DNA of 64,000 nucleotides from Rhodosorus marinus CCMP1338 (taxonomy: Eukaryota > Plantae > Rhodophyta): NCBI GenBank assembly GCA_029953675.1, contig JAMWBK010000008.1, forward strand, positions 1,364,001-1,428,000, given 5' to 3'. The translations under genes and the position numbers were made by a program. Below are positions 1 to 64,000 of this stretch, piece by piece. Position 1 is the first letter of the stretch, and each line of letters starts with the position of its first letter. The notes under the pieces were generated by a model. It saw only the letters and a list, made by a program, of their open reading frames with translations. It was not told where the DNA came from and did no database searches.

Positions 1-2
1 TT

Positions 3-257
3 TCAAGCTTCGTTCAACCTTACAACGGAGGGTATGTACATTGATGAACGCACATCTCCAATCCCATCGGAAAGGTAGATCTCTTCAACGATCGGCGGTT
101 TGTTGATTCCTTTCGTTAAAACCTCCTTATCGCACTTAATGACGTCAAGCTCAACCACAATCGGCTCATTGGCCTCCAACTCCGACCAACTCGAGCTCCA
201 ACAACTGATAATTGTTGCTCTAAATAACGTCTTCACATGCATGCTCACTAACACCAA
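3..257 (-). CDS. Probable exon of a hypothetical protein, likely continuing beyond the window start
   Basis: 84-aa ORF with protein-like composition (ELEANEPIVVELDVIKCDKEVLTKG). A gtaagg donor-like site lies near its end. It is divergent from the gene at 950. No family recognised. Confidence 0.3.
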   Translation of the reverse strand: MVLVSMHVKTLFRATIISCWSSSWSELEANEPIVVELDVIKCDKEVLTKGINKPPIVEEIYLSDGIGDVRSSMYIPSVVRLNEA

Positions 258-399
258 ACACCTAGTTCAGGACAGCTTGTCACAACATAAATCCTGTCAG
301 AATCCAATTATGGAATGCTCCAGATCCAGGACGCCAAACCCAAACCCCCACCATCGATTTCAATCAAAATTCTCATCTATTCAATCAACATTCGAATGA

Positions 400-949
400 C
401 AAAAAGGCAGCTCATTCTGATATGGCGACGATTGTTCGTAAACCAATGAAAACCCAGACGTAGTCAAACCGTTGAGATTTTAATCCATCCAGGCGTGAAC
501 AATTTTTATTGAAATGGGAGTAAAACTAGAAGAAATATACAAGTATCTCGATCAATACTAGAATAGTTAGTTATGATTGGTTAAATTAGAAGATATCTCT
601 CTGGTTAGGTTTCTTGCTGAACGCCAAAAAGGAAAGCCGAGCAAGTCCCGCCCGGAGGTCTCTTTTTAATCGATTGGAGAGGTATTTAAGATTTTTTTTT
701 TTTTTACGTGTTTCTAAAGGGGGGAGGTGGGAATGGAGAGATATTTAGTTGGGGTCATATGAAGACATTTCGGCAGTTGAGGGTGCGAGAGAGGAGGGAC
801 GAGGGAGGGTGAGTGTGGGAAAGCCGATTTATGGAGTTGAAAGGATCTGTGGATTGGGCTTGGCTATTGGAGGAGGATTGAGAATATCTGTTAGGGACTT
901 CGGGCGTTGATTTAGGGGGAGTGGCGGAGATTTATTTTTTGTTATTGAG
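400..949. promoter_or_regulatory. Putative bidirectional promoter region
   Basis: AT-rich core with GATTGG (reverse CCAAT) motifs near 575 and 672 and a poly-T run, followed by a G-rich, C-poor stretch (about 720-950) leading into the + strand ATG. Confidence 0.4.
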
Positions 950-2648
950 ATGGAGTTGGGATTTGTGGTTTCTGTTGGTGTAGTTGGGAAGGGAAGGCGG
1001 GATGTGTGTGCGAAGGTGGTGAGTGCGTCGGGTGTGACGGATGTTAGAGTGGGTCATGCTGCCTCTCATGCCCTGGATATGGGGAGGGTTGGGACTTTGG
1101 GGACCACGGCGGGAGGAAAAGACTGTGAGACGGGGGCGGTCCACGTGGTAGTCGGGGATAACAAGGATCAAGGGAAGATGCTGAGTTTCGTAGCCCAGAA
1201 GCCGAAAAAGGGGGCGGTACTGCCTATACAATCCGACTTGAGCGTGAACGTTCACTCTGGTCTTAGCGAATCAGAGGCTGGGACCTTGTCGATTCTCGCG
1301 CTGAACTTGGTTGGCGCTCTGGAAGCTCAAGGAGTCGATCAGAGAAAGGATTTCAAAGGGAAAAAGGTAAGTCTGTTATTTAAAAGTGGAACTCTGCCGT
1401 ACTCCCAAATCAAAGTCCTGTAAACTACCAAAACGACCGAACTCATCTAACCTCTTGTGGACTCGTGTGCCCCCAGGCCGTCGTCTTGGGAGGGATAGAT
1501 GGAGGTTGTGCTTCAGTATCTACTCAATTATTATCAGCGTGGGGTGCTGACGTGGTTGCAGTCACAACTTCAAACGCCTACAAGAACACTGCGATCGGTG
1601 CCAAGAAGGTTATAGACCCTCGCAAAGTATCTTTTGCAGACGAGCTAGAGAGTTTCGACTTTGTCCTTGATACCCTAGGTGCGTTGGATGTCACCATCAT
1701 TGCAGCTGACATCATGCTAACCAGGTCAATGTTTTTCCGTGTTTTTCTACCATCGGTAGGCAATGAAGGACAAACAGGCGTCGTCCATACCCTTCGCAAG
1801 TCGTTCGGCGCAAAGTATGTCCCCACCGCTTCTCCGCTTCTATTGAGGGCATGCGGGGATGGCCTGCTTAGAGGCGGAGCAGCAATCGCCTCCCTGGTTA
1901 GGGGCAACCTCCCAAAGGACATTGCAGATCCGTTTCTGCCGTCAGACCGAGGAATCGACGTTGTGACCAATGCACTTCTGATGGCAGCGGAGGGATTGAT
2001 TGATCACGTGCCGGCACAGGTTGTGACTTCCGCTGAGCTGTTTGAAGCGTTTTCTTGGCCAAGGGACGCCGATACGGGCCTACGTTATGGGCTCCCTGCT
2101 CCGAGCCTGTTTGAAGTGGAGCCAGTGGAATCTGAGGATGAGGTACGTGGTCTCAGAGAACGTCTGCTTCCGTTCTGAGAGAGCTTCAAACCGTATTCAG
2201 TTTCTAACATTTTGCCCATATTTTTATCGCTGTCCTGCTGTATTTGTGCCCATTCTATTAGCTTGTTTTCGTACGACAACATGTTGCCGACTTGTTTGAA
2301 AAGGACGACTCAGGACTAGTATTGGAGTCCGCGGACGACCTAAAGTCGATCATTACCTCTACGAAGAATTCTGTTGAGACAGCAGTTCTATTTGTTGGGG
2401 CTTCCTGGTGCAGAAGGTGCAAAGAATTGCTGCCATCATTTAAGGCGCTCGCGTACAAGCTCGGGCCAGATCGGCCGGACGTGCACTTTAGAATTATGGA
2501 TGCGGAGCAACTCAAGTCAGTTGCAAAGACTCTCGAGGTTACCGACGTTCCGGAAATCATCGTTTTCAAGGAGGGGAAGAGAAAATCGACCTGGTTGAAT
2601 ACGAAGACTTCATCCCTAATGGAGCTCTCAGTGCGCCAGGCTCTATGA
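950..2648 (+). CDS. MDR/NAD(P)H quinone oxidoreductase-like protein with C-terminal thioredoxin domain (WCRRC), probably plastid-targeted; multi-exon
   Basis: Phase-0 GT-AG introns at 1367-1476 and 2143-2261, plus a probable in-frame intron at 1679-1759, join ORFs 950, 1465 and 2292. Rossmann-like segment KAVVLGGIDGG...GADVVAV...GAKKVID...FDFVLDTLG. Trx fold VLFVGASWCRRCKELLPSF...VTDVPEIIVFKEGK. N-terminus MELGFVVS resembles red-algal transit peptides. Confidence 0.7.
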
Positions 2649-2848
2649 GCGTTGGGTGACCGGCGGACGCGACGGGGACAGCGGATCTTTATGTTAAGTT
2701 TTGGGTGTAAGAGAATTATATAGAATGAACGATAAATAAAGGACAATGGGGACAAGTTTAATTGGAATAGGGTATGCCAACAATGCGAATAGTAGAGACG
2801 TGGGGACGGGATAATCCCGTACTGCGCAATTTCCACTTCGTGTGCACG

Positions 2849-5415
2849 TTAGTTTCTGATGATTCGTCTTCGTCGAAGCAGCTTTCGGATTTTGAGACCC
2901 TCCAGCACAACCTTCGATTGAAACCGACCAGAAACGTCGGTTGGGTCAGCTTCTGCACCGGGTTTGCACACTGCGGAACATATGCACTTGAAGAACGCGG
3001 CCGCATCTTTGATATGCTGACCCTCTTTCTCTCTGCGTAGAAGGAACATGACAACAGTCAGTTGACTCGGTTCATCCAATGAGGAAATGCGGTGACAGGA
3101 AAAATACACAGCATTGAGAACCCGGTGCCATACCTCGCGTCAAGCTGCGTGGCGATTTCCAGGAGTAGCATCTTCGCGAATATGCATTGATCTGGATTCT
3201 CCTGAAATCCAACTGCTGCAAGCCTCCACATTGACGCGATCTCAGTCTCAGAGTGCTTCTCAGCAACCTGCGCATTTGTTCTACAAGCAGCGGCTGCTTC
3301 CTTCCAAGTTAGCTCCTCGCTAGTATCACGTAGGATCTCGTACGCGCTGCCCATACTGTTCTGGAATACGTGCTTCAAGTTTTCGCGAAGGGGTACAATT
3401 TCAACCGTTCTCTTGGTCCTAGAGCTGTCCATATACGCGGAAAGTAGCTTCTTCGATGCCTCTCGAGCGTCCTCTCCTTCCTCGACTGATACATGGAGGT
3501 GCTCGTCTCCAGTCAGAAAGTAGGTCAATCTCGGCGAGTTTGAGATCGTCGGATTCGTTGATGACAGCGTCTGCGATATTTCCCTGAAGAACGGAAAGAA
3601 TAGTGAGATTAAGTCCAGGATTCGCACTTTTAACGCGATGACAAGGCACGGCAGCTGTAGCCACAATTGTATAAAAGTCATCCACGGTGGCTTACCCTTC
3701 TCGCACTGAGAATATAGCCCTGGCGCCCTGGCTCGAAAAGGAAACGGCGCATCTCGGGGGACCGCGGTCCCTCTCAAGAAAGTAACCTTCTCCTTCACTG
3801 GCTGGCTTTGGAGCCGTCCCACCAGCTATCGAGTTAACCTGCATTTTCACCAAAGATGAGTCGGACGTGCTTTCGTGCATCCCGAAACTGGTCTCAGAGG
3901 TCTTTTCCCGCTCTCGAATCACTGTTGGAAACTCCAAGATGGAATACGCGAAGTTGTTCTGCAAGGAACCCTTGAATATGCCATCTCTGAACGGAAAAAT
4001 TGGAGAGTCTTGGTCGCCTCTGCACTTGCGAATCTCTTTGTGCGGGATCTCTACTGCCGAAACCGATGAGTTATCCTGCAACACCGCCAGGGCGGAGCTA
4101 TCATATTTCCGACGCTGTACAAAGTCAAAGGCTTTCACCTTGCTCGAATGGATGGGCAGCTCATAAACTCGCGATAGGTTGCTCGCATCCAACACGCTAA
4201 AATTGGGAAGAATAAATAAGATAACGGCGAAAGGCTTAAGACTCAAAAGCATTAACCACTCCCCAGCTTGCTTCAGCGAGGCTACAAGACAAAATCCGCT
4301 GAAAAACTCTCCAAACTTACCGAAACGTCGTCCCCGGTTCTCCAAAGGCGAGCACTGCATTTCCGTCCTTGGAATACGAGGCAAGCGTGGAGCGATGTAC
4401 GTATTGACTGGCAACCGGTGTCCTTGGTGACCTAGAGCTCCACACGTGCATAACTCCCGCAGCGTTCGTGCTAATCAGTTTCTCCGAATTCTTCGGGGAC
4501 CAGTCAATGTCTGCGGTGTTGAAGCTTCCCGGAGCACTGAAAATCGTGCACGGTCGTTCGGTGAGGCGCATGTCCCATATCCAAACATCGCGAGCATGAA
4601 TCGTCGCCAGGTAAGGTTCACTCGGACTCCAACGAGCCTTTCGAAACTTCCTCCCGTGATGATCTCTCAAAACCCTCTGGGAACAAAACCGCAATATGAG
4701 TTTTAGTCCAGGCAGACGAGCTCTTCATCAGCAGATCGCGAGCCAAAGGTCTGGGTGACTTGAACAACAAACCTTCGCGGATGGGTGGTCAGCGACGTAG
4801 GGCAGTTCTCTGAGGTCCCATATTTTGACGCTTGATTCACTGGCGCACGTCGCAAGGACAAACGAGCCCTCATCATGGCCATTGAACGAGACATCGGATG
4901 TGCCTACGAGAAAAAAAAGAAAAGATCAATTTTTTTTTTTTTGCTAGGTCGTATACCGAACTGAAGAAGATATCGCATTATGCAGTATTGGTCGTACCTT
5001 CATGGTTGATCGTGGACAACAACCGCTCCTCCTGCACGTTCCAGATGGATGTACGGTAATTGCTTCCGGAGGCCAATAACTCGTTTCGCCACGAAATGGA
5101 TTTCACGGAGGAATCCTTTGGCTCGATCTCATCCTTTAGGATCGACAGAGGCTTACCAACACCCAAATCAGCGCTATCAAATATCTGAATAACCGAACCT
5201 GGACATCCGAAAGCCACCTGCAGTTCATCCCCTGAGCTACACAGTTGAGAAGGATAGAAAGCCTCCTCCGAGTCAGGTTTCTTCACCAAATACGGAGCCT
5301 CGATCTCTCCACCAGACCCCTTGGTCAACAAAAGTTCTGCGCTCCGAGATAACCGCCAACGAGAACTCTTCAGATTCGACTGCGCTCGAGCAGCCAAGAG
5401 ATTCTCCACCGACAT
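2849..5415 (-). CDS. WD40-repeat protein, WDR59/SEA3 (GATOR2 subunit)-like; multi-exon, 3' end uncertain
   Basis: WD40 blades: FVLATCASESSVKIWDLR, ARWSPSEPYLATIHARDVWIWDMR, DIDWSPKNSEKLIS, HSSKVKAFDF. The C-terminal helical segment CRTNAQVAEKH...MWRLAA...FAKMLL...SMLCIF follows the WDR59 pattern as recalled; not database-checked. Confidence 0.6.
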
Positions 5416-5918
5416 TATTCTACTTTCTAACTCATACTAGCATCCAAACCAACTCTGTGCTTCCTAAGCACATTTTCCCGCCGATCCCGCAACCAAAGCC
5501 TTTCACACCATCCGTAGCTCGATCTCAATCCGTCAATAACTGCAATCTCGCTGATCATTCAGTTAATCAGGTAAGACTAACACATGAAGAATCCATAGGG
5601 TACCCCATAACAACCCTCCCCTCCTGATCCAACCTCAAACAGGCAGGAAACCCATCGAAAGGAAACATCCGACAAACCCACCCTCTCCCCGCTAAACAGA
5701 ATCTGCTTTGTTATCCTTTACAATATTAACAGCTGTCCTTTAATATTGAATACCGAAGAAATATCCACATTTTTCTTTCCACTACATCTTCGGACTATAA
5801 TACTAGCCCAAAAGCAGTTCACCCAATGTTTGAAACACCTGGGACATACGGTGGGACAATACGCGGATTGGACTTGGGTCTGGGTGTGGGACTGGAGGTG
5901 CAACTGGAGGTGGGACTC

Positions 5919-5950
5919 GGAATGGGACGGGAATGGGACGGGAATGGGAC
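5919..5950 (+). repeat. Short tandem repeat (GGGAATGGGAC)n, G-quadruplex-competent
   Basis: ggaatgggacgggaatgggacgggaatgggac contains five GGG tracts separated by 2-3 nt, about 230 nt upstream of the EF-P ATG. Confidence 0.8.
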
Positions 5951-6181
5951 TATGGAGAAAACTTTTTGTGGGGCTTGTTCGTATTAAGGTGTGGCTTGAG
6001 AGCGCATAGGTAACGCTCTGTTAGGGTTGTTGAATCGATTGCCTTACTGTGAAGATTAATGTGGATCAGCGCTGGATAGGATTTTGGGTTCTGTAGTCTC
6101 TGTGATGGAAGTGATTTGTGAGCTAAGAAAACTGACAGTTGGATTGGTTGTAGCAGGGGGTACGGCTTGGCTGAAGTAGAG

Positions 6182-7065
6182 ATGTCAGGATTGGGATCCA
6201 TTTTTCGACAGACGAAATCTGTTTTTAGGAGATGCTACAGTCTGAACGTTCATAATCTGAAGCGGAGATCGGTAATCAAACATCGAGGAAAACTATGCAA
6301 TGTTGAGGAAACTCCAGTTCTTCGGGCGAGGGGCAGAGGTGGTGGCTTGGTAACCCTCTCGCTCCGCGATCTGGTGAACGGCTCGAGATTTCAAGCGACT
6401 TTTAATGGAACTGAGAATGTTGAAGGTTTGTTTCCGAAAAGATTCTTTTGGTGCGATTCTGTTCTGAATCTCGTCTGAGAACCAGCAACTGCTCTTATTC
6501 AAGTTTCCGAGATTACCTGGAGTCACAAGCTCTTTCTCTACTCAGACAGTGATAACGTGGTGCTCATGGATCCCGAAACCTATGACCAGGTAATTCTTGG
6601 TTCCCATCATACCCGCTCCTGTTTGAGCATTATAAATCCCAATGGAGTGCATGAAACTTCCTGTTACATTAGGAGGAAGTTCCAGCTTCGAGAGTGCCCC
6701 ACGTAGAGTTTCTTGCTGCCGATATGAAGATCGACGTTGCTCATTGTGATGGTGAACTAGTCGAGGTACAGATCCCAAGCTATGTGGAGGTCGAAGTGGG
6801 GTAAGTCAGTATCGGGCACAGCCCTTCCGATACGCAGACTCTGGCTGATATATTCTGCTTGTCTTCTTATCCTACTCTCCTCGTCATCCACGAATAATAA
6901 AGGGATGCTCCTGAGATCGACAGGCAATCTACAGCATCTCTGAGCGGCAAACGTGCGATATTGAAGAACGGCGCCCCGCTTAACGTTCCCGCTTTTGTGA
7001 GGAACGGTGACAAAGTCCTGGTCAAGCTACTAGGTGCAAAGCCGGAGTATGTTAGCAGAGCTTGA
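6182..7065 (+). CDS. efp: Translation elongation factor P, mitochondrial-type; 4 exons
   Basis: Spliced product has a KOW domain (HRGKLCNVEE...ARGRGGG...LRDL.NG), a central OB segment (FLYSDSDNVVLMDPETYDQ) and a C-terminal OB segment (KRAILKNGAPLNVPAFVRNGDKVLV...EYVSRA stop). Arg/Ser-rich presequence MSGLGSIFRQTKSVFRRCYS. First intron 6426-6485. Confidence 0.9.
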
Positions 7066-7349
7066 TAACGGCCAATACCTCACGGACACCACCCACCCTG
7101 CTTGCAAAATCGTGTTTCAGCTCTGCGAGCTTCTGCAAATAGGTAAGGACTGCGAACCACAGCTTCTCCGCGAGGGAGCCATCGCTGGTAGGGCATTCCC
7201 AAACGATGTAGGACCCAAGCTGGGCAATCCTTCATAGGAAAGCAGTTCGTGTATCAACGGGAGAATGACCGAGTAGGTGCATCAGCACTGGGAAGATGCA
7301 CATTTGCTCACGGTTAGCTGACAGGCGCAGTGCATTCAAATCTTGAAGA

Positions 7350-8172
7350 CTACGCCCGGAACATTGAGAGACAAAATCCACCCAAGGCATTCTGGATTGC
7401 CTTAGTTTGTTCATTCCTTTGTAAATTAGTCCTTCGCCAGCAGTCTACTGTTAAGGTTGCGTCGCAACCACCTCCATGCCCCTCACCAGCACAAAGCACG
7501 AACACGCAGGCAAGACGCAGGTCCTGAGGGTTTTGAATGGTTGGGCTGTACAACTCGAAAACGTTGACCCGTACGGTTTTGCCAATGCCATTCAAGAAGA
7601 TGAACACCTAAAAGCGAATCCACCTCTGAACTTCCCATCTAACGGGTAGCAGAGGAGGGCATCGCACCTTGGTTCGAAGGACAGCTCTCATAACTTCCTC
7701 GCCATTTGGGCATGGGACGATACGAAGAGTCTTAAGACGATAACGAGGAGACTAGGACAAGTGTTGGGCAAGTTACGGAGGCAGCAACTCAGCAGATATG
7801 GCGACAACGGATCTTGTCAGCCGAGCACTTGAGAACGACAGACTGTTGAGCACGAACGGATCTGTTGACTAAGCGGACAGAAGTGAGTGCCAATTATTTT
7901 GGTAGGCCTTGGATGTCTCAGTAATGATGTACTTTGGCTTGATGTAGGCAACAACTCTTGCTCGTGAGAACGATAGCCTTGAGCCCCGATTGACATGATC
8001 TGAAACTTGCTTGTGTCAGTGTTCTCATGTCAGTATTTCTTGAGGACTGCGGGAATATGAGGTACATCAGGTATTCCTTTAGAGATCACTTCCGTGGAAA
8101 AGAATGATGCTGGCGTCCTTGGCACGGCTGCAACGAATTCGTCGCACCGTCAGGGGTATGGCGACTTTCATG
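7350..8172 (-). CDS. Hypothetical multi-exon protein; boundaries uncertain
   Basis: Exon-like segments bounded by AG/GT join in frame (RYRLKTLRIVPCPNGEEVMRAVLRTK|VFIFLNGIGKTVRVNVFELYSPTIQNPQDLRL). Head-to-head with the maturase gene. No family recognised. Confidence 0.3.
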
Positions 8173-8299
8173 CTGCTCCTTCGAGCTTCCACTTTCGGGC
8201 TTTGCTAAAGAAGAGGTTGTTTTTTTTTCGGTTTAGAAATTTTTGACCGCTCTATGTGCAGGCTCTCCAGCGATAGATTCGTCTCTGAGCCAGCCAGTT

Positions 8300-10972
8300 A
8301 TGATACGCAGGAGTATGCTCGCAATTTCTACTTCTGCTGCTGCGCTTGATCATTTCGGTTCTCGTCTTGTGTGCGTAGCTGAAAGTATCCGCTTCCTTTT
8401 TCCAGTAATCCGAAGTTTGACGATGACGCGGATCGCGCGTTGGGAGAAGCATGGGAGCTGAAGAGGTCACCTACGGGAAAATATCGAAATGTGCTCAAGT
8501 GGATTGGTCAACAACAAGTGCTTGACGCAGCAGTGCAAAGACTCAAGTCAAGGCAGCTTCTTCGACGAACATCTGGAACGGGTACTGCTATTGACAGGGA
8601 TTGGATGCGTAATGCTCCCCGAGAGATTCGCTCTGGACTGTACAAGTTCACGCCACCCGTAGTAAGTACCGTTCCAACTCCGATGGCAGAAGCAAGGGGT
8701 GGTGCGGCGGAAGAGGAAGTTGTTGGCGTCCACTTTGGGGACCTCGCCGTGCAGGAGGCAGTGTACCTTGCTCTTGAGAGAATCTATGAGGAATACTTTG
8801 TGGACGAGGTGAATTCGCGCCAATGTTTCAGCTGCTCTCCTTGAATCCTGCTGGGATGCTTATTGGAGTCTTCTCGCTTTGCATGTTGCAGCTTCATAGC
8901 TTTCGAGATGGACGAGGAGCACACTCCGCGATTCGACAGCTCAAATATCTTTGGAAGGGCTGCAAGTACTTTGTACACATAGAAATCGACAGTCTATATT
9001 CAAGTATGGACATGGACGTGTTAGGACGTCTCCTCCACGAGTTCATCGAAGACAAGAAATTTGTAGAGCACGTATGTACGGCTTTTGCCTTGTCACTTCC
9101 TGGAAGAAACCCAAAGAGAAATGTGCTGGCGCCAATCCTTTCCAATATTTATCTGCGAGAATTGGATATGGTGGTTAAGGTGAGCCATCGATCGAGACAT
9201 GTGAACGGGCGTGAGACGAGTTCTACCCGCGCATGTCGCCGCTAGTTGTCCTCCTTCTTATCACCGATCGTTCGGGTCACAACTTCCACAGGAGATGCAG
9301 GATGAGCACAATTGTGATAAGCTACGTCGTCGTCACCTCCTGAACGGTCTGCAAGATGCTCATGATCCCAACTATGTTAAGATCAACTATATCCGGTACG
9401 CTGATGATTTCCTGGTGGGTTTCTCGGGTCCGGATGAGATTCTTGAAGATCTTTTGCTGCGCATACGACGGTGCCTATCGAGAAGACTCAACCTTCGGTA
9501 CTCGGAGCCGAAGGTGGAACTTGCACATACAAAAGTGGTCAGTTTTCTCGGGTTTCTCATCGGCTTTGACCACCCGCGCACCATGGTAGGCGGTGATTCT
9601 TCAGCTTTTGTTTGAGCGCTGTTCGAACGGCAAACCATTGGGGGCCAGCAAGGCACGCTTCCTTGTACTCAAACTCAAATAGTTGCTTTCGTTTGCTTGA
9701 CGTCGACAGACGCAAGATGCTCATAGTGAAGACAAACGCATCCGGAAAGCTCGTGAGCAGGTTAGGGATAGATGGGAGAGCCTCCAGATGGCAATAGTCA
9801 GAAATGGCACGGATTGGCTGACAACCGGATTGAAGAAGGAACGCTTGAAATGGGCGTCCTATGCGGCAGCCAAGGTTGGATTCTTGAGGGCGCTTAAGAC
9901 CGAACTGAGGGACCTTCCACACGAGTTCATTCAGAAGTACGTTGACCATCATGAATTCTTGGAAACGATGCGCTCAGTTCATCTCGCATCGAACTCAAAA
10001 CCGATGCGATGCTTTTTGCCGTCTGTTTTGTCGAATTGAGCAGGTTCAGACATGGTCCCGAATATAGAAAACAGATAACCGACCGTATATTGGAGGAAAT
10101 TGCTTTGAATCGTATGCCGAGAGAGGTTTCAGAGTCGATTCGAAATCTCAAGGATGTCCTCATACGCAATACTACTCCCAAGCGTGAACATCCGAAGCTG
10201 AAGAGACTTCCGGAACCTGAACGTCCGGCAGAACCAGAGGGACAGTATTACACGCCTAGCATTCGGGTGAGGGACTTGTATTCGCCTTCTCTCTGTAGAA
10301 GCATATTCTCGTGTCTAAATCAAGTCTAACAAGTTCCCGGTGTTCCGTGAAAATCAGATCATGGCTCCTTTGGAGGCGATTGTCGAGAAACTGCGTTCGG
10401 AGTCAATCACTTACCATTTTTCTGACCAACCTTCTGCGTCGGATGTGGTCGATTACTTGGACGATGAAAGCATGATTCGATGGTATCGTGCTGTGGGCCG
10501 CCAACTTTTGGAATACTACGCTGTAGCGGATAATCTTGAGAAGGTACGAACACATGAGATCCAAGACCCAAACCCGACATGCTCTATAGCACCTTGAAGG
10601 TGTTTTCTCTTTTCCAGAGCCAGAGAAAAGGGCTTAAATTGGCGCTCCCTTCGTTTTCCGAAGGTGCAAAAGATCGTCCACTATACGCTGCGAAGGAGTG
10701 CGCAGAAAACGCTTGCAATCAAACATCGGACTACTCCGATGGCGGTCTCCTCGCGGCTAGGTGCTGACTTGACATTGCGCGACAGAGATGGAAGTGTCAT
10801 TACCAGTTTCCTATCGTACAACGAGGTGATGGGCGTGGATACAAGATTCAATCCTCTAATGGTTCACCCAGACCAGGCATTCTTTGCTCTCACGAATCGG
10901 TCAAGTTTCCTTATGAAGGTTGACGCCGAGATCCTGGCAAACCAGACGGAAGAAGAGCAACGAGGTTCTTAG
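8300..10972 (+). CDS. Nuclear-encoded group II intron maturase (reverse transcriptase domain + domain X), 8 predicted exons, about 674 aa
   Basis: Exons 8300-8370, 8406-8808, 8892-9179, 9292-9585, 9710-9936, 10044-10266, 10334-10543 and 10664-10972 total 2025 nt and all junctions are GT-AG and phase-compatible. Motifs: GDLAVQEAVYLALERIYEEYF, LHSFRDGRGAHSAI, IEID, LAPILSNIYLRELD, YIRYADDFLVG, FLGFLI, and domain X APLEAIVEKL...MIRWYRAVGRQLLEYYAVADNL...VHYTLRRSAQKTLAIKH. Confidence 0.9.
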
Positions 10973-11888
10973 CGTGTGAGCCGCCAGGACGGTGCACAGC
11001 GCTGGGAGATAATAATCAAATGTAAAACTAACGAAGCTAATGCGGAACTACGGTGCATAGCCGAAAACATCTCATCAACCAAGTCATCTCGTCCTTTTTT
11101 GAACCCGCTGGCAATCCGAGGACGCGTCTCAATTGCAAACGGGAGGAACACCACTAGACCCCTAGTAGCTAAAATGACAGCCTATCGATCTCTTGCGCGA
11201 CCGTCCACCCTGTCAGGAACGCAGCATCTTCCGATGGACCACGACCGATGAGAGCACAGCGCCTTCTTCAGCCGGGCGACAATGGGTCGGGGTGAGATGT
11301 TATTCAGAACTTAACCGAGCGCAAGGACGATGAATTTGTACAGCCCAACCGCCGTGGTGCCCACATAGCCTCCTCTCACGTCGAACAGAGCTCCTTGACG
11401 AGATAAAATATTATTAACTCCGCTTAGTCAGCCTCTGCTGTTTCAAATCTGCGCCATTCAAAGCGTATTTAGTATTTGCTCACACTACTCGTAGAAGAAC
11501 AGAACGACTCGCTCACGACGAATCCATTCCATCTGAAGTCATGCTACAGATCAACGTTCTCATGACTGCAAGTAGAGATAACGGCTTGCCCTGTCGCTTT
11601 GACGAAGTCTGTGCTGATGTTTTCATTGCTGAACGCGAACCTTCAAGCCTGTGATGAAACCTGTCCTTTTGGAGCTCGCTTTGATGTCAACGACGGTAAT
11701 CAACGCTCTGCTGTGAACCCAAAGACAGGGACTGAAGAAGCGAGTGGCTCTTCTTTCAGGGTGGTTTATAGACTAGGCGTCCAAGCTAAAGATCATGAGG
11801 CCAGAGGTCTTGACGACTTCATCGTCGTTGAGAGCGTACTAGCAGGAGTGATTTGATTTGGGAGTGGTGGTGTGATCGTATCGTCGGG

Positions 11889-12490
11889 ATGGAGAACAGT
11901 AAATCCCACAAGGCTCAAGATCCCAGCGTGTTACGCGGGGCCGCCTATGGTTCCTGTGCGGGGGTGCTTACGGGTATAGCAAACGCAATTATGATGTACA
12001 GGAACCCGAAGTTGCCCAACCCCGACATAGCGAAGACAAAATGGCAGAGACTCTGGGCTTTCCTGATGGTTGAAATCATTGCCAGAGGGGCTAGAGGATT
12101 AGTTGGTGGTGCAGGTTACGTGGCCGCGCTCAACAAGGCGAATCACCTTAGACCATCCGCGCCGCTCAGGGAGAACAGCGCGATAGCCGGATCGGTAGCT
12201 GGATTCGGGATTGTGGCTTTATTCAGCAGGTAAGAGGTTGCCTTTAAATCTGACCTGTGAGAATATCAAGTGCCCTCAAAACTAGTCACAAGTTCTGATC
12301 TCGCCTTTGATTGGGTTTCTTGTCATTGTGTTATAGAGGCTATGCCCTCCAGCTTGCTACTACCGCCATGGCATCCGCAGCTACGCTTGGTGCTCTTGGA
12401 TATGGAGGTGGATACGCTCAGGAACAAATGTATCGAAGACAGACAAGCGTAAAAAGGTTTGAACGAGGAGGCACATTTATGGACGGGTAA
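11889..12490 (+). CDS. Tim17/Tim22/Tim23-family membrane protein; 2 exons
   Basis: Gly/Ala-rich transmembrane segments (GAAYGSCAGVLTG; ARGLVGGAGYVAA) and the R...ENSAIAGSVAG pattern typical of the family. Donor gtaag near 12230; the second exon reads RGYALQLATTAMASAATLGALGYGGG. Confidence 0.6.
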
Positions 12491-13070
12491 GAAAGAACAC
12501 CGCATGCAACAAGAGAGCCAGGCACACGTGTCTCCTCCAGAGGAAAGAGCAACCACGATTTGGGGCCTGACATGCGAGTTGCACCTCTTGTTCCGCTGCT
12601 GAAATCCTAGGGGTTGGGTAGATGGTTCGGACATGAGGAAAAAGCGATATAGACTCGACTATTTGAACCCGGATAAGTCTAATCGTGGCGAAGGCGAAGG
12701 CTGAGGAAGTTCCGTAAGAGGAACAACACCACCACATAGGACCAGAACGAGAGGGAGAACGCGACTCGAGGCAGGGATAATGACACTGAAAGGGCAGGGG
12801 GTGATAGACAAAATGCGAAGAGCGGGACTATTCTCGTCAGTTAATTGGGCTTACCAGCATTGAGTTTTGCTAAATAGCGCTGGCGTGCAACGAAGGAAAA
12901 GAGTCATCAGCTCCGATCAAGTCAGGATGCGAGGTTAAATAGTTTCAAGTGAAAAGCTACTATTGAAGGTGACATGGAAGTCTCTTGTGTGATTTTGCAA
13001 ACGATCAATTTGATGTCGACGTCAGTCGGATAAAACCTACTTATCACTTCGCTTAGATTCCGGCGGGACT

Positions 13071-15060
13071 ATGCACATGCAAAGATACGGTCTTTGCAGG
13101 TCTTCTGGCATCCGTTCTACCGCAAAGCCGCGCATTGCTACTTTTCTCAAGACGGTGGTTCGAACTCAAGGAAACCCGGAGCCCGAGATTGCCAATTCCG
13201 AAATCTAGCTAGGCACTGCAGCACACTTGCTCGTTCCTTCCCCGTTGCCTCTTGCGCGGAGCATGTGTACAGGAATGCTTATAAGCGGTACCTCTCATAT
13301 TCATCAACGCCTTCTGCGTCTGCTTCTTCAGAGTACGAATGCTAATACTGAAAAAGCGGAGGAAACTGGTGCCTTCCCACTGGGAGGAGTGTTACGACCT
13401 AGATCAATCGCAGATGAGACGTCCCTGGTCTTTCAGGACCTCCAAGGCGACTTTTTTGGTTGTGCCGCAAGAGAGTGCTCCCCATTTGTCCACAATTATC
13501 CTTGTCCACTCTGCTGAAAAGCCATTAAGAATGCGCGCGCTCAGGAGGAAAGGGCTTTGGGTTTTTGTTCTGTCGGTCGCTGATGACAGCGCGTGCTCGA
13601 AGGGAGGCTGGGTCTCTGGGGGTACCGCTTTGTGAAAAAACTGCTGGCATTGCTCTTCAGCATCTGGACCTGGAAGAGCTCCTTCGCGTTGCACACGGTG
13701 CGAAAAGAAAACTGAAACGAACTCAGGAACCCGGCGGCGGCCAAGCGGGACCTTTCCGGAGCCTGGGAAAGCCGATCGAGACCACTGCAGAGTTTGTTGA
13801 AGTGTACAGCACCAACGGAACAGTTGTGAGCTGCCGAGTTGGTATCGCCTGTTGGGACTCAGCGGGTATCCTAATCTTGCCAAAGTATGATGCTGTGAGG
13901 TGACAAGCACTCGGATGTTGTTTACTTCGTTCGAGAGCTAGCTAACCCTCTCAATCTTTTCCTGTCCCCTTGCGGGTGCGGTCCATTTTAGATGGATGCG
14001 CGAAGTTGAACACTCGAGGGCTGTAACATCAAGGGTCGTGATCTCTACGGCTTGCCAAATGACTACTGCCCGTAGAGCAAGTGGCCGTCTTCGGGCTCGA
14101 ACTCGCCACATTGTCCAGCGGAGGAAATATCGCCGAAAAGCTGCTTAGTTTTCTCAATTCCTTCGAGGTTTTTGAACGAGCCCGAAGCACAATGGACGGG
14201 CTGAGCAAGAAATGTATTAATCAGAAGCTGCTTGAATTCTGCAAGGATGAGGAGCTTCGGGAGCTAGAGTCTGCCACAGTTGTACCAGACGCTGGAATGG
14301 TAAAAAGGCCACGCGTTCCAAAGAATCCTATAGAATCTGCGTGCTGAACTTGTTTCTCTGTTGCGTTCAAACTGTTGCGGACGTTGTACTCATGCATTCT
14401 GCAGGACGATGAGCAGCCGTCTTGGTTCAAAAATCTCTTGCAGATGCTAACTCCACATCCAGCTGGACCCTAACCGAACGTGCTCAGCCATATCCATCAC
14501 GGCGAAAGGTGTTTTAGGAGCGTCATTACCGGATCAGAATCACCAGAAACGGGCAAGCGACTAGCAGAGGACGACCACATACTATTCAGAAGTTTAGGAA
14601 TACGGAGAGAGCCAGTTCTGGACACGACGAGGGCAAAATGTACAGCTAGGGTAAAATTGCGACAACCACAAAAAAAATCATCAGTTCCTTTTCGGGCAAA
14701 AAAGGAAAGACTGCAAAGACCGATAGTAGTCACTCCTGAACACATCGCCTCCTTGTTTCTTCGAAAAGGTGACGTGGAGGGCGTGGTCCACATGGAGCTG
14801 CACCGATCAGCAACGAGAGGGTAGTCTTGGCACTGGAGTTTAAATCGACGCAAAAGCACTGCCAACAATTCGATTGTTCGCTTGCAACCGATGGGGTAAA
14901 CCCACTTGCGGAGAGCTTCCAGGACATTCTAAATATCATGAAGCGACCCGACGTTCTGATCGGACCTCTCCTTCAGGATCTTGCCAACCTCGAATTTCGC
15001 CGTAGACAAAATTTGCTATGGAGAAATTCGCTCGTCATTGAAGCCACTCCGTTCGGGTGA
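13071..15060 (+). CDS. Hypothetical multi-exon protein
   Basis: Chain of same-strand protein-like ORF segments (13227, 13565, 14081, 14480, 14827) separated by intron-sized gaps with GT/AG ends, ending at a stop at 15060. No family recognised and the start is uncertain. Confidence 0.45.
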
Positions 15061-15828
15061 GCAGATGTAGAGGCCAAATCCCCTCGTTAGCCTGGATGAC
15101 CTCTGAGCCGACGCTCGGTGACAATTTCTCCTGTTCTGGGGGTGGGGTTTGTTACTCGTTTGAACCCACAGGTATGCTGCAGGGCCGTACGAAGACATGG
15201 CAAATGCTTTCGGAGTGAGCTACGTTCGAATGTATGCAAAACTGGCAAGAGAGGAGTTCATTTCCTGTCTACACGGTAAAATGTAAGGGGAAGACCTTCA
15301 GGAGTATGCCGCAGAATCCATCATCGCCGGGAATCAAGCAGCGGCCTAGCCCAACGCAGTGTTCGCTCCCAAAGGCGCATATGGAGCTCACTCCAAGGCT
15401 TGCCTGGCTTTGCAAAGAGTCGAACTTGCCACCGATGCAATCGCGAATGTAACCATGAGCTTCGCAACAAAGGGATGTGTGAAGAAGTAACAGCAAAATC
15501 CTTGATGACGCTCGATGATCTCGGCCCAGGAAGGACTTTCGACTCTCTCGACACCGAAAACGAATTCTTCTTCCCCTTCTCTCTCGTTTGGCTGTTCATC
15601 TCCGCCTCTGCTGCGATATCTAAATATCTATCTATATACATTCTATACATACATATACATATATAATATATTGCTTTTTTTTTATCCCACCACCTGGACG
15701 GGCGACCGCAACCTTGTGCATCAATGATTGCAAACTGAACCTTTGGCAACCTGACCAAGCAGGCACTGCAAATTGGGAGCGACTCTCTTCAGCAAAACTC
15801 TGCTCGAAGTAGGCCATACTCTGAGTAA

Positions 15829-18685
15829 TCATTTGGCATCGTGGAAAACGAGGCTCATACTAGCAAGAGCCGTTTCAACCAGTTCACTCCTCGACCTTCC
15901 CGATGAGCCTTCGGAAATTAGACTCCTCGCACCTGCAAATGGTGAGTCAGCCTGGCCTAGGGCTGATTGGTTGGAAGATTGTCGCGTTGTCCCCTCCAGT
16001 AAGCGTCTCAAGCCCTCCTCGACAAAATCGATTTCTAGCCGGCACTGCAGATTGGACATGGTCACAACCAGCTTTTTAGTTACTCGAAAGCACTGCCGTG
16101 GAGCAAAATCATCCCATTCGACATTCGACAGGTGCAGATACCGACTGATCCGCACCTGTCGAATGTTCCCCTGAAGCTATTTTCGTAGAGCATTGTAGGA
16201 ATGTTCCCCTCAAAATAGCCGAAGCAACTACCTAGCGAAGCGGGGTTGTACATACCTGCTTTTTTTCCATGTTTCCCAGAGGCTGGCTGGTGCTCTTCAC
16301 CGCTTCACTGAACAACGAAGCAATGCTTACCACGATCGCTTGACATAAGTCCCGTGCGGAAACGGACATTTTCGTCGCTTGGACTTGAGCAAAGCAAACG
16401 GACAAGTTGAGCAACAGCCCCTTCGCATACGGTCGAGGGAGCACTCCGATAGACATCAGTTCCTCGACTCCCACAAGGCCTCCGAAAATGAGGTCCTTGC
16501 ACTTTTTCTCAAAGCAAGCAAGAAATCTGGAACGGATCTTTGCTTCTAATGCCTCGATTTCGACACGATTACTCTGACCGCCTACGGAACAGTCGAGGTC
16601 GGGAAAACTGGACTTTAACTCTTGCTCAATGCACGGTAAGGCCACAGTGCGCAGCTTGTAAACCCCATCAACCAGTGCAAGGTGGCCTCTGTGTGGTGGG
16701 CAGAAGAAACGTTCAGAGAAACAGCTGTCTAGGGAAGGGGAGATCACACTAGTTACCCATGACGGACACTCGCGCATTCCCTCCGTGACTCACCCAGTTG
16801 AACTGTCCTCCTGAGCAGCTTTCAAAACAGCGGTGGCGGCGAGCACTGGAGCTTTCAGGGACGACTCCACGAAATGATGCTCCGCGGTCGCAGTCCTTCC
16901 GTCGCTCAATCCGATCACCTCGGCAACTGCATCCTTGACAAGCAGCACGAGCTGCTCGGAAAGCATTTCAGGTTCCGCTCTGTACATAGTGCCGAGCTCC
17001 TCGGCCAACCTTAGCGTGCTACTTGAAACTTTGACTATCAAAGCGACCACAACTGGACTCGCATAAGGTTGGACAAAGAGGAAATTCTCCGTGAGAAGTC
17101 CTGACAATCAGATTTCATCAAATGTATACTGTACACAGTAGGGGCTTACTCTCATCAGCGAGAGCCAACAAAGGAGTCAGCAAAACCCCCGCACCAAGCT
17201 GTCGGGCGAGCTGGACAGATTCCCTAATCTCCACGGCGACCTCCCGCGAAACCAGATTAGCTCCTTGAAGCCTTGACGGAAAGACGGCAATAATAACCGC
17301 CTCAAAAAACTCCTGAAACACCTCCCTAATCGTAACCAAACCACGGGTACTCTCCCTGAAAGCCCCTCGATTGTACGCGATGGACGCTACATCCCAGCAA
17401 GAACCAAGCCCATCTCTAAACGATCCAGCGAGCAATCCAACAACGACGACTGCGTTCTCGACAACAGTGTCATACCCGTTCAAATTGTATCCGAGATAAT
17501 CCTCCTTTCTCTCAAACATCAACCTGTCCTGGGCGACTAGTCGTACATCAACTGGCCGAAATAGGAATCTGTCTTCTGTCGCGCCACGAGAAGAATTTAT
17601 CGCTAATATTCCTGACGCCCAAAAAGTTGCTTCTCATCAGCATCTATCATCAGCGGTGCTCTTGAATACCCAAAGTTGGAAGCTTGAAAACTCACCCCGA
17701 ATCCTTCTCAGTCGAGACACAAGCGTTGAACATCGAGCATCGATCAAGCGGCTCAGAAAGTCCTGATCAGTGAACAACAACTCCAGGGGAACAACTATAC
17801 TCTCCAACTCCTCAGTGGAAACCGAAGGATCGCACAAGATCTTGTTCTGTCGTTCCAGGTACTCGTTCATTGCCCTGTTCACCTGTAAAACGGGTAGTCC
17901 ACAAGAAGGGATCATGACATTCGATTAAAATTCAGGACGACAGATCCAGTTGTCTTCACTCGGCGCTGTTTCCCAACCTCTTTGGCTATTTTGGAAGTAA
18001 GCTCAGCTTCATCCTGAGCACGGATCCATCTGACCGCTTTCTGGTAGTCGTCTACTATATCCTGTACATCTTTCGGATCGAAACCCTGACGCAATCTTCT
18101 CGGGAGATCGAAGAGGTAGGAATGTGACTGTACAAGATCCTCGACCTTGCTCAAGTTCTCGATTCTCTTGCGCCGGTTCGGCAACTCTGGGAAACGTTCC
18201 CGTAGCTTCGTCACCTTGGACTCGAGGCTGACTTGGGCGTCTTTGATACTGCCGCTTTTCGTCGCGCCTTCATGTCCGACGAGCTTGAAGTAGTGAACTA
18301 GCCAATGCAAATTCTCTCGTACACTGTTGTGTATTTCCTGTGACTCTCTTTCGATTAGCCTCAGTAGGATCGCCTGGCCCCTCCTCAGCTCCAACGCCGT
18401 GGTCAAGTAGTGGAAGCAGGACAGGTACCCCTCCGAATCGAATTCTCGACGACTTGGATCGACTGAACGTCTCTCCGAATCAGTGATTTGATGGTCTTCC
18501 CCTCTTCTACGCTTCTCAATAGTCCAGGCGGAGGTCAACCTCGTCAGATTCTCAAAGTTGATCTTCCCAAGCCCCAGTACGTCATCTCTCCTGGCGTCAC
18601 TCTGAACTCCGCCAATCGACAATTGCCTGTACAGAATCTCTTGCACGATCTCATTCCTCTCGCAATCCTCAGATTCCTCATTCAT
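15829..18685 (-). CDS. SEC5: Exocyst complex component SEC5/EXOC2; multi-exon, N-terminus may extend upstream
   Basis: Sec5-domain pattern DPSRREFDSEGYLSCFHYLTTALEL...VRENL, then RIENLSKVEDLVQSHSYLFDLPRRL...DYQKA, followed by helical exons down to LEIDFVEEGL...LVFHDAK stop. Confidence 0.8.
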
Positions 18686-19610
18686 CGAGCTACTCGATAG
18701 CCCAACTTTGCCCCAAAACTCTATAGCCGATCAATCTCACTGAGGAGATCCATTCCGGGACACAGCAAAAGCCTCTACGCCCAGATGATACGAACATATC
18801 CAGGCTGAACGAGAAAATACAAGGAGAAAGCTTATCATTTACAAAACGTCTTTCTGCGCCTTCCTCAAGAATGTCAAGTCTTCCAACCTTCTCCACTGCT
18901 TACACCCCGAACGTCAAGGCTCGGGGGGGAGCACGCCTTTCGACTACTCACTCAGAAGTGAGTCTGCCCCTCAACCGACGATTAAAGCAACCCATTAAAA
19001 ATTCGTCAACTACGAGCAACGCATCCGGTCAATCCCTTTCAACCTATCGATGGCAGCGGCCAACGCCCACACCAACCCGCAAACCCCCAACCAGATGCTT
19101 TTCTTCGTGCTTTCGCCTACTTGAGAGGAAGTACCAGAAGAGATAAAAAGGTTACAGAGACGCAGAAAACTTGTCGGAACGCGTTCTCTAGTGCTACTGT
19201 TTGATACCATGGGGGTTTTTGGTTGGAACAAAGAGGTGACCCACTAAGAGTTAACCTGACTCCTGCCTTACTGAACAACTTCAGTTAAAGGGAGCTTATG
19301 GTGCGCCTGGTGTTGTTCGATAGTACCGGAATGGAATCTGCCGGGATGGTCTTGCACTAACCTCCTGGTCAGAGGCTTATCTCGTTCAGTCTGTTGCGAG
19401 CTATGAAGTTCTGTCGTGTTGGGGCCATATAGATAGCTATATAGTGGATCGATTAAAGCAACCCGAGATTAGCATAGCCAGTCGCTTTCATCTTGAGGAG
19501 GGTGATTGGTGTTGCCATCGATCCAGGGTGTGGGTGGTTGAGGTGGGCTTGAAGAGGACAACCCGCAGACTGCAAGCAGACCAGTTTGGAATAGGCTCAG
19601 AGTTTGGGAA

Positions 19611-20855
19611 ATGACAATGAAGGACTTTGATATACTTTTGCTCGGCGTTACTGGATGTGTGGGAAAGTTGGCTGCGGCGGAGTTGATTTCGAATTTTGGT
19701 GAGGAGATTCGGCTGTGCTTTGGGGGAAGAAATGTTGGAAAGACGGAGGCAGTTCGAGCGGCCCTTGCGGCTGAATACCCATCTGCACTGAAAGTGCCCA
19801 TCGTTCAGGTGGATACTGCCAACCCCGAGGTCCTTGGCGCAGTTGTGAGAAGGAGTAAGGTGGTTCTGAATCTGGTCGGTCCTTATCCAGTTTTGGGAGA
19901 GGCGGTGGTGAAAGCTTGTGCTGAGAGTGGAGTGGACTATAGCGATGTTTCTGGAGAGGGTCTGTGGCAGCACGAGATGATCGGTCGCTATCACGACACG
20001 GCGATGGAGACCGCTGCGAGGTTGGTGTTCGGTCTTGGGATTGCTTCAGCTGCATCCGACCTCAGCGCGTTTTTCATGGCGCAGTATATGCATGAAAAGC
20101 ACGACGTCAAGCTCTCCCAGGTGCACATGGTGTGGACCAAGTTTGAATCCGCGGGTGCGAGTGGCGGGACTGTGTCCACATTGATGGCTGAGGGCGAGAG
20201 GTCCAGTAGCGAGCGACAACTCCTACATGATCCGTACCTACTCCATCCAGCAGGTTCACGTGCACATCTCCCTGGACAGAATCACCAGACCACCCCACTT
20301 TTTGACGTGGACAGTGACCGCTATACGATACCATGGATTTCCTCGGATGTGAATACCCAGAACGTCCTCCGTTCCTACGCCCTCTTGGAATACAGCTACG
20401 GCAGAGCGTTCACGTACTATGAGAGCTTCGCTGGAAGCATGGGAAACGGTTTCTTCAACGGTCTAATCCCGGCGATGATCATGCACTTTCTAATGGGCTT
20501 ACTGTTCCTGTTTCTGAGATTGAGACTGACCCGACCGCTGATGAGGATCTTACTACCTAAGCCAGGTGAGGAACCATCCCGTGAAGCCCTAAACAACGGC
20601 TGCGTAGAAGGGCTTATCACCGCGCATGGAGAAAACGGCTGTTATCAAATCAGTTGCCGGTTGACCATCCCGTTCGAACCTGGCTACAAGTTCACGTCGA
20701 TATCGGTCTCCGAAGCTTCCGTTCTACTTGCCAAGGCAGACGAAATTGATCTCATCAAGGCTAAGAAAGGCTGCTTGACAGCCGCATCGTGCTTCGAGGA
20801 ATTGCTTGTTGCAAGGCTCTCCTCCCGGGGAATCAAATGGGAAATCTTGGACTAG
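19611..20855 (+). CDS. Saccharopine dehydrogenase-like oxidoreductase (SCCPDH / trans-acting enoyl reductase family); intronless
   Basis: 414-aa ORF with Rossmann motif LLGVTGCVG, GRN, VVLNLVGPYPVLGEAVVKACAESGVDYSDVSGE, SGGT and C-terminal GCLTAASCF. Confidence 0.9.
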   Translation: MTMKDFDILLLGVTGCVGKLAAAELISNFGEEIRLCFGGRNVGKTEAVRAALAAEYPSALKVPIVQVDTANPEVLGAVVRRSKVVLNLVGPYPVLGEAVVKACAESGVDYSDVSGEGLWQHEMIGRYHDTAMETAARLVFGLGIASAASDLSAFFMAQYMHEKHDVKLSQVHMVWTKFESAGASGGTVSTLMAEGERSSSERQLLHDPYLLHPAGSRAHLPGQNHQTTPLFDVDSDRYTIPWISSDVNTQNVLRSYALLEYSYGRAFTYYESFAGSMGNGFFNGLIPAMIMHFLMGLLFLFLRLRLTRPLMRILLPKPGEEPSREALNNGCVEGLITAHGENGCYQISCRLTIPFEPGYKFTSISVSEASVLLAKADEIDLIKAKKGCLTAASCFEELLVARLSSRGIKWEILD

Positions 20856-21057
20856 GCATCCCCTTTGTATGACTCCAGGCCTGGTCCGAAGTGGCACGTT
20901 GCCTAGTAGTGGGCAGGGTCCCCACCTTCCTGAAGGTGACAGGGCAAACTGTACAAGAAAAAAGGGACGTCTATCTTCACTTCGCGGTCCTGTACAAAAG
21001 TCATTGTGACACTTGGAAACCAATGCGTTACAAGCGATCCAAGATCGGCCTCTGGTT

Positions 21058-22671
21058 CTATGGTTTGTTGTTGGCTTGAGGGTTCATTTTGCTGGCAGCC
21101 GAGGGACTATGTGTTGACGAGCTCACGCTGGAGCTATACTTTCCGCCTGGCCGGAACTTTTGCACTTCGGCCCAGAGCAGATGTCGTAGATCCTCCTTAT
21201 CCAGTTCCTTCTCAGCAGGCGGTTCCAAATGGATGAGCTCTGCAAGAGATCCCTCGAAATCCCTCTCCGACTTGGCGTCCCTGAAATCATCAAACCAAGG
21301 ATGTTGCAACGCAGCCTTGGCGCTGAACCTCTTCCTCGGGTCGAAGACTAGCATATGTTCAAGAAGGTCCGCCACCTTGATAGGACAAGAGACATTAGGT
21401 CACAACACGGGGACCAGACCTGGTCAGGTGTCTTTTTCTAGAGCGAAAGCTGTCGAGGTCACCCTGGGAGTTTTACCTCGGCCTGAAACCTCGCAGAAGA
21501 CGAGCTGTGTTTTACAAGCTCACGGAAGGAGACCCTCTTGCTCTCCGGCAAAGAGGCGAGGAACTCATGCGCGTTCCTGGATGTGACATGTGCGGTCTCT
21601 GTGGTAGTTGGTTTCCCTAATGTCTTACATATGAGGGAAATCTATCAAGGAAAGGACCAGAACGTTGTGATGAGCTAGAAGAAAAAGCACTTGCCGTTCA
21701 ACTTGGCAATGAGGCAACACCCGCGCACCTGGTCTTTCACATCTTTGCCTTTGAACAACACTTTTCCTGAAAGCATCTCCATTAGTATGCATCCGACAGA
21801 CCATACGTCGATCGCGCTGGTGTACTTCCTGGAGAGGATTAGCTCCGGTGCTCGATACCACCGGGTCACAACGTAATCCGTCTTGGCGTCGTCATTGAGC
21901 GGGTCAACGTAGCGGGAAAGCCCAAAATCTGCAATTTTGATGTCGCAGGATCTATTTACAAGTATGTTCGCAGGCTTGACGTCACGGTGGTATATGTGGG
22001 CTGAATGCAGGTACTGCAGTGCTCTGAGCATTTGGTATGTTATGTACTTGGTCTGCTCGTTCAGTAGACCTTTCTCCTTGTCAATGATTCTACGCAAGTC
22101 CGTATCCATTAGCTCGGTTATCATATAGACATCTTTGTACTCGTGATACGCTGCCTCAGTATCGAGATCCATAACGTGAATTAACTGGGAACCGCAAAAT
22201 TGCGTGCCTGGTCAGCTTCAGGTACGCCTAGGGTTTTGAACGAGAAAGCAGGAGTCCTAGAATTGCTTACGTTAATGTGCGTTAGACGCTGTGTGACGCG
22301 AACTTCGCGGAGGATTCTTCTGGCATCGGAGAGGTTACTGAACACGTCGGGGATGTACTTGATTGCCACTGGGCCCTCTCGTATGGAGTCCATCGCAGAA
22401 CTGCGAAACAGATGGAACATTTAAGCATTCTTCACGTTCCAACGGCTGAACGATCAACTTACCATACAACGCCATAAGCGCCAGTTCCCAACGACTTTAC
22501 AAACGTATACCTCTTGTCCACGCTAAACTTCGTTCCGTGGACTTTGAATGAATGCCTTCTGTCCCCCTCAACCTCGTCAACAGACCCCTCACCCTCCTCC
22601 CCATTGACCTCCTCGCCAGACCTACACTTTAGCAGTGATCCCACCCCCCTGATGGACAACCGTTTGCCCAT
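21058..22671 (-). CDS. Mitogen-activated protein kinase with TDY activation loop; multi-exon
   Basis: GTGAYGVV, VAIK, LREV, HRDVKPAN, DFGLSR, TDYVVTRWYRAPE, DVWSVGCI and DPRKRFSAKAALQHPW kinase motifs across GT-AG-bounded exons. Confidence 0.95.
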
Positions 22672-22849
22672 ACCAAGTCCGTCCCGCTCGGAAAAGGTCC
22701 AGTTAGTAGGCCTAAAACGCCTTCACAAGACCTTTCCGAACGAAGAACGACGTACTCAAAACGCGAAAGACAAGTCTAGTATGCCAGAAGACCATTGATC
22801 ATCAGCCCAGAAAAAGAACCTCCGAGCTCGAAAAACCACACGAGAAAAA

Positions 22850-23520
22850 AGGACCGTGGGTTAGTTTAAAACTCGCTCAAAGAGACGACAATGCTCTCTT
22901 CAGCTCTTCCAAAAGCAGCAACTTGTAATTCCGACTATGGTGCGTCTTGCCGGAATGCAGCAAAAGCCCGTTGTTCTGCATGATATCGACCTCCCCCAAC
23001 ACGGTTGAGATTCGTTGATGCCACAATTCGCAATAGGTGTTGAACATGAGGGACGACCGCTACCTCTGAGGACAAAAACGTCATCTGACTAGGGCTCACT
23101 GGCTGCTATATTTCCAAAGAGTGCTTCAGGAAGCTTACGAGTACCGGTAGAGCTGCATGAGTTTCTGTTAAGAAAGAATGGGGCGCCGGTTTGAGTGTTG
23201 AAACCCGTCTCGACTGCTTGTCGGTCTAGAAGAATCAGGCGATCCCAAGAGTCGTGGTTTTGATGAAAAGGACAGATGCATGCTTGAAACTTGAGAGATC
23301 GCGCCTGGATCATCCAAAGAGCAGTTGGAGAATCATGTCAATCCCCTACGGGGGCTTCCGTCCAGAACTATCCGTCAGAATCTCAAACTCTCCTCAACGG
23401 ACGACCAAACCGTCTATACCGACCTCCAGTTCGGCGAGGCGAAGTAGCGAGCCTCGAAAATTCTGAAACGGATAAGCAAAGTGTCAGTAGACATGACGAA
23501 GCGGATCAGACTTCTTAACA
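22850..23520 (-). CDS. Hypothetical multi-exon protein; boundaries uncertain
   Basis: AG/GT-bounded segments such as ETHAALPVL|EVAVVPHVQHLLRIVASTNLNRVGEVDIMQNNGLLLH. It lies just downstream of the divergent promoter at 23.6-24.4 kb. Confidence 0.25.
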
Positions 23521-23599
23521 ACCGCTCAACCGCCAACCTCAGATTCTCTAAACCCCAATCACAAGCACAAGAACCCAAGACCTCCCTAGTACACATATC

Positions 23600-24284
23600 A
23601 CTGTACTATACTGTACTATCACCCCACCCCTAAACCCAATCATGTATCTTATTAAGAAATTTAGAAAACTAGAAACCAATTAAAAATACCATAAATTTCC
23701 ATAAGCGACCTATCCAGAGTTTGATTGGGTAATATATTGTTAATTGATTGAGCCTATCATAAATTAAAAAGGGACGGGTAAAATTCTTATGGATCTCATC
23801 TCCCCTTTCTGCTTTAATCGATAATTAAAAAATAGCCGCTACCCAACATCCAATCGTTGTCAAATTAAGATTGGTTTTTATATAGTTTTATAAAGTGTTT
23901 GATATGAAACGACGTTTTTTCCGGAGTGATGTTTTTTTTTGGTTTTTTGGTTTTTTCCTTTCTTTTCTGGAGATGACATTTGACGCTTTTCGTGGAGTTT
24001 GGGGATTGTGAGTAAGTGGGGCGGGTGGTGACGAAGAGGGGCAGAGTTGGTTGAGTATCTCTGCGGTAGAAAGAGGTTAGTGTTTATGAGATGGGTTGAG
24101 GGGGGAGAGAGAGAGAGAGAGCATGATAGGGTGGTAGTAGAGAACATATCGATGATAGAAGTTGGATTTGTAATTTGATTGTTGTTTTTGTTTTTGGGGT
24201 TGGTGGAAGTGTGGGGTTGGGAGGTTGGGGGGGGAGAAGGGTTTTTGGGGCGTGTGAGGACGTTGTGTTTCGTATGGGGATGGA

Positions 24285-24315
<31 letters not shown>

Positions 24316-24393
24316 TGAGGTGTGCTGAGAGGAGTGGAAAAGGTTGAAGTTCTTTTTTGAAGTATTTTCGTGATTTGACTTTTGGTGGGAGAG
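23600..24393. promoter_or_regulatory. Putative bidirectional promoter with CCAAT-like boxes, G4 motif and microsatellites
   Basis: AT-rich core with GATTGG at about 23723 and 23869. The left flank is C/A-rich and the right flank G/T-rich. G-tract cluster at 24213-24250, GA repeat at about 24105-24121 and (GT)14 at 24288-24315. Confidence 0.45.
24288..24315 (+). repeat. (GT)14 microsatellite
   Basis: Uninterrupted GT dinucleotide run about 80 nt upstream of the RING gene ATG. Confidence 0.95.
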
Positions 24394-25122
24394 ATGGCTA
24401 ACTTGCCGTTTCCTGTGCAGATGAGCTTCTTCATCGGTGGCGCGGTAATTTGGAGCTTGCTTTACATCTTGTTTTCGCCCCTGGTTGATTTGAATTATAT
24501 CTGAAGATTCTTTTTTTCCTTTGCTTCGCGATGGTTGCTTTCTTGATGTACCAACAGATTTGCGTGTTCATGTGGCAAATGGGTGTCAGAAAGGTAAGAA
24601 AAGGTGGTAGAGATCGAGAGGAACGAATAATCAGCAACCTGGACAGGCTTGCTCCATACTTGCCCATTGAGAACGCGAAAATGGAAAAGGTTGACGGAAA
24701 CTGTTGTGTGTGTCTGGGGGAGTTGCCCGGTGGTATCATGAGAAAAGTCGTTTGCGGGCACGTATTCCACGCGTAAGTTACAAGATTGGAGAAAAATCAA
24801 TCAGCAACTTGGCAACATCTCAGCCCTCGGAAAACGTGAAGCCCTTCCAGAGGGAACCCGGTGAACTCATCCGTGCTCTTCTCTACTTTTGCGTAGAAGC
24901 TGTATTGAGAGATGGATTCTCCATTCCGTGGAAAGGTATCTTGACGTGAAGTCCTTCGTGCGCTCTCCACATGGCTTCCTCGTACCTGGATCCCCATGGC
25001 CGTCATGCCCTCTCTGCATGAAGCTTTTGCTAGTAATCGACGAGACGGATATTCGAGATGCGATCAGCGAGGCCCTTTACTACCACAACCACAACCCGAG
25101 CGGGCTCCAGATGTTTGGGTAA
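24394..25122 (+). CDS. Transmembrane RING-H2 E3 ubiquitin ligase (ATL-like architecture); 3 exons
   Basis: N-terminal hydrophobic helix (FFIGGA|ILFFLCFAMVAFLMY), then CCVC...VCGHVFH(A|S)C...CPLC. Introns about 24445-24507 and 24773-24896. Confidence 0.8.
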
Positions 25123-25824
25123 CACCATGCTAGTGTTTCCTACATGTAATTACGGCCCTGTTTGTGCAGTAGGAGGGCGAAGCCATGGCAAGCACTGGCG
25201 ACGTGAGGCACTCATCGCGTTGTCCCTAAGTACTTCGATTGTTGAAGTCGATTCCAGGTGCGAGGAGCTCGTGCCCATCCGCGCGCCGGGGGGAGGGTAG
25301 GGGGCTCTTTCTACAAGCCTTGAGGCTGGTGATTTTAGTCCGGCGTCGCGGAGCCATACCTAAAAGATGCATCTCCTTCGGGGTCCCCCACGACAGTTCG
25401 ACTAGTCCGCATCGGTGCTGGAGGCACAACATTGTATCATTGACGTTGATAATCGTGCTCGATCGGCGTGGGGATAGATCTCAAGACAGTGGACGATCTC
25501 CATTTATTTTGGCCTGAAACGATGCACATCGTGTTTGTAGAGTCCAAGTCAGTTCATTACTGTTGTACAGCACAATATACAAATACCGAACTGCGAGGAG
25601 AAAGCTATTAAAATTGAAGCGCGAGTAGTTTTTCCCGATTTTCTCCGGGAGCAATCCGGCTAAGCTTGACTTAGGTTAGGTTCAACCATAGCCGGGATTA
25701 TGATCGTTCCCTCTCGGGTGGTCGGCTTTTTCACCAGTCGACAATGGTCACCATACCGGATTCTCTCTCCGACTAGAGTACAACCAGTTCGATCCTTGGA
25801 GTCCATCATCCATTCGAGAATTAA

Positions 25825-27332
25825 TCAGGACAAGAGCAGCCTTTCCGAACTGCTGATATTTGCGGCGCTGCCGAGGGCTTCCAACTCCTCCATGAACAGC
25901 TCTATCAGTCGATCGGGGTTGGGTACCATGCCCTCATCTGCGCAAAAGGTGACCGTAACCTCTCCCTTGTAGCTCAGAGCGATGACTTGTAATCGAACGT
26001 TTGGAAAAGGTGCGTAAATATGCTCTACGGGGATTCCACAGAGCTTCACGGGTGCCGGGGGTCCCGGAACATTGCTGAAAATCACGCTGTGCGATGCGAA
26101 TTGGTTTGAAATAATTTGCCGCTTCATCGAGAGCGAAGTGAACACTCCCCCAATGCTCTGGATGGTCAACTGCAACAAGGCCTCCCCAGATGCTTTGATG
26201 ACTTCCATATCGTTGTGTACGTTTAGGAGCCTGGCGATAGGATCGACAATTTGACTGTGCAAGTCGACCGAGACGAAACACCATCGATTCCTTAGGGTGT
26301 CTGGTTTCTTCCGAGGCAAGACCACGGGCATCATCGCTCTCAACTTGGACGGTTGGCCATTTGTTGTCTCTTGCACATATTTTTTGAGACCCGCACCCAA
26401 CACAGCCGTGAGTACATCGTTCACTGTACAACCGACGCTACCGAAGGAGTTCTTGATAGCCTTGATATACTCCAACGAAAAAGGTGGCGTCCTTGCAAAC
26501 CTCCTCGCTCCAAGTCTTTTCAGGGGACCACCAGTTGCCTCAGAAGAGTTGGTGAATACCGTCTTTGAATCCGATACGAAGGGCAAGGTGGCCAGCTTCA
26601 CCAAAGCCTTCAGTACAGCTCCAGGTTTTAGAGATGGCTTTCTACCTTTCGCACCTGGTTTGCCGAGAACAAGAGGAGAGCCGTCTTCTAGAGCAAGTGT
26701 GCTTGAGAAGGAATCAATTAGACCCATTGCATCTCCCAGCGCGTGATGAAAGCGAAAGAGAACTGCTGAATGGCCCGCCTTTATGCCATGGAGAAAGAGG
26801 AACGCCTCGTGTCAACAACGAACTGAGATTGGTTCTGGTGCAAGGCGAGTTTTCAGCTCACCTGGTTCTGAATCAAATAATAGCTGTGTAACAGACCATC
26901 AAGCGGCAACCCTGTCCCAGCGACCTTTTCGATAATAGCGCTCATGGCGTCATCATCCCGAACAACTTCAACATGGACGACTTGCAACAGTCTATCCTTG
27001 AGATCTTTTAATTCAGTGAACCGATAATCGCGGAAGCCCACTTGCTCAACTCTGGATCTAAGCCGAGCCAGCTGAGGGTTGTCGCGGTACAGCTCCATCA
27101 ACCGAGAAACGAATTCATCCTTCGAAGGTACGCGGCTCATTACAAGCTCCACGTTGATGATGGACATAATCTCCGCCTCAGCTGGGAATGTGTTCTCATA
27201 GAGCGACCGGGAGGTAAAGCTCATCTTTCTCCGAATAGCCGTAAGATCGTCGGCCTTGTTCCGTTTCCTCAGAAAAACAAAACCCAGAATCACAGCTACA
27301 ATTGAGACGACCACTGCTAGAACAACTATCAT
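25825..27332 (-). CDS. Wax ester synthase / diacylglycerol acyltransferase (WS/DGAT); 2 exons
   Basis: N-terminal TM helix, LFRFHHALGDA active-site motif at about 26730-26760, GCTVNDVLTAVLGAGLKKY, SNVPGP and LSYKGEV motifs. Confidence 0.9.
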
Positions 27333-28464
27333 GGTTGACTTTCAAGTACTATAAAAGCGCACAGACTTTTCTGACTGCAACCTCCAACTTCAGAGCTATC
27401 CGCGGTTCGAAGCCACTCCCATTTCCAACCCAAACTGAACGACGGGTATCTGAGCTTGAGGCGGTCTGATGAACTGATCCTGCGGAGTCACTGTCCATCA
27501 AGGGGAGGTTGAAAACCACGGTCAGATCAATGAATCTGGGACCTGGGGCTTAGAAGACCTAACCCAACTGTTCTTTAGGGTTCCTTTTCTGCGATCAAAA
27601 ATGTAGCGCACTTCCGTATGGGGCAGTGTTTCCATACCCCGGGGGTCGTCAAGGACGCAATCAATAGACCATCTAATTCACTGAGTTTACACGTAAGATC
27701 ACTAGGATTTAGTGTTCTATATACCATAGCTACAGATTTGCACTCAATTCTCGTCAGCATCAACTCCACAAAGTGGTGCCAGCGAAACGAACGGAACCCC
27801 GCTGAAGTCTGTGCAAATGTGCACGCTGGCATCATAATGTGTTTTTTAAATTGTTCTAGCTACTGTACAGTCAATACCAAGTACGAAAGCCAGACAAAGC
27901 GCTCACTCGAGATGTTTTACTGTCCAATAGCGACTAAAATAACTGTATTTCTATATTGCAAGGATTGAAAATGAACCGTCCCAGATCTGATTGAGAGAAG
28001 GTTCGGCGGAAGGGGGGGTAGAGGAGGGGCAGCGAAACGGTTTTGTGAAACACTTTCAAAGTGTCTTAGAACGCGTTTGATACTTGGCTAAATTTTCCCG
28101 GGTGTAACCTCTCAAAGGTTTTGGTCGCGATTGTCTGCGGCTACTCTTTTTCCCCGCATGCAAGAACAAATTGCCTACCTACGGAGGCTTTGCGATCGAA
28201 GACCCCACTGACTTTGATCGAACATGCAAACGTCTGAGGCCCATGTCCCATAATGGTATCGCACCTTCGTAACCACCGACGACCTATTGAGTTAATAAAA
28301 TTTACAGATCAAGGCCCGACACCTAGGACGACCTCTCCGGGCCGACGCCGTTCATCAGGTCTACTCATGTCTAATTCCTTTCCAGTCCTCTTTCTCAACG
28401 ATTATTCCCAAAAATTCCAAGCAGCAGCTATCAGAATGAATAACATTATTAACACGCTCGCCAG

Positions 28465-30835
28465 TTATCCCCAATACCATACGTCCTTGATCAGTCTGTC
28501 CGACCGTTCAAGGGCTGTCATTTTCAACTTGGCGTCCGCTTTCGACATCCCACCATGGTCCTGCAGCACACTTGTCAGGCCCTCAACGACACCCCTGACC
28601 ATTTCCCCACCATCGCCGCAAATGTACACCCTCGACTTCTCGTTTTCAACCAGCAATTTGCACAATTGTTGACCCTCTGCCTTAATCCTAGAGGGTAGAA
28701 GCAAAATTGAGATCAATCGCCGAAAGCGAGCTCTGATGCGAAAATTAACGAACCAAAAGTTCCGGGCAATGTGCAACAGGGTAGCCCGCGGGCACCTCAC
28801 TTACTTGTCCTGGACGTAGACTTTATGCTCATGTTCTCGGGAGAAAGCAACACTCAAATAACTTAATGTACCTCCTTCGACGAACCTGTCTAGTTCCTCC
28901 TCGTAAAGATGGTCAGTATCCCGCCTTCGGCAACCAAAATAAAGGGAAACATCAGCTGCGAGGTTTTCGCTGTCTACACGGAGTACTGAGCGCTGCTGCA
29001 GGAACCCTAAGAACGGGGCAACTCCTAGGCAAAACCACTGGAATCAGCAATTGATTCTTCCACGATTTACAGGGAGAACCAAAAGTACCTGTTCCTGGCC
29101 CGATCATAATGTAGGGAACATCCAATTCGGCCGGGGGTTTAAACTTGCCACTGCTTCTGCTCGACAGTACCAGGTTTGGGGTTCGTTCTCCATCGATGAA
29201 TCTGCGCACGATTGGACGTGAAGGTCTGGGTCAGCCACAGGCAGATTTGCTTCCCGATTGGACAGTAGGATTGCAAATACTTACTTCCTACAAAGGTCTT
29301 CCAGATAGCCGGTCGCTACTCCTCTCCTAACACTGCTCGCAACCTCCGCTTCAACAACGGAAAACGCAAAGTGGACAGCCCTTGGGGTATACTCTACAGC
29401 AGATGCCGCAGAGTAGAACCTAGGCTGCAGAGCTGGCAGCAGTTCAAGCAAGATATTGATAGATGGGACACAAGAAGGATTTCCCAGAAGCACGTCCAAA
29501 AGCGACGCCGACTTGTTGAGTATGTTCGCCTCGTACTCCTTACGTCCTGGAATAGGAGCAACAAATGCGGTCGGTTTGAATGAGCGCATTGACCCCGCGA
29601 CGGCAACAATTCTTACTGCTCGGAAACCTTCGCGATTCTCACTTACCTGTTCTTGAGCTCCACAGCAAGAGGCGCTGCTCATCAGCAGCGTCCGTACTTG
29701 AGTCCGCAAGTGCCCGGAGCAACTTCTTGGAGGCAGGCGATCGAATGTCGTATCGCCATCCTAGTGTATCCTTGACCTACAACAGGCAGTTGAGAATACG
29801 GTGCACCTCTCAGAACGTCTTCCTTCAGCCTCTCGCGTTTCCAATGCGTTCCTACCTTTTCGGGTCCATTGACAAGATTTTCACCGTCATAAATAGAAAT
29901 GACCTTGTTACCATCGACTTTCAGGATTGCAAGAAGCTCATCAACCTCCTCGGCGTTGTTGCGCACTCGGACAGAAAAGGCATCCCCTGGTTGATAAGAC
30001 AAATTGTTGTCGCTCTCAACCTCCATGTGCCACACGCGCTTATCGCAACTCGTCGACGTTAACAGTCGTGCTCCACAGACCCTTCCAGTGAACTCGCCGT
30101 TTTCTGTCTTCGTCGACGAATTTTCAACGGGCCCAACGCTCTCCTCGACACGAAGTTTGAGCTCGGCAGGCTTGGGAACACCATTGAGCTGCGTTGGCGC
30201 TTTTGCGGGACTAGGATCCAACTTTTCCGTTTGCGCTTGAAGTGCGGGTGCAATCGCTTCAGCACCGAAATACTTATTCATCGCGTCCCACAATCCATCA
30301 ATCCATGGTTCTACTACCAAATGTAAGCCGATCTCATCATCCGCCTCGCCCCTATAGTAGACATTCTTTGCTCCATATTTTTTCAGAGCCCTCTCCAGCC
30401 GTTTTGACCCGTTGCAGAAGTTTGTGTAGTTTGTATCCCCCAGACCTAAAGTATACACAGGAACCAGATTAGCCTCTGAAACACTATCCTTCTATTGCGT
30501 TCACTTTTCTGAGCCATACCCAATACTGCGTAGCTCACATTCCGCAGAAAATCCACCGGATGCGACTTCTTGCGAAGATATTTAAAAAAACGGTCCGTAT
30601 TGAAGGGTACATCCCCGTCTCCGTATGTGGAAATCACGAACACGAACATGCGACTCTGAACCGGGCTCTTCTCATCCACATGAGACAAGCAGGTCTGCTC
30701 GTAAGAGTTCAGCGGGAGTATACATCCAGCGGATAATCCATGCTCCCCAAGCTCAGCGTGAATCCGCCGAGCAATCGCCTCCGCATTCCCTGTTTCACTT
30801 CCATACATCACATCCACAAGCCTTTCGTTCCCCAT
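28465..30835 (-). CDS. MTRR: Methionine synthase reductase (diflavin FMN/FAD/NADPH oxidoreductase); multi-exon
   Basis: Flavodoxin motifs YGSETGNA and STYGDG; LGLGDTNYTNFCNG...ADDEIGLHLVVEPWIDGLW, which is characteristic of MTRR; LQPRFYSAAS, MIGPGTG, VYICGDG and terminal KDVW. Confidence 0.85.
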
Positions 30836-31869
30836 CCTTTCGTACCTGAGCTCAGCAGTCTCAACAAACGCACTTTCAAAATAACAGCCCCCAGCGCTTG
30901 GATACCACCGACCTCCCGCAAACCTCCAACCCCAACTAACCCCTGGCAAAATAAAAAATGTCGCTAACTACTCCTGTCTGCTCACATACTTCATACACCC
31001 CACCACCTCTCAACTTCTAGTGAAACTCCTCATCGAACTAGCTCCCGTCTTCACAAACCTGGTGGCTTCTCAGCTTTTCTTTTAAAGCACCAGAGCAAGA
31101 AGAACATCAGCCATCCAGACGAAAGCTTTGGCCCTCAACATGAAAACAACTAAATTATTTTGCAAATATGAATGTTTGATGAAGCACGGTTAAGCGGGCG
31201 TTTGGAATGCAAACCTCCGCACGCGCCCCACGTCCTCAGCTGACAGCATTCACTGGTTGCGGAAAATAAAATAAAAACAAGAAAGGGAAACCGTCCGATA
31301 GTATGAATTAATCAAAAATCGTAAGAGATCGTGGTTACCATCGAAACTATTTCGAATTAACAATAATATTGGTTCTTCAGGGTGGGAAATTCTCGGATGG
31401 AAGAGTTTCGATGTTTTCCTGTTGGAAGCGGAGGGGGTAAATGAGTTTGCTTGGCTTGAGAGCGTTGAGGTTGTAACGCGAAATTGTGGACAACAGCGAA
31501 ATTTTTTCAAACGGTTGAGATAACAGCATATCCTCAACAGCACATGGCAATAGGTTTAGTTCCTACTATGTTTCTGCTCCTTCACGCGTTGAACAACCTC
31601 CAGGTTCCTCGTATGCTGCTTAACTGGATGCATTGTTCGGGCTCCCTGCTGCTTACCGGAGCATCATGCACTCACGCGATTAGACCACCCTCTACTATAC
31701 CGAACCAAGGTTTTGCTGCTATGGTTGCCTGTGGTTGCCGAAAACAATTCTTTACATACCATGTCCTTCCATCGGCATAATGCACTACCAACACCTAGCC
31801 GCAAACGTTCCATCCCAATCAAAAACAGCACTATATAAACACCCAAGCAATCACCACCTGCTATAATAT

Positions 31870-33198
31870 CTAGCCACTATGCTCCTCTGGTTTAGGGGTT
31901 GCGACATCCTCCGTACTAGCAAACCTTTTTAAGCTTCCTCCCAGAACCGATGGGCTAGTTCTCAAACCCAACAGCGGTTGAGAGAACAAGTCACTTCTCG
32001 TTTGCATACCAGGCAGGGTTTTTTCCTGACTAGTTCCAGTCGGTGAGAACAGCCTCAAGCTCCTATTGATTTCGTTCACGTCATACGCTGTGTTGGGCAA
32101 CAGGGGAGACGTCGCTGGATTAGAAGGACTAAAGGCCGTTGAAAACGAGAACGTTATCGGAGAGAAGCTCCCAAGCCCTGCCAAAGGTCCTCCCGTATTG
32201 GGCGAAGTCTCGATCCAAGTAGGCGTTTTCTCTCTTAAACCTGTCAAGAAATGATCGTTCAACGGAAAGTCGTAGCGGGCAGAAGACATGGAACCCTGCG
32301 ATGCGAATCTTATCAGCCCTGAATGGGGTACATGTGAGGCCTTCCTCGGCTCTAGATTGATATCAATGTCGTATGAGTCCAGCGCCTTCCTACTCGGGGC
32401 TCGCTGACCCTGTACATTTGCTCCTGTAAGATTCACGCCGGCGTCTGCTGGTAGAGCCGGGAGAGAAGACTTCTGTCGCAAAGATGACGCACTGGACAAA
32501 CCAAATCCTCGCCGCGCCGAGTTCTGAGCTCTGACAGCTGGGAGCCTAGAGCCTGAAGTAGCCACATCCTTATTGTAGTTCTGTCCACCTCTCATGAACC
32601 CGTTGTCCATCCCCGGCAACGATGGGAACATTTCCAAAGTCGAAGACGGCGCTGGCTCCCTGCCGCCCGAGCACTGACCTTGACCCACATTACCCTTCGC
32701 TTCCTGAGCTGGCTTTCGGAAAGACGGCTCAAGTGCAGTCAATTTGTCTTTTTTGGGAATCTTTTTCATGGCTGACTCCTTCACCGCGGTTTTTCTCTTC
32801 GCGGTTCTCGCGTTTGCACCACCTATGCGTCCGTTAGGTTTCGCCAGCTGCGCCATCCTAGGAGGTGCGGCTTCCTTTGCTGCATCCTTACCCAAGAACG
32901 ATGAATCGCTGGTACCATTCGGATGCGCGTTGAGCTCATGAAATGTTATTGACGATTTCCACATGAATCGCTTGTCACACCCATGGGCAGAACAGGTGTA
33001 TGGCAGCTCTCCAGTGTGTTTTCTCATATGAATTTTACAGTTAGCTTTCTTGTTGAAGGATCTGTCGCAGAACGTGCACCGAAAAAGCTGCACACCGCCT
33101 TCCACGACCATCCTTGGCTCTGGACCCTCCCCTTCTCTCCCTCCACCAGGTCCGCCGGTGGACGCCATCCCATTCGACTCACCCACGGGGATGCTCAA
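31870..33198 (-). CDS. C2H2 zinc-finger transcription factor (two fingers); intronless
   Basis: FRCTFCDRSFNKKANCKIHMRKH-TGELPY-TCSAHGCDKRFMWKSSITFHELNAH, followed by a long Ser/Pro/Gly-rich disordered tail. Confidence 0.9.
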   Translation of the reverse strand: MSIPVGESNGMASTGGPGGGREGEGPEPRMVVEGGVQLFRCTFCDRSFNKKANCKIHMRKHTGELPYTCSAHGCDKRFMWKSSITFHELNAHPNGTSDSSFLGKDAAKEAAPPRMAQLAKPNGRIGGANARTAKRKTAVKESAMKKIPKKDKLTALEPSFRKPAQEAKGNVGQGQCSGGREPAPSSTLEMFPSLPGMDNGFMRGGQNYNKDVATSGSRLPAVRAQNSARRGFGLSSASSLRQKSSLPALPADAGVNLTGANVQGQRAPSRKALDSYDIDINLEPRKASHVPHSGLIRFASQGSMSSARYDFPLNDHFLTGLREKTPTWIETSPNTGGPLAGLGSFSPITFSFSTAFSPSNPATSPLLPNTAYDVNEINRSLRLFSPTGTSQEKTLPGMQTRSDLFSQPLLGLRTSPSVLGGSLKRFASTEDVATPKPEEHSG

Positions 33199-34371
33199 TG
33201 TCGCTCAGCAGTTGCCAAGGTCCGTCAACAATCACGGGTATCCCCGTCTTAGTCTCATCCAGCAATTCTCGGGGACCTGCAACACTTTAACCTTGCAAAA
33301 TGGGAACCAAAAAAAGTATTTTCCACCTGACAAACAAACACAGTCCAACCTGCTGCTCAGTCGCGGGCGCAACTCTAGCATCAAAATGTACAGTCCTCGC
33401 AAGCGGGTTCCGCGGTCTGTAACTCTCAATCCCGGTCTTTCTTGAGCACGAAGGGGGCGAGTAACTCGCTTTACGAAAGCGCCTCCCAAAAAGACAAGAC
33501 TTGCCAAGGTTCAATGGGGTATTCACGAAATTTTTACTCACAACGCAGGATCCAGAATATGCCATCTCGGCCATCGGCAGGTCAAAGTAGTCAGATTCCC
33601 TGAGAAATGCATCAGGGCCGGTAGGCCGCAACCACAAAGGGCCTCAGTGGATCTGAACATCCCAAACATACTTGATATTATTAAAACAAATTGACGTTCC
33701 GCAAGTAGCCCTCGCTCCTCTCGGCCATGTTGTGGCACAATTGCTAACGTTCCCCCCCTGCTACCCCAGGCTAACGTCCATCCATTGTCTCTGGCATATT
33801 TTGGGTTCAGTATTGGCTTGTCAACTAGGAAGTTTCAGTCTCAGATTCCTAACGGTTTCGGAACCCTTGTAAACAGGATTCTGGTTTCGCCGAACCGCCT
33901 GTAACTTTTTTTTTCTCATACCCAGGGTGGGTTTTTTTTTTTTAACATTTGGGAAGCTACCGTAGTTTTTCCCATTCCGGACATTCTGAACCTATTCCAC
34001 GGACTACCGCAAAGAAAACCAAAAACCAATCTACGTCCCGCCCCTCAGCAAACATGAACGGGGCAAAAGTTGTAGCAGACAATCTGCAGAGCAGGGGGAA
34101 AACGTTAGACTCAAAGCCATCAAAACAAGGACCCCATTTATGAGATAGACAAGAAATAGATTCCCCAAAACCAAAGAATCGTAAATTTAGGTGATTTCCT
34201 ACAATCATACCAATCCCCCCCTCACTTACTCGAAACCCTCTAATAATTCAAAGAAAACAACTATGTAAGTATATTGGAATCCTGTTAATTTAACATTTTA
34301 CCCCTTTATTCTCAGATTCTGGAACTCGGAGAATCCTGATATATTATTTTCAATATTCATGGATCTATTTT

Positions 34372-34417
34372 ACAGCTGTCCGAATCTTTGAGAAGATGAG
34401 AAGATTCGGACAGCTGT
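34372..34417. repeat. Perfect 17-bp inverted repeat (hairpin) with 12-nt loop
   Basis: acagctgtccgaatctt (34372-34388) is the exact reverse complement of aagattcggacagctgt (34401-34417). Confidence 0.9.
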
Positions 34418-37179
34418 CGTTTCGCGTAGGGCAAGAAAACAAGGAAAAATTAAACCTTTCTCGTGGGTTTTTGAGGGGAGCAATATTTTTAAGAAAAACT
34501 CGCCATTTTCTTAGAAAAAATACAGTTTATAATCGCAATCCTATATGCCGCTCTCTCTGCGGGGTACACGGATAGGTCATCAATAGGAACCTACCCTTGG
34601 CGAAAATATGCAAGAAAGGGTTTTTGTTTTTGTTTATTTACTTAGTGGATGTCGACCATGTTTCACGCCTCGAAACCTCCATGTGGATTCGAACATGGAA
34701 GAATTTCAACGAATCATTGATGAAAGTGTTTAGGGTAGACGATGCTCAGACCTATGAAAGGCGAGGAAAAAGCAACTGAAGTCCTCGCGGGCCGATGTCT
34801 GTCACCTCTTGAGCTTCAGCACTTTGTGCATACACTACAGGGCCATGGAGTCGCGGCAATCTATCTTATGCTTGTGGCTGCACTAATGCAGCCTCTTGCG
34901 GCTGTGAAGTGTATAATGCGAACTAGTTACAAGGAACTAGGGCAAGATCCGCGGTTTGGCTCCTCGCGTTCGAAAGGTTTCAGAGTTCATCAGGTTTCGA
35001 TGTGAGGGAAAGAGTGAGAGATGCTCCGAAATCGCTCTACTCTCTGAGTTTCTGATCCCAGCTTCCCTATTGTAGCATTGTATTGCTACTACCCCGAGGA
35101 AGCTCTCCGCGCCCTCGCCCGAGTCGTCCTAGTGACTCCCCCCAAATATGTGCAGAGCTACTCTTCAGAGCAACACGAAGCGAAGTCGCTGGAAGCGAAC
35201 GCATTGTTTGCACAGAGCTTGGGTGTGACGCTGGGGATCTCTTCTTAATATTGTTGAAATAAGCTCCTCCTCTGGGAAACTTAGGCCCAGCGAGAGACAC
35301 GCTTATAATACATAGCACGGTTCCTGGCGTCTTGTTGAGGCTGACCGTCTGTTCTGCATCAAGATACTCCAATAACAAGAACCCGTGTGGCGTTTTAAAG
35401 AGAATAATGCATTCAACTGGACCTTTTCATTGAAGCACAAAGCCCAGCATGCACTGGCAGCGGCCGCGCATTTCTATCCATGCGCCTTTCGACTTGGCCG
35501 GAAGCGGAAGGCGACCACACTCCGCCGCAGAAATGCTTTGCTAATATGTGCTGCAGACGTTTCCAGCGCAACTTCGCAATTGTATCAGCGATAGCTAGTT
35601 CATGATTATCCTGAGACTCCTCCCTATCACTTGAGTGGGTAGGGACCCTAACCCCAGTGTGGTCAAACAGACTTTCACCTACAAAACGGATCTAGTAAAA
35701 CAAATATCGAGAGTGCTGAAACGTTTGTCTTCGCTACAGGAAAAATATCTAGAAGCTTTCCCCTGCGAGCGAATGATGTTAGCCGACAATGTAGCCACCT
35801 ACACTAGCCTCGTGAGCATCCCAGTTCCGATTCTAGCCGCGTGGTGAGCACCATTCCGTGGTGCGCAATGAACTTCCTGCTGAGCTTTTCCAGGCTCCTT
35901 GTCGCCACTGTGGCATGCAATTCGTTGACCATAAAAGTTAGTTCACACCAAGGTTGAATCCCGTCCAGGCGCTTTTTTTGGATAACAAAACCAGCGTCTG
36001 CATTCAAAGCAGTCCGCAGAAATGTTGGTTGCTGTGTTTAAGAGTTGTTTACTCAACTCTTAAATACAGCAACATTTCTGGTCGCTCATACATCTAACTA
36101 AAAAGAAGCCAAAATGGATGTTCCACTAAATTCATTTTCAGAACTTAATTTAACGGAATGCCCGAATTTTCTTTGAGGTCGGTTTCCCTCAAAACCCGAT
36201 TTTGGTTTGAAATTATTCTATGATACAGGAAACGGATTGTGAATGGACCGCAAATTGCCAACTGATCAATTGATTGAAAGCGGGCGATCGACCAAGCCTA
36301 GTGTCAGTTCAAAGGCGTTCGCTACTTCTCAATTGGACACAAAGGGTTTGTATCAATCGTAAATAAAAGCGATTTTACTGCCTTCACTGAAGCGTGGAGG
36401 CTTTGCTACATGCGTCGAGATCCTTTTGGTTCGCGTACTGTTTGATGGAGGAAGGCACGTTGCTTTATTGCGCAGGGTTTTGTTTCTTGCTCGATGACGA
36501 GTATTGGACTAGTACATGTGGCTTGGCTGGAGCATGGTTTCCATGCCCGTGTATGGTTCTTAGTACTGCCCTGTACAATACTACGAACGGTTCACACCGC
36601 TTTGCAGGAAAATGGTTATCTCTTGCATGCCTGCCTGTGGCTGAGTGATCTGCCGCTGCACCGTGTTTGCCAACTAGCTGGCTTGTGTTCCAAGCACCCG
36701 GGAAAAGAACATGGCGTTTGGGGGCCATAGGCTTCTCCGTAAATCTCCCAGAATTTCGTCCAAGAGCAACCCCTTGTTCGATACTATGCGATGATGGAAG
36801 CCGGGAGAACGGAAGGACGTGAAAACACAGATATCACTAAAACGCTCTTCACGTGTCCCTGCAACTTCTCCCACCCACCAACCCCCTCCCGGCGACTCAA
36901 CAGAAAACACCCCACAAAACGAAGCGTTAGTCCAATGTCTGAGAGGTTTTCCACTTTGGCCCTGAAGTAGAGCGGCGAATCGCAAAGCACAGTGATGTTA
37001 CATTCTTTTACTTTTGCTCTTAAAATGCATCCGAAATGAGTTTGTCAGTGTATCCGTCGCTGAATGGTCGTTAGTCTATACAGCACGCTTTCGTAGTTAA
37101 TTTTCGTTGTATGCACAAAAACAGATTTGATGATTTCGAGGCAACGGGATGAAAAGCAAAGTTGGTATTCATAATCATG

Positions 37180-37695
37180 TTAATTAGATCCGCGACGAGC
37201 GTCTTCAGGTTCGTTTTCACCTTTCCTAACGCTTTTCTCCTTCCGTCTTGTTAGCTGATAGTATCGATTTTTTGTCATGGCATCTGATCGGCCGGGTATA
37301 GCCTTTGCAATTCTGCTCCATGAGTTTCCATACTTCTTGTGTTCTCTTAGCAACGTAGCGTCCTCCTCTGCAGTCCATGGCCGTTTGTCAATATCCGGGC
37401 TCAAGTGATCCACCCATCTCAGCCGAACCTGCTTCCCCGATTTCCCCGGGAATTGGAGAGCAAGTTCACTCCAGTTCAATTTCTTTCGGGACTCCATAAG
37501 TTCTTTAAGCCTGAGGTCTTCTTCCCGCCTCCATCTAGGACGTGATCGTCCTTTTGACTGCGATGAACTAGCCTCGACCTTCTCCATTTCAGGTTTCTCA
37601 GCGTCATTGCACAACAGCATCGATATTGGAATCCCTCTTGATGACGACCCTGCACCGGCGGGCGACTTCTTGCTGCTGTCCGAAGAGTCTCCCAT
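37180..37695 (-). CDS. R2R3-type MYB transcription factor; intronless
   Basis: Two MYB repeats: WRREEDLRLKELM...NWSELA..FPGKSGKQVRLRWVDHLSP and WTAEEDATLLREHKKYGNSWSRIAKAIPGRSDAMTKNRY. Confidence 0.92.
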   Translation of the reverse strand: MGDSSDSSKKSPAGAGSSSRGIPISMLLCNDAEKPEMEKVEASSSQSKGRSRPRWRREEDLRLKELMESRKKLNWSELALQFPGKSGKQVRLRWVDHLSPDIDKRPWTAEEDATLLREHKKYGNSWSRIAKAIPGRSDAMTKNRYYQLTRRKEKSVRKGENEPEDARRGSN

Positions 37696-40600
37696 ACCAA
37701 TCCAAAAGGACAACATTAGAAAAAATTCTTTGGTAGTAGTTGAGAATCACTGCGCCTTGTATCTCCCTCCCCACGGGACTAGCCGACCCAAAACAACGGA
37801 GCTCAACGCCCTCAACGCCCCCTGACCATGACTAACCCCGTAAGTCAACCCAGCCTACGCTCTCAGAAGATACAAAGTTGCAGTCTCAGCCAAACCAGGA
37901 CCCCTCGAACCGCCCTAAAAAGCTCACTCTCCCACAAGCAAGAAAACGCACACCGCCACACCGCCACACACCGCCACACGGTCAATTCGCCACTTAGCAA
38001 AAGTGTTGAAATTTTATCAAATGATTAATCCTCAACCCTCAACAAAAAAAAGAAAAAAGAATCCCTTTTCCCAAGAAAAAATTGGACGCTTCTGTCGCCT
38101 TGAGATCTACCAGCTCTCAGCCGGACCCAAACAAAAAACAGGACGACAACCCTCTCCCTCTTCCTCTCCCTCTCCCTCTCCCTCCAACTCTCCTTCCTTC
38201 AAGACTAGCTTGTCACTTTCACATTCATATACGCTCTCTCTCACAACTCGCAAAAACCAAAAAAAAAACCGACAACCGACAACCACGCCACTCGCTCTAC
38301 CCATCACGCACTCCATTCTTCACTCAATCGTTTCGTTCATATTTATGTAGCAGTCGCCCACCAACGAAAATCTGTAGAACAATCCAGCCGTTCACGTGTG
38401 TACTTTCTCCAAAACAAAATCCGTGCTAACATTAATACCGGCCTATTACCGACTTAAATCCCAACACACCCAAACAAACGCCACTTCCCCCCCCCCCCCC
38501 TCTTCTCCGCGATCCCTCCAACTTACTCCAGTAGTACACAATAAAAAAAAATTCCTTCCTCCAGGTTTTGTTTTCGCACATCCTATCTGGTATCGAACAA
38601 CTTAGCGCAACCAAAGTTGTATCTCCTTTGTTGGAATCCCCCCGACACAAAAACCCCTTCCCAACTTCTCCCTATGGTCTAAAAATACGATTGAAAAACG
38701 GACAGTTCAAACCCGCTAGGTTTTCCCGTTGCCGAAATTATATGGCATCTTTTCCGTCTTCTCGACTCATTTTTCGTATCTTTTTTAATCGTTTGGATGA
38801 TAGGGTTCATTGAAACCAACCCCCCCCCCCTCCGCTAGTGGAGTTCGGTTAATCCCACGTCCCCCCTCCGTCGAGCAGTCTCGCAAGGGAACAGAACGTA
38901 CCACCCCTTTGTCAATCATTTCCTAGCTTGATGCCTTCACGACAAAAGAAATACGAGAAACATCTCGGGCTGAGCATTTTTCGAAAAACAATCCCCCCCT
39001 CTCGTTCGGTCCCCACCCCAAAAAACAAAAACCCTGTTGAAGGGAATGGTGAGTCCAGCGACTTCTGTTTACACCCCCCAAAGTGTTAATGTTTCCTCTT
39101 GTTTTTGTTACCTTTAAATGCGATTATGCGATAAAACTTTCGCCATTCTACAAACAAGAATATCGGTTGATCTTCTCATATCGCTAAAAAAACGTAGACA
39201 CCCCTAAACGAACAAGGCCACCAGCTGTTCTAAAAGATTCTCGGAATACGTCGACGCAAATTTAGTTTTCGTTTTTAATAGGTTTGGAGTTCATTTTTTT
39301 GCGTTGCAAATTTGACACTGAAGACTAGAATAAACAAACACATCGCGACACACACAGATACAAACACCCCCGGCCCCGGGCCCCCGATCTCCCCCCCTAA
39401 TTCCACGACTCTCCTGAATGAGTTGCCGTAGGTCCCCCCTATACATTATGCTCCATTGACAACGTTCATAAATTTGCTGTGTGGAAGAAAGTGTATTTCG
39501 AAACGGTGGTCATGGCAGTAGAGAACGTGTTGTTGGGGAGGGACGCGCGAGTGCGGAATTCTTTCCATTCTGTTGAATATCTTTTGTATTTATAATGTCT
39601 TTTATGATCGCCAAGTCAATTTGTCAAATAAGCAGCCTTCGTGGAGAGTTTCCCCTGCCTCCACAGGCTGACATCAATTGATAAGCGAAGACCTCGCGAT
39701 TTTTTACTAACACTAATAGGACGACTCCTTCTGTTTGCGTCCACGCACCGGGACAATTTTTTAGGGGGCTTTATCCCATATCCGAACGCGAAAGGACCCC
39801 CCGACGATTTTAAGGAACGGGCCGTATGTACCCTAGAGTTTTACCAGGTCTAAAGAATGCGGCGGGATAAGTCGTGGCATTGGGTTTTACCAGGAATTTT
39901 GGGAGCTTCGGACAAACGCAATACCTACCGGAAAACTAACTGACTTTGTGTTTGGTATTCAACTCCAGCGACTATATGAGAACTAGAGTCTACCGGTCTT
40001 AGTGGATGGGGGGGGTTGATTCATGGTGCAAAGGGGCGAGGACGAGATGGAGAGCGCTTCGCATATCTCCATCTCAATGTAACTATGTTTTGTACTAGCG
40101 AACAAAGCGAACGTGCACCACCACCTTTGACCTAGGTTAGGTCCTGCAAGATTCTTCCAACCGCAGATGGGCTCGAACAGCTTGAAGGGTCCATCCTTAG
40201 TTCAACCACATGAATAACGCGAATATAGCCGGTCCTTCGGTTCCAAATCCTCTTCAGATGTCAGGCTCTCCTCGCTACTTACGAACGAGGACAGGAGCTC
40301 TCCTATGCTGTTGACAGTTCAGACGAGGGAACCGTTGTCTTACAATGCTTCAAGCCCAATCACTAGGGATTCAAACCAACGCGTCGGTTTCAAGAACCAT
40401 CCAAAAGTTTCCATTAATTCAAATACCTTTGGTGTCCATACAACAAAGTGAGGATATATGTCCAAGTCTACGGCAGGTCACATTGTTTTTCCCGCTCCAC
40501 CATCAGTCCGCGTTCGATTTTGCGAAAGCCTCCGCGCATCATCATCGCAATATTTGTTGTCTTTTATTGTCCTGAGAGCCAAAAAAACGTGATCCTCTTT

Positions 40601-40940
40601 CATGAATATAACTTAGGATATGAGGTTTCACATGGACAAAACCTATGAGATTGCACGGAATAAATGAAGTTCCATTGCTGCTAATTCGCCAATCAAACAC
40701 AACGCTTGACTCTATAACGGGTGCGGGCTTCAAATCCCCCAGGGTACCAAAAGAAATTCTTTTTACGGCAGGACCGGATTGTGTCCTATCTAAAAGTAAA
40801 AGAAAGCTGTTCATGAAAACCGCAATCTCCTTTTTCGCTCTGCAATTTCTTGTCTATCTTGGAAATATAAGGGGGTAAGACAAGCTAATTAGTTTACCGC
40901 ATAGAAGTTCTTTTTTGAGTGCCTTATTCCAAAATAGATA

Positions 40941-40989
40941 ATTTGAGGACCTCGTTTTTCATCAGGGCAGAAAATCGAGGTCCTCAAAT
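40941..40989. repeat. 20-bp inverted repeat (one mismatch) with 9-nt loop
   Basis: atttgaggacctcgtttttc pairs with gaaaatcgaggtcctcaaat around the loop atcagggca. Confidence 0.9.
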
Positions 40990-43027
40990 ATATCGAATAA
41001 AAAACAGACGAACAAATCCCCGATCAGGTTGAGCTTTGAGTAAGGAAAAAACTTAAAAAAAGAGGCAATATAGCAACCCCAAGAGATTTTCAATTATTGG
41101 GGATTTGTTTACGGGGAATGCGCGTTTCCCAAAACTTTGTATTTGCAAGCTCTTTGGTGTCTACTAAAAGAATCGAGAAATGTTAATGAAAATAAGTCAG
41201 TCAATCAACTACAAAACACTGCCAAAGGACGCACATTTAGCGTATTTAATTGAAAGTTAGCATAGGTGTACAATATTGTCTTCCGGTGAGGGCTGGAATC
41301 GAAACCATCGTCGTCTATTGACGTGAATCATATCCAGTGATGATGAGTATCAAAACCGGTTATGTTCCGCTCTCTGGGAGGTTGCTGCGGGTAGTAGTAC
41401 AGAGCATAGAGCGGAGGAGGCAGTTGAAAAATAATTCTATTAGAAACTGATGACAAGCGGAAAAATCATCCCACCAGACCTCAACGAGTGTACTCAACGT
41501 AGCGTCTCAAGTTTGGGTCACACCAGCTCGCGCCGCAAGGGCCCGTGTTTTTTGGCATAAAAAGAAACCCCCGAAATTAGCTTCCCTCGCAGTGGTACAC
41601 CGTACACCCCCACTCCAGGGGCCCCCCCGTCCTCCTGTTCGAAGCTGGTCAAAAATTGTAAAAGATATATTGAAAAGTGGTTGTTTGTTTAAGACGCTTG
41701 GTCCTCCAGAGTACATGATACTCTATCATATCTTCAAATATTTCCCGAACTGTGGCGCGAATTGTCCTGGGGGGTACGAGCTGTTTTAGCTCAGGATGCC
41801 CAAGGGGGGGGGAAAGTTACAAGACCGACAGATTGGACCTAGCAAGAAGAGAAGTCATTGTAAGCTGCTTGATGACGAGTATGGTAGTAATAACTTGAGA
41901 AGCGCACTCACGGACCTATACGCAGCATTCTGGGCAAGCCGTAATACCTAGTCCGAAAGCAGCCAGACGCCCAACTGCTTAGAAGTCATTTTACACAATC
42001 TTTAGCACGCGCCCAAACCCCACCCTAGTCGCTAGAAGCTCCCTTTTTTTTATGCCCACAGTTGAACTGGACTAGTGCTCCGTTCTCATCAAAAGGGACT
42101 CCGCGACCCTCACCTAAAAAAGAAAATCCTGAAAGCTTCGGGCAAGAGAGGATATGGTGGAAGGTTTTTTTTTTCTAAAAGATCCAGTGGTTTAGGCCCA
42201 TATCAAAATACAAAAATAAGCTCATCCGACCTTTGGAAAATCATTAATCGTCGCCGAAATATATTTTCCGGATTATTCTCTGTCTACAAGATAGTTTCTC
42301 ACGTTTTTCCCCTCCGCAACTCCCCCACACCTAACCTTGACATAGACCCCGCCCTGTTTACATTGGAAAATCTAAGAAAAAAAGATTCAAAATTTGGACA
42401 TCGATTGCATTTCTGAATTTATTTCATCACATTTTAATCAAGTCAGACTCGTGAGGACCGCTCACCGTCTTCCCCCTTCAGGATCCTTCAATAAACATTC
42501 CTTTTTCTTATTGTAAATACACCTGATCAATCTTATTGTTTGTCGGTGAAATCAACTCCGATAGGAACATAGTGGATTGATCGTGCCGCATCTTCGGAGG
42601 GGGGGGAGGGGAATTCCCGTCTTTACCCCCTTGGTCGATGTCTATATTAAATTCTTAATTTGTTTAAGTAATTACAATGATATATCTTTCTGAAATTAAA
42701 AGCTTTTGAAGTAAAAACCTGTGCTACAAGAGAAGATAGTTTACCAGAATCAAGTCTTCTACTTTTCCCCCAAGGGGGAGGGAGAACGGCCTGACCCCTC
42801 TACTGTCGTTAAGGGCATATAGATATGATTTTTGATGATTGTTTTTCGGGAGAACACGCCAGATTTTAAACACCCTCTAGATGCTCACTAGATCCCCTAG
42901 ACTTTCTTCGGCAGGCACGCTCGATACAAGTGAAGACCAGAGAAGCGAATGCATGTACCCATGAGAGCCCGCCAAAGCGGCTAGATTAGCATCCAACATA
43001 AAAAGAGTTAACTGTCGTCAACTCTGG

Positions 43028-43289
43028 GTGAGCTATTTTCATAAACGTAGGGGAACCTGATCCCGACTGCGTGAGCTATTTTCGTCAACAGGAAATGACT
43101 TACTCCCAGCTGGAGCTCGTTTTAAGGGATGTTATAGGACGTGGCACCGGATAAATCAAAACTGGAGCGAACGAGAAAAGAACTAGATCTGATCAGTTTA
43201 CGTAGATCCGTGGTGAGCTGAGTACATCTTGTCTCGTGTTTCTTTCAACGTCTAATCCGAGATCAGTTTACGTAGACCGCGTGGTGAGG
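43028..43289. repeat. Two pairs of short direct repeats
   Basis: gtgagctattttc at 43028 and 43071; gatcagtttacgtaga(..)cgtggtgag at 43191 and 43261. Confidence 0.8.
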
Positions 43290-43699
43290 GGTGTACACAG
43301 GGTCTTTTCTATCGTAACAAGCTAGCTCTTATGTCAAAGCTTCGAACGGGTCAATCTATTCGGCGCCGAATGCCCTTCACGTCGGGTTTCTGTTGTACAA
43401 ACGGCCGTGACGACTGCCGCAAGCTTGCCTCCAACAAACCGACAATTAATCCTCGACAAGAATCGGAATTTCGAAACTCGGGCTCCCTGAATTCCACTGC
43501 GGGGCAGTTTAGGCTTAGCCCTAAAAGAAGATTGAGAAGTATTAGCTAATCATTAGTTCTAGGAGGCTCTCTTACTATATTCTACGAATATTCTAGTCAA
43601 GACCGGTCAGTATGGGGATTCACTGGACCAGATAGAGTCACTTATGGACGTAGTGTTTGTTAGGGTTCTAAGTTGGTTTGCTCTACTTGGAGGTATTTC

Positions 43700-45480
43700 G
43701 AAGTTAATGGAAGTAAGGGGGAAAACAATTAAGGTTGGAGTGGAACGTCAGAGATTCAAGTTCCAGACACGATCCAAGAGCCCCACAGGTTGACAGTATT
43801 CCCAAAGGTCTCCAACGAGAGGAGCCTGTTGGAAGATCGTTCTTATCCAACACCTGTTTTTCTTGGCCTGTTTGTGTAGCGCTGAACCGTGACAAGCAAC
43901 CAAGCGATTTCTTGCACCATTTCTAGTCGAATGCAATTTCAAGTTCCAGTCACCGCAAGGGCAGGGGGTTCCCCCGGCTTTGGTCACCGTCCACATCCTG
44001 GATACTATACCGCAGTCATTGATGCCGTGGGAGAATGTGGAGCAGATGAGCTTCGTAGTCTCCCGAATTGATACAGATAAGCATCCGTCGGCTTCGGTGG
44101 TCGTGGCTATGGAGAATATTCTCGTTCGAGGCTGAAGCAGTCTTCCACGCGCAAGCAACTGCTCAGGGTTTGAACTACATTCTTGGGCACCAATGTCTGC
44201 GGCTTGCTGGCCCTTAGGAAAGGAGCTGGGGGGTTCCAGGTTCCACATTTATAGATGACGTCAAGTTCATGCCAATTCAGACGTATCGGCAAGAAATCAT
44301 ATGCTGGTCGAAACGTGGGATTCCACGGCCGCTTCACTCGGGCCGCAGACTCTTAAAACGACGCCTGAGCTCTTCAGGCGGAGTGCCCAAATGAATCCAG
44401 CGACCAGGCGATGATGGCGGTGGTGACTTGGCATTGTAGCAAATGGGATGGTCTGCCTGAGTCGCGGACAGGCTGGAGAACCCGATGCGTGCTTTCAAAT
44501 GCTTGTTCCAGCGGCTCAGCGAATGTGTGCTCGGATTCTGTGATCAAACTCGGGTTTTCCACTTGCTTAAGAACTGTTCGCGGGGGACGGGACAGGTGCG
44601 CTGACAATCTGATCTGCCGCCGGTCGCTCCTCCGTGACTTTGAGACGACCTCGTACGAAAAACCATTCACCCGAGGTATTAAGTCTGAAGGAGGGTCGGA
44701 TTCGCCGAACCGCCAATACATACTGCGGTGAGAAAAGGGCTTGTTCTAGCAAGAGGGCACGGTCTAATACTGCATGGACTTCAGCTGGTTCAAGCTCACT
44801 ATTGGAGGGCATTGCACTCTTGTAGCAAGTGTGAAAGCTCCAATCAGCGTTGTGGGAGGCGCACCACAAGACGAAGGAGAAAATATAACGCCTCTTGGTT
44901 GGGCGGATAGTCCAACCCGAAATTTTGACGTTCTCGTTGGCCCGAAGACTGTTTCTCCCGCACAGGTACGAGCTCGCGTACAGTTTATCCAGGTCCAAGA
45001 GCTGCACAAATCGGCTACGGCAGCTGCCTACCGCGGCGAGACGCGAGCGCTCTCAACGTGCTCTAGGCATACCCGAACCCGCTGTCCAGAGATCTCACTC
45101 TTCTACAAACTAACTAGCGGAAACACGGAAAGACCAGCCCGATCTTTCTCGATCGCATGCAGAACAAGTTGAGCATTTCGTTGGCATAGAATTCGGTTCA
45201 ACTGTGCTCTTGCCGCTGTGTGGATGTTCTTCACAATCGTGGTAGGTGGGTGGCCGCTGCTCGCGGAAATTCCATGCCCTCCTTACCCAGGCGCCAGTAC
45301 GTCTCCAGAACCAAAGGGACCAGTATCATGTCCCGTTGATCCGCCATCACCTACCCTAGTGCGGTTTCTTTATGTGCTTAGCTTTCTGAACGGCAAACCC
45401 ATTCGTCCAGTTCGTGTGCTGGGCATGTGCCTCTGCAGCGGCTCTGTCACCACACATCAAGAACATACATCCGACCGCTA
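43700..45480 (-). mobile_element. Decayed non-LTR retrotransposon (LINE-like) fragment with APE-endonuclease motifs
   Basis: Across frameshifted minus-strand ORFs the motifs occur in APE order: CGTWN (about 44240), DIGAQE, CGDWN (about 43945) and NDLPT. Upstream broken ORFs may be ORF1 remnants. No RT motifs were found. Confidence 0.45.
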
Positions 45481-47320
45481 GTCGGGTACTGTGCAACCTG
45501 ATAAGGTCGGTTGCGGACCCAACAAGTAACCTTGAACGCTTTACCAAGAGGACGGCACTACCACCTGGAGGGATCCCAAATTAAAACGAATGAGTGTAAA
45601 AAAGTGGCAAAAAAGTGTAAAAGGTGTAAAACGCAAGGAACTGAGCAAAAGGTTTTAAGAAAAGCTCAGACCACTGTCTATAGAGCAATGAGAGCTGGGG
45701 TATGAGGACAATGACCTGGGCAAACTCATGAAGTTTTGTTCGCGAGCTTTTGAAAACCCCTGAGTATCTTATCTGTTCTGAACAGGCTCTTAGAGTAATA
45801 TGGATAATGCCTATACACAAATGGAGTATCCTAGGGTCGGTCGACCTTAGATAAAGCGTAAAAAAGTGTAAAAAGTGTTAAAAATTCTCAAGAGGGTACC
45901 ACATAAAGGTGGAGTCTCCCCCCCCCCCTCCCCGCCGCGCCGCGGCTTTACTGAGGACCCCGGTGGCTACTCCACAGATAACTCCGCGAACGACCAGAGG
46001 TTTAACCATCTGCTGGGCTCCTCCTTGAGCTCATTGTGCCTTCGAGCGCGCATCCCTGATGATGTCCTACATCAATTTTAAGTGCTGAATTCATCTAACA
46101 TCATGTGGTTGTCCACAAACGGCGCGGGTAAGGGCCCGGCCCAAGCCGGGTAGAGATTGTACCAACAGCCTTCAAATGCTCCACACAATCCCTGCCCTGC
46201 TCAGCTTTCTCGGGCCATTTGCGGGGAAAGCTCGCAGCAAGTCACTTCACGCAGATCCTGCGCAAGCTTCCGACAACGAGAACAACAGGAAAGGGAGCCT
46301 CAAGTTGGTGACGAAGAAGAAGGCCTCGGCGATAGATGAAAAGCCATTATCGAAGAGCGTTGACTTGCAAACAAAACCGAATTTCGTCCAAAAAAGGGTG
46401 TTTTGTTTTTGGTTGTTGTTGATGAAAGCGAAGAAGACCACGTAGACTAACGTAAGCCCCGACTCAAGAAGTTAGCCGAGTGGCAGTTACTCGAACACTC
46501 GGCGACTGCAACAGCTGATGAGCCTGATTTTTCTCGAGTTATTGACAATACCATAGAAAACAACTCTTTCGCACGAGGGTTTTGCCGTACCAACCATCGC
46601 ATGTCTGCTCAAGCGGGACCTGCCTAATGCCTTTAACTGCACCGACCAGCGCATCTCTGAGAAAATTGAGGCCGCCCTGTTACCGGAGGTGTTCCCAATT
46701 TTCCAATTCGCCTATGGAACTTGGTTTGATGACAGTCCTTTGCAGCTAGGATAGAGCAACAGCCACGATATGGCTTGGTCTTGCGGGCAACCCCATTGTA
46801 ACCCCGGACTGATGGTTGGGTGGTTTCGTCCACGACGAAAGTTGCCCCATCTGTAGTCCCTCTTTGCCCGGCAATAAGTGTCATAGAATTCTGCTGGTTT
46901 CCATGGGGACCAAGATCCGATACCTTCGTTCCTTGACGAACACGAAGGAATTTTTAGTAGCCAATCCTCTGGCTTGTAGAAAAAAAAACACCTCCGACCT
47001 GCGTCTAGTCTACGTCTTGCACGCTCTGTCCATGCACCGACACGACCTGTCAGTGCTTGACAACTCCGGGACTAAAACGATCTCACAGAATTAACGAATC
47101 TAAGGTCTCACCAAGTCCCCAGAACATCGATGAAGTTACTACTGTTCACACCGATGATGTCAGTTGAAAACCCCAATTCCATAGCCGTGAGGATCCTTCA
47201 GAAACTCTACTTAATTATTTTCTTCACGCTCATCCAGAAAATAGTCACCAGATCTCCTTCTCATCTCAAGACGGAACTCCGTCCTAGCTTCCCCCTAGAC
47301 CCCTACCTCTCACCGAGTAC

Positions 47321-47499
47321 CATAGGGCATCATGCCCTATGTAAGTTTTGATAAGGCACAACGATAGGAAAACAACGACTTGAGCTTCGTTTTCCTCAAA
47401 ATTTCAAATCAGTTTATAGGGCAATAGGGCAAGGCTCGTTTGTCCGGAATGCCCTATGCGCTTGAATATTTATTTGATTCATGTAGAAGATGCCCTATG
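47321..47499. repeat. Cluster of six ATAGGGCA/TGCCCTAT motifs including a perfect palindrome
   Basis: catagggcat-c-atgccctatg at 47321-47341; tandem atagggca x2 at 47416-47431; tgccctat at 47450 and 47491. Confidence 0.85.
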
Positions 47500-48938
47500 A
47501 TTATTTCTGAAAAAGAAGATTGTGGGATATATTCGTATTATGAAAAAAACAATCACCTATCAAGAAAATGAATTATTCAAGTGAAATTCACTATCGGGAG
47601 GGGGCCGCTTTCTGAGAAGCTTGGAGGTCGAGTTAGATAAAAAACAACTATTCGAAACCGCAGACGGATGTACTCCAACCACCTCATGTCCGCGATAGCA
47701 CCCTTGCTAGACCATATCCAGTGTTCTCCCTCGCATAAACATCCCCAACAGAGGCGGGTCTTACTTGCTCAACCCCTATCCCCATCATCCATTTTGTGCA
47801 ATCCCTCAGCGTCTCTACGAGGTACGCACCGAAGCACCTTGATACAAAGCGATAGAGCCACCATAGAACATGGTATAGAGCATCAAACCTTCAGCCGGGC
47901 GGTTGGAATCGACGATCGAACCAGCGTATAGATCAAAACCGACAAGATTAACACCAATATGGCGCATCCTACCATTTTAGAATAAACGAATAAAATTCAA
48001 GCATAATGGAATGGAAATCTTTGAAAAACTTATGTCCGATAAGCCGCTGAAATCAGTCAGGTTTTTTCAAAGCTTTTCATCCATACATAGTCCTTTTTTA
48101 TTCCTTTATTCAATAATATATGTCGTTTCTACTTTATGGACCCGTCTGATATCCTCTATCAGAGGTTTCATGACTTCGCTGTGGGTACTTACCTAAAAAA
48201 GTGTCCAGAGCGATACTTCTTCTGGGGAGGCGAGCCTCTTTTTTTTCTTCCCAAATATGAACTGTCCGACAGTTAAATTAGTTTGGAAAATCACACCTGG
48301 TCTCGGTTCTCCCTTCGAAATGAATTTATGAAGAAAAACTACTGATGAAGAATTTATTTTGTTTTTATGAAATCGCGGTATGTGGACTTTGGAGAGGATG
48401 GCTTGGGTTTTTACTGTACGAAGAAGGTGGTAGAACGAGAACGCCAGGCTTGAGCACTCAAAGCAGTTGAGGCTAGTAGATACATAGTGCTCATCCCTCC
48501 CCCCCCCCACCCCCCCCCGAGTCTCGGTGGGCATGTTGGCAGACGGTTTTGGGCTTGTACGTTCAAACTGCCCAAACGGCTTTTTTGGCCATTCCACGAT
48601 GTGGGAGGCATCATGTTTGTTTGCGAAGGACATTTGGAGCCTTGGGTTGCATCATTTGGATTATAGTACCTGTTTCTTCTTACGATATTCGTGGAACTTT
48701 CGGCGGTTTTAGAAAAACCACCCCCACGTAAAGGGTGAGGGACTCCACTGGTTGGGTGGTAAAACAATTCTCAGCGAATCCGGGCCGGAACTTTTTAGTG
48801 AGCCGAATGTTCACGTTGATGTTAGCAGATTCTGGCACTAGGAAGACCTCAAATATGTAGGATAAGTTTGGCAGCCACGTCAACGGGGTAGAAGACTTAA
48901 CTCTGAAGGAAACTCACAGAGTCTAGTGTCTGCCCTTT

Positions 48939-51184
48939 ATGTTCAGGATGTTACGTTCCCTCGGCAAAAACATTCCGGAACGGCTTTCCCGAGTCGACCG
49001 GAAACGCACCCTGGTAAGGTGGACAAGGAATCAACAGAAGGCTGGAATCCTTGGGAAGTACCTTCGGTGAAAGGACGCATGCCATTTCTCCTCTTGAGTA
49101 CGTGAATTTACAGTAGAAGCACTAGAACGGCAAGAACCACTGCGGCGGACCAGACCATGTGGCCATGGAACGCAGTCCACGTTTGTGTTAACCATTCCGC
49201 GTGAAGAGGTGGTGTAGTAGCCACCGCCTACTGCAGTTCAAACCGATACGGTCACGTCGATTCGTGTACACACATTAGATACCCGGCTGGGTGGCCAAGC
49301 GAAAGATTCAGAGAATCGTACTAGAGCACCCCTAAAACTTCATGCCAAAGCGACCCAGGAGTGCGAGATATTTCTAAGGCTGATCATCGGAAGACCGGAA
49401 GTGATACAACTGACCGTGCCATTCTCAATACCTTGCTATGATCCATTGCCGTGATCCTGGACCACTCGTTTCGAGTTTGAGAGCCAGAAGCTGACCGGAT
49501 GCGTGCTCGAACAAACGAATCGTGAACCATTATATTCTTGGTCATTGTCAAGCTGAAACCCTGCCAGAGCGACGCCTGAGCGACTTCCGAGCACTCGGTA
49601 TTCCCAAGGCCCATCAAGCAGTTTCGGAGTTATTTCAAACAAACCTGACTTTCAAAAGCTCGTCATTATGCCAACAACAGATAGAGTCCCTGCTTGTCTA
49701 TGCCTTCGTTTTCACAATTTCCGTTGAAACTTTTTCTGAGGCTGGCCTGCGATGTTCGCGTACGCTCTAGTCTCGTGCAGTGGATCAGAGGTCGGCAGGA
49801 AAAGAGCTTGGACTACCCCTTCTGCACAACTCAAACACAGCTCAAGGCTGCCAACTTTTTTGTTTGTGACAGTGACTTCGTACTGCGCCGCAGCAAGCCG
49901 ATGCCTCACTAAATGCTTCTGCCATCTGAGCACAACTCAGGCATACTAAACATGCTCAGTTGCCGCGTTGCCGTTGTGTTGCTGTGCTTGCCTGATTGAG
50001 CCCGGATGGACCGCCTGCGTGGAGATGAGAGCTTTCGGTTGTTCAGGGAGAAGTCCGAGGAACGCCAGGAAAACGTAGTTCATTCGAGCAACGCATTCTT
50101 GTTGATTTCGGGTTTCTCCAGAGCCAGAAGGCACCCTGACTGGTTACAAAGAAGCTTGTTGGGACGAAGTTACCTAATCTGGTCATGACGAGCTTTGTAT
50201 GTTCACCTCCACAGTGCATCAAGCGCAAAGGTTGAGGTCCTTGAACAGCATATTGACTTGGGTTCGTGGACAAAGCTAATTGGGAGCTCCAGTTGGGGAT
50301 TCCTAGAGCTAAAAAGCTACGAGACACCTGGAGGAGGTCAATTAGTATGAACATGCGAACATCTAGAGCACCCAGGCCGCTCTCGGATGAGGAGTTGAAG
50401 ACAGGTCGGCCTTCCACAAAAATGTCGCTGATCACTAGCGCGTCTGCTCTGCGTCATTATGACGATTTCGATGTTTATTTGGACAGGCACCCTGGTTTTT
50501 CCAGCATGTACAAAAAACAGAGGATGATGCCGAAATGGATTGGGTCTTCGTATTTTTCCCGTGCCAAGCAAATCTTAAAAACTAAATGCGTTTCCGAAGC
50601 ATTCAGATGTGTCAGCTCGTTTCCGTTCTTGAGTACTATCTCGCGCAATATCACCAACGCGGTAATGGCTGAGGTAATTCATGGAACCTCAGAGTGGTCA
50701 GCCATCTCCAAGGACTTAACCTCGGAGAAAACCCACAGGGTTCAGCGATCACTTTCGATCCTGCTAAATCTCACTGAGCAGCTGGCTGTGTGCGTCGAGC
50801 TGAGGCACACAGCCGCCGTTTTCGGTCGTTCTTGCACATCCTCATCTTCCATGACGTTTAAAGAGCCAAAGAACAATACTATCCTTCAGAGCGAGTTCTC
50901 CTGTTCAACAGGAAACCGGAGACATGAAAAAAGTCCTCTAGTACCAACAGTTCAGAGGTTTCACACTGTTGTACTAATCGCTACTAAATACGTCCCGCAC
51001 TTTGCTGCACATTAAAGGCTTGAAAGATCTGAACCAGCAAGGTCGTTTCAGTTCTGTTTCCATGAACAATCCGACCGTCAACGACTTCGTCTACCTGTTT
51101 CCCAAACACCAAGACAAAGCTCAGATCGACTGGGACGATCGACCCCGAAGTGCTATCGTGAAGACGCCGACTAGTGAAGGGTGA
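48939..51184 (+). CDS. Hypothetical multi-exon protein or proteins, possibly mitochondrion-targeted
   Basis: Start MFRMLRSLGKNIPERLFPSR is presequence-like. Same-strand protein-like segments at 49522, 50006, 50266 and 51002 end in ...AQIDWDDRPRSAIVKTPTSEG stop. Exon linkage is not resolved. Confidence 0.4.
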
Positions 51185-51284
51185 GGCGGAGGTCATTCAG
51201 GGACCTTGAGATTGTATTTCTGTGAACAGTCGATACAGAAAAGAATAAATACATTATTGTGCTTTGGACTTTATACCCGCCCAA

Positions 51285-52272
51285 ATGAATTTCGGAAACG
51301 TTTGTGGTTTTGTGGGTTCTCTGAGGCTCGACGTGGAGCTACACCGTTCTGGCTTTCGCGAAAGCCGTTGTGGACGACGTCAGTGGTACAGAGCGGATAT
51401 TAGAGCTCGTGTGAATCTGGATCCGATCGTGGACGTGTATTTGGATCATCCGAATTGGCCGAACGACTCGACCATCGACACGGAGCTGCAGGAGGATACC
51501 TTGGAGCTACTAAACTCTCCTCCGGTTATTGTTGAGCATCAACGAGAGATTTCAATAACGCTTTGTGACGATCCTACTATCAGAATGCTGAACAATCAAC
51601 ATCTCGGAAAAGACGAAGTTACTGATGTTCTTTCGTTCCCTCTGGCGGAAGAGATTTATCCCGAAGGTGATGAGTCACGTACCACGGAGAAGGTATGCCC
51701 CGGGAAAACCGATAAATAAGGACCGGACAGGTCAAGAATCTAAGCTCGTGTGTATCGTCGTTGTGATGTGAAAACTTCCACAGCTTGAAATGCTAGGAGA
51801 CGTGGTGATCTCACTGGACACAGCTGGTCAACAAGCCACTGATCGATCTTATGAACTCAGGGATGAACTCCGTATCCTTCTTATTCACGGCCTTCTCCAT
51901 CTCCTAGGCTTTGATCATGAACGCTCTGATGAGGAGTATGAAGCAGTATGTTGATAACGAAAACCCCTGTGCTGAATGTACGATCAAGACGCTCGAAACT
52001 TGATACGCTGACCGCTTGTAAACTTTTGCTGAACTAGATGCTGAGAGCTGAAACGACCCTGCTCGCAGAAATGAACTGGAAAGGCCCAGGTCTCGTCAAG
52101 CTTGCCGAATGAGAGTTTGTCTTCACTCTCTTCTCCTTTTGACCTGTCCATGTTCGCTTCACGGGACTTCAGGGGTGACAGCACAAGTCAATATGAAGGT
52201 CGATTCGTATTGAAGGACACAACTCCGTCGCCAGTTCTGGTGGCGGAGACTACGGAGAGCATATGCGCCTGA
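51285..52272 (+). CDS. ybeY: Endoribonuclease YbeY (UPF0054), probably plastid-targeted; multi-exon, 3' end approximate
   Basis: EISITLCDDPTIRMLNNQHLGKDEVTDVLSFP, LGDVVISLDTA and metal-binding HGLLHLLGFDHE. N-terminus MNFGNVCGFVGSL resembles a transit peptide. Confidence 0.9.
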
Positions 52273-53267
52273 ACAGTGGAATCTTAAACCAGTGTTTGTT
52301 GGTCGTAACCACCGTTCAAGAGTGAAACCTGATCTATAGACATGAAACTATCGAATATATAGAGAAACTTCAGATCCTTGTTGTCTGGATCTCTAGCGCA
52401 GGCCTCCTCGAAAACTGCACTATTCATTGTTCGCAACGGTCAAACGAAAAAAGTCAAGCGTTTGGGATTCAGCTACAGGTTTTCAAAGGTCCAAAAGGGA
52501 TCCGAATTGGGTTGGCTGAGTATGGTTTTTGAGAGGCCAAACTCTTGTCTTCTATTCCTTCTGACCCCGGAATGAACAATGACCTGGAGTGATATCATCT
52601 GGACAAAAGCATCAGAGGCATTTCGAAAGCAACACAAATAGACCTAGAGAGATGGACACTCTTTTATTGAGCTTTTGGAACACAGCAGAATCCTTAGCGT
52701 GGCGATCATCGACCTAACAGGCGAAGTTTGCCTGGAAAGGAGGAACGGCATCTCCTGCCCTTTGAAGAGGAGAGTTCTTTCTGATGGTAATAGCTCAGGA
52801 CTTTCTTTGTTTACACAGAAGGAAGCACAGCGATGAGAACCTAGATTTACCAGGACGATCAAAGGCCTCACCACGGTATAGACAAGCCAACACCTCGGAT
52901 CTTCCAATCACACTACCTAAGACTAGCTTCGAATATCCCAGACCAATACGAATACGTCAGCACGCGCTGAATTGGCTTGTGATTTGGATTCAGAGGTAAT
53001 CTCGATCGATTCTGCTTGACTAGGATCCATTGCTTTCATATCGTAACAAAAGTCCTCAGACTTTTTAAGCTAAAAAGCAACCTAAGACCCTTACCACCTT
53101 CCAAATCGTCTTCAATGTTTGTTGATGACTGGCTATGGATAGCTTGGCATGGCGATGTTTGAAGGAGGTAGGGAAGCAGAGGGAAGGGTGGAGAGGGTTT
53201 AAGAAAGGGACTCCAACGGGTTTGAACAAGCCAAAACTGAATTATTAGATTTTGAAGATTCTTCAAG

Positions 53268-53990
53268 ATGGCGATTGATACAAATCCCGCAAATTCTGAA
53301 GAGTACAAGGGGTTTTTGGGAAACTTGAAGTATCAGTGAGTGGTTTTGTGTTGGCTTAGCTTTGAAGTCTTGTTGTTTCTTCTTGTTGAAGAAGACGACC
53401 TGGAAACTTACACCTTGTTTGGCTTTTTGGTTTCTCTTTGCTGTGTCCTTTTTGAAAGGAGAAAAGCGTATTTTAACTTTTACTATCGATGGGGAGATAT
53501 CTTTCGATCCCTCGATGAGGCCAAAGTGCCGAAATGGTCTCGAGCGGATGAGAAAGAGTATGCTGACCTGAGAGAATCTGTCTACAACGAGAGGTTGAAA
53601 CATCTTGTCCGAAAAAGAGATTGGTCAATCTTGTTGGGAATTGGATTTGCCTCGTTTATCACCTACAGATTTACTCGTGCTCAGCCCCGATTAATTCCTG
53701 CCCTCCCGATGGGTATTGTGTTTGGTGGACCTGTCGGCGTCGCCACTGGTCATTGGGTAAGATTTATGTCATCAATCTCATCTTCAGTCAAACTTCCTTT
53801 GAGTCTGATTCTCAGAATTCGTGCTTATAACTCCCCTCCCAACTAGATTGTTTCATCAATTTACGCGACATGGAAGTACGACGATATGCTCGTGTGGGAG
53901 GACTTTTCGGAGTGGTACATAAAGAAGCAAAAGTCAAAGTCCGCATAAATAAATATTTTTTACGAGGTGCCAATTCATGATGTAAAGACT
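53268..53990 (+). CDS. Hypothetical membrane protein; multi-exon
   Basis: ORF 53340-53846 core with hydrophobic helices (WSILLGIGFASFITY; ALPMGIVFGGPVGVATG), a gtgagt donor at 53336 and a gtaaga donor at about 53757. Confidence 0.45.
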
Positions 53991-54037
53991 GCTCTCTTAA
54001 CCAAAAGTTAAAGCAAGCACAAGCCGTTCGATAGGCG

Positions 54038-54440
54038 TCCACGTCATCCATGGCGTTCTTTGGGCAGGTACTGAGTCAAGCGATCACCGGAACCTTAACA
54101 GCGATGGCTTTCATCGAGCTGCCAAGACAGACTTTGTAGAGGACTTTTTACAATCATCTTTCCATGCGTTTTCTTGGACATGAACACCATCTATCACGCC
54201 TTGCGGAGCTTGAAATCCACGTCCTCCATTGCGTTTTTCGAGCAAGTGCTGAATCTAGGCGATCTCAGGAACCTTAACAGTGACGGCTTTCATCGAGCTG
54301 CCAAGACAGACCTTGTAGAGGACCTGTACGATCATCATTCAATGCTCGTTTTCTTGGACATGAACAAGAGCTATCCTCCCAGAGCTCCGCATGACTTGCG
54401 GAGCTCTGGGAGGAGTTTTGATCTGGTATTGAATCCACCT
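54038..54440 (+). repeat. Imperfect tandem duplication, unit about 179 bp, coding-like
   Basis: tccacgtc...ggaaccttaacag...gctttcatcgagctgccaagacagac...gttttcttggacatgaac occurs at 54038/54089 and again at 54216/54268. Confidence 0.9.
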
Positions 54441-54719
54441 TGACGGCTAGTTCACCGGAGAGTATGGCTCAGAGCCTGGAAGAGATTGTAAGAAAGAGAC
54501 CCTTAAAAGTGACGGATCGTTGAAGGAGGCCCTGTACCCAAAGTATCCAAAGTTCTGGTCGCTGAGAGTCCGTCCTGAAAAGAACCGTTCTTCTTTATCT
54601 TGCTTTTCCTTTTAGAATAGATTAGGTTTTCGATAATATCTGTAGCGCGAGTATTCGTTCCGGCTTCAGCAAAGAAGAGCTGGCGACACGAACCCTCTGG
54701 CTTGCGTGTCTATTGGAGC

Positions 54720-55208
54720 TTAGTCAATGAGTTGGATTTTGACTTTGCTGCTATCGCCATCCCATGCCTTCGCGGTCGCGAAATCTTTGACCAATTTCTG
54801 CTCTTCCTCTGCATGGTGCAAAACTTCTTCCAGAGACCCATCCTGGATCTTCTTCACTATTTCATCGTCTCCTAGCGCGGACTCCACCAACCCCAGCCGA
54901 AACTTTGTGATTTTCTCCACATTTTGCCGGTACACAGAGGCCTTTGGGAGCAACTTCTCCAAGTCCGTCAAAGTAGCTTGATAGGTCGTCTTCAACTTCT
55001 ACACATACAATCAAAAACCACAAACGAAAAATCTTCAGACATCATCAAACACGAAGAAAACAAAATCAATGACCTCGGAAAGCTTGGTCAACCCCACCTC
55101 ACGCGCTTCGTCATCATACTCATACCCTGGTAACCGCTGATGATATACCGGTACACCCTCCAGAAACCATCCATGTAGTTGCTTATACAGAACACGTGTT
55201 CTCAACAT
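54720..55208 (-). CDS. NDUFA5: NADH:ubiquinone oxidoreductase subunit NDUFA5 (B13); 2 exons
   Basis: MLRTRVLYK...LPGYEYDDEARE|KLKTTYQATLTDLEKLLPKASVYRQNVEKITKFRLGLV...IQDGSLEEVLHHAEEEQKL...KAWD. Intron 55097-54999. Confidence 0.85.
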
Positions 55209-55341
55209 CTTTGAAAATCGTTACTAATTATCAAAAAACCTGTAAATAAGATCTAAGTGTCAAAACGCTTCAAACTCCTTGAGTTGCAAACCTCCCCAAA
55301 CCCTAAAAGCGTCCTCGTTGACATCAATTCCCACCTTCGTA

Positions 55342-55715
55342 ATCTGGCAACGTCCAGAGAAACGTTTGTTGAAGAAGAAAAGTCGGGCAGATCTGGACTT
55401 TCAATGATGTCAAGCCTTTAGTTCTTCTTTAAAATGTTTGAAATTAGTCTAGAATCGTTGGATAAAATTCTGAACTGTGTTTGAGAAGCTCGAAAGGCTG
55501 ACCCTTCATCTCTCACAATACACGAAATCTGGTCCTGAAGGTCCACAACACACCGAAGATGACGAAAAGTCTGGAGATCTGGAGTTTCAATGGTGTCAAG
55601 CCTTTTTGGCTCTTGTTTAAAACTTTGGAAAGAAGACTAGACTTGTTGAATAGAAATTTCAAAGCTCTGGTTTACAACCCCGAAAGCAAGTCACCCATCG
55701 TTCACAATACACGAC
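55342..55715 (+). repeat. Imperfect tandem duplication, unit about 186-189 bp
   Basis: aatctgg...gaaaagtc.gg.agatctgga.tttcaatg.tgtcaagccttt...cacaatacacga occurs at 55342-55525 and 55526-55714. Confidence 0.85.
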
Positions 55716-57196
55716 TTTCAGCGTGAAAAGTCAGCTGCCTTGGCTATGGAAGACGTGGCGTCGAACATTAGGAGTTTCGGTGACGTTTAAGAGCGATGAG
55801 ACCATCTTCGAAGAAAGCTTGACCGGTAGTTGTTCGCAAAACTTCGGTGAGGATGATACTCTGAGATCCGGTTGAATACGGAAGATTTTAGAACATTGCT
55901 TTCCTGATCTTTCTCCTCTGATCCCTGCCGTGATCTCTCCTGGGGTTGTCTCCACGTGAGCGAGGAGTGTTTCGGAGTGAGCGAAAGCTGCTAATAAGAA
56001 AAATTTCAGAGGCGAATAGCAGTGACGCTGTTTTTCTCCCAGGACCTCCCATACAATCCCGAATAGTGAACGCTGGTGGTCGTGGATTTCGTCAAACCAT
56101 CGATCCCGTTGAACCATGCGTTTGGTGCGGACTCTTGCATATGACTTAGCGACGCTCTGTACGTGTATATGGACTATAAATCGGTGTCTTATCTGTGAGA
56201 GTCAATCTTCTTCCCTGTGGAAACCAACGGGTTGGTGTCCTCGACCATTGACACCGAAGTAGCCACTAGCACCGATCCAACTTTGGGATTCAGTCATTAT
56301 ACTTAAATTGATTGCAGGGTCTTCCAATTACCGGAAATCATGTTCTTCCGATAGTGCGCTTTGATTGGTCAGAGCTTGTGACAATCCACTAGTGATTTGC
56401 TTTTGACGGGTTGAAGTTCTGAAAGAGTGCCATTATTTATATTTAACTAGAAATATAATCCAACTAATTCTCTCCAGGAGTGTTGATCTACCCCTGTGAT
56501 GGGTACACAACATTGCCTCCACTGGATGCGGAAAAAAATAAGAATACTTGAAATAAATACCAATTATGGATAAAATAGCTATGAAAATTGAATACTAATG
56601 GAACAACCCCAGCCATTTTTATATTACGATCAAAATTTATGCGAATCGTTCACTTCCACGCGTCAAAATTCTCCAACGACAACCTTTTGTTTTCGGATTC
56701 ATCCATTTATTAATTTCCACGCGTCCTAAATGTCGGTTAGCCGGAGACGAAAGAGGTCAACCATCCAACCCCTCCTCAAACGGCTTCAACATTGATCTCT
56801 CCAAAATAATTACCCCTCCTAAAATACAATGCTCTTCTCAATAGATCCTTTTTTAAAGTCGAAAACTGGAAATATGGAACAGAAGGAATTTCTATTTACC
56901 CTGGTTGGATTTTGTTTACATCCAGGCAATACTGTTGTATCCACCCCTACCAAGAATTGTGTGGCCTGCGAAATGACGCTCGGTGGATCTGATGTAGAAT
57001 ACGGGGTTGTGATGAAGCTGAATGAGAATGTGAAGTAGGGCAGAGGGCTTGGTATATATGAAGGTGTTTTGCTTTTCGGGGTGGCGCGGTGTGAGGAGAG
57101 GGTGGATACTTTTTCGGAGGAGTTTGAGAGGAAAGGTTAAGCCGTTATTGTTATTTTGAGTTTGGGTATCTGCTGTTTATTTTTGTTTTATTAGAG

Positions 57197-58913
57197 ATGG
57201 CTGACGCGATTTTCAGGAATTATTCCCGTCGGGGGTCGTTCGTGATGACGACGGAGACCTCTGAGGCGGCGAGGAAGACGTCTATTGTATGCACGATTGG
57301 GCCGGCGACTGATACGGAAGAGCAGCTTTATGAGCTTCTGGAGGCTGGAATGGACGTTTTGAGGTTGAACTTTTCTCACGGCACTTATCCTTATTGCGAG
57401 AAAATTCTCGGGAATTTGAAGTCGGCGTTGGCAAAAATGCCTGGTAAAACATGCGCCGTGGCCCTGGACACCAAGGGACCTGAGATCAGAACTGGAATCC
57501 TCGAAGGAGGTGTTGATGTAAGTATACAACTGGGAAGACGACCCAAATTCAAAAGCTTTCGCTTTGACGATGAGTTTGTGGAAACGTGGAATGCCTGTGT
57601 CGTGCTGACGGAAGTCACGGATTTGCATGTTTAGGTGGTTGTTGAAGCTGGAAGCCGCGTGGTTGTAACATGTGATGAAAAGTACAAGGAGCTGGGTCGT
57701 AAGGACCTTATCTACTGTGACTACGCGGCTCTCCCGGAGACCGTGTCTCCTAAAATGCAGATCTACATTGACGATGGACTGCTCTGCCTTGATGTGGAGG
57801 AGTGCAAGAGTGATCACATCGTCTGTCGTGCGGCCAATACAGCACCGTTGGGTAGCAAGAAGGGAATGAACCTCCCGGGAGCAATTGTGCAGCTTCCGGC
57901 CGTGTCTGACAAGGATAGATCGGATTTGGAATGGGGTGCTGAGCAGGAGGTTGATTTTGTTTTCGCATCGTTCATTCGTCGTGCCTCACAAGTCCATGAT
58001 GTCAGGAAAGCTTTGGGCACCAAGGGAAAGAACGTCAAGATCATCAGCAAGATCGAGAACCAGGAGGGCTTGGACAACATTAACGAAATCCTCGAGGTGC
58101 GTCAAAACCTGAAGTTCTGGCCGAAAGATGGGAGCAATTAATTGTCCATCAAGCAGTGAATTTAGATCCAAGCACGTTTCCAATCATCTTCCTTACTAGG
58201 TTACCGACGGAATTATGGTCGCCCGAGGTGATCTTGGGATTGAGATTCCTGCGTGCAAGGTGTTCACAGCGCAGAAAGTGATCATCAGGAAGTGCAATAT
58301 TGCTGGAAAGCCGGTAATCTGTGCTACTCAAATGCTTGAGAGCATGGTTAAGAACCCGAGACCCACTCGTGCGGAGGTTTCCGACGTTGGAAATGCTATT
58401 CTTGACGGTGCAGACTGTGTCATGCTTTCCGGAGAAACCGCGAAAGGAAAATACCCTCTTGAAGCAGTCAAGCACATGGACGAAGTTGCATCAGAGTCGG
58501 AAACTTATGTGGACAATGAGCACGTCATGGAGCGGCTGCGCACCAGGACTAAGAGGCCCATGTCGAACCAGGAGTCGGTGGCGCTGTCCGCAGTTGTGAT
58601 GTCGTTTGAGCAAGGATTTGATATGATCGTCGTGGTCAACGAGACTGTGGATACGCACAGACTCGTATCCAAATACCGCCCGAAGGTTCCCGTATTCTGC
58701 GTTACCAACAACGCGACGATTGCACGACAATCCCTCATTCATCGTGGCGTCATCCCCATCCAGGTGAACGAGTTCAAGTCTGTTAACTACCTCCTGAACC
58801 TGGCGTGCGAAGCAGGAAAGGCCTCTGGCATTGTCGCTCAGGGTTCCAAGGTCATTGCGATCTTTGGTGAAGATCACGAGTCGACTACTCTCAAGATCGT
58901 CACAGTGGAGTGA
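57197..58913 (+). CDS. PK: Pyruvate kinase (cytosolic-type); 3 exons
   Basis: [73 protein letters not shown]. Introns 57518-57634 and 58097-58199. Confidence 0.97.
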
Positions 58914-60002
58914 GCAATTTTTCGATCTCGTCTATTCTAAGCTCGAGCGAAGTTGAAGTCTCGAGTCACATGTGCTTTAGTTTCTCTGCTCGCCGACCCT
59001 CTAATGATACGTTGGGATGAAGAGCCTTCAGAACAGTGAAACAAAAACAAAAATATGTTTAGTATTTTGCAGACTTGATGGGTGCAGCGTGCTCCCTCCG
59101 TTGTCAAATCACGTATCGGCAACATGAGGCCCTGTTAAATACCTACTGGCCCGGCTCAGCGTAACTCAAACTGAATCGAGGCTAAGTAGCTGAAACCAAT
59201 CTGGTTGCTGATGGGCAGTCAAGAGATTTGATGAGGATAGAACCACAACAGGGTAATCGAGCACTTGGAATCGACTGACAGAAGTAGATGCTATGCAGTG
59301 GTGTGAGCAGGCGCTCCTCTGAGACAGCCTGAACGAAGCACGTTCAAAGGCAGGAACCAAAAATTATGAGGGCCGGCGACCATATCTGATACCGACCACT
59401 CTTATCGGTGTTGACATCCCGATACTACCCGCGCCTCGCCTTGAACAGTTCCCTAGTCGATTTGATTTCAAGAAAAAGTAGATTGGTTTTTTGTAGCAGT
59501 CGGTCGGCTCTCGTGTCGCCCAGGGATCAATCCCACCAGCGAACACCCTCAAACCGACCTTCATCCCGTCCATTTGTACAGCACTGCATATAGATGAGCC
59601 CCGAGGCTCTGGACGGGACAGTGGAGAGACGTCCTAGAGAAGCATTTCGTGAGCTGGAAATTTGCTCTCAATGCGACCGGATTCAGTTTCCTCTATAGCT
59701 TCGCTTCAGCGTATAGCAAACTTCAGTAGAACCAGACTCTAAATGATCGATTTCGATACGAAAATTTGGGGATTTCCGACTTGACAATAGTCTGCTCATT
59801 TGAGTTGAGGTTTCCATGTTGTTCTATAAGGTGTTGGGCAGGCGGGTAAGCACGCAGGTTCCTATTAGAATGGATCTGAGAGGGTCTGAGATGATCTGAC
59901 ATTTTGTAAGTTTGATAGAGACCTGAATGGAGCGAACTAGGATGGTGCAAGTTGGTTAGCTGAGGTGTATTTGTCAGTTGTACCCACTGGCTGGAGCAGG
60001 GG

Positions 60003-62753
60003 ATGACTGGGGACTCTGATTCGACCGGTGGAGAGGCCGAAAGGAAGCGAAGACGAGAGTCTGTGGTCGAGACGCTTCGTAAATCCCCCCCACAGAGAAG
60101 TCCGTTGTTAGAAGCTAACGGAGCTGCGTCTTCGAAGCAGTCATGTCCGGTGTGCATGGATAGGGTTGCCAGCTCCGATATCAACCAGCATTTGGATGAA
60201 TGTCTGGCTACGGCGGAATCCAAGGAGGCAGAGAAAGCGGACCTCCGGTCAGCAGTTGACATACTCAAAGAATCTTCAAACCGATTGGACGACGTGGTCT
60301 CTACAAGGAAGGAAAATCTGACCTGCCAGACGCATTTTGAGAAGTGGAAACCTACGTTCGCTCCAAAGGAGCATGATTCTCAGCACAACAGAGGACGACA
60401 TAGCGCGAAGGCAGTATATGTAGACAACGCCAACAAGGATGAGCCAGAAGAACAGGCGAGACCACTTCCAAATGCTCCATACTACGTGCGAGCGTTTCAA
60501 ATCGTGCTCGATTTCCTAGTCGAGACCCACGACCAGCTCCTGACAAACAACGACTGGAGGATCCACGGTGCTATCAACAACCTCGAAAGAGGTCCAAAGA
60601 AACTACTCGTCAGACTGTTCAATAGAAAACACAAATGGCTAAGGTCTTCCAATTTCTCATACAACGACATCGAAGGAGGAATTGAAAACGCGCTTGATCA
60701 GCTTGAGTCGGTAGATCTCATCGAACGCCTTGCACAAGAGAGGTGTGGTCAGACAGAATATGAGCTAATCCTTTCCAGTCTTCGAACGGAGGAAGTCAAG
60801 AAGATCGCACAGCCTTATGTCAGAAAGGTAGGGCCTTAAACGGCGGTTCTGGATGCTACCGAACCGTCTATTCTTTGGTAGAGTGTACTGACTTTACACT
60901 TCGACTGCAGGAAAAATCGATAACCAAGTCGATTGCCAGTGCGACGATTCTGCTACGTCTAGAAGACCATGTCTCCCGAACGATAGCCGGCACTACGGTG
61001 GGAGAATCCATGGCAAATCAGGTGCTGAAAGCTGCTGGGAGAGTGATTCGAATCAAAAACACGGCTCTGCAGCTTGTACAGAAGGCTCACGTTGTATTCT
61101 TCACACCAGACGATATGCATTCTCCGTCTTTGCTTCTCGCTGATCTCGGGAAGGTTTCATTTCCCGCGTATATCTGTTCGATGAGCCACCCAGTGTTTCG
61201 ATCATCGAAGGCGTACGAGTTGTACACCGATGCGAAGAAGCTGGAAGCTTCGCTTGATGAAGCTTTATTTGCTTCGGACTGGGAGCTCTCCGTCGAGATA
61301 GGAGACGAAGCTGAGCGACAGCTCAAGTCGAGTTTGGGTATTGAATCAAGCGACAAAGAAGATGACCCGGACTATCAAGTTGAGAGCGGCAACGATGATG
61401 ATGGGGGCGATGACCAACTGCGCCATCCGTTTCTTCGCTGTCTGACTTATCAGTGGATACTCGCCGGTATCGCGTGGCACTCGGTAGCTGCTCAAGAACG
61501 TCTCAGGGACTACAGAGGCGCCGTTACAAGGCTTCGTCTGATTCTTCAGTCTGGTTTGATACCGAAACGAAGGGGGAAAGTGTTGAATAGACTGACGATC
61601 GACCTCAAGCAGCACCTGGACGCCGGGCCGGAGGCGCTCGAATTGTGTCTTACAGCGCTGCGGCTCGACGAGGAGTGGATAATTCAGAGGGGGGAAAGAA
61701 TCCAGCTCGCGAAGCGTGCGAAGAGGATCTGGCAATCGCTTCACAAGGACAAAGCCATGCCGAAGGAGGTTCGGCAGCTGATAAACGCTGACAGCGCCGT
61801 CTGGATGAAAATTCCTCAGAGAACGATCGTAGGACGTCCTTTAGATGAGTACCGCAACAGAGGATCCGGGAGCGTCTTCATCGGCTACGATGGGGAGACA
61901 GTCACCGTTGAGGAGCTCTGCATTCAAAGCTATCGAGCCGAATCCAAGTGGAACGGCGTACATTGTGAAGGTGGAGAACATCAAAACTCCTAAACCTTGG
62001 GGCCACTGCCGCAGGAGCTCTAACAAGGGAGTTGTTGACTCACGGTTCTTTTGTTCAGGTTCTATAGTGAGAGCTCTGTTCCCGCTGTTGATGTGGGACG
62101 TGCTATTCTGCAACGTCCCGGATGTCTTTAGAACGCCTTTTCAAGACGCACCGTTGGACCTGGGAACGGAGGACTTTTACCTCTCACGAAGAGAGCTGAT
62201 CGATACGAGGCTTGATGTGCTGGTCGGTATGAGCCGTGACAATTTGGAGCAGGAAACCAGAGACGTCTGGGGGAGAGAGCAGGGGGTAAGATGCAGAGGT
62301 TTGACATGGAAGGATTCTCAAGTCCATCTTCCTGAGGTAATGAAACAGGCTCTCTACATAGAGACAACCAAAAGGTCTTGACGATCTAAAACGAGCGTTG
62401 GTGGCCCTGTTTCTGGTTTTTGTGTGGACCAGATGGCAAGGTGCATAGGGGGTAAAGCTTTGGCTGCTATGTTTCGTCTTCTCTGTGTGGACTACAGCTA
62501 CTGGAGTGGAGGAATGCCGGACCTATTCCTTTGGAGGAGTGAGGATTCCGTCGCAAAATTTGTGGAAGTGAAAGGCCCGAGGGATTCGTTAATGGAGCGA
62601 CAGCGCGCATGGATACATGAGCTGATGTCTTGCGGGGCGGATGTCGAGGTGTGTAAAGTAGTAGAGCGCGTGACGGAGAGGAACAAGGACGTCATTGTTG
62701 GTGACCATGACGCGTATGAGCTGGCAAGATTAGAGGATAAGTCCGTGGTTTGA
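60003..62753 (+). CDS. FAN1: Fanconi-associated nuclease 1; multi-exon
   Basis: UBZ4 finger CPVC...INQHLDEC, PYYVRAF, TPR region (RRGK.LNRL.IDL.QHL) and VRR-NUC domain GGMPDLFLW...FVEVKGPRDSLMERQRAW...VEVCKV. Confidence 0.92.
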
Positions 62754-62954
62754 GGATTGTGCTATATGAAACGCTCAACGCTGTTTGATAAATTGTATTT
62801 ATATATGTTTTACCTACTCGAGCTAGAGGGGTCCTGGGTGCGGTTGCACAAGCCGCCAGATTCAGTATGCTTGATACTGATGGTGAAGTTTTGCGCGAAA
62901 GCCCTTGCAAGGGGGGTGCTGCGAGAATGGGCAGCTGTTAGATTGCTACGGGTT

Positions 62955-63443
62955 TTATCTGTCTCCCCTTCGCCAGGCCATTAGTTTTGACTGGTGCTTC
63001 TTCTCTTGCATGCGTTTGGCCTTGAACTGGTTCTTCGTCTTACTGTCTTTGTTCCATACCTTCGGCTCGATCATGGCTTTCCTTATATAGTCAGAGGCAA
63101 GCCTGGCGGCAATATCAAAGTTCTGTTTCTGTGAGCGAGTCTCGCTGCTCTTGAACATCATTTCACCGTTCGCGGACATACGATTTCGGCACAATTCTCT
63201 TAGTCTGCTCACAGCGTCCTTGGATATCTCAATATCTTCTGGCCTAATCCTCAACTCCACCTGCGTCTCCACCTTGTTCACGTTCTGTCCACCGGGACCC
63301 GAAGATCTCGAATAGGAAACTTTCATCTTCCGAGAATCGTAGTGCGGAATCCCTGCGCTCGAGTGACTGGTATAAGTTATCTTCTGTATCCATCGCCATC
63401 GATTATGGTGTAGCAGTGCTCCCATCGACCCTCTAAAAGCCAT
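62955..63443 (-). CDS. ICT1: Peptidyl-tRNA hydrolase ICT1/ArfB (YaeJ)-like ribosome rescue factor, mitochondrial-type
   Basis: SYSRSSGPGGQNVNKVETQVELR, SSETRSQKQN, basic C-terminal tail (KRMQEKKHQSKL..RR) and presequence-like N-terminus. Confidence 0.88.
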   Translation of the reverse strand: MAFRGSMGALLHHNRWRWIQKITYTSHSSAGIPHYDSRKMKVSYSRSSGPGGQNVNKVETQVELRIRPEDIEISKDAVSRLRELCRNRMSANGEMMFKSSETRSQKQNFDIAARLASDYIRKAMIEPKVWNKDSKTKNQFKAKRMQEKKHQSKLMAWRRGDR

Positions 63444-64000
63444 TGTGAAAGTGATCTATTTCCCCGCAACCCACGGAACTCTTGCAAGCAACGCCCTGCG
63501 TGTTATCAACGTTGATACACTCCCGTCTCCGGGTCCTTAGCCATCGAATGGAGGTCACGAATTGTACTCCAACGATACTTGTGGTGCTTGAGAAGAAAAT
63601 CTCCAGGTCGGATACACAGCACTTCACTACGCACTCAGACCGCAGCCGAGAAGAACGAAAAGAGTGCCCACGAGCTACAAGAAGCATCAACCGATACAGA
63701 TAATGATTGACTCTCAATCTTCTTGTTAGTGACATTGACTCAACGACTTTCGGGGTTCGCCAAATTTCCCTCGTTCTCAATCCCCTTGAGCATTGCGAAA
63801 AACCCGATAAGATTGTGTTTGACAGTCTGTCGAACTCAAAAGTAGTCTGTTAGAGGTTCTCAAATAGTCCTAATTCAATATACGATAGCGCAACTTGTCT
63901 TCATTAAAATAATCATTATTCAATATTTTTGGATGGGAGATGATTGATTACTGGATTGAATACCGGATCAGGCGCAATCGCGAGTTCGTTTTTGTTTTGA

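Follow-up and report, generated by a model that had tools for sequence, protein, structure and literature searches.

A spliced nuclear gene encoding a MatR-like group II intron maturase in the red alga Rhodosorus marinus

Overview of the gene

The analysed stretch of DNA (64 kb, referred to here as the window) from R. marinus, a red alga of the Stylonematophyceae, was found to contain a single-copy nuclear gene for a group II intron maturase, with a coding sequence of 9 exons at 8104..10972 (start to stop codon; this and all features below lie on the plus strand) and a product of 685 aa. The reading that best accounts for the evidence, to which a probability of about 0.7 is given, is that this gene descends from a mitochondrial long-linker group II maturase ORF and that its product is imported to splice ORF-less mitochondrial introns in trans.

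Gene structure and expression

The 685-aa model is collinear with, and 89% identical to, the 684-aa protein P0028 derived from an R. marinus transcript, and the transcript-derived proteins P0028 and P0030 are both collinear with the 9-exon model. All eight introns are of the GT-AG type, with sizes of 81–124 nt. The nucleotide cDNA of a related strain (L006) has alignment breaks exactly at introns 5–8, and the support for exons 1–4 consists of protein-level collinearity with the related strain. An RT plus domain X coding region split by GT-AG introns had been put forward in the original prediction and this part stands, as does the expectation of a spliced transcript, splicing being seen in the related-strain cDNA and cDNA-derived proteins; the count of 8 exons and 7 introns has been revised to 9 and 8.

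The largest revision concerns the 5′ end, as the coding sequence begins at 8104 and not at 8300. Exon 1 (8104..8155) encodes MMLASLARLQRIRRTVR, the start of a putative presequence, and matches the N-terminus of P0001 and P0028 (MMPLSLARLQ...), which corresponds to the ATG at 8104 followed by introns at 8156–8236 and 8313–8405. Intron 1 (8156..8236; 81 nt, GTATGG...TTTAG, phase 1) has a T9 tract before its acceptor and is supported at the protein level, by P0028. The start first proposed (MIRRSML, ATG at 8300) sits in exon 2 (8237..8312) in another frame and reads into intron 2; it can be joined to the RT frame only through ad hoc introns of 35 nt (8371–8405) or 47 nt (8369–8415), and was rejected because P0001 and P0028 revealed the real 5′ exons. 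The presequence quoted with it was an artefact of this frame and intron error, the actual N-terminus being that encoded by exon 1. Intron 2 (8313..8405; 93 nt, GTATGC...TCCAG, phase 2) has the junction YDTQD/NPKF, corresponding to YDTQDDPKF in P0028.

Exon 3 (8406..8808) carries RT0–RT2, including GKYRNVLKW and DLAVQEA, and is followed by intron 3 (8809..8891; 83 nt, GTGAAT...TGCAG), for which the predicted junction YFVDE/LHSFRDGRG was correct. Exon 4 (8892..9179) encodes HSFRDGRGAHSA, the RT3 catalytic Asp within IEID and a degenerate RT4 (PGRNPKRNVLAPILSNIYL) in which PQG has become PKR. Intron 4 (9180..9291; 112 nt) is retained in the related-strain transcript L006/P0031. RT5, as YIRYADDFLVG at 9388–9420, and RT7, as SFLGFLIG, are both found in exon 5 (9292..9585), the end of which is marked by intron 5 (9586..9709; 124 nt) at cDNA block boundaries.

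The first half of the helical long linker is encoded by exon 6 (9710..9936), after which intron 6 (9937..10043; 107 nt, phase 2) is retained in the transcript isoform P0001. Exon 7 (10044..10266) contains the second half of the linker, followed by a low-complexity Pro/Glu loop, and ends in ...YYTPSIR. The acceptor of intron 7 (10267..10357; 91 nt) is placed by cDNA at 10357, giving SIR/IMAPL in place of the SIR/FPVF junction proposed before; the acceptor of that earlier junction, an in-frame AG at 10333, is unused by the cDNA. Domain X starts in exon 8 (10358..10543), with WYRAVGRQLLEYYAVADN at 10481–10534, and continues past intron 8 (10544..10663; 120 nt), where ADNLEK/VQKIVHY had been joined correctly. 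Exon 9 (10664..10972) encodes the remainder of domain X, the motif TLAIKHR, a short C-terminal tail without a D/En (HNH) domain and the stop codon. The 3′ UTR extends over at least 10973..11143, L006 aligning through 11143.

Domain organization of the protein

Three regions can be distinguished in the protein. The RT (fingers/palm) domain occupies aa 157–361 (8746..9555 including introns 3 and 4; Pfam RVT_1, 4.1e-12) and domain X (maturase/thumb) aa 519–620 (10258..10774 including introns 7 and 8; Pfam Intron_maturas2, 7.3e-16), both Pfam matches being found on the first as well as on the corrected model. Between RT7 and domain X lies a helical linker of ~140 aa (aa 372–512; 9710..10239), recognized by spacing, alignment and helices in the AlphaFold2 (AF2) model; in the AF2 model of P0028 long helices span residues 367–489. 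The best sequence match in the PDB is LtrA (1.8e-20), with further group II RTs among the matches. A Foldseek search with the AF2 model (pLDDT 84) also returned LtrA (8h2h_D) as the best fold match (E 1.1e-14, TM 0.50/0.57), and mostly group II RTs among the best 30 matches.

In the alignment the RT1 (RPL) and RT4 (PQG) motifs are degenerate or lost; both Rhodosorus sequences have an intact YADD and an intact Asp in motif 3. No HNH pattern was detected in the protein, which ends 112 aa past the X motif, and PF21368 was not found although it is present in its relatives. Mobility functions have thus degenerated while domain X has been conserved.

A second orthologue, P0032 (MMETSP Transcript_1865), is 44% identical to the Rhodosorus protein. 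It has FAED in place of YADD and EKE in place of PQG and gives no Pfam RVT_1 match, and its domain X scores 58 bits, equal to that of the Rhodosorus protein. PQG is therefore lost in both orthologues (PKR and EKE, respectively) with domain X kept. The RT region as a whole is as conserved as domain X, with 42–51% identity between the Rhodosorus protein and P0032.

Relationship to other maturases

The nearest non-orthologous relatives are mitochondrion-encoded intron-encoded proteins (IEPs), namely those of Coleochaete, MatR of Silene and Sciadopitys, and cox1- and atp1-intron ORFs. The YADD-to-X spacing is 268 aa, compared with ~140 aa in canonical IEPs and 255–300 aa in these relatives, and the best non-orthologous matches to a red-algal profile (1e-85 to 1e-45) show unbroken alignment over the linker. 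In a neighbour-joining (NJ) tree the Rhodosorus protein falls into a clade with MatR and the Coleochaete IEPs. On these sequence features the protein is placed among the mitochondrial maturases of a MatR-like 'long-linker' subfamily. Two sequences taken at one point as nMAT3/4-like, P0096 and P0103, are actually mitochondrial atp1-intron ORFs. When a long-linker alignment of 17 sequences was used as query in a word-indexed search, most matches were IEPs from bacteria or metagenomes and none came from plants. P0151, P0192 and P0113 are on metagenome contigs with uninformative contexts.

It is plausible from the literature that the red-algal transfer was independent of those that gave rise to the plant nMATs. 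The alternative with the best standing, which we regard as having perhaps one chance in five, is that the gene is orthologous to a more ancient nuclear maturase that green plants also possess (for example one of the nMAT3/4-matR superfamily, or the Selaginella nuclear copy), or that it was acquired horizontally. Superfamily SF10-11-17-28, in which matR and nMAT3/4 are both placed (PMC10012718), seems to be the counterpart of the long-linker clade, and sets that include P0095 and the Selaginella nuclear copy P0098 form the sister group of the red clade in ~48% of NJ bootstrap replicates. However, in the bootstrapped NJ tree, built without named nMAT1–4 anchors, the red clade is recovered at 100% and no single sister exceeds 18%; the nuclear copies all sit on long branches, so that long-branch attraction is likely. 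In addition, the mitochondrial Coleochaete IEPs match the red-algal profile at 6.8e-85, against 3.6e-54 for Selaginella P0098. The donors of the plant nMATs have been traced to land-plant mitochondrial paralogues (PMC3927076), and the nuclear genome of Porphyridium yielded no IEP homologue (PMC8742464). Organellar IEPs of red algae include 33 mitochondrial and 26 plastid ones in Porphyridium, along with those of Bulboplastis and Flintiella. Among the 1.84 billion cluster representatives that were searched (~15 billion proteins), the orthogroup itself accounts for two 50%-identity clusters and no more, which also argues against an old shared gene.

Predicted localization

The first 18 aa contain five R/K and one D/E with an amphipathic 11-mer, and in each of the three orthologues the N-terminus is amphipathic, rich in Arg and poor in acidic residues. 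Residues 1–44 are disordered in the AF2 model, and the N-terminus is the fastest-evolving segment of the protein. This composition, the modelled disorder and the rapid evolution fit a putative mitochondrial presequence, and the mitochondrion is most likely the compartment into which the maturase would be imported.

Import of the same domesticated protein into the plastid, or jointly into plastid and mitochondrion, in service of plastid group II introns is rather unlikely, and slightly more so than the shared ancestry considered above. N-terminal composition alone does not distinguish a transit peptide from a mitochondrial presequence, and group II introns occur commonly among Proteorhodophytina plastomes. 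The close relatives of the protein are, however, all mitochondrial IEPs. Red-algal transit peptides usually have an aromatic residue near the N-terminus, and such a residue is missing in both Rhodosorus sequences. Arabidopsis nMAT4 is possibly dual-localized (PMC3927076) and the plastomes of Stylonematophyceae do contain introns (PMC8995046), but the plastid introns of these algae have often retained IEPs of their own (PMC8742464, PMC8995046), whereas the mitogenome has none (PMC10250338).

Predicted function and substrates

For a protein delivered to the mitochondrion, candidate substrates can be named. Introns are few in the mitogenomes of Stylonematophyceae and contain no ORFs, and nad5 of R. 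marinus is split over two minicircles, with transcript evidence for trans-splicing (PMC10250338). A single intron in cox3 is also reported (PMC8995046). A maturase is not mentioned in PMC10250338 or its supplements, the latter being silent on intron type. The cox3 intron and the split nad5 are thus plausible targets, with their group II nature and the absence of a mitochondrial maturase resting on the cited papers. The Rhodosorus maturase is a concrete candidate for how minicircles lacking a maturase get these transcripts spliced.

In the proposed mechanism, the 685-aa protein would be made in the cytosol and imported by means of its Arg-rich N-terminal presequence, with the mitochondrion as the likeliest destination. 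There the RT fingers and palm, the helical linker and domain X (thumb) would serve as an RNA-binding scaffold, by which the few remaining ORF-less introns of the mitochondrial minicircles would be folded and activated in trans. Reverse transcriptase activity would probably be dispensable for this, because neither orthologue retains the PQG of motif 4 and P0032 has FAED. Since the Rhodosorus protein has kept YADD and the motif 3 Asp, some polymerase activity may nevertheless be possible.

These intact residues in both Rhodosorus sequences, together with an RT region conserved to the same degree as domain X and a host lineage with unusual, minicircular and intron-poor mitogenomes, could also be read as signs of a new function, in which the protein would be an active reverse transcriptase or a general organellar RNA chaperone (acting in retroprocessing or minicircle maintenance) and not an intron-specific splicing factor. 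We regard this as improbable given the loss of the RT4 PQG and RT1 RPL motifs, and given that P0032, with its FAED, falls below Pfam RVT_1 detection. Retention of an RT fold without catalysis is moreover typical of maturases (LtrA, MatK/MatR), because the fold binds intron RNA. More speculative still is the idea that the imported protein remained an active RT and, besides splicing, drove mitochondrial retroprocessing, which would have contributed to the loss of nearly all introns and might also have helped the single-gene minicircles characteristic of the Stylonematophyceae to arise or persist.

Genomic context and selection

The neighbouring genes are nuclear and include those for Sec5, FAN1 and a C2H2 zinc finger protein, among others, and no mitochondrial gene fragments were found flanking the maturase gene, the codon usage of which resembles that of the surrounding nuclear genes. 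Rfam gave no match to a group II ribozyme in the whole 64-kb window at gathering scores or in 6500–12500 at E<=10, in agreement with the original prediction, and the protein is therefore IEP-derived rather than intron-encoded.

Compared with the related-strain transcript over 412 codons, dN/dS is 0.14 (dS 0.305), far from the value near 1 named in the original prediction as counting against it. Identities at the three codon positions are 0.94, 0.97 and 0.82, respectively. The retained intron 4 has 83.9% nucleotide identity to the related strain versus 93% in the flanking exons, and the 3′ UTR is 81% identical to L006. The gene is under purifying selection. After the move to the nucleus the ribozyme host and the DNA-binding/endonuclease domain were lost and eight spliceosomal introns were gained; the gene has an N-terminal extension and has taken on host-like codon usage.

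R. marinus is reportedly rich in NUMTs (PMC10250338), but a decaying NUMT or pseudogenised remnant of an intron ORF from the mitochondrion, or a nuclear group II intron that is still mobile, is refuted for practical purposes by the cDNA splicing of the eight spliceosomal introns and by the dN/dS, and is further opposed by a full-length ORF kept in two strains and in the 44%-identical orthologue, by the absence of a ribozyme, an En domain and flanking mitochondrial fragments, and by the single copy with host-like codon usage. The nuclear neighbours, the spliced introns, the selection, the missing ribozyme and En domain and the decayed RT4 together uphold the earlier view of a domesticated, free-standing nuclear maturase outside plants.

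Comparison with known systems

Within its own subfamily, the Rhodosorus protein resembles MatR (mat-nad1i728 of seed-plant mitochondria) and the IEPs of Coleochaete and liverworts, as indicated by profile scores and the NJ tree, in the ~270 aa between YADD and X and in a helical linker of the KxxEKRRRxK type. In MatR, too, En is missing and the RT motifs have decayed. Group II introns of mtDNA house the coding sequences of MatR and its algal relatives, whereas the Rhodosorus gene is nuclear, has spliceosomal introns and encodes a putative presequence; the RT4–RT5 insertion is also shorter in the Rhodosorus protein than in MatR-type relatives. The bacterial LtrA (Lactococcus Ll.LtrB) is a structural model for how RT and X grip intron RNA, but it is intron-encoded and catalytically active, has D/En and is without the 140-aa linker.

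Other nuclear copies of mitochondrial maturases are Selaginella XP_024524942 (P0098), Physcomitrium mat-nuc1 and the eukaryotic P0095, which show that such genes have moved from mitochondrion to nucleus repeatedly. P0098 and P0095 are likewise long-linker and En-less with PQG and YADD mutated; all three belong to other lineages, and P0095 is an uninterrupted ORF. Outside plants, Euglena gracilis EG_transcript_10014 has been mentioned in passing, from a transcriptome, as a putative nuclear maturase (bioRxiv 10.1101/2021.09.24.461685); compared by description only, it comes from an unrelated lineage and has a presumed plastid target. In the searchable literature nuclear group II maturases are treated as a land-plant feature, with this mention as the exception. 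Since recurrent mitochondrion-to-nucleus transfers of maturases are documented in land plants (PMC3927076) and the Euglena case had already been noted, the novelty of the Rhodosorus gene is smaller than was assumed at the outset. A red-algal maturase under purifying selection would show nuclear relocation to be a repeatable evolutionary outcome.

A close parallel is with nMAT1–4 (Arabidopsis At-nMat1a/1b/2a/2b), free-standing nuclear genes from mitochondrial group II RT/maturases whose products work in trans on mitochondrial introns that lack ORFs and are in part trans-spliced (PMC3927076). The nMATs have an N-terminal organelle presequence, with a putative counterpart in Rhodosorus; both combine a conserved domain X with an RT that is degenerate and/or an En that is lost or inactive. 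The differences are that the Rhodosorus host is a red alga, in which the function is predicted from sequence, and that nMAT1/2 are tied to F03/mat-Mpo1 (PMC3927076, PMC10012718) whereas the Rhodosorus protein is of the MatR-like long-linker kind; it is without En like the type I nMATs, yet has kept YADD. The Rhodosorus gene is a non-plant case of the already known nuclear maturases, parallel to the solution found in plants with the nMATs.

Gene structure and transcript support

The motifs of a group II intron reverse transcriptase (RT) and maturase/thumb domain (X) were found in a three-frame reading of 7800–11500, scattered over frame-shifting ORF pieces which are joined by GT-AG introns. A first splice model, following the original prediction of such a gene, gave a protein of 674 aa with matches to Pfam RVT_1 (4e-12) and Intron_maturas2 (1.3e-15) and with LtrA as its closest solved-structure relative (1.8e-20), confirming that the gene is real. 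A database search identified an MMETSP transcript protein of Rhodosorus marinus, P0001, with 89% identity to this model; its cluster contains the full-length forms P0028 (684 aa, UniRef A0A7S2ZM31) and P0030 (MMETSP0011). The N-terminus of these two proteins (MMPLSLARLQPIRLSVR...YDTQDDPKFDDD) places the start at ATG 8104 (MMLASLARLQRIRRTVR) and adds two 5′ introns at 8156–8236 and 8313–8405 (+). The start previously proposed, ATG 8300 (MIRRSML), was rejected as it is in another frame of exon 2 and enters intron 2. The out-of-frame ORF at 8300–8461 (+; MIRRSMLAISTSAAAL...) overlaps exon 2 and intron 2 and receives no support from transcript-derived proteins.

The corrected model encodes a protein of 685 aa in nine exons, rather than the eight first predicted, on the plus strand (8104–8155, 8237–8312, 8406–8808, 8892–9179, 9292–9585, 9710–9936, 10044–10266, 10358–10543, and 10664–10972), separated by eight GT-AG introns of 81–124 nt. 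The protein is collinear with P0028 except for one codon. At the nucleotide level, the alignment blocks of L006, a transcript fragment from a related strain which extends into the 3′ UTR (to 11143), end exactly at introns 5–8, while support for exons 1–4 is at the protein level only. Two of the three splice junctions originally quoted were retained; at the third the transcripts read ...YYTPSIR/IMAPL..., so that intron 7 ends at 10357 and not at 10333. These two in-frame AG acceptors are 24 nt apart, the distal one being used in the cDNA; the proximal one would insert FPVFRENQ and might serve as a minor alternative site.

Intron 4 (9180–9291) is retained in L006 and its related-strain protein P0031, and intron 6 (9937–10043) in isoform P0001, with another transcript-derived protein (P0029) beginning inside intron 6. 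Retention of either intron truncates the reading frame. In the MMETSP assemblies the gene seems often to be incompletely spliced, which could reflect regulation.

Nuclear setting and selection

The neighborhood of the maturase gene is that of an ordinary eukaryotic nuclear region, with ORFs in the window matching Sec5, FAN1 (two domains), a C2H2 zinc finger, WS/DGAT, saccharopine dehydrogenase and flavodoxin/FAD reductase, and a WD40 protein encoded upstream. The gene is single copy within the window and agrees with its neighbors in GC, GC3 and codon usage (r = 0.74). The upstream WD40/beta-propeller ORF fragments (3058–5415, −), with weak Aladin/THOC3-like matches, are probably another intron-split gene. 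Likewise, the FAN1 HTH and FAN1 TPR domains on adjacent ORFs at 59723–61993 (+) probably belong to one intron-split Fanconi-associated nuclease 1 gene.

Comparison with the related-strain cDNA over 412 codons gave a dN/dS of 0.14 (dS 0.305), similar among the RT, linker and X parts, with identities of 0.94, 0.97, and 0.82 at codon positions 1, 2, and 3. The retained intron (84% identical) and the 3′ UTR (81%) show a divergence resembling that of third positions. No group II intron RNA was detected by Rfam, either in the 64-kb window at gathering thresholds or in 6500–12500 at E ≤ 10, in agreement with the original reading, in which no ribozyme domain V/VI was recognised around the ORF. Of four findings named at the outset as arguing against a domesticated gene, three were looked for; with the cDNA spliced at introns 5–8, dN/dS far from 1 and this Rfam result, the lack of a spliced transcript, neutral evolution and an enclosing ribozyme were not observed.

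Family placement

When a profile built from P0028 and P0032 was run in a full HMMER search against 1.84 billion cluster representatives (~15 billion proteins), only two orthologous clusters were returned, that of Rhodosorus and that of P0002/P0032 (MMETSP, 44% identity, 710 aa). The next tier (1e-85 to 1e-45) aligns unbroken from RT5 into domain X, and has a YADD-to-X spacing of 255–300 aa, compared with 268 aa in Rhodosorus and ~140 aa in canonical intron-encoded proteins (IEPs). The named members of this long-linker subfamily are mitochondrial: two Coleochaete scutata IEPs (one in a cluster with "maturase R"), MatR of Silene and Sciadopitys, a Pellia maturase, and cox1- and atp1-intron ORFs on mitochondrial contigs, the exception being the nuclear Selaginella XP_024524942. 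An uninterrupted ORF lacking the endonuclease (En) domain (P0095; L008 5315–7426, Logan SRR33208241), flanked by SLC35F and mTERF genes, appears to be a further nuclear copy of a long-linker maturase in a eukaryote; its N-terminus is an acidic repeat.

In NJ trees the red-algal sequences fall within the long-linker clade, with 100% support for the red clade and ≤18% for every candidate sister group (200 bootstraps). About half of the replicates join the red clade to sets including other long-branched nuclear copies, a pairing which is likely due to long-branch attraction.

The P0032 transcript contig (L001) carries a second, downstream ORF (2702–3352) which is Tim17/22/23-family-like (Pfam 5e-5, under the family cut-off). 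Its best tblastn match in the 64-kb window (11877–12074, E 1e-4) lies just 3′ of the maturase gene, also on the plus strand, which further supports the orthology of the two maturase loci. This downstream gene (11853–12233, +) has weak similarity to the L001 ORF (blastp 6e-8). Sequence similarity suggests conserved microsynteny, the maturase gene having kept as its neighbor a gene whose product is a putative membrane protein of the mitochondrial-import family.

Domestication and predicted fold

When aligned with its mitochondrial relatives, the Rhodosorus protein lacks the entire D/En (HNH) region and the RT1 RPL motif, has PKR for PQG in RT motif 4, has a shorter RT4–RT5 insertion and carries an N-terminal extension, features read from the alignment as signs of domestication. 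YADD and the motif 3 Asp are intact in Rhodosorus; the orthologue P0032 has FAED and falls below Pfam RVT_1 detection, with its domain X score unchanged at 58 bits. The two orthologues are about equally similar in RT, linker and X (42–51% identity) and most divergent at the N-terminus (23%). The structure predicted for P0028 by AlphaFold from a 46-sequence alignment (pLDDT 84, pTM 0.74) has well folded RT and X domains, disordered residues 1–44, and a linker of long helices (367–489) followed by a disordered Pro/Glu loop. Among PDB folds, the closest to this model is that of intron-bound LtrA (8h2h_D, E 1.1e-14).

The true N-termini are Arg/Lys-rich in all three orthologues, with the first acidic residue at position 18, 29, or 39, and those of Rhodosorus contain a strongly amphipathic 11-mer. 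This composition is compatible with a mitochondrial presequence, and the protein may be imported into the organelle.

Relation to known nuclear maturases

Nuclear maturases are firmly documented in land plants, where they arose via repeated mitochondrion-to-nucleus transfers (Guo and Mower, 2013, as summarized in PMC3927076). nMAT1/2 group with family F03, and nMAT3/4 and matR are in superfamily SF10-11-17-28 (PMC10012718). A Euglena nuclear maturase is mentioned in a preprint, no IEP homologue was found in the Porphyridium nuclear genome (Kim et al., 2022), and the literature searched contained no description of a nuclear maturase from a red alga; in UniProt the Rhodosorus proteins carry no annotation beyond "Reverse transcriptase domain-containing protein." Systems of this kind are therefore already known, and the occurrence of one in the red algae, a non-plant lineage, is new. 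An origin independent of the plant nuclear maturases is likely, because the plant donors trace to land-plant mitochondrial paralogues and the distribution of the orthogroup is very narrow. The original interpretation was upheld in part: splicing, neighbors, dN/dS and the Rfam result establish a free-standing nuclear gene under selection, while an independent origin is likely, with sister groups at ≤18%.

Lee et al. (2023, PMC10250338) describe the mitogenomes of Stylonematophyceae, R. marinus among them, as minicircular, with "only a handful of introns," none of which contains an ORF, and present transcript data backing trans-splicing of nad5, whose two parts lie on separate minicircles; neither that paper nor its supplements mention a maturase. 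One cox3 intron has been reported in these mitogenomes (van Beveren et al., 2022, PMC8995046). As a nucleus-encoded, mitochondrial-type maturase with a putative presequence, the Rhodosorus protein is an obvious candidate for the trans-acting factor that these mitogenomes lack; once imported, it would act on their introns. This proposal could explain, in a way open to testing, how minicircle introns are spliced when the organelle encodes no maturase. The proposed role resembles the known mode of action of Arabidopsis nMAT1-4, which are trans-acting factors, with nMAT1 targeting the trans-spliced nad1 intron 1 (PMC3927076).
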